A stretch of DNA of 27,348 nucleotides from a virus (Duplodnaviria > Caudoviricetes). How positions within the stretch are numbered: the stretch's first letter is position 1; each line of letters begins with the position of its first letter. The notes beneath the pieces were generated by a model. It worked only from the letters and a program-made list of their open reading frames with translations, was not told where the DNA came from and searched no databases. The position numbers were made by a program, and so were the translations under genes. This document shows, piece after piece, positions 1-27,348 of the stretch. The DNA lies in IMG/VR virus record IMGVR_UViG_3300030451_003083, positions 1-27,348 of that record; one strand, written 5' to 3'.

Positions 1-2
1 TA

Positions 3-128
3 CAAAGTTTAGCCGACGCTAGAAATCAGTGGGCAGATTTTAGAACCGTGATAGAGATAATGAATAACAAAGAGCATCTAACATTAGATGGCTTGGATAG
101 AATATTAATGATTAAGGGTTTGATTTAA
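3..128 (+). CDS. C-terminal fragment of a LAGLIDADG-like homing endonuclease/DNA-binding protein (5' truncated by window)
   Basis: Open frame from base 3 reads QSLADARNQWADFRTVIEIMNNKEHLTLDGLDRILMIKGLI*. The TAA at 126-128 overlaps the next ATG. 'F..v.eiM.nKeHLT.eGl..I..iK' resembles the C-terminal signature of LAGLIDADG endonucleases. Confidence 0.55.
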   Translation, partial: QSLADARNQWADFRTVIEIMNNKEHLTLDGLDRILMIKGLI

Positions 129-976
129 TGGGACTTAAAGATATAAATAAAGATAGAACAATAGTAATTACCGGAAAACATGGTAGCGGTAAATCTACTA
201 TGGCAAAGGAGATGTTTGAAGATGCTATTATCTACTACGCTAATGATATGGAAATACATGATGTCTTTTCACTACCAAAAGAAAGAGGAATAATTATTGA
301 AGATATTCACTACAAGCCAAAGACAGATGAGATTCTAAATGTTCTCAGAAACTATGGCGGTACTGTAGTAATGACTTCTCTAAATCAAAAAGATGTTCCT
401 TCTTCTATCAAGAATATGGTGAAGTTCAAGAGAGCAGGTAAAACCAAATATCTCAGAGATGAGATTAAGGAATTAGCACCTAGATGTGAAGAACCATTCT
501 CTAATGAGAGAGATATGTTTTCTTTGATTATGGAATATCTAAAGAATAGTGATAGAGACTTAGTAGTAGATTTACTGAAGTTTAACAAACCTGCGGATAC
601 TCAAATTATGACTTGGTTAATTGAGAATATTCATCCAAACAAAATACTGTTTGTAGATGGAGTTGTTAAGAGAAGATGGAGTCAAAGATACTTCTATGAG
701 ATGTTAGGATATTCTTACAATGGTAAGAATTATTCAAGACCATCTTTTCCAAAGAGAGGTTCTTATTCTAAGATACCATATCTTTGTAGAAGATTAAAAG
801 TTAGAGATGAAAGATTGCTTAGGCAATTATTGAAAGATGAAGAGTTCGCTAATTGGGCGAGAACTAAACTAAATAATTCTGAATGTAGATTATTAGGTTT
901 AGGAGAGAAGAAAAGAAAGAAAAGAAAACCGAAAATAAAAATGAATAAGTTGAGTGATTATTATGTTATGGACTGA
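128..976 (+). CDS. rfcL: Clamp-loader (RFC) large subunit-like P-loop ATPase
   Basis: Walker A GKHGSGKST and degenerate Walker B IIIEDIH. A basic linker precedes a C-terminal PIP-like motif (MNKLSDYY), as in archaeal RFC-L. Lies directly upstream of rfcS. Confidence 0.6.
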   Translation: MGLKDINKDRTIVITGKHGSGKSTMAKEMFEDAIIYYANDMEIHDVFSLPKERGIIIEDIHYKPKTDEILNVLRNYGGTVVMTSLNQKDVPSSIKNMVKFKRAGKTKYLRDEIKELAPRCEEPFSNERDMFSLIMEYLKNSDRDLVVDLLKFNKPADTQIMTWLIENIHPNKILFVDGVVKRRWSQRYFYEMLGYSYNGKNYSRPSFPKRGSYSKIPYLCRRLKVRDERLLRQLLKDEEFANWARTKLNNSECRLLGLGEKKRKKRKPKIKMNKLSDYYVMD

Positions 977-1874
977 AAAATATAGACCGGAATTATTGCA
1001 TGAAATAAAGGGACAAGAGCATTTTGTAATGGATGCCGAGAATTGGGTAGAGTTACAAAACATGCCCAATGTATTATTTTATGGAGTAAGCGGAACAGGA
1101 AAAACTGCGGCAGGATTAGCCCTAACTAGAAGTATTCTAGGAGAAGACGCTTTGGATAACTTCTTTGAGATTAATGCTTCTGACGATAGAAAGTTGGAAA
1201 CGGTTAGAACTAAAATTAAGGAGATTGCTCAGAGTGGTGGATTGGGTCAAGTTCCATTCAGAATCATCCTATTGGATGAAATGGATGGAATGACTACAGA
1301 TGCACAAAATGCTCTCAAGAGAATAATGGAAAGATACTCTAACAATGTTAGATTTATTATTACTTGCAATGATAGGAGTAAGATTATTTTCGCCCTACAA
1401 AGTAGATGTGCAAACTACCACTTCAAACCCCTATCTTATCAAACAATCTTAGGAGTATTGAATGAGATACTTACTAAGGAAAACCATGCAGGTAGGTTCC
1501 CCGAAACGGAAATGTTAGCCTTTATTAAGGCATATGAGGGTGATTTAAGGAGGACAATTACCGAACTTCAAGCGGCAGTTGCATCCAATAAACCATTAGC
1601 AATTCAAGTGCAATCGGGACTACAAGAATATGAAAATATGTTAAATGAAATAATCAATAAAAATACGAATGTCTTAACCCAATTACACAATCTTCTTTAC
1701 GATGGCAAAACCATCAAAGATATCTGTTTGGGCTTACATGATGTTGTAGTCAATGCAGAATTAGATAACAGTACCAAATACAAATTATTACGGGTGATAG
1801 GCGAAAGTGAATGGCGTTCCTCTACTATGACACCGAGAGTATTACTCTCATGGATGGTAGGGCAATTGATATGA
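963..1874 (+). CDS. rfcS: Replication factor C small subunit (clamp loader)
   Basis: MLWTEKYRP N-terminus, Walker A GVSGTGKT, EINASD, Walker B ILLDEMD, AQNALKRIME, SRC arginine finger and GDLRR sensor-2. ATG at 963 is preferred over the ORF-track start at 954. Confidence 0.95.
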   Translation: MLWTEKYRPELLHEIKGQEHFVMDAENWVELQNMPNVLFYGVSGTGKTAAGLALTRSILGEDALDNFFEINASDDRKLETVRTKIKEIAQSGGLGQVPFRIILLDEMDGMTTDAQNALKRIMERYSNNVRFIITCNDRSKIIFALQSRCANYHFKPLSYQTILGVLNEILTKENHAGRFPETEMLAFIKAYEGDLRRTITELQAAVASNKPLAIQVQSGLQEYENMLNEIINKNTNVLTQLHNLLYDGKTIKDICLGLHDVVVNAELDNSTKYKLLRVIGESEWRSSTMTPRVLLSWMVGQLI

Positions 1875-3109
1875 AAAAAACAGAGTTGAGAAACATGGAT
1901 GAAAAAATAAAAGCAGAAGTAGAACAAGGAGCAAACCTTCTAGGTCTTAGCGCAGAAGATGCTATGGCAAAATATGAAGGCATTTGTAAAGAAACAGGAA
2001 TAGAATTGTCAAGTCCTATTGGACTTGCACAGTGGAGAAGTTATGTTGCTAACGCAAGAAGGCAAAAGAATACCTCCTCCAACAGTGGTAGTAATTCTCT
2101 TTCAAAGAAGGCCTTTGGGTTCTTCGTTTCTTTGGAATCTCCTAGAGATACTATGGTATGGAATAGAAATAGAGCAAAAGAAGAGTATGCAAGAAATCCG
2201 GATGCTGCACTAGAAGCAGGATTTATTGCTACGGCAGAACAAACAGATAGTGGTTCGTGGAAAGTATTGAGAGTTCACAATGGAGAATTTCAAGAAAGAA
2301 TCGTAAAGTCACTACCGGAAGGAGCAGAAGAAGTAGATGGAAATACAATCATTCCTCTAGATTCTACTCAGAACTATCCGAGTGGCGCAGTTAACAGAAA
2401 CTATGGAAAGCCTCTTCCTGCTAATGAATTTAGAAGGACAGGAGTATTCTATGGAATGGTTGGCGACGATTCAGAAATGAAGTCTTACAACTTCTCTTAC
2501 AAGAAGAAGGGCTGCATTGACTTTGCACCAAACTGTTTTGAGTTCTTGCACATGTCTGTAATTAAGAATGATAACGGAGAAGATATCTATGGATATACTG
2601 AGGTTACTCTAAATAGCCTAGTAATGAATAGTAGTCTTGACCCCGAACATGAAGATTATAGAGATATGAACAACTACAACTTCGTAGAGGTTCTCACTGA
2701 GAACTACTCTTCTAAGATTGCAGAACTAGTTGATATTGAAAGGCAGCATACAAACAATGCTATGCTTGCAGTAAAGGAAAGATATCTAATTACTGATGGA
2801 ACAGTTTGTAATATGAACATGACTCCTTACGGAAACGGAAACAGAGTTATCAATATTACAGATTTGAATGCTGAGTTTGATTATGAAAATGGAAATAATA
2901 TGACTACATGTTGGGTTCCGGAACATATCAACATTGACTTTGGCATTGGAAGTAATGTTATCGTAATTGGAAGAACTTCCCAAAGACAAACAGAAGAAGG
3001 CCCACAACCTGTTACAATCAATGTCTCCGGATTATTGGTAGTAGAGAGAGTTGGCTCTCCTGTGGAAATCGAAACGATTGAAGAAACCGACGACGATTGG
3101 TTTAGTTGA
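1871..3109 (+). CDS. Putative OB-fold single-stranded DNA-binding protein (RPA/SSB-like)
   Basis: Beta-rich C-terminal region with an OB-like pattern (ITDGTVCNMN...NRVINITD...TTCWV...IGSNVIVIGRT) and an acidic/aromatic tail (EETDDDWFS). Sits among replication genes. Start is uncertain (1871 by ATGA overlap, or 1895). Confidence 0.6.
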   Translation: MKKTELRNMDEKIKAEVEQGANLLGLSAEDAMAKYEGICKETGIELSSPIGLAQWRSYVANARRQKNTSSNSGSNSLSKKAFGFFVSLESPRDTMVWNRNRAKEEYARNPDAALEAGFIATAEQTDSGSWKVLRVHNGEFQERIVKSLPEGAEEVDGNTIIPLDSTQNYPSGAVNRNYGKPLPANEFRRTGVFYGMVGDDSEMKSYNFSYKKKGCIDFAPNCFEFLHMSVIKNDNGEDIYGYTEVTLNSLVMNSSLDPEHEDYRDMNNYNFVEVLTENYSSKIAELVDIERQHTNNAMLAVKERYLITDGTVCNMNMTPYGNGNRVINITDLNAEFDYENGNNMTTCWVPEHINIDFGIGSNVIVIGRTSQRQTEEGPQPVTINVSGLLVVERVGSPVEIETIEETDDDWFS

Positions 3110-3110
3110 T

Positions 3111-3208
3111 ACTCCGAAGGGGTCGTTCCCTCACATCGCAAGTGTAAGTGTAAACTTGTGGAGAAAAATAGATGCTCAATTGGGTGCGAAGCCCATCTCC
3201 TTAGAGGA
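3111..3208 (+). other. Structured intergenic region (candidate cis-regulatory RNA)
   Basis: Stems CGCAAGT/ACTTGTG (3137-3160), TGGGT-GCGAA-GCCCA (3181-3195) and GGAGA/TCTCC (3160-3164/3196-3200). It is the only sizeable non-coding gap in the operon. Confidence 0.4.
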
Positions 3209-3214
3209 ATAATT

Positions 3215-3451
3215 ATGTTAATTAATGAACGATATATATTGAAAGAAGGAAGTTATCTTGCAGATATTGCAAGTGCTGACTTTATTACAATGAGAAGAAG
3301 CGAGAAGGGTGTAATGTTGAAGTTACACTTTGACACTAAAGAAATTAGATATGAATGTAAGATTCTAGAAGCAGAAGAAATCCTATCAATTTGGTCTGAG
3401 TTTAAGGGCAATAAAATTGATTTTGATTTTGTAGAATGGTTAGGTGAATAA
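3215..3451 (+). CDS. Hypothetical protein (78 aa)
   Basis: ATG at 3215 follows GAGGA. The stop lies next to the GGTGA SD of the following gene. Confidence 0.7.
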   Translation: MLINERYILKEGSYLADIASADFITMRRSEKGVMLKLHFDTKEIRYECKILEAEEILSIWSEFKGNKIDFDFVEWLGE

Positions 3452-3452
3452 A

Positions 3453-4286
3453 ATGGGATTATTAAATAATAATATGGAAAATGTAGAGAAGGATATACAA
3501 GCACAAAAGAAAAGTATCTTCGGAAAGAAGCAAGAAGAGTTCAACAATTCTTTTGCAGATTATATGAAGAAGAAAAGAGAAGCAAAGAATTCTAGAATGG
3601 TTCTAGGTATTTGGGGAGAACCTAAATGCGGAAAGACAGGAATTGCTTTGGATTTTCCCGACAGAAATATCTGTGTCCTAGATTGGGACAAGGGAGTAGA
3701 TTCTACATGGAGAGAATGGCACAATTCTTCGGAAAAGATTGATGTCTATTGCCCGATTGTTATGAACAAAGATAATGTTGTAGATATTGACAAGAGTGAT
3801 GATAACTCCCACGCCTTCGTTAGATATGTTAGACAAAAGATTGAGGAAGGAGACAATCCTATCTTTGTCTTTGATGGAGTAGATACTTGGTTCCAATCTT
3901 GTTTACTCAAAGTAAATCCAAATCCTAGAGTAGTTACTAAAGTAATGCCATACCAATATGGTGCAAGAAACAATATCTTCTATCATCTATTGGAAACTAT
4001 TTACCAACTGAACTGTGATGTAATTTATATTACTCACGAAACAGAGAAGTATCTAGATAACTCTCCTGTAGGAATGATGCCCAATTGGAAAGATTGGGGA
4101 GGAAAGTTAGAACAAGAAATCTATTGCACTAGAAAGAAAGTAAAGGGTGAAACTCACTTCGTTGCAGAACTAGTCGGTAGTAGAACTAATGGAAATTTAG
4201 TTGGTAAGTCTTGGACTGTTAGAGAAGGCAATCCTCCTAACATTAAGTGGAATGGTATTCCGGAACTACAAGAGGGTAAAATATGA
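3453..4286 (+). CDS. RecA-superfamily ATPase, Sak4/AAA_24-like recombination/annealing protein
   Basis: Walker A GIWGEPKCGKT, followed by CVLDWDKG, Walker B FVFDGVD and VIYITHE. This pattern is typical of phage Sak4/AAA_24 ATPases. Start is 3444 (GTG) or 3453 (ATG). Confidence 0.7.
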   Translation: MGLLNNNMENVEKDIQAQKKSIFGKKQEEFNNSFADYMKKKREAKNSRMVLGIWGEPKCGKTGIALDFPDRNICVLDWDKGVDSTWREWHNSSEKIDVYCPIVMNKDNVVDIDKSDDNSHAFVRYVRQKIEEGDNPIFVFDGVDTWFQSCLLKVNPNPRVVTKVMPYQYGARNNIFYHLLETIYQLNCDVIYITHETEKYLDNSPVGMMPNWKDWGGKLEQEIYCTRKKVKGETHFVAELVGSRTNGNLVGKSWTVREGNPPNIKWNGIPELQEGKI

Positions 4287-5023
4287 AATTTGAAATTGAT
4301 GCAAAAGTTCTCAGTAATGCACTTTCAGATATTCAAGGAAAGGGTAAGTATGGATTAGTGAATACTAATCTACACGATTTAGTATCCTGTTCTTTGGAAG
4401 GAGATGTATTAGAGATTTGGAATGCCAATACAACCCTTAGTCTGAATATCAATTTGCAGGTCACTAATCATAGTGATGGAGAAATTGTTTTTGATGCAAA
4501 GGAATTGCTACCTTTTCTGAAGAAGTTCAATGGAACGATTACTGTAGAGGGTGGAGATGTTCTAACTATTGCAGACGAAGAACAAAATGTTACTCTCCCT
4601 AGAATAGTATTGCATCCTAATCAGAATGCAATCTCTAGACTAAGAGGAATGTTAAACCATATTCAGTATGAAACTCCCGAAGAACTTTTTCTATTCGGGA
4701 ATGGAAAGTTCGAAGGAGCCTTTACCTTACATGCGGATTATTTTAAAGAAACAATAGATATGTGCGAACTTGTAAAGAGTGGAATCTACAGATTAGATTA
4801 CACAGGACAAGAACTTACCATCAGTTCTCAAAATACTCCGACTAATAAATACTCTAGAGAATTACCAATAGAGAATGCCATTGGAGAACCGGCCACTGTA
4901 GAGTGGTCTTCTCCACTACACAAATTTTTCAAAGGAGAAATAAACTTCTATGTAAAGGATGAGTTTCCACTTCTTCTAATTTCTGAAGACAGAAAACTAA
5001 TCTGTGCGCCACATACTAGGTGA
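4283..5023 (+). CDS. pcn: DNA sliding clamp (PCNA-like)
   Basis: 246 aa (archaeal PCNA size) with a two-domain alpha/beta pattern. It begins MKFEIDAKVL and ends FPLLL...KLICAPHTR (cf. LAPR). It lies between the clamp-loader genes and the polymerase. Confidence 0.75.
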   Translation: MKFEIDAKVLSNALSDIQGKGKYGLVNTNLHDLVSCSLEGDVLEIWNANTTLSLNINLQVTNHSDGEIVFDAKELLPFLKKFNGTITVEGGDVLTIADEEQNVTLPRIVLHPNQNAISRLRGMLNHIQYETPEELFLFGNGKFEGAFTLHADYFKETIDMCELVKSGIYRLDYTGQELTISSQNTPTNKYSRELPIENAIGEPATVEWSSPLHKFFKGEINFYVKDEFPLLLISEDRKLICAPHTR

Positions 5024-5027
5024 TGTA

Positions 5028-6767
5028 ATGATAATTGATGTAATGAATAATAATGATATATTTTTATCTTGGAGAGAAAACGGAGAAAAGAAGATTGATA
5101 TTAAATCTTTCAGACCGTATTTCTATGTCGAAGATTCACATAAAGAAATTGCATCTTACAATGTGTCAAAGTATTTGAAAAGAGATTTTGAATATGAAAG
5201 CGGAGAATGGTTTTCTTTAGAAGGAACTAAACTAAAGAAAGTCTATGTTGATGAATATAAAGATATGAAAAGAGCAAGAGAAAGATTCTCCCAAACATGG
5301 GAAGCAGATGTTCCTTATCATAGAAGATATGCAGTAGACAATCTAACCGAGTTGCCCGAATACAATATGCGTAAATGGTATTGGGATATGGAATGGCAAC
5401 AAGGTGGAGAACATGATGGTTGTATTACTACTATTGTAGCGTATGATAATTATGATGAGAAGTTTACCCAATGGGTTTGGTTTCCTAATGAATTAGAATA
5501 TGATATAGTGGATACCCCTATTGATAGAGATGAAAAACAAATAGGAAGAAGAAGGGTATTTGACGATGAAAAGAAAATGATTGAAAGTTTCATCTATCGT
5601 ATGGTTTCGGCAGACCCCGACATGTTAATTGCATGGTTTGGTCTAAAGTTCGATTTGCCAAAACTTCTAGAGAGATGTTGTGTATTAGGAATCAATCCTC
5701 TTATTATGTCTCCTGTAAAAAGAATACAGGGAATCAATTCTACAAAGGATGGTTTTTCTTTCAAGAACAAAGATGGATTCTCTCCTATCTCTCAACCGAT
5801 TGGCGGAAGACTGTGTTTGAATCTAGACCTAGCATTTGAAAGACAGTGGAATGATTCTCAAAGAGGCACATTACCTTCTCTAAGTCTAAACTATATTTCT
5901 GAAACTATCTTAGGAAGAAACAAATTAGAATCTGAGAAGTTTCCCGACCCTAACGAATTCTATCGTAGGGCTTGGTTAGAAGATACAGAAACCTATCTGA
6001 AGTATGCTATAATAGATGTAGAACTAATGGTGGAAATAGATGAAACTAATTTCTGTAGTGAAGCGATTATTGCCCTACAAAGATTACTAGCAGCACCATT
6101 CGATTCTTGTTTCTATGCAAGTCACATGGCTAGTGTTTACTTTATGAGAAATGCTTGGTGGAAAGCACCAACAGGATACAGGCCTAAGAACAAGAAATGT
6201 TCTAACTGTGGACATATCAATGATAAGTCTGCAAAAGAATGTTCTAAGTGTAAAGAATCTTTGACCTATCAAGGAGCAATGGTTTACAATCCTCTTAGTG
6301 AGAATACTAATGGATTGCATTTAGGTGTAGCGGCATTCGACTTTGCTGGACTGTATCCTTCAATGATATTGGCTCGCAATATCTCTTTTGAGACTATTAG
6401 TGATACACCCACTCCTTTTGCTGCTAATCTAGCAACACCAAAGGATTTCAGCCATACAGACAAAGAGGACATGGTTTACTTCAAGACTGATAAGTTGGGA
6501 TTGCTACCAACGGCAGTTCTAGAATTGAAAGAATTGAGGAATGAATATAAACGAAGAATGAAAGAAGCAAGGCTATCGGATGACGGAGAATATCAGAAAT
6601 GGAACAATAACCAAATGGCCGTCAAGAGATTGATGGCTTCATTCTATGGGGTGTTGGCATTTGCTGGATTTAGTTGGTCGAATGTAAAGTTAGCAGAAAG
6701 CATTACTGCAAGTGCAAGAGAAGCAATTAGAAGTGCGGCATTCAAAGCAAAGGAGATGGAAGTATGA
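5028..6767 (+). CDS. polB: Family B DNA polymerase, N-terminal subunit (N-domain, 3'-5' exonuclease, motifs A and B)
   Basis: FRPYFY and EADVPYHRRY in the N-domain; ExoI DMEW, ExoII FDLPKL, ExoIII YAIID; motif A DFAGLYPS; motif B KRLMASFYG. It ends ITASAREAI...KEMEV* just before motif C. SD GGTGA precedes ATG 5028. Confidence 0.95.
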   Translation: MIIDVMNNNDIFLSWRENGEKKIDIKSFRPYFYVEDSHKEIASYNVSKYLKRDFEYESGEWFSLEGTKLKKVYVDEYKDMKRARERFSQTWEADVPYHRRYAVDNLTELPEYNMRKWYWDMEWQQGGEHDGCITTIVAYDNYDEKFTQWVWFPNELEYDIVDTPIDRDEKQIGRRRVFDDEKKMIESFIYRMVSADPDMLIAWFGLKFDLPKLLERCCVLGINPLIMSPVKRIQGINSTKDGFSFKNKDGFSPISQPIGGRLCLNLDLAFERQWNDSQRGTLPSLSLNYISETILGRNKLESEKFPDPNEFYRRAWLEDTETYLKYAIIDVELMVEIDETNFCSEAIIALQRLLAAPFDSCFYASHMASVYFMRNAWWKAPTGYRPKNKKCSNCGHINDKSAKECSKCKESLTYQGAMVYNPLSENTNGLHLGVAAFDFAGLYPSMILARNISFETISDTPTPFAANLATPKDFSHTDKEDMVYFKTDKLGLLPTAVLELKELRNEYKRRMKEARLSDDGEYQKWNNNQMAVKRLMASFYGVLAFAGFSWSNVKLAESITASAREAIRSAAFKAKEMEV

Positions 6768-7006
6768 AAGATAAAATTAGTTCTTGGATAGATTATTTAG
6801 ATAATCTTAATTTTGTATCTAGCATTCTTGCTCTTGCTATTATTTCGGCAGTATTATTTTTTATTTGTGTTTGCTTCTATTTTTCTTTCTTAGAAAAAGA
6901 AGCGGCTAATAGAGGAATTGTAGAGGGAATTGTAGTATTTATGGTATCGCTAGTTGCCCTACCAATATTAGCAGTAACATCAATATTTTATGAGGTGAAA
7001 GAATGA
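6764..7006 (+). CDS. Small membrane protein with two predicted TM helices
   Basis: Two long hydrophobic stretches; ATGA overlap with the polB N-subunit stop. Confidence 0.65.
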   Translation: MKDKISSWIDYLDNLNFVSSILALAIISAVLFFICVCFYFSFLEKEAANRGIVEGIVVFMVSLVALPILAVTSIFYEVKE

Positions 7007-7200
7007 CATTAGAAACACATGTAGATGTAATAATTTGGCACGAAGATATGGAAACATTAGAAATAACTATGCAAGAAGTTAGAGAGATTATTGAATATAT
7101 GACTAACCGAAAGCGAAGATTCGAAGTTTCCGTTGGAAGAACTGCGGGAACAGATGAGAACGGCAACTATGTGATGGGATATCCGGAGAGAGAAGAATGA
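7003..7200 (+). CDS. Hypothetical protein (65 aa)
   Basis: SD GAGGTGA and ATGA overlaps at both ends. Confidence 0.7.
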   Translation: MTLETHVDVIIWHEDMETLEITMQEVREIIEYMTNRKRRFEVSVGRTAGTDENGNYVMGYPEREE

Positions 7201-7409
7201 ATACTTATTTCAAAAAATGGATAGAAGAAGCCTTAGTTTCAATTGAAGGTGAATTTACTGCAAAGCACATTCTAACAAGAATAGTGGACAAGCATGGCAC
7301 TAGCCCATATGTAGGAACTGTAACTGCAATCGGTTGGTATCTAACCAAACTTGACAATGTTGAACAGGTATGCAAAGGCTATTCATCTAAAACTTATAGA
7401 AAGGTGTAA
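7197..7409 (+). CDS. Small putative winged-helix DNA-binding protein (70 aa)
   Basis: Helix-FTAKHI-helix-TVTAIGWYL-beta hairpin (KTYRKV) pattern; coupled start. Confidence 0.5.
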   Translation: MNTYFKKWIEEALVSIEGEFTAKHILTRIVDKHGTSPYVGTVTAIGWYLTKLDNVEQVCKGYSSKTYRKV

Positions 7410-7412
7410 AAA

Positions 7413-7544
7413 ATGATGATGGACAAGACAAACGAATTATTAGAAGAATTGCTCGCTATGATAGCAAAGTCAAACAAGATATTGATGATGGTAAATATCG
7501 TAAACATAGCAACCATCTTAACAATAGTAACGGTGATATTATGA
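7413..7544 (+). CDS. Small protein with C-terminal TM helix (43 aa; not in ORF track)
   Basis: MMMDKTNELLEELLAMIAKSNKILMMVNIVNIATILTIVTVIL*. SD AAGGTG; the stop overlaps the next ATG. Confidence 0.65.
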   Translation: MMMDKTNELLEELLAMIAKSNKILMMVNIVNIATILTIVTVIL

Positions 7545-7711
7545 ATTTAGAAGAAGAAATAGAGAATCTTAAGCAAAGAATCAAAGGACTAGAAAAGGAC
7601 TTAGATTATCAAATAGAGCAAAACCATAACAATACAAAATTATGGAATGCAGTAGCAGAAATACAAGATGAACTCCTCAAGAAAGGATTTTGGTTTAACC
7701 ATCAGTTGTGA
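7541..7711 (+). CDS. Small coiled-coil protein (56 aa; not in ORF track)
   Basis: MNLEEEIENLKQRIKGLEKDLDYQIEQ...KGFWFNHQL* with a heptad pattern. SD GGTGA and ATGA overlap. Confidence 0.65.
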   Translation: MNLEEEIENLKQRIKGLEKDLDYQIEQNHNNTKLWNAVAEIQDELLKKGFWFNHQL

Positions 7712-7716
7712 TTAGT

Positions 7717-8001
7717 ATGAAACATGGGCTTCAATTTAATAAAAATAATACATGTAAAAGAATAATAAGAGCCTTTGAAGAAAGTGGAGAGAAGGCGTTG
7801 ACTACTCAAGAAATAGTCAATATTCTTTTTCAGCAAAGAACTAGCACAGGAAAACTGTTTACTAACAACTTTACTAGACACACTATAACTCAAACACTTA
7901 ACAAATATCCCTTCTTTACAAAAGTAGGTAGTAAAACCGTAAAGGACAGAAATACAGGCTACTCAGTAAACTGTTGGTCTATAGTAGAGGAGGAAGAGTA
8001 A
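7717..8001 (+). CDS. Putative winged-helix DNA-binding protein
   Basis: IIRAFEESGEKALTTQEIVNIL...TRHTITQTL...F.KVG...WSI resembles a wHTH pattern. Start is 7708 (GTG) or 7717 (ATG). Confidence 0.55.
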   Translation: MKHGLQFNKNNTCKRIIRAFEESGEKALTTQEIVNILFQQRTSTGKLFTNNFTRHTITQTLNKYPFFTKVGSKTVKDRNTGYSVNCWSIVEEEE

Positions 8002-8336
8002 TGCCTAGAGGTTCAATCAAGAGATTAGATTGGCCTAGTCTAAGTTTGGCTATGGATGAGATTTTCCTACAACTAGAAGTTGATGAAATATGGTTAGAGG
8101 ATTTAGTTCCTAAAGTTATTGATAGGTATCAGAAAATTTCGGGTCACAAAGTAGTTAATAGAAACTCCTATCCTATTTTCCGATTTAGAGGGGCTTTCAA
8201 TAAAGAGGCACTCTCTAAAAGGGGTTGGTATCTTAAGAGAAAGACTAGATACTTTTTTAATACTCTTAACGGTAAAAAAACAGTTTACAGAAAGGCAAGA
8301 TTAAGTAAGGCATTTAGGATTGGTGAAGAAGAATGA
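8001..8336 (+). CDS. Basic hypothetical protein, possibly nucleic-acid binding (111 aa)
   Basis: TAATG overlap at 7999-8003, SD GAGGAGG, K/R-rich C-terminal half. Confidence 0.65.
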   Translation: MPRGSIKRLDWPSLSLAMDEIFLQLEVDEIWLEDLVPKVIDRYQKISGHKVVNRNSYPIFRFRGAFNKEALSKRGWYLKRKTRYFFNTLNGKKTVYRKARLSKAFRIGEEE

Positions 8337-9217
8337 AGGTAGTTTATGGACATACAGATTCTATCTATGTCAAAATAGATTCTATCGAAAAGGCAAAAAA
8401 AGCCGTTATTGAAATCAATGACCATGTTAGGAAGTCTTTCCCAAATCTACTCAATCTTCCGGAGCATCCTGTAGTTTTGGAGTTTGAAAAGTATTACTCT
8501 TCACTAGGGGTTGGTTCTACAAAGAATAGAAATGCCGGACTTATTTCGTGGAAAGATGGCTATGACCTAGATGAGCCGGAATTTGTGATGACGGGCTTTA
8601 CTGCTAAAAGAATATCTGAGACTCCTTTAGCAAAAGATGTTCAAATGACAGTTTTGCGGAAGTGGTTGAATGGAGAGTCTAGAAAAGAAATCAATTCTTG
8701 GCTACATTCCAAATATAATTCAATAATAAATGGCGATTTTTCGCTTTTGGATATAATTAAAAGAAGCCGACTCAAAGAAAATAGATTTAACTTAAAATGT
8801 CCTTCTTGTAATAGAAAATACACGGTGCAAGACTGCTATTCTATAGAATACTGCACCAAATGTGGTAAATCTAAGGAAAAATTCGTGACAGTTGATGGTA
8901 AGAGGCCTATTTTTGGTGAAGGTATTGCCGGAATCCTATATGGGAGAGAAAAATTGGACATGGAATACGATGATTCGTACTTATTCGTAAAGGTAAAGTC
9001 AAATGATACCTATACTCATCCTTTAACAGATGAGGAAAAGCAAGTAGAATATTTTTCTGCAACAACTTATGATGATTTTAAGAATGTTAAGCCAAACTTA
9101 GAACATTATGCAAAAGTTGTGATGAAAAAGGCCGAACCTGTTTACAAGGCAATGGGTTGGGAATTAGATTCGATTAGAACAGGAAGCACTCAAAGCACAT
9201 TTGAAGATTGGTGGTGA
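8333..9217 (+). CDS. polB: Family B DNA polymerase, C-terminal subunit (motif C, palm, thumb, PIP-like tail)
   Basis: Starts MKVVYGHTDSIYV (motif C variant), then LEFEK, KNRNAG and MTGFTAKR. Has a Cys4 insert and C-terminal TQSTFEDWW. It has its own SD (GGTGAAG) and ATG. Confidence 0.92.
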   Translation: MKVVYGHTDSIYVKIDSIEKAKKAVIEINDHVRKSFPNLLNLPEHPVVLEFEKYYSSLGVGSTKNRNAGLISWKDGYDLDEPEFVMTGFTAKRISETPLAKDVQMTVLRKWLNGESRKEINSWLHSKYNSIINGDFSLLDIIKRSRLKENRFNLKCPSCNRKYTVQDCYSIEYCTKCGKSKEKFVTVDGKRPIFGEGIAGILYGREKLDMEYDDSYLFVKVKSNDTYTHPLTDEEKQVEYFSATTYDDFKNVKPNLEHYAKVVMKKAEPVYKAMGWELDSIRTGSTQSTFEDWW

Positions 9218-9224
9218 AATAAAA

Positions 9225-10118
9225 ATGACATATGAACAAGAAATGGAAGAGATGGATGAATATACCTATCAGTGGTTGCCGGAAAATTATGATAATGAAG
9301 ATGAGCCTATTTTGAAGATTACGAAGTCTTCAATGATGAGCCACCTTTGGTGTCCTAAGAAATATCAGTTTGGATATATTGAGAGATTACCTCAAGACCA
9401 AACAGAAGCGATGAGAAAGGGAACTTATGTTCACAATGCTAGAGAGGCTTTCTTCAATGACTTTGATATCAAGAAAGCAGAACAAATGTCTCATAATGAA
9501 TTGCTAGACTATTGCACAAGTTTGTTTCCTGTGGATGACTACTTTGATGACTATATTGCAATTGCTGCATTTGAGGCAAATAGGTTTGCTGAGTCTAAAC
9601 TAGAAGGAAAATTGGATGACTATCTACCCCCTTGTAATGAAGGAAAGTTTGATTGCGAGATTGTAATTCCTGCAAATACAGACCCGAAGTATCCTCTAAG
9701 CAGAGAATACAAAATACACCTTCAAGGAATTATTGATAGAGTATTTGAAGAAGATGGCTCTTATATTCCAATGGAATTAAAGACGGGCAAGTGGACTGAT
9801 AGTAAAGTTTCTAGCATGAGAAAAGAAATGGCTTTCTATAAAATACTTATTGAGAATTCTAGTGATGCAGTATTAGAACAAGCAGGACTACAACCTAATG
9901 TTCCTGTTACACATTGGTCTTGGTATTATCCAACTTCCAATTATATTTATGTTGAAGAAGTAAAGAAATCTTCTGTTACTTCAGTAATGAAAAGTATTGC
10001 TAGGTTGATTTATGCTTATGAGCAAAAGAACTTCCCTGCAAAGTTTTTCTATAGAACTTGCGCTCATTGTTCTTACTTTGGAATTTGTGAAGCCGCTCAA
10101 GAAGATACATGGGTGTGA
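9225..10118 (+). CDS. Cas4/RecB-like PD-(D/E)XK exonuclease with 4-Cys (Fe-S) staple
   Basis: ITKSSM..HLWCPKKY, G..VH, GIIDRV...PMELKTG, EMAFY and C-terminal CAHCSYFGIC. SD GGTGGTGA precedes ATG 9225. Confidence 0.85.
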   Translation: MTYEQEMEEMDEYTYQWLPENYDNEDEPILKITKSSMMSHLWCPKKYQFGYIERLPQDQTEAMRKGTYVHNAREAFFNDFDIKKAEQMSHNELLDYCTSLFPVDDYFDDYIAIAAFEANRFAESKLEGKLDDYLPPCNEGKFDCEIVIPANTDPKYPLSREYKIHLQGIIDRVFEEDGSYIPMELKTGKWTDSKVSSMRKEMAFYKILIENSSDAVLEQAGLQPNVPVTHWSWYYPTSNYIYVEEVKKSSVTSVMKSIARLIYAYEQKNFPAKFFYRTCAHCSYFGICEAAQEDTWV

Positions 10119-10123
10119 TAATT

Positions 10124-10492
10124 ATGAATGAATTAATCAAGAAAAAAGTCCTATCTAGGAATTGGTCTTTCAATGAAATATCAAATCTAAAAGATACAAT
10201 ACTAAAACTATCTAGTGAACTATATTCTGAAATGAAACTACAGGAAAGATTCGATATGCTAAGAGAACTTAGGATTAGAGAAGATTATGTAGGATTTACA
10301 TTTGAAGATATTATGCGACAAGCAGTAATGGCTTCTCTTCAAGGAGAAGTTGCAGGAACAATAAAAGATATGCTAAACAATGCAACAATAAATTTTGGTG
10401 ATAACAATGAAGTTTCCGAGAGAAGTGTGGGCAGGGAGTCACATCAAGAACGCCCCTCAGATGAAAAGGAAGATAGTAAGAACGAAGAGTGA
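10124..10492 (+). CDS. Hypothetical helical protein
   Basis: SD GGGTGTGA precedes ATG 10124. The last ~28 codons overlap the primase gene. Confidence 0.65.
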   Translation: MNELIKKKVLSRNWSFNEISNLKDTILKLSSELYSEMKLQERFDMLRELRIREDYVGFTFEDIMRQAVMASLQGEVAGTIKDMLNNATINFGDNNEVSERSVGRESHQERPSDEKEDSKNEE

Positions 10493-11453
10493 ATATACTG
10501 CGTTTGTAAAATCGCAGAATAATCGCACTAATGTTTATACTACAGTCTATGACTTTGAGAAGTTTAGTGAGATGGCAAAGATTGACTCTAGTGTAATTCT
10601 AGATAGAATCTTTTTGGACTTTGATGCTCATGGAGATAAGTTGGACAATGCCTTTGAAGATTTGAAAATGGTTCTAGAATATGTCATCACAAATGACATA
10701 GAACATAATTGCTTTTTCTCCGGAAGAGGTTTTCATCTATTTTTGTTTGGAGAAGTTACTAATGATATTCGTAATATTCAAGCATACTTTAGAGTAATTA
10801 AGAATTATCTAAAACAGAATACAAACTATGAGATTACTCTCGATGATAGAGTTGGACAATCCACAAGATTAAGAAGAGTCCCTAATACTGTAAATATGTC
10901 TAGTAGAAATGCAGACGGAATACCATACTATTGTATTCCTATTTTCTACGAAGATTTGGTAAGAGGATTAGACCATGTTCTCAAGTTGGCAGAAAAGCCT
11001 AGACTTATACCTAAAAGAAAAACAGGTTCTAAGAAAATAGTTTGGCCTAAAGCCAAGCCACTAGATTCTGTAAAGGGAGAAGTATCTCCTGTAATCTTTG
11101 AAGGAAGACTTCCTCTACTTCCTTGTTTGCATAGTGCAATCATGGTAGAGAATCCTAGTCATATGGCTAGGGCATATCTTGTATCTTGGTATAGAGATTT
11201 ATTATCGGGATGTAGGAAAGGACTAAACAATGAGCAAAAGTCCGAGATTTTGGAAAAGGTTGTAGATGAAATTAAATGGATTGCTACAACGCATGATGAA
11301 GTGTGGCTAGATTGGGATGAAGCCGAAACTAGAAAACATGCAAGATTCACGGTATTTGGGGAATACTCCACGCCCCATTGCCAAACCAAACTGATACCCG
11401 AAGGGTATTGTATTGGTAGATGTTGGAGATACCCCGAAGAGGTGAAAGAATGA
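10407..11453 (+). CDS. priS: Archaeo-eukaryotic primase, catalytic PriS domain fused to PriL C-terminal Cys4 domain
   Basis: Motif I IFLDFD, motif II FSGRGFH, motif III region DRVGQSTRLRRVPNT. The C-terminal part LPCL...PSHMAR...YSTPHC...YCIGRC matches the PriL-CTD pattern. SD GGTGA precedes ATG 10407. Confidence 0.88.
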   Translation: MKFPREVWAGSHIKNAPQMKRKIVRTKSEYTAFVKSQNNRTNVYTTVYDFEKFSEMAKIDSSVILDRIFLDFDAHGDKLDNAFEDLKMVLEYVITNDIEHNCFFSGRGFHLFLFGEVTNDIRNIQAYFRVIKNYLKQNTNYEITLDDRVGQSTRLRRVPNTVNMSSRNADGIPYYCIPIFYEDLVRGLDHVLKLAEKPRLIPKRKTGSKKIVWPKAKPLDSVKGEVSPVIFEGRLPLLPCLHSAIMVENPSHMARAYLVSWYRDLLSGCRKGLNNEQKSEILEKVVDEIKWIATTHDEVWLDWDEAETRKHARFTVFGEYSTPHCQTKLIPEGYCIGRCWRYPEEVKE

Positions 11454-11581
11454 ATATAGATAGTTTAACACACGCAAGTATATGTTTAGATAACGCATTA
11501 GAAGAAGCACTGAAAGGAAATCCCGAAAAAGCAAGGGAATACATTCGTAAGGCAAAAGAAAGTTTGGAGTGGTTTGAATGA
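11450..11581 (+). CDS. Small helical-hairpin protein (43 aa; not in ORF track)
   Basis: MNIDSLTHASICLDNALEEALKGNPEKAREYIRKAKESLEWFE*. SD GAGGTGA and ATGA overlaps at both ends. Confidence 0.6.
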   Translation: MNIDSLTHASICLDNALEEALKGNPEKAREYIRKAKESLEWFE

Positions 11582-11664
11582 AACAATTAACACTAGATGA
11601 TTTTGGATTAATGATGGAAGGACAAACTAAGTTAAGTGATTTTTATGTTAGTGATAGACAGTAG
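11578..11664 (+). CDS. 28-aa micropeptide with two tandem PIP-box-like motifs (not in ORF track)
   Basis: MKQLTLDDFGLMMEGQTKLSDFYVSDRQ*. SD GGAGTGG and ATGA coupling to the upstream stop. It fills the gap before the XPF gene. Confidence 0.6.
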   Translation: MKQLTLDDFGLMMEGQTKLSDFYVSDRQ

Positions 11665-12340
11665 AGAAAAGAAAGGTTCTCTACTCGTAGATTTGGTAGA
11701 GCAAAAAGCCAAGTCTATGAATATCAAAACAGAAAAGAAATGGCTTGAGATTGGAGACTATGTTTTTGATGATGTTTGCTTTGAAGCAAAGTCCGTTGTA
11801 GATTTTATTGGTTCTGTAATGTCTAAGAGAATTTGGACTCAGATTGACAATATGGATAGACACTATAACCATAACATCGTTATTATCTATGGCTCTCTTA
11901 CCGAAGGCATTAATAACATAATGCAGAATAGCAAATCTAAGTTGCCTCCTCCTGCGAGGTCTGTAATGCTAAACAATAAGTTTCTAGGTGGTTTAGGAAG
12001 AATCACATTAGATACAGATTGTAAAGCATTTTGGGTTCCAACGGAGACAGAAGCGGCTAAGATAATAACTGCAATCTGCAAAATGAAACCGATAGAAAGA
12101 GAAGTAATAAGACCGGAATTATTCAAAAGAATTACTACTGACGATTTAAGATTAGATTTGCTATCGGGCATAAAAGGCTTATCAGTTAAGAAAGCCAAAG
12201 AACTCCTAAAGGAGTTTGGTTCCATTATGGAAATAGGGGAACAGACGGTTGACGAACTGAAACAAATAGATGGTATCGGAACTACCATTGCCGAAAGAAT
12301 ATTGAAAGTTCTGAACAATGAAGATAAGGTGAAAATATGA
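11645..12340 (+). CDS. XPF/ERCC4 (Hef-like) structure-specific nuclease with HhH domain
   Basis: LVIDSRE, LEIGDY and FEAKS..DF..S (ERKxxxD variant); C-terminal HhH2 (IKGLSVKKA, IDGIGTTIAERI). Confidence 0.9.
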   Translation: MLVIDSREKKGSLLVDLVEQKAKSMNIKTEKKWLEIGDYVFDDVCFEAKSVVDFIGSVMSKRIWTQIDNMDRHYNHNIVIIYGSLTEGINNIMQNSKSKLPPPARSVMLNNKFLGGLGRITLDTDCKAFWVPTETEAAKIITAICKMKPIEREVIRPELFKRITTDDLRLDLLSGIKGLSVKKAKELLKEFGSIMEIGEQTVDELKQIDGIGTTIAERILKVLNNEDKVKI

Positions 12341-13860
12341 ATGAAGATATAAATATAGATGAGTTGGCAGAACTTGTAGATATTCCCGAAGAATATCACG
12401 GTCTTGCCTTAGAGGAAAGTATGCCTAAGTTGGTAGAAGATTGGACTAATGCAGTAGTTAGTGTTTCTAAGAAAAATGACATACCTGCAACAACTTCTTT
12501 CTTCGTTATCTTAGGACAGATAACAAAAGACTTCGTGAGAATTCCTAGAGGAGAAAATACTGAAGATAGTAGAATACATTTCTGTTGGATGCAGACTTCC
12601 GGTAGTGGAAAAAGCACACTATGGAACTTCGTACACAAGGTAAACGATGAAGTAAACGAAAAGATAAATCTCTTTGAGGGAACTAATATTATCGAAGAAC
12701 CCGATGTATATATTCCAAACAGATATGACCTTTTCGATATCATAGACTATACTGATGCCGCTTTGATTGGGTTCTATGAGAAGATAGATAATCCGGAACT
12801 TGAAGAATATAGAGCATTGAGTTATGAGGATAGAGAAGATACTCCACAACCGGAGAAGTATATTTTTGAAAGAAGGTCGGGCGCATTAGAAGGAAATGGT
12901 TTAGCCCATTGGGATGAATTCGAATACTCCGGTATTTTCAAACAAGGACAACACAAAGAAAATGCCGTAGTTTACATGAATACCTTCATGAATACTTTGG
13001 AAGGTGATGCTTGCGTTATTACTAAGAAATTGAAAGAAGGTCACATAATGGAATGTCGTTGTGAAAGGTCTGTATGGGCTAGCACATATATTCCTCGCCA
13101 CTTACAAAAAGTAATCACTAGCAATGGAGTATTACAAAGAATGTTAATCTATGTAAGAGAAGTTCCCGAAGAAGAAATTGATGAAATGAATTTGGAAACA
13201 ATTGCACTTTCTGGAATAAGAATCAATACAGAAAAAGATGTATCGAAGTTTTCTAATGCTTTGTTCAGACTATACACTGATGTAAAAGCCGAGTTTATTC
13301 AGAATGGTTCTGACCCATTCTCTACAATAAAATATAGTGCAGGGTTTGCAGAAGCATTGGTAAATGAATATAAGAAGATGAGAGACTACATCAAATCTTG
13401 CCATCCGGAAATCCGCAAAGTAGTTAGGACTTTTATAACAAGAATGAATGTTCAACTTCTCAAACTTTCCGTTCTTTGTTGTATTGCTAACAGTCCTAGC
13501 GTAAAAGACCCAACTAAGAAGTTCATTGTTACTCCAACGCATGTTAGACAGGCATATATTTTAACCCAACAATGTTATATCACATTGGTAGAGTGGCTAG
13601 AACAGAGCCTCAAGGTTCATAACTCGGTATTGACTCAAGCGAAGTCTAGTATATTCGTAGATAAATACACAGAGATGATTAACGAAGGAGAAGGAAACGA
13701 TGGATTCATCAGTAAGCCTAAACTGTTTGCTAGAGTCCAAGTATCCGGAGTTTCTAGAGCGCAGTGTTACAGAGATTGGAAACATGCAGAAAAGAAATTT
13801 ACTTTGGATACTAAGGGAAGGTCAGTATTCGTTAAATTGAAAGGAGATGAAAAGAAATGA
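12337..13860 (+). CDS. MCM-like AAA+ helicase (ATPase domain plus C-terminal wHTH, no N-terminal Zn/OB domain)
   Basis: Walker A QTSGSGKST, TDAALIG...RSGALEG, Walker B HWDEF, Arg finger GVLQRM, ITRMNVQLLKLS and VTPTHVRQA. These follow the order of MCM/DUF3987-type AAA+ motifs. Confidence 0.7.
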   Translation: MNEDINIDELAELVDIPEEYHGLALEESMPKLVEDWTNAVVSVSKKNDIPATTSFFVILGQITKDFVRIPRGENTEDSRIHFCWMQTSGSGKSTLWNFVHKVNDEVNEKINLFEGTNIIEEPDVYIPNRYDLFDIIDYTDAALIGFYEKIDNPELEEYRALSYEDREDTPQPEKYIFERRSGALEGNGLAHWDEFEYSGIFKQGQHKENAVVYMNTFMNTLEGDACVITKKLKEGHIMECRCERSVWASTYIPRHLQKVITSNGVLQRMLIYVREVPEEEIDEMNLETIALSGIRINTEKDVSKFSNALFRLYTDVKAEFIQNGSDPFSTIKYSAGFAEALVNEYKKMRDYIKSCHPEIRKVVRTFITRMNVQLLKLSVLCCIANSPSVKDPTKKFIVTPTHVRQAYILTQQCYITLVEWLEQSLKVHNSVLTQAKSSIFVDKYTEMINEGEGNDGFISKPKLFARVQVSGVSRAQCYRDWKHAEKKFTLDTKGRSVFVKLKGDEKK

Positions 13861-14099
13861 TATGGGAAAACCATTTTTTAGTGTTTGATGTAACTAAAGG
13901 GCCAAAGGTCATAATTGAAGCATTGAATACTTATGGAGAAGAAGGTTGGGAATGTGCATCTATGATTGCAGTAGCAAATACTAACATCGTAGCCTTCTTA
14001 AAGAGAAGAACAGACATAACAGATGAACAACCAAAGGATGAACAAGCAGACAAACTTGCTAAATTGTGGGGAAGTCCTGCTAATAACAAGAAGGAGTGA
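13857..14099 (+). CDS. DUF4177-like small protein
   Basis: WE...ALNTYGEEGWECAS...AFLKR pattern typical of DUF4177. Confidence 0.7.
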   Translation: MIWENHFLVFDVTKGPKVIIEALNTYGEEGWECASMIAVANTNIVAFLKRRTDITDEQPKDEQADKLAKLWGSPANNKKE

Positions 14100-14104
14100 A
14101 TACC

Positions 14105-14695
14105 ATGTCCGTGTTAGCCATTGACTTAGAAACAAAGAACATGTCTTATGAGATTGGAGGGTTTGCCAATACTCACATGTTCCAAGTTTCTACAGTGGCA
14201 ACATGGGATGGTACTAGCGGAACAGTCTACGCAGATGTTCCTCTAGATTTCGCTAAGTCCGATGTTGTGGTAAAACCACTATCGCAATTAAAGTATGATT
14301 TAGATGACCACTTTCAAAAAGGTGGAAAGTTACTAGGCCATAATATTGCGGCATTTGATTTGCCTGTTTTGAGAGATGCTATGGATATTTACTGTGTTCG
14401 AAAATACTTGAAAGAGGAACAGTATATTGATACTAGCAAACTATTAGTTAAGGAGCATGGAGAAAGATTTCAATTGAAAAATTTGGTAAAGTGTTCTCTG
14501 TCTGATTCTAAACTTATGGAAAGTGCAGATGCTCCTAAACTTTGGAAAGCAGGAAACCATAAAGAAGTGGTAGAGTATTGTTTGAAAGATACTCAGTTAG
14601 TCTATGACCTATGGAAATATGGTCAAGAAAATACTTTTGTTAAAGCATTCTCGATAGAGAAAGAAAAATTTGTAGAATTAGGAGTTGATTGGTAA
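14105..14695 (+). CDS. RNase H-fold DEDD 3'-5' exonuclease (YprB/RNase_H_2-like)
   Basis: ExoI AIDLET, ExoII GHNIAAFDLPVL, YIDT and ExoIII EYCLKD. SD GGAGTGA. Confidence 0.85.
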   Translation: MSVLAIDLETKNMSYEIGGFANTHMFQVSTVATWDGTSGTVYADVPLDFAKSDVVVKPLSQLKYDLDDHFQKGGKLLGHNIAAFDLPVLRDAMDIYCVRKYLKEEQYIDTSKLLVKEHGERFQLKNLVKCSLSDSKLMESADAPKLWKAGNHKEVVEYCLKDTQLVYDLWKYGQENTFVKAFSIEKEKFVELGVDW

Positions 14696-14847
14696 TGAGT
14701 ACAACAGAATGGTTGGGTCTAATCCTCTTTCTAATTATCGTGACATTGTTGTTCTTTGCAGCATTTGGTGGTTCTAAACTACAAGATTCAACTGTAGAAG
14801 AATACCTTTCACGATTGATGAAGGAAGAGGAGAAGCGTGGGCCTTAG
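14695..14847 (+). CDS. Small single-TM membrane protein (50 aa; not in ORF track)
   Basis: MSTTEWLGLILFLIIVTLLFFAAFGGSKLQDSTVEEYLSRLMKEEEKRGP*; TAATG overlap with the upstream stop. Confidence 0.65.
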   Translation: MSTTEWLGLILFLIIVTLLFFAAFGGSKLQDSTVEEYLSRLMKEEEKRGP

Positions 14848-14980
14848 AAAAAAGTGCCGTTATTGCGGCTCGCAAACAATTGCGAGAAGATTAATGGGAT
14901 TCTATCTAGGGTCTAATGATAAAACAGAATTGTGGGAATGTAGAGAGTGCTTTGGCATTTGGTCAAATAAAACAAAATAA
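14837..14980 (+). CDS. Stand-alone Zn-ribbon protein, TFIIS/TFS C-ribbon spacing (47 aa; not in ORF track)
   Basis: GTG start after GAGGAG. MGLRKKCRYCGSQTIARRLMGFYLGSNDKTELWECRECFGIWSNKTK* has C-x2-C-x24-C-x2-C-x3-W. Confidence 0.65.
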   Translation: MGLRKKCRYCGSQTIARRLMGFYLGSNDKTELWECRECFGIWSNKTK

Positions 14981-15016
14981 AGGGGTCGCCTTCGGGCGGC
15001 CCCTAACTTTTTTTTT
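14981..15016 (+). terminator. Hairpin plus U-tract terminator, probably bidirectional
   Basis: AGGGGTCGCC-TTCG-GGCGGCCCCT forms a 10-bp stem with a cUUCGg loop, followed by AAC and T9. It is preceded by an A-rich tract (U-rich on the minus strand) and lies between convergent operons. Confidence 0.85.
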
Positions 15017-15127
15017 GGATTTTTAAAAATCTGGGAAAATAAGGCATTTTTTCTATCGTAAAAAATACTATTTTAATTTTGCACATTTTATACTTAATCT
15101 AATTGAGTAAAGAACTTACTTTAGAAA

Positions 15128-15568
15128 TCATAGAGCCACTGCAATGACTATGAATGGAACGGCAATGACTACATTTGGAGAAACCCCATCACTTATGACA
15201 CATACTGCTTCAAACTCTGCATCGAATCCTGCACCGGAAACCGCCGGTCTTGCGCCATTAATTGTTAAAGTATTGTAGGTTGCACCATTAGTGGTTCCTG
15301 TTGAAGCAACAGAAAATCTATTTCCTGTATCCGAATTTTCATTGGTTTTAGTAACAGTCCAAGAGAAAGTGTAACTTCCTGTTCCGTTTGCGGGAATAAC
15401 TGTTGCGTCTAATGCCCCTATCAGTGTTGTAAAAGTAGCAATTGAACCTGTATGAGGAGCAGACATATCAGCCATATCTATTAAAGAGGGCCCGTCAATA
15501 GTAGCGGATAGATTTGTAAACGACCCTTGTTGGGCACAACCTGTTAAAATAATATACATATCAACCAA
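15128..15568 (-). CDS. Small beta-rich (Ig-like) tail-fibre-associated protein
   Basis: T/G/S-rich beta pattern (GTGSYTFSWT...TLTI...AVCVISDG); last gene of the tail operon. The start may be the internal ATG (MYIILTG). Confidence 0.5.
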   Translation of the reverse strand: MVDMYIILTGCAQQGSFTNLSATIDGPSLIDMADMSAPHTGSIATFTTLIGALDATVIPANGTGSYTFSWTVTKTNENSDTGNRFSVASTGTTNGATYNTLTINGARPAVSGAGFDAEFEAVCVISDGVSPNVVIAVPFIVIAVAL

Positions 15569-17474
15569 CTACCATCCAATTATTAGAACCAATAGCAATA
15601 CAAGTTGCTGCTTTGAAAGTTCCTAAAGTGAAGTCTGAACCTGCACCATTGATATTATTCCCATTACGGCCAATAGTGATATTTCCACCTGTTGTATTTA
15701 GAATAGCATAATGTTCACCAGCAGTTGAAGTTGAAGGTAAAGTAATATTACCTGCACAAATGTTGTATCTTCCAGCATGTGCGGCTTCAGTTAAAGTAGT
15801 GCTTGCTGAAACTGAAACTGTTAGTAATCTTGTGTTTCTAAATGTACCGCCTGTAAGAATATCAAGAGTGGCATCAATAGTAGAGGGAGCATGACCAATC
15901 CCTACTTTATCTGTACTTGCATCTACTCGAATCATATTTTGATTTCCTGTGCTTTCAACTCTAAGGTCAGCATCTTGAGCGTCTTCATTAAAAATAGTCT
16001 CGGTAGCAGAAATACTAAGTCGCTTTTTCATAGTACCTGCCATCTTAGTTCTAAGGTGCATTTTGCCACTTTCCGCTCCCGTTGTCGCTACTTGTGCTTC
16101 GCAGAAAATATCAGCATAATTTGTTCTTGTAAGAGTAGTCCAAGATTGTGAAGGTGCGCCTCCTGTTGCAGGGTCATCATCAGTAGTTACACCTCTCCAA
16201 ATCAAATGCCCTAAGTCATCCCCATTAGTAGGAGTAGCACTGTTTCTATACAATGCTACATCGGGTGCGGCTGATGCACTATCATCTGTTGTTTCAAATA
16301 ATGCGGCGTAGTTAGTATCAGTGGTTTTAACATGTAATTTTCCCGAAGGGCTATCAAGCCCTATACCAACTCTATTATTATCACCTTTTACAAATACTGT
16401 GTGGGTTTCTCCACTTGTTTCAACTCTAAAATCACTATCAAGAGAACCATTATTGACTACCACTTCTGTAGCATTACACTCTATTCTATTTCTTTCTGTA
16501 CCGGCCATAATAGTTCTAATGAATAACTCTCCATCTTCTGAACCTGCCGATACATCATCTGCCTTAACATAAAATTGAGCATAGGTTACATCTGCGGGAG
16601 TACCTGCATCATCCTTTCCTCTAAAGATTATATGGCCTAAAGAATCATTATCGGCGGCATCTGTTCCACTATTTCTATACAAAACTAATTCGGGGCCGGT
16701 AGCCGCCCCTGTATCTGTTGATTCAATCAAAACCATTGGATTATTATCATCTGTACCTGTAGCAGACTGAATATGCAAATCAGCAGAAATAGTATCTCCC
16801 GTTCCAATTCCTACCTTTGATTGAGAACCGTCAATTCTCATTACTTCAGTAGGAGTCCCACCATCATTTACCTTGAAAATAATATCTTTATCTTGGACTA
16901 CATTTTCAAAAGTTACATCACCATCCGAATCTGCATCTACTGTCATTGCTTGAGTATAAACATTAGAATTAGCATAAGCAATACTCAAACTATTCGATTC
17001 TTTATTTGTGGTAAAGTATTGTATCAGTCTAGAACCGGCAGAAGTCCCACTAGAATATTCTATCATAGCAACAATAGTATCTCCTAACTTAAATTCGGGG
17101 ACTCTATTTGCTGCCGTAGGTGGTCTTAGATATAGAACATTTACAGTTTCTCCCCCTTCTCTTCCATCAGCCACTACCAGCAAATGATAGCCCTTGTCAT
17201 AGGTAGTTGTCAAAGAACTATCTGCAAAGGTCTTAGTTGCGACTTCATGATATTTGCCATTGCGTAATATCTTTCCTGCTGCAACGACTAGGTTTCCTCC
17301 GGTCTGATTAATGTCAAAATCTGTTCCTGTTTTTACAACAACATTACCTGCTGCCATTTGATTAAGTGCTTTGATTAATCCGGAATGTGGAAAGTCTACT
17401 GTATCTACAGGCTGAGTCATACTTGAGCCATTAGCGTTTTGTGAAATATAATGGGGGTTTGGGCTATTGGTCAT
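15561..17474 (-). CDS. Tail fibre / receptor-binding protein with internal ~150-aa tandem repeat
   Basis: VGIG...LHI/V fibre motifs, DFRVE/DLRVE, DKDIIFKVNDGG and a C-terminal ITLP...GNNING...NNWMVVG domain, as seen in phage fibre proteins. Confidence 0.75.
   Translation of the reverse strand: MTNSPNPHYISQNANGSSMTQPVDTVDFPHSGLIKALNQMAAGNVVVKTGTDFDINQTGGNLVVAAGKILRNGKYHEVATKTFADSSLTTTYDKGYHLLVVADGREGGETVNVLYLRPPTAANRVPEFKLGDTIVAMIEYSSGTSAGSRLIQYFTTNKESNSLSIAYANSNVYTQAMTVDADSDGDVTFENVVQDKDIIFKVNDGGTPTEVMRIDGSQSKVGIGTGDTISADLHIQSATGTDDNNPMVLIESTDTGAATGPELVLYRNSGTDAADNDSLGHIIFRGKDDAGTPADVTYAQFYVKADDVSAGSEDGELFIRTIMAGTERNRIECNATEVVVNNGSLDSDFRVETSGETHTVFVKGDNNRVGIGLDSPSGKLHVKTTDTNYAALFETTDDSASAAPDVALYRNSATPTNGDDLGHLIWRGVTTDDDPATGGAPSQSWTTLTRTNYADIFCEAQVATTGAESGKMHLRTKMAGTMKKRLSISATETIFNEDAQDADLRVESTGNQNMIRVDASTDKVGIGHAPSTIDATLDILTGGTFRNTRLLTVSVSASTTLTEAAHAGRYNICAGNITLPSTSTAGEHYAILNTTGGNITIGRNGNNINGAGSDFTLGTFKAATCIAIGSNNWMVVG
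15909..16817 (-). repeat. Two tandem ~150-codon diverged repeats inside the tail fibre
   Basis: Both units share VGIG..LH....PE/DvvLYRNS..D.LGH.I.RG..Y A...A G.E.G....RT.MAGT...R....TE...N....D.D.RVE..G. Unit boundaries are at the three (K/R)VGIG motifs (~16817, ~16373, ~15908). Confidence 0.8.
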
Positions 17475-17475
17475 T

Positions 17476-17835
17476 TCAGTTCACCTCTATTGTCAAAAAT
17501 AATTCTAGAGTTTCGGATGCAGTAAATGGGCCAATGCCATCAAAATTCACTCTTGCAACCATATCATTGTCTGTGGTAGGACTAGTAGAATTCTTGAAAA
17601 TACCTAATTCCCTAATCACCTTTCCCGCAATATTACTTCCTGCACAAGTGACCTTTATTTCCAAAACATTTAGGTCGGACTTTTCAGAAGCAAGAGTAAC
17701 AGTTGCACCACTAGGAACATCTAGAGCAGTTGCTCTAGGACTAGTGGAATTTCCACCCATACCTATCTCGGCAGTTTTAGCAAGAGTGCTTTTAATGTAA
17801 GAAACTATTTCTGTTCGCATATCATCAGTAATCAA
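17476..17835 (-). CDS. Tail-collar / fibre-attachment-like protein
   Basis: IGMGG...A.ALD...IRELGIF...MVARVNF pattern resembles phage tail-collar fibre proteins. TTG start follows a GGAGG SD. Confidence 0.55.
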   Translation of the reverse strand: MITDDMRTEIVSYIKSTLAKTAEIGMGGNSTSPRATALDVPSGATVTLASEKSDLNVLEIKVTCAGSNIAGKVIRELGIFKNSTSPTTDNDMVARVNFDGIGPFTASETLELFLTIEVN

Positions 17836-20800
17836 AATTCTTCCTCCAATAAATTTGTTATGGTTTCAGCACTACTACTGAAACCTAGTGGAGTAGTTGC
17901 CGTATTTAGAGTTGACGCAAAGCCCAATGTAGGCCCTGTAGCCCCTATTTTTCTTGCTAGTAATTTAGTAACTTTTACTTCCAATCCATCTAAAATGTCA
18001 AACGAAATTGACCTTTCATCAAATTCTTTCGCTCTTAAATCCGAAGATATTCTTTTATTGTCTGCCAATAGTTCTGCAAATCTATCTTCTAACTGCTTAC
18101 TATACTTACCCAATTCTAGATGCAACATTCCTAAGAAGTCATGTTGTATCTGTAAAACAATATAATCATCTAATTCTATACCCTCTCTAGGTAATTCTAC
18201 TTGAACGATATCGCCGGCTCTTAGTTGACTAATGTTAGTATGCCCCACTGTAATGTTAAGTCTTAGATTATCTCCACTGTGAACTCTTAGCAAATCTCCT
18301 GCTCTCTCATTAACTGCCTCTTGAGAAGTCAAATCCTTTTCATGAACTTCTAGAGTTTTTCTTCCAACCTTTTGAATACTTCTCAAATCCTTTCTAGTTC
18401 CTTTGTGGGCATTTCCATAAACAATTATTTCATTATAGAAATCAAACAAATTCTTTGCCTGTTTATATTCAAATATCTGATGGTCTCCATCTTCACTAAG
18501 CAATACTTTAGGATAATTGGAATCAGATGTTTCGTTGACTATACTAAAGGTAGGTTCTTTCTTATCATATAATGTAGAAGCAGTATATGATTCTAGTATT
18601 GTTTTCTCCTTCTTGCTAAGAACTAAATTAATGGCAGAGAACAAATCAACGCCCTTGTAATTAGGAGCCAAGAAATACGGGAAAGGGCTTGCTTCATCAG
18701 TAAATTCTATGTCGTTGCTTTCTAATAAATCGTTTATTAATTCATCACCTTCATAGCAAATATTAGCAACCGCACCTATCATTCCTCTTTTAGCATCAGA
18801 AGAAATCTCTCCATTTACGGTTAATGTAATTGGTTCACTCATAGATACTACTCCAAGAGTTTCTTCCATCTTATCAAAAGTTAAGAAGTGTCCTATATCA
18901 TCCCCATTATCTGTATAAGTTACAGAAGTCTTGTAGGCTTTTTCTCCATCAGAAACTACCATAGTTAAATCGCTATTCGGAGTTAAGAGGCTTTCCATTT
19001 TATTTGCTTTTCTTTGAACTATATAGTGACTATCAGTTTCTCCATCTATGTCTATCGGAACATACATGGAAAGTGCTGCTTCCCTTCCTCCGGTATTATG
19101 AAATCTTTCAAAAGACCTCCCTCCACTTTTATTTCTAACCATATAAGAATTAATATCGTGAGGCTTATAACACATATCCTCTCCACTAATTTTAGTATAG
19201 GCTGAAGATAGAGTATTCATTCTAATTTTCTTTGGAGAGAAATTATAAAAGCAGGTGTGGTTTGGCTGCATTATTCTATAGAAGTCGGTGACTAAACTTC
19301 TATCCAAAGTTAAAATGTGCCTTTCGGTAGAATTAGTAGTGTCTATTTCATGGGATATTACATAGGCAATAATATTAGGAGTTTGCTCGTTTAGAGATGG
19401 AGTATTTGCTAATAGGCTAGTATATTCTTGAACAGAAAAATCTTCATCATAATATTTCCCTTTCTCCGAAACTAGATAACATCCGGTTAAATCATTCATT
19501 AATCTTAGGCTCTTCCTATTTATATTAGGAAATGGTATTTCGTTAATAGAGGTTCCATCGGTAGTAATAGTATCATTTTCATCGAAGTAGGTAATGCTTG
19601 TCACATCTGTATCTAAATCAATAGTATAATGATAGACATTTCTATTTCCGGCGGCTTTATTAGCAACTACAGGAGTGTTAGTAAGATATAATCTAGGCTT
19701 GAATCCCATCATTACTCCATCTGCATCGTCAGAATAAGTTCTAGATGTATGATTAGATGTTCCATCTATACTTTCTGCAAAGTCATTAAGTAAGCCTAGA
19801 CCTATTAATTCAAAATTAAGTGCAGTTCGCAATTCTCCTGTTGCTTTGATTGGCCCCCCAACTGTTCCTTTAGAAACAGTGCTTCCTCCGCCATTTTCTA
19901 CATCAAATCTATCTAAGAATACGGGTAAAAATGGATTTAGATAGCAATCTGCTCCCGAAGGAGAGTCATTCTCATCTACACTATTTGTACCGAATAAAAG
20001 TTCAAAAAATTGTGAAGGATGATTAGTATGAGTAGAACCAAAAGGATTACTGCTTTTTAACACTACAGGAAGAAAAGTGTTAGGAGACCTATGCCCACTA
20101 TTGTCACTTTCTGGGCCCTGCATATCTAGTTCTATTCCGTACTTGCTATAATACGCAGATGGATTCTGCCCATAATGAGAACTGCCTATATCATTAACAA
20201 CAATAGATTTTAGCATCTGAATTTCCCTATCCACAAATACAAATGTGTCTTCTTTACCATGTCCTTGTAAAGGAATAGAATAGTTAGTAGGGTCTCCACT
20301 AGAATCTCTTAAAGCCGATATTGAGAATATGTATCCTTCGTAATAATTTGTTCCATTCGTTTTTCTAGCGATATCCATTAGAATTATTTTTCCATTAGGA
20401 CTAGAAAATTCTGTTGAAGCAACTTCTCCTATATATCTCCCATTAGAATCTACTATAATTTGCCTTTCTCCGGTTAAAGTATTTGGATTTATTATAGTAT
20501 CAGTGGCAATAAAAGAGCCAAAAGTTAGGGTTTGATTTGAAAGACTACCCCCTGTTGTAGAGGCCGATATTACAAAATGAGTGGAATCTGTAATGCTAGT
20601 AATGGTGGCCCCCAACGGTATTCCCGAACCTTGAACCGGCATCCCTACTCTTACAGAAGTATTAGTTGGGTGAGTTATTGTTGTGCCATTATTATAGGAA
20701 CAACCTGTTATCTGATAACTTTGATAGTCTGCCGTAACCACTCTACCTGTACTTGCAAATAAAGTAGCAATATCGTTAAAATTGAAATAACTATAGTTTA

Positions 20801-23800
20801 CTTTAGGTATTACTCTTTCTTTACTGATAATATTTTCTGGGTCTATTTGATTAAAAGCCCAATCAAATACCACTTCAGTTAATCTCATTACTGAAAATCT
20901 CTTCAGACTAGATAGTGTCCTATCTGCTGAGATAATAGAAGCAGAAGAATAGTTGCTATCACTTAAAGTAAGTGTAGTAGTTTTTCCTACACTTCCTTCT
21001 TTAATATCAGAAGAAGAAGTCTCGATAGGTGCTTCTAACGCAAAGAAATTATAATTAGAAATGTCTCTAGTTTGGCCGTCATACATTAGACTATCATATC
21101 TCTTAGAAGAATATGGTAATAAATCAGAATTAGCAAAAAGAAACATTCTTGCTACTTTGTGGTCTATTAAATCTATGTGCCCTCTTAAATCAAATATGTT
21201 TTCATGAGTGTTTGTTATTGTTGGGTCATGAGTAAAAAATACTCTTTCTGCTGCGCTACCGGAATGGTGTAAAGTGCTATCAAAAAATCTAGAACCATAA
21301 ACAGAAGTAAAGCCTCTAGATTCTGGAAGAATATGTGTATCGGAATCATGTCCTGTTTTACCCACTCCTATTATTGGAGTATCGCTTCCTATGCCTAAAA
21401 CTCCATTAGAAATTCTGTATGAACTTGCATAATAAGGAATCTTGCTAGGAGTTTCTAAATAATATTCTGCTATCTCTTTTATGTTAGTAGTAGGTGTAGA
21501 AGTGACTCTGTTGTAGTTTCCCTTTTCTAAGTTTATTATTCTATAGTAAGGAGAACCGTATTTTTCTATGTAAGAAAACTCTTCATCCATAGTGTTATAG
21601 TATAGGGGATAATTCATAGGAACTGATTTGTTTAAACTACCACTATTTGTAAGAGGGCTAAGCAAAGAAATTATTTTTCCTGTGTGTAAATGGCCCCCAT
21701 TTAGTAAATTTAATTCGTGGGTTAGTTTGCTGCTTTCTGAATAGGTGTTTTCTGATAATACCTGTATTGTATTTCCGCTAATAGTTGAAGTCAATTTTCT
21801 ATCTAAATAAACATAGATTGTGTCATGGTCTGTATGCAATGTGGATAGAATCATTTTTCCTATAAACACACCATTTGCATATATTGGTTTATTATGGTAG
21901 TTTCTAGGATTTGATGTTGTAGATAATAATGTAGTGCTTACATCTTTATCCATAGTAAAGAAAGTTGTTCCCGAAGTCCCTGTGCTACAAGCCCCTAAAT
22001 CAGTAAAAGTAGCATTTTGGGTATTAGCGAAATTAATGTCCACTCTTCCTAAAGTTAGAGGAATATGTGGGGCTATCTCCACTAAGGTTTTTCCATCAGA
22101 ATTCTTAACACTAAGTATAGAAAAATCAATCAGTGTATTTACAGTGTCAAAATCTTGAAATGTCTTGGTAGAAGCATTATCGTCTAATCTTGCTTGGAAA
22201 GAAGAGTCATCTTTTATTTTCTCAACTCCACTGATAAAATACCCTAATGCCCTAGAATCATCGCTAGCAGAAGTACCTACTAGTGTGCCCGATTCTGCCC
22301 CTACAGAAGTTAGAGTCTGACCACTCTCGAAAATTAATCCTCTATTAGAAGTAGCAGTTAAGTCTGTAAGAGTGTTTTGAAAAGAATTTGCAGATAAGGC
22401 TTTATTGAAAACATAGTGGTTTTTTCTAGAGAAGGCTGCTAAGTCATCTCCTTCTTCAGTTCCTCTATTACCACTACTCTCAGCAAGAGACTCATTTTCT
22501 AAAGTAACTCTAGTGGTGCTGGTGACTTCGGCTATTCTTCCGACATAAGATAGAGTTAGATGTTCCTCATGAAAAATGTAAATGTCGGTTCCAATATCTG
22601 TTGTTGAATCAAAATTGTGTGTAAGCGCACTACCGTCTGAAGTATTTTTGTAGTCTACAATCTTACTATCAAATGAACAAACAATATAAGGCCCATTGGT
22701 GTGAAGTTCAACAGGGTTATATGGACTATTGCTAGAATAAATTATATCTTGAGAATGTAAAGTATTGTCATTTATTATAGGAGACAACAACTTAGCAAAA
22801 TTGTTTCTTCCGGATATGTCTAGAATTCTTTGCCCATTTTCTTGATAGGAATCTACGGTTTCTATTGTCCCATTAAATTTCTCTATTTCTATTTCATATT
22901 CTCCTTCTAAATAATTTAAGGCAGAATTACTTGCAGTCCCATATGATTTATTGGTGAAAGACAAATCCATCATCTTCTTTTTAGCAGCAATAGAAGTAAC
23001 GCTTGCTCTTAAGAACCCAAAATCCTTAGAAATGAATTTTATGAATAGATTGTTAAATCTTCCATTTACTAGTGGAAAATTTGTCATTAGGGTTTTATCT
23101 GCTCTATTAAACGCCCTTCTGTATAATTTAGAACCAACAGATATAGTTGGGTCTGATGAAGCAACGAACTTTCCTTCCACTTCATCTGCTTTATGGAATT
23201 TATTGCTAGATGAAGTTTCAAGGGTTAATGTTTGATTAGCAGGAACGCTTCCTGTAGCGGCAACAAAAGTACCTATGGAGTCTATAATGAAAATTGTTTC
23301 TCCTATCTTAACCTCATCTTTTGTATTTACGAAATTATTCAAATCAAAATCTGTAGTGAATGTGTATGTAGGAGAAGAGTCTGTTAAAACTTCTACATCT
23401 AAATCAAACCATTCTTCTAAATCTGCTCTATGAACAGTGTGCCTAATTCGATATGATTCATTTTCTAATACCTTTTTATTCTGAATCCTAAACATATCTG
23501 CTATCTTTGTCTCAGCATATCCACCTCTATTTCCATAAGATTCGTAGATTATATTATCGAATACACCAAACACTTGATTTGATTTATCGGGAGAATATTT
23601 GTAGTGTAAATATCTCTTTGGCCCTGTATATACTAAATTCGAATGAATATCATTTGCATCTCTCCTAGCATTGGGGAAAGCATCATTATAGTCTGTAAAA
23701 TCTAAAGTGTTTGGGGTATTTCCTTCATTAGAAGTATTTGTTTTGGGAGCATCTAAAGTCTTTAAATTATCTACTACTGTTGCCCTCAAATTGTATCTAC

Positions 23801-24959
23801 TATAGTCTACTATATCTTCAGCATATTCTGTAACTGTAAGGAAAGTAGTTCTTGTGATTGGCTTGAAGGTAAGAGTAGTATTAGTATTAGTAGCAGTGGT
23901 ATCAACACTTAATGTAAAACAAGTTGAGTTATTAACAGTTGAAATCGTAGCCCCATCCGGTATTCCTGTTCCCTCTACTGATAAACCTGCGACGATGTTG
24001 ACATTTGCATCATGAGTAATATGTCTTACACTTGTAGTAGAACCATCCGATAGTCCCGATGTATGATTAGTATCACAAGTTGCATCAGTAAATGAAAGTC
24101 TAACTTTACCCTCCGCACTAGCAGTTTCACAATATGCAAAATACTTGGTTCCATGATTTAATTGATTTTTCTTATCCACTTTATCATCAAAGAAATAGAA
24201 TAGGGGTCTCGAACAAAATAATTCAAATTGTAAATCGCTTTTTATTCCAGCAGATAGTGCTATTGGGTTAGTCGTTTTTAGAGGCCCCTTGAATAGCATG
24301 TACTTAGTACCCTTTGGTATTTCTGTTCCCAATCTTGGTTCGAACTCAAAAAAGTCTCCATCAACATCTCCTTTCAATACTTCTGTAACTCTAGCAAAAT
24401 GATGTAAAGACGAGTTATCAGAATGAAGCAATACAAAATAATGGTGTAGAGAAAATGCAGAGGCACTATAATGGTCAGTAGAATCTATTAATTGAACCCC
24501 TTCATCAATAATAGAATCATAGCATTTTATTCTGTACCCTTCAGTAGTGGCTAAGTTTTCTCTTTCAGTATTGGAAGTAGAAGTTCCGACTTCATTGAAT
24601 CTTATCGTTCCATTAGTATCATCTGCAAAAATTCCTGTAAAGATTCTGTCTGTAGAAGATAGTGTCTTGGCTAAATTAATGTGAGGGTTTGTAGGAACAT
24701 CATAGTTTACAGGAGTAAATTTAATTGTGCTTGCTATAGAACCTGTAGTTGCTTTACTAAGAGTTATTTGGCTACTACTATCAATACTTTTGATAAAAGT
24801 ATTTTCTTGAAGATTAGAGTGCCCTGTAACTTTCATCCCTACAGTTAAGTTAGTTGTACTTACAGAAGTAACTGTAGCAGAAGAACCACTAACACTTGCG
24901 CTGGAAGCATAAAATTCCTTCATTCTTCCGGTAGCAAGTATATTCAATCTATCACTCAT
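17832..24959 (-). CDS. Giant tail hub/baseplate (Tal-like) protein with adhesin-like insertions, 2375 aa
   Basis: Hub-like segments KFNGTIETV...LDISGRN and FYNEIIVYG...SIQKVGRK...LRAGDIVQV...LELG. Three copies of a VG(M/L).V.G.GIP.G.TI..I.....F.LS module. Positioned after the TMP, Dit-like and LamG genes. Confidence 0.65.
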   Translation of the reverse strand: MSDRLNILATGRMKEFYASSASVSGSSATVTSVSTTNLTVGMKVTGHSNLQENTFIKSIDSSSQITLSKATTGSIASTIKFTPVNYDVPTNPHINLAKTLSSTDRIFTGIFADDTNGTIRFNEVGTSTSNTERENLATTEGYRIKCYDSIIDEGVQLIDSTDHYSASAFSLHHYFVLLHSDNSSLHHFARVTEVLKGDVDGDFFEFEPRLGTEIPKGTKYMLFKGPLKTTNPIALSAGIKSDLQFELFCSRPLFYFFDDKVDKKNQLNHGTKYFAYCETASAEGKVRLSFTDATCDTNHTSGLSDGSTTSVRHITHDANVNIVAGLSVEGTGIPDGATISTVNNSTCFTLSVDTTATNTNTTLTFKPITRTTFLTVTEYAEDIVDYSRYNLRATVVDNLKTLDAPKTNTSNEGNTPNTLDFTDYNDAFPNARRDANDIHSNLVYTGPKRYLHYKYSPDKSNQVFGVFDNIIYESYGNRGGYAETKIADMFRIQNKKVLENESYRIRHTVHRADLEEWFDLDVEVLTDSSPTYTFTTDFDLNNFVNTKDEVKIGETIFIIDSIGTFVAATGSVPANQTLTLETSSSNKFHKADEVEGKFVASSDPTISVGSKLYRRAFNRADKTLMTNFPLVNGRFNNLFIKFISKDFGFLRASVTSIAAKKKMMDLSFTNKSYGTASNSALNYLEGEYEIEIEKFNGTIETVDSYQENGQRILDISGRNNFAKLLSPIINDNTLHSQDIIYSSNSPYNPVELHTNGPYIVCSFDSKIVDYKNTSDGSALTHNFDSTTDIGTDIYIFHEEHLTLSYVGRIAEVTSTTRVTLENESLAESSGNRGTEEGDDLAAFSRKNHYVFNKALSANSFQNTLTDLTATSNRGLIFESGQTLTSVGAESGTLVGTSASDDSRALGYFISGVEKIKDDSSFQARLDDNASTKTFQDFDTVNTLIDFSILSVKNSDGKTLVEIAPHIPLTLGRVDINFANTQNATFTDLGACSTGTSGTTFFTMDKDVSTTLLSTTSNPRNYHNKPIYANGVFIGKMILSTLHTDHDTIYVYLDRKLTSTISGNTIQVLSENTYSESSKLTHELNLLNGGHLHTGKIISLLSPLTNSGSLNKSVPMNYPLYYNTMDEEFSYIEKYGSPYYRIINLEKGNYNRVTSTPTTNIKEIAEYYLETPSKIPYYASSYRISNGVLGIGSDTPIIGVGKTGHDSDTHILPESRGFTSVYGSRFFDSTLHHSGSAAERVFFTHDPTITNTHENIFDLRGHIDLIDHKVARMFLFANSDLLPYSSKRYDSLMYDGQTRDISNYNFFALEAPIETSSSDIKEGSVGKTTTLTLSDSNYSSASIISADRTLSSLKRFSVMRLTEVVFDWAFNQIDPENIISKERVIPKVNYSYFNFNDIATLFASTGRVVTADYQSYQITGCSYNNGTTITHPTNTSVRVGMPVQGSGIPLGATITSITDSTHFVISASTTGGSLSNQTLTFGSFIATDTIINPNTLTGERQIIVDSNGRYIGEVASTEFSSPNGKIILMDIARKTNGTNYYEGYIFSISALRDSSGDPTNYSIPLQGHGKEDTFVFVDREIQMLKSIVVNDIGSSHYGQNPSAYYSKYGIELDMQGPESDNSGHRSPNTFLPVVLKSSNPFGSTHTNHPSQFFELLFGTNSVDENDSPSGADCYLNPFLPVFLDRFDVENGGGSTVSKGTVGGPIKATGELRTALNFELIGLGLLNDFAESIDGTSNHTSRTYSDDADGVMMGFKPRLYLTNTPVVANKAAGNRNVYHYTIDLDTDVTSITYFDENDTITTDGTSINEIPFPNINRKSLRLMNDLTGCYLVSEKGKYYDEDFSVQEYTSLLANTPSLNEQTPNIIAYVISHEIDTTNSTERHILTLDRSLVTDFYRIMQPNHTCFYNFSPKKIRMNTLSSAYTKISGEDMCYKPHDINSYMVRNKSGGRSFERFHNTGGREAALSMYVPIDIDGETDSHYIVQRKANKMESLLTPNSDLTMVVSDGEKAYKTSVTYTDNGDDIGHFLTFDKMEETLGVVSMSEPITLTVNGEISSDAKRGMIGAVANICYEGDELINDLLESNDIEFTDEASPFPYFLAPNYKGVDLFSAINLVLSKKEKTILESYTASTLYDKKEPTFSIVNETSDSNYPKVLLSEDGDHQIFEYKQAKNLFDFYNEIIVYGNAHKGTRKDLRSIQKVGRKTLEVHEKDLTSQEAVNERAGDLLRVHSGDNLRLNITVGHTNISQLRAGDIVQVELPREGIELDDYIVLQIQHDFLGMLHLELGKYSKQLEDRFAELLADNKRISSDLRAKEFDERSISFDILDGLEVKVTKLLARKIGATGPTLGFASTLNTATTPLGFSSSAETITNLLEEEF

Positions 24960-26095
24960 AAGTCCACCTCCTCGAATCTAAAGTAAAACAGGGTATCATC
25001 GAAATTAGGAAGCAAACTACTAATTCCCTTGAATTCTTTTCTCCTAACTCCCATCATAGACATTTCGTGTATCTCTCCCATAAATTGCTTATTTGTAGTA
25101 GCCGAACCTGCTCCTGTAGAACCTGTCCCATTTGCCCCTATGTAGCAATCCTCTTTGGCAAAAGAAAAAGTAGAATCTGTTGAATGCGTATTTGTCTTAA
25201 CCAAACTCCCATTAAAGAATATATCCAATGCTCTATTAGTTTCGTTGAAAGTACAAGCAATATGGAATGTATTGTGAGTATACATAGCCATATGTTCTGC
25301 CTTTAGAAAGAGGTCTTGCCCACTTTGTAAAGCGGTTGCAGGAGTAGTTGTAAGAGTTACATCACTTCCGCTAATACTTTGAATTGTTCCTAGTGATGTC
25401 ATTACATTATTGACCAAGACAAATACTTCTTGTTTTCCTCCTGCAAATAGCCTATTAGCACTTCCTGCCGTAAATGTTGCACCGCTAGGACTACTGATAC
25501 TAGTAGCCCTAATGTGAGTTTTTCTACCATCAGCAGTAGTATGCAAAGATGGAGAAAAACCTACTGCTCCATCAAAGCGATAAAATTGACTATTTGTTGG
25601 AACTATGACTTCTTCAGTAGTATAAGTTTCAGTAGAAGTCCCTAATTTTAATCTAACTCTAATCTTATATCTAGCAGGATTATTTTCATTATGTAGGGTA
25701 GAATTAACTAAAGATATTTGAAAATTAGGATTATAGAAAATCATCATTTCATGAGTAAGTCTAGCAGTTCTTGAAAGATATAACTCGCTTTGGTGATTGC
25801 CTTCTGTTCCCGCAGTATATACACTTTGAGAAATTGCCGGCATTACTCTCTTGTCACTATATGTAGGAGCAGTTTGATTGGAATGAGTTCCATATCCATT
25901 TATCTCATAAGGAGTAATTATACTTTCAAAAGTGAATGAGCCTTCATGTGCCCATAGTCCGTAGGCGATATCGTTTGTAGTAGAAGAATCTCCTCCTGTA
26001 TCTACAACATTATCACTATAGTCTATCTTAACATGACCATTGCACATAACAGGAAAGACCAATGACCTTTGGTTCCCTGCTAGTATCTCATACAT
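24956..26095 (-). CDS. LamG/concanavalin A-like domain virion protein
   Basis: SFTFESIITP...FHIACTF...LDIFFNGSLV...YIGANG...FMGEIHEMSM matches the LamG pattern. Start is 26104 (GTG) or 26095 (ATG). Confidence 0.75.
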   Translation of the reverse strand: MYEILAGNQRSLVFPVMCNGHVKIDYSDNVVDTGGDSSTTNDIAYGLWAHEGSFTFESIITPYEINGYGTHSNQTAPTYSDKRVMPAISQSVYTAGTEGNHQSELYLSRTARLTHEMMIFYNPNFQISLVNSTLHNENNPARYKIRVRLKLGTSTETYTTEEVIVPTNSQFYRFDGAVGFSPSLHTTADGRKTHIRATSISSPSGATFTAGSANRLFAGGKQEVFVLVNNVMTSLGTIQSISGSDVTLTTTPATALQSGQDLFLKAEHMAMYTHNTFHIACTFNETNRALDIFFNGSLVKTNTHSTDSTFSFAKEDCYIGANGTGSTGAGSATTNKQFMGEIHEMSMMGVRRKEFKGISSLLPNFDDTLFYFRFEEVDL

Positions 26096-26105
26096 TTGTT
26101 TCACC

Positions 26106-26711
26106 TCAAGGGAATACTGTTGCTACTTCAAAGGTCATGCTGAAAGAAACTTCTACAGTATCAGAAGTAAAGTCACAACCGAATTGTCTGATGAAACCTT
26201 TTACTCCTTCAGATGTTTCGGAAGTTGGAAAATCATTCGGGAAAGGAACTCTATAATTGTCTAATTCATTTGCTGCTCCTCTAGAAGCAAAGGTAAATGG
26301 GATGTTTCTCTCAGTAACTTGAGTAAAGGTTTCATCTACTGTAGAAGGAATAAGAAATACCAATTCATCAAATGCTTGATGTTGTGCTGCACCTGTAGAA
26401 TCCACCCCCGACGCAATCATTTGAGCAATTTCGTGAGCAGTATAATTCAATGCTCCTTTATTGTGGCCCCCTGCACCCTCTTTGGTTATGGTTTCGGGCA
26501 AAATAAATCCGCTAATACTAATGCTTTTTCTAGACATACCTGCATCTAAAGCGGCTACTGTTGCCTCACCAAAAGTTAATCCGCTAATAGGAACAGGCAT
26601 AGACGGAATCGTTTTATCTGTAGATATTCCAATAGAAGTTACTTTTAGAGGTATGACATTTTTTGTCAAGTTTCCTCCATTTGCCTTTGTTTTAAGATAT
26701 ACATAACTCAT
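26106..26711 (-). CDS. Putative distal tail (Dit-like) protein
   Basis: Immediately downstream of the tape measure gene. Beta-rich with RKSISISG...VKGFIRQF...VSFSMTFEV. The call rests mainly on synteny. Confidence 0.5.
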   Translation of the reverse strand: MSYVYLKTKANGGNLTKNVIPLKVTSIGISTDKTIPSMPVPISGLTFGEATVAALDAGMSRKSISISGFILPETITKEGAGGHNKGALNYTAHEIAQMIASGVDSTGAAQHQAFDELVFLIPSTVDETFTQVTERNIPFTFASRGAANELDNYRVPFPNDFPTSETSEGVKGFIRQFGCDFTSDTVEVSFSMTFEVATVFP

Positions 26712-26715
26712 TTAA

Positions 26716-27348
26716 TCACCTCATAGTTCTAGAAGAAGTGGTTCTGTTAATTTTATTGTTTACCATATTTCCAATTCTTTCTGCAATTCTTCTAAGTTCT
26801 CCATCAGAAGTATCTCTTGCATTGATTGTAATGTTGTTGTGAATGATAGTTCCGCCTTGTGCAGTAGCGACCATCCTTCTACTTTGAGCATTAGAATGAA
26901 CTCTAGCACCTCTAGGAAGATTGACTAATTCGGGGCCTCTTTCTCCCACTACTGCCATTCCACCTTTAGCAATTCCACCATTAGCCATAAATTCTATTCC
27001 ATCCCACCAATCTCCGATTGCGTCTATTAAATCTCCAACCGCACCATTAAACCAATCACCTACTGCATTCCAAAACCCTCCACTAAAATAAGAGGTAAAC
27101 CTATTGGTAATCCATCTACCAAAATAGATTAGAAGGGCTACCCCCGCTACATAAAATGCGCCTCCCCATACTAATAGAGGGATTGCAACAAGAGTTACCA
27201 AAAGGGCTTGTAAGAAATTATCTTGGAAATATCCTATTACTCTTTTACTTATACTTGCAACAAAAGAAATTACTAAAGACACAAGTAATCCTATCCCCCC
27301 TATTAAAAGAGTAAGTGCCCCCGATATTACAAAATCTAGCATCGCAGG
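26716..27348 (-). CDS. Tail tape-measure protein, C-terminal fragment (5' end beyond window)
   Basis: Hydrophobic and W-periodic helices (FWNAVGDWF...IGDWW), then MANGG...VVGERGPELV.LP.GARV.SNAQS and TIIHNNITIN, a common TMP C-terminal signature. Confidence 0.85.
   Translation of the reverse strand, partial: PAMLDFVISGALTLLIGGIGLLVSLVISFVASISKRVIGYFQDNFLQALLVTLVAIPLLVWGGAFYVAGVALLIYFGRWITNRFTSYFSGGFWNAVGDWFNGAVGDLIDAIGDWWDGIEFMANGGIAKGGMAVVGERGPELVNLPRGARVHSNAQSRRMVATAQGGTIIHNNITINARDTSDGELRRIAERIGNMVNNKINRTTSSRTMR

Follow-up and report, generated by a model that had tools for sequence, protein, structure and literature searches.

A 28-aa open reading frame lying between an accessory ORF and an XPF nuclease gene in a viral replication operon raises two questions: whether it is a gene, and what a peptide consisting of two PIP-like motifs would bind. 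We addressed both with the whole 27,348-nt stretch of viral DNA in which the micro-ORF lies (hereafter, the window) and with its relatives.

The micro-ORF and its replication operon

The window, a virus record of 27 kb, has its replication genes grouped in one operon, comprising an RFC pair, a RadA-like ATPase, a clamp, a split family B polymerase (PolB), a Cas4-like nuclease, a primase-like gene, XPF, a putative helicase and a DnaQ-like exonuclease. Pfam matches and a fold search placed the split PolB, clamp, RFC and nucleases in one module, and the gene set and split PolB match those of group B magroviruses (extracts of PMC5434244; PMC10768690). By gene content, and not by a reference tree, the window is assigned to the group B magroviruses, which are viruses of marine Poseidoniales. 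No capsid gene was identified within the window. Seven small accessory ORFs separate the two PolB halves (6764-8336), and a related 47-aa ORF (L299) lies in that gap in several relatives. The features used below are as follows.

941..964, + strand: PIP-like tail of the RFC-large-like (RFC-L) gene, MNKLSDYY; KLSDYY in 14 of 20 homologues; overlaps the start region of the next gene
4283..5023, + strand: viral sliding clamp with PCNA fold; model pLDDT 95; no Pfam match
9191..9214, + strand: PIP-type C-terminal tail of the second half of PolB, QSTFEDWW; 79 of 80 homologues end Q-x-x-[LIMF]-x-x-aromatic
10407..11453, + strand: primase-like gene; label based on gene order and on the gene set of magroviruses, without a Pfam match
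11450..11581, + strand: accessory ORF of 43 aa (53 aa from the first ATG, 11420), directly upstream of the micro-ORF
11566..11572, + strand: SD-like GGAGTGG, followed by the ATGA stop/start overlap; GGAG at -12 of the micro-ORF
11578..11664, + strand: 28-aa tandem PIP-like micro-ORF, MKQLTLDDFGLMMEGQTKLSDFYVSDRQ; found in 26 of 162 XPF loci, window included
11584..11604, + strand: motif 1, QLTLDDF, with an invariant G-L after it; scores 15.8 bits on the viral-tail profile
11623..11643, + strand: motif 2, QTKLSDF; invariant in 14 haplotypes; 17.7 bits on the viral-tail profile
11636..11639, + strand: SD-like GTGA at -9 of the XPF ATG, within the S-D codons of motif 2 (AGT GAT)
11645..12340, + strand: short-form XPF/ERCC4 nuclease with HhH domains; no C-terminal PIP-like tail

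The micro-ORF thus follows the primase and the 43-aa gene and precedes XPF. It begins at an ATG that shares bases with the TGA ending the 43/53-aa ORF (ATGA), and its 3' end overlaps XPF by 20 nt, the XPF ATG being at 11645. The SD, the ATGA coupling and the overlap with the XPF start had all been given in a preliminary description of this DNA and were confirmed from the sequence. The gene at 4283-5023, called a viral PCNA in the same description, was borne out as a PCNA fold by structure modelling and fold search, the best match being the archaeal PCNA of A. fulgidus (1rwz; Z 21.1, rmsd 2.6, 213 aligned residues). The 43-aa ORF is variable and is missing in several relatives that retain the micro-ORF. 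The peptide itself had no Pfam match and no usable ESM Atlas match; note that gene callers would tend to miss a 28-residue ORF. Separately, a structured RNA at this site was rejected as a candidate, with a fold z-score of +1.67 against shuffles and no Rfam match.

Conservation of the peptide and its wider family

XPF loci were collected as the best 80 of 175 in viral contigs, the best 80 of 235 in metagenomes and one in genomes, with overlap between the sets. The micro-ORF was present in 25 of the 161 collected loci, which together with the window represent 14 DNA haplotypes, and XPF identity was at least 85% in all carriers; at one locus (L233) the upstream DNA was too short to test for it. 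The gene is dispensable, because 136 of the 162 loci lacked it within 300 nt upstream of XPF. In addition, the tandem peptide was looked for in the near-complete records G004 and G005 and none was found. In the carriers, the distance from the micro-ORF to the XPF ATG was constant, and the ATG was found in all 14 haplotypes (one codon later in three); the gene before it varied, being either the primase directly or several small ORFs.

Residues Q3, L6, F9, G10, L11 and E14-F22 were invariant across the 14 haplotypes. The Q, L and F positions (1, 4 and 7) proposed earlier as clamp-binding residues are thus conserved in both motifs of all haplotypes, in motif 1 despite synonymous codon changes. 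Over codons 3-19, pN/pS was 0.18 in the micro-ORF's own frame, versus 0.30 and 1.42 in the other plus-strand frames and 0.12 in XPF. The reverse frames gave 0.97, 1.74 and 0.20, the low last value presumably because third positions are shared. The variants comprised 10 synonymous and 9 non-synonymous changes (P = 0.001 at equal rates and 0.02 at kappa 4), a rough test since the variants share ancestry. These results show that the micro-ORF is under purifying selection, and it is a real gene.

In XPF trees, the micro-ORF carriers formed one well-supported group, which also contained L180, a locus without the 67-nt cassette. Loss of the cassette in L180 is likely, with a sister position still possible (AU p = 0.07). 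Note that the XPF protein tree of 93 rows was a quick version. Among GenBank phages, the only XPF match was at 30%. The search of genome contigs gave one locus, in a bacterial MAG. A 2.1 kb contig (JBMTKL010000122.1) encoding an XPF of magrovirus type (72% identity) was assigned to an Acholeplasmataceae MAG, probably through contamination.

A reading of the ORF as clade-specific was rejected when a wider tandem pattern with free spacing found loci outside the clade. Two narrow DNA patterns recovered only 12 and 11 clade contigs besides chance or unrelated matches. The scan with free spacing (8-18) covered 33 of 64 parts and gave at least 120 loci, so that all family counts are lower bounds. 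The motifs were in frame and open in at least 56 of these, many of which are chance matches inside long proteins, and relatives of the window's replication genes were found in at least 9 of the 120 loci listed. Outside the clade, at least 15 loci from about five lineages had tandem-motif micro-ORFs of about 26-39 aa. These were located at several places in the replication module or elsewhere, such as after the primase (L402, L437), before an ssb-like gene (L391) and among other small genes (L427, L432). Eight family loci represent one peptide type, and the five examined are directly behind a PolB ending PKAYGWW; a search for relatives with unsplit PolB yielded little. The Q-to-Q spacing in the 15 loci listed was 13 in 12 cases, 14 in two and 10 in one, where 8-18 was allowed. 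Conservation of Q, L/F, D/E and F among the scan matches is no independent evidence, because the pattern forced these residues. The F-G-hydrophobic extension also recurs across the family.

The closest arrangement was found in L403 and L457, where MRQTTLFEFGLRIEGQTTLEDFGLVFEE-type 28-mers are ATGA-coupled between primase and an XPF that is 53-56% identical to that of the window. These 28-mers share 13 of 20 core residues with the window's peptide and terminate at a stop codon of their own, 2 nt short of the XPF start, so that motif 2 is retained there without overlap with XPF or its SD. Judged from these homologues, the peptide stands alone and is older than the window's clade.

Several larger proteins with similar words were also seen. 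In two viral contigs (L270:15568-15807, minus strand, in G005; L374:801-1034), coiled-coil-like proteins of 78-79 aa have a single PIP-like tail, ending QTSLSDF or QTSLQDF, and sit in a cluster of small genes starting M-x-W-K/R. A 172-aa protein of the M-x-W-K-x-I type (L426:674-1192) has three N-terminal near-repeats of RQTSLxEF at 10-residue spacing and is possibly a clamp binder. In L409, L446 and L462, proteins of 77-82 aa encoded behind a PolB-like end (PKKYGW in L409) carry a CxxC pair together with two PIP-like motifs at 14-residue spacing; the L409 match is at about 701-763. GC-rich phages (L141, L143, L149, L155; match at 1501) encode a 92-100-aa protein that begins MSQLSFDGF, a word resembling the bacterial clamp-binding motif.

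PIP likeness and the clamp addressed

According to the preliminary description, both motifs fit Q-x-x-L-x-x-F-(F/Y). This pattern was too strict: position 8 of motif 1 was G in all 14 haplotypes (QLTLDDFG), and that of motif 2 was Y in seven, D in six and N in one, its variability arising because the codon overlaps the XPF start. The canonical PIP box is given as QxxhxxAA in extracts of PMC4929162, and the two motifs agree with it at positions 1, 4 and 7 and lack the aromatic residue at position 8. On the other hand, both motifs in all haplotypes fit the single-aromatic euryarchaeal pattern QxxLxxFx, the consensus given for Haloferax volcanii in extracts of PMC7776575. The basic flanks of canonical boxes are also lacking, as the peptide is net acidic (3 K/R versus 5 D/E); for human PCNA, acidic flanks lower affinity (extracts of PMC6881253).

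The viral-tail profile was built from 33 distinct viral PolB and RFC-L tails. Among 8,492 7-mers of the window's long ORFs, a single one outscored both motifs, namely the PolB tail, itself in the training set. When the 66 nt were base-shuffled 200,000 times, a pair of Q-x-x-[LIM]-x-x-aromatic motifs arose in only 3 shuffles, in a post-hoc test on one stretch. Hence, of the two tandem PIP motifs described previously, a conserved, selected and stand-alone PIP-like pair stood and the canonical two-aromatic form did not. The micro-ORF likely encodes a motif-only peptide of two PIP-like motifs, which by its sequence is no canonical PIP box and which we infer to be a PIP decoy.

As for the origin of the pair, the DNA of motif 2 matches that of the RFC-L tail (KLSDYY) at 22 of 29 nt within the window and at 24-25 of 29 nt in L277, as would be expected from duplication of the RFC-L 3' end. 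Since the L403/L457 homologues make the motif older than this resemblance, duplication is less likely than convergence or an exchange of 3' ends at a later time.

We next consider which clamp such a peptide would occupy. In G010, the gene in the clamp slot (L514:11512-12258) encodes a magrovirus-like sliding clamp without detectable sequence similarity to the window's clamp. Its model (pLDDT 85) matched beta clamps and archaeal PCNAs in Foldseek at E of about 1e-11, whereas comparison with the profile of the window's clamp gave no match (E 0.22; hhalign 7%), and the terminal A-P is missing. The G010 PolB ends PKAYGWW, without a Q-type tail, so that this clamp and polymerase possibly represent a re-evolved clamp-client code. 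The G010 micropeptide nevertheless has the same motif pair (Q-T-T-L-x-E-F) at the same spacing. In G006, the RFC-L tail RTLRLEGWF is unlike the micropeptide of the same genome. Given that viral clamps and client tails diverge and the peptides do not, a common conserved target is suggested, most simply host PCNA. We therefore favor, at about an even chance, a free decoy peptide that would sit in the PIP pocket of a PCNA, probably that of the host, with the comparison being one between viruses.

Some observations count against a host decoy, namely the nearness of motif 2 to the viral RFC-L tail, the single conserved aromatic residue per motif, the acidity of the peptide and the dispensability of its gene. 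The main rival, which we regard as unlikely but deserving the most weight among the alternatives, is a weak competitor on the viral clamp that would tune the exchange of PolB, RFC and nuclease or late clamp release. The micro-ORF is inside the replication operon, the RFC-L of one relative ends MKQLNLGDF, resembling motif 1, and the viral clamp has a PCNA fold with a conserved C-terminal A-P and P229. In the relatives, A242, P243, P229 and S209 of the viral clamp are kept at 90% or more, and these residues presumably line the PIP pocket. Given the kept pocket residues and the nearness of motif 2 to the RFC-L tail, some binding to the viral clamp is predicted to be likely. However, such a role does not readily account for the same motif pair in G010 beside a very different clamp and PolB tail, or for the many relatives with similar clamps of which most have no peptide beside XPF. 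A complex prediction from viral clamp and peptide alignments gave a score of 0.13, with a mark of 0.32, the controls not being folded, and counts neither for nor against an interaction; the first row of the peptide alignment was the 38-aa ORF of L002, with 10 extra upstream residues.

If host PCNA is the target, the peptide would be translated by ATGA coupling together with primase, XPF and helicase, and each motif would insert its Q, L and F into the PCNA pocket as archaeal PIP boxes do, with the second copy raising pocket occupancy. Host PolD, PolB, FEN1 and RFC would then be displaced from host PCNA. Viral PolB might keep the divergent viral clamp via its two-tryptophan tail, with which it could outcompete the peptide there. 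Host replication and repair would slow, and the viral replisome would be favored. Note that, by PCNA geometry, a spacing of 13 residues cannot reach from one pocket to another within a single trimer; the second motif may thus contribute through rebinding, or else connect two rings. In a bolder version, which we consider quite improbable, peptides of the magrovirus motif-only family would sequester host PCNA by cross-linking its rings face to face in pairs, making the 13-residue spacing functional. Such clamp stapling as a mode of host replication shut-off was not found in the literature searched.

The hosts of magroviruses are among the most abundant archaea of the surface ocean. With the host clamp plugged, the virus would more easily gain control of DNA replication, and no mechanism of host take-over by magroviruses was found described in the literature searched. 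If the host-decoy reading is true, the peptide would represent motif mimicry by an archaeal virus in minimal form, would explain how a virus with its own clamp jams the host clamp selectively, and would offer a natural PCNA-inhibitor scaffold.

Among known systems, the p21 peptide competes for the PCNA pocket, phage Gp168 blocks the DNA channel of the clamp rather than mimicking a docking motif, and, to our knowledge, SIRV2 encodes no clamp of its own. The euryarchaeal C-terminal PIP boxes of PolB, PolD, the RFC large subunit, FEN1, RNase H2 and NreA have the same Q-x-x-L-x-x-F core (extracts of PMC7776575 and PMC4929162), and the virus's own PolB and RFC-L tails score much like the motifs on the viral-tail profile. 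The viral peptide, however, is motif only: it has two copies, lacks an attached enzyme and has no conserved aromatic residue at position 8. A functional precedent in the cell is TIP, a small (64 aa) archaeal inhibitor of PCNA-partner interactions with a putative N-terminal PIP, which in vitro prevents PCNA from stimulating PolB and FEN1 (extracts of PMC4929162). TIP is, however, cellular, confined to Thermococcales, and has one putative PIP and a PH-like C-terminal half, compared with a viral peptide of 28 aa that is motifs only; no homology between the two was seen. The C-terminal PIP peptide of p21(Cip1), a replication inhibitor, was the source of the PIP definition (extracts of PMC4929162). 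It is eukaryotic and has one motif, two aromatic residues and basic high-affinity flanks (extracts of PMC6881253), unlike the acidic two-motif viral peptide. SIRV2 Gp1, one of the SIRV2 proteins that bind host PCNA, is a precedent for the proposed decoy as an archaeal virus protein engaging the host clamp, since it binds host PCNA3 (extracts of PMC5537682), but it is thought to serve viral replication and is no motif-only peptide. Phage Gp168, likewise a small viral protein, is bound to the host beta-clamp according to the title of PDB 7evp and differs in being bacterial. No motif-only PIP peptides of archaeal viruses, and no tandem PIP-like viral peptide family, were found in the main texts of the literature searched; the term PIP was absent from the magrovirus literature searched, and a term search of the main text of PMC11706807 returned no mention of PCNA or clamp.

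Other partners and the relation to XPF

The motifs might instead bind another conserved partner that recognizes Q-x-x-L-x-x-F words and is not a clamp. The non-aromatic position 8 and the recurrent F-G-hydrophobic extension are in keeping with such a partner; however, the strong match to the viral PolB and RFC-L tails and the place of the gene among replisome genes make it improbable.

Slightly less probable still is a trans-acting adaptor, in which one motif would sit on the clamp and the rest of the peptide on XPF or primase, thereby substituting for a PIP tail missing from XPF. The viral XPF consists of an ERCC4 nuclease and HhH without a helicase, as in PCNA-dependent short XPFs of the crenarchaeal type. 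A C-terminal PIP-like tail was absent from 81 of 81 XPF C-termini, all of which end KVKI, whereas the crenarchaeal PCNA-dependent XPF carries a C-terminal PIP box. The XPF of S. solfataricus requires PCNA (extracts of PMC7776575), and the peptide adjoins XPF both in the window's clade and in L403/L457. On the other hand, family members also occur behind polB, before ssb or at a distance from XPF, primase joins XPF directly in 123 of the 136 loci without the ORF, and two motifs leave little space for a second interface.

Another explanation is that the ORF is a translational-coupling leader bearing the XPF SD, with an inert peptide whose motif would be a by-product of SD codons. In fact, AGT GAT of motif 2 forms the SD-like site of XPF, and synonymous variation is low in codons 14-22 (pS 0.22 versus a median of 0.51 in XPF windows). 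However, codons 3-11, which are remote from the SD, gave a pN/pS of 0.19. Furthermore, an h-x-[DE]-aromatic word in that register was found at only 6 of 311 SD-led gene starts, two of which are this micro-ORF, and L403/L457 retain motif 2 without SD overlap. The leader reading is thus largely refuted and very improbable. The XPF SD overlap may add constraint on motif 2, but it leaves motif 1 and the non-overlapping homologues unexplained. In relatives lacking the ORF, SD-like words before XPF are mainly at -12 to -9.

Finally, the +1 frameshift into XPF suggested in the preliminary description, by which slippage at GAT TTT T would fuse the two motifs to the nuclease as a clamp-binding leader, is hardly credible. 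The frame relation is indeed +1, but only 7 of 14 haplotypes have the slip-prone TTT-T, the remaining seven having TTT-G or TTT-A, and the next codon is TAT, GAT or AAT and no stop. A shift would have to take place within GTG ATT TTT, downstream of a stop codon in the frame of XPF. XPF has an SD-like GTGA and an ATG of its own, and the homologues stop before XPF or sit elsewhere, the peptide being missing altogether from most XPF loci.

The overlap of motif 2 with an SD-like site has counterparts in the window, where the PIP-like tails of RFC-L (941-976) and PolB (9191-9225) also overlap the SD-like site of the next gene, so that one set of bases serves both as a docking motif and as a ribosome-binding site.
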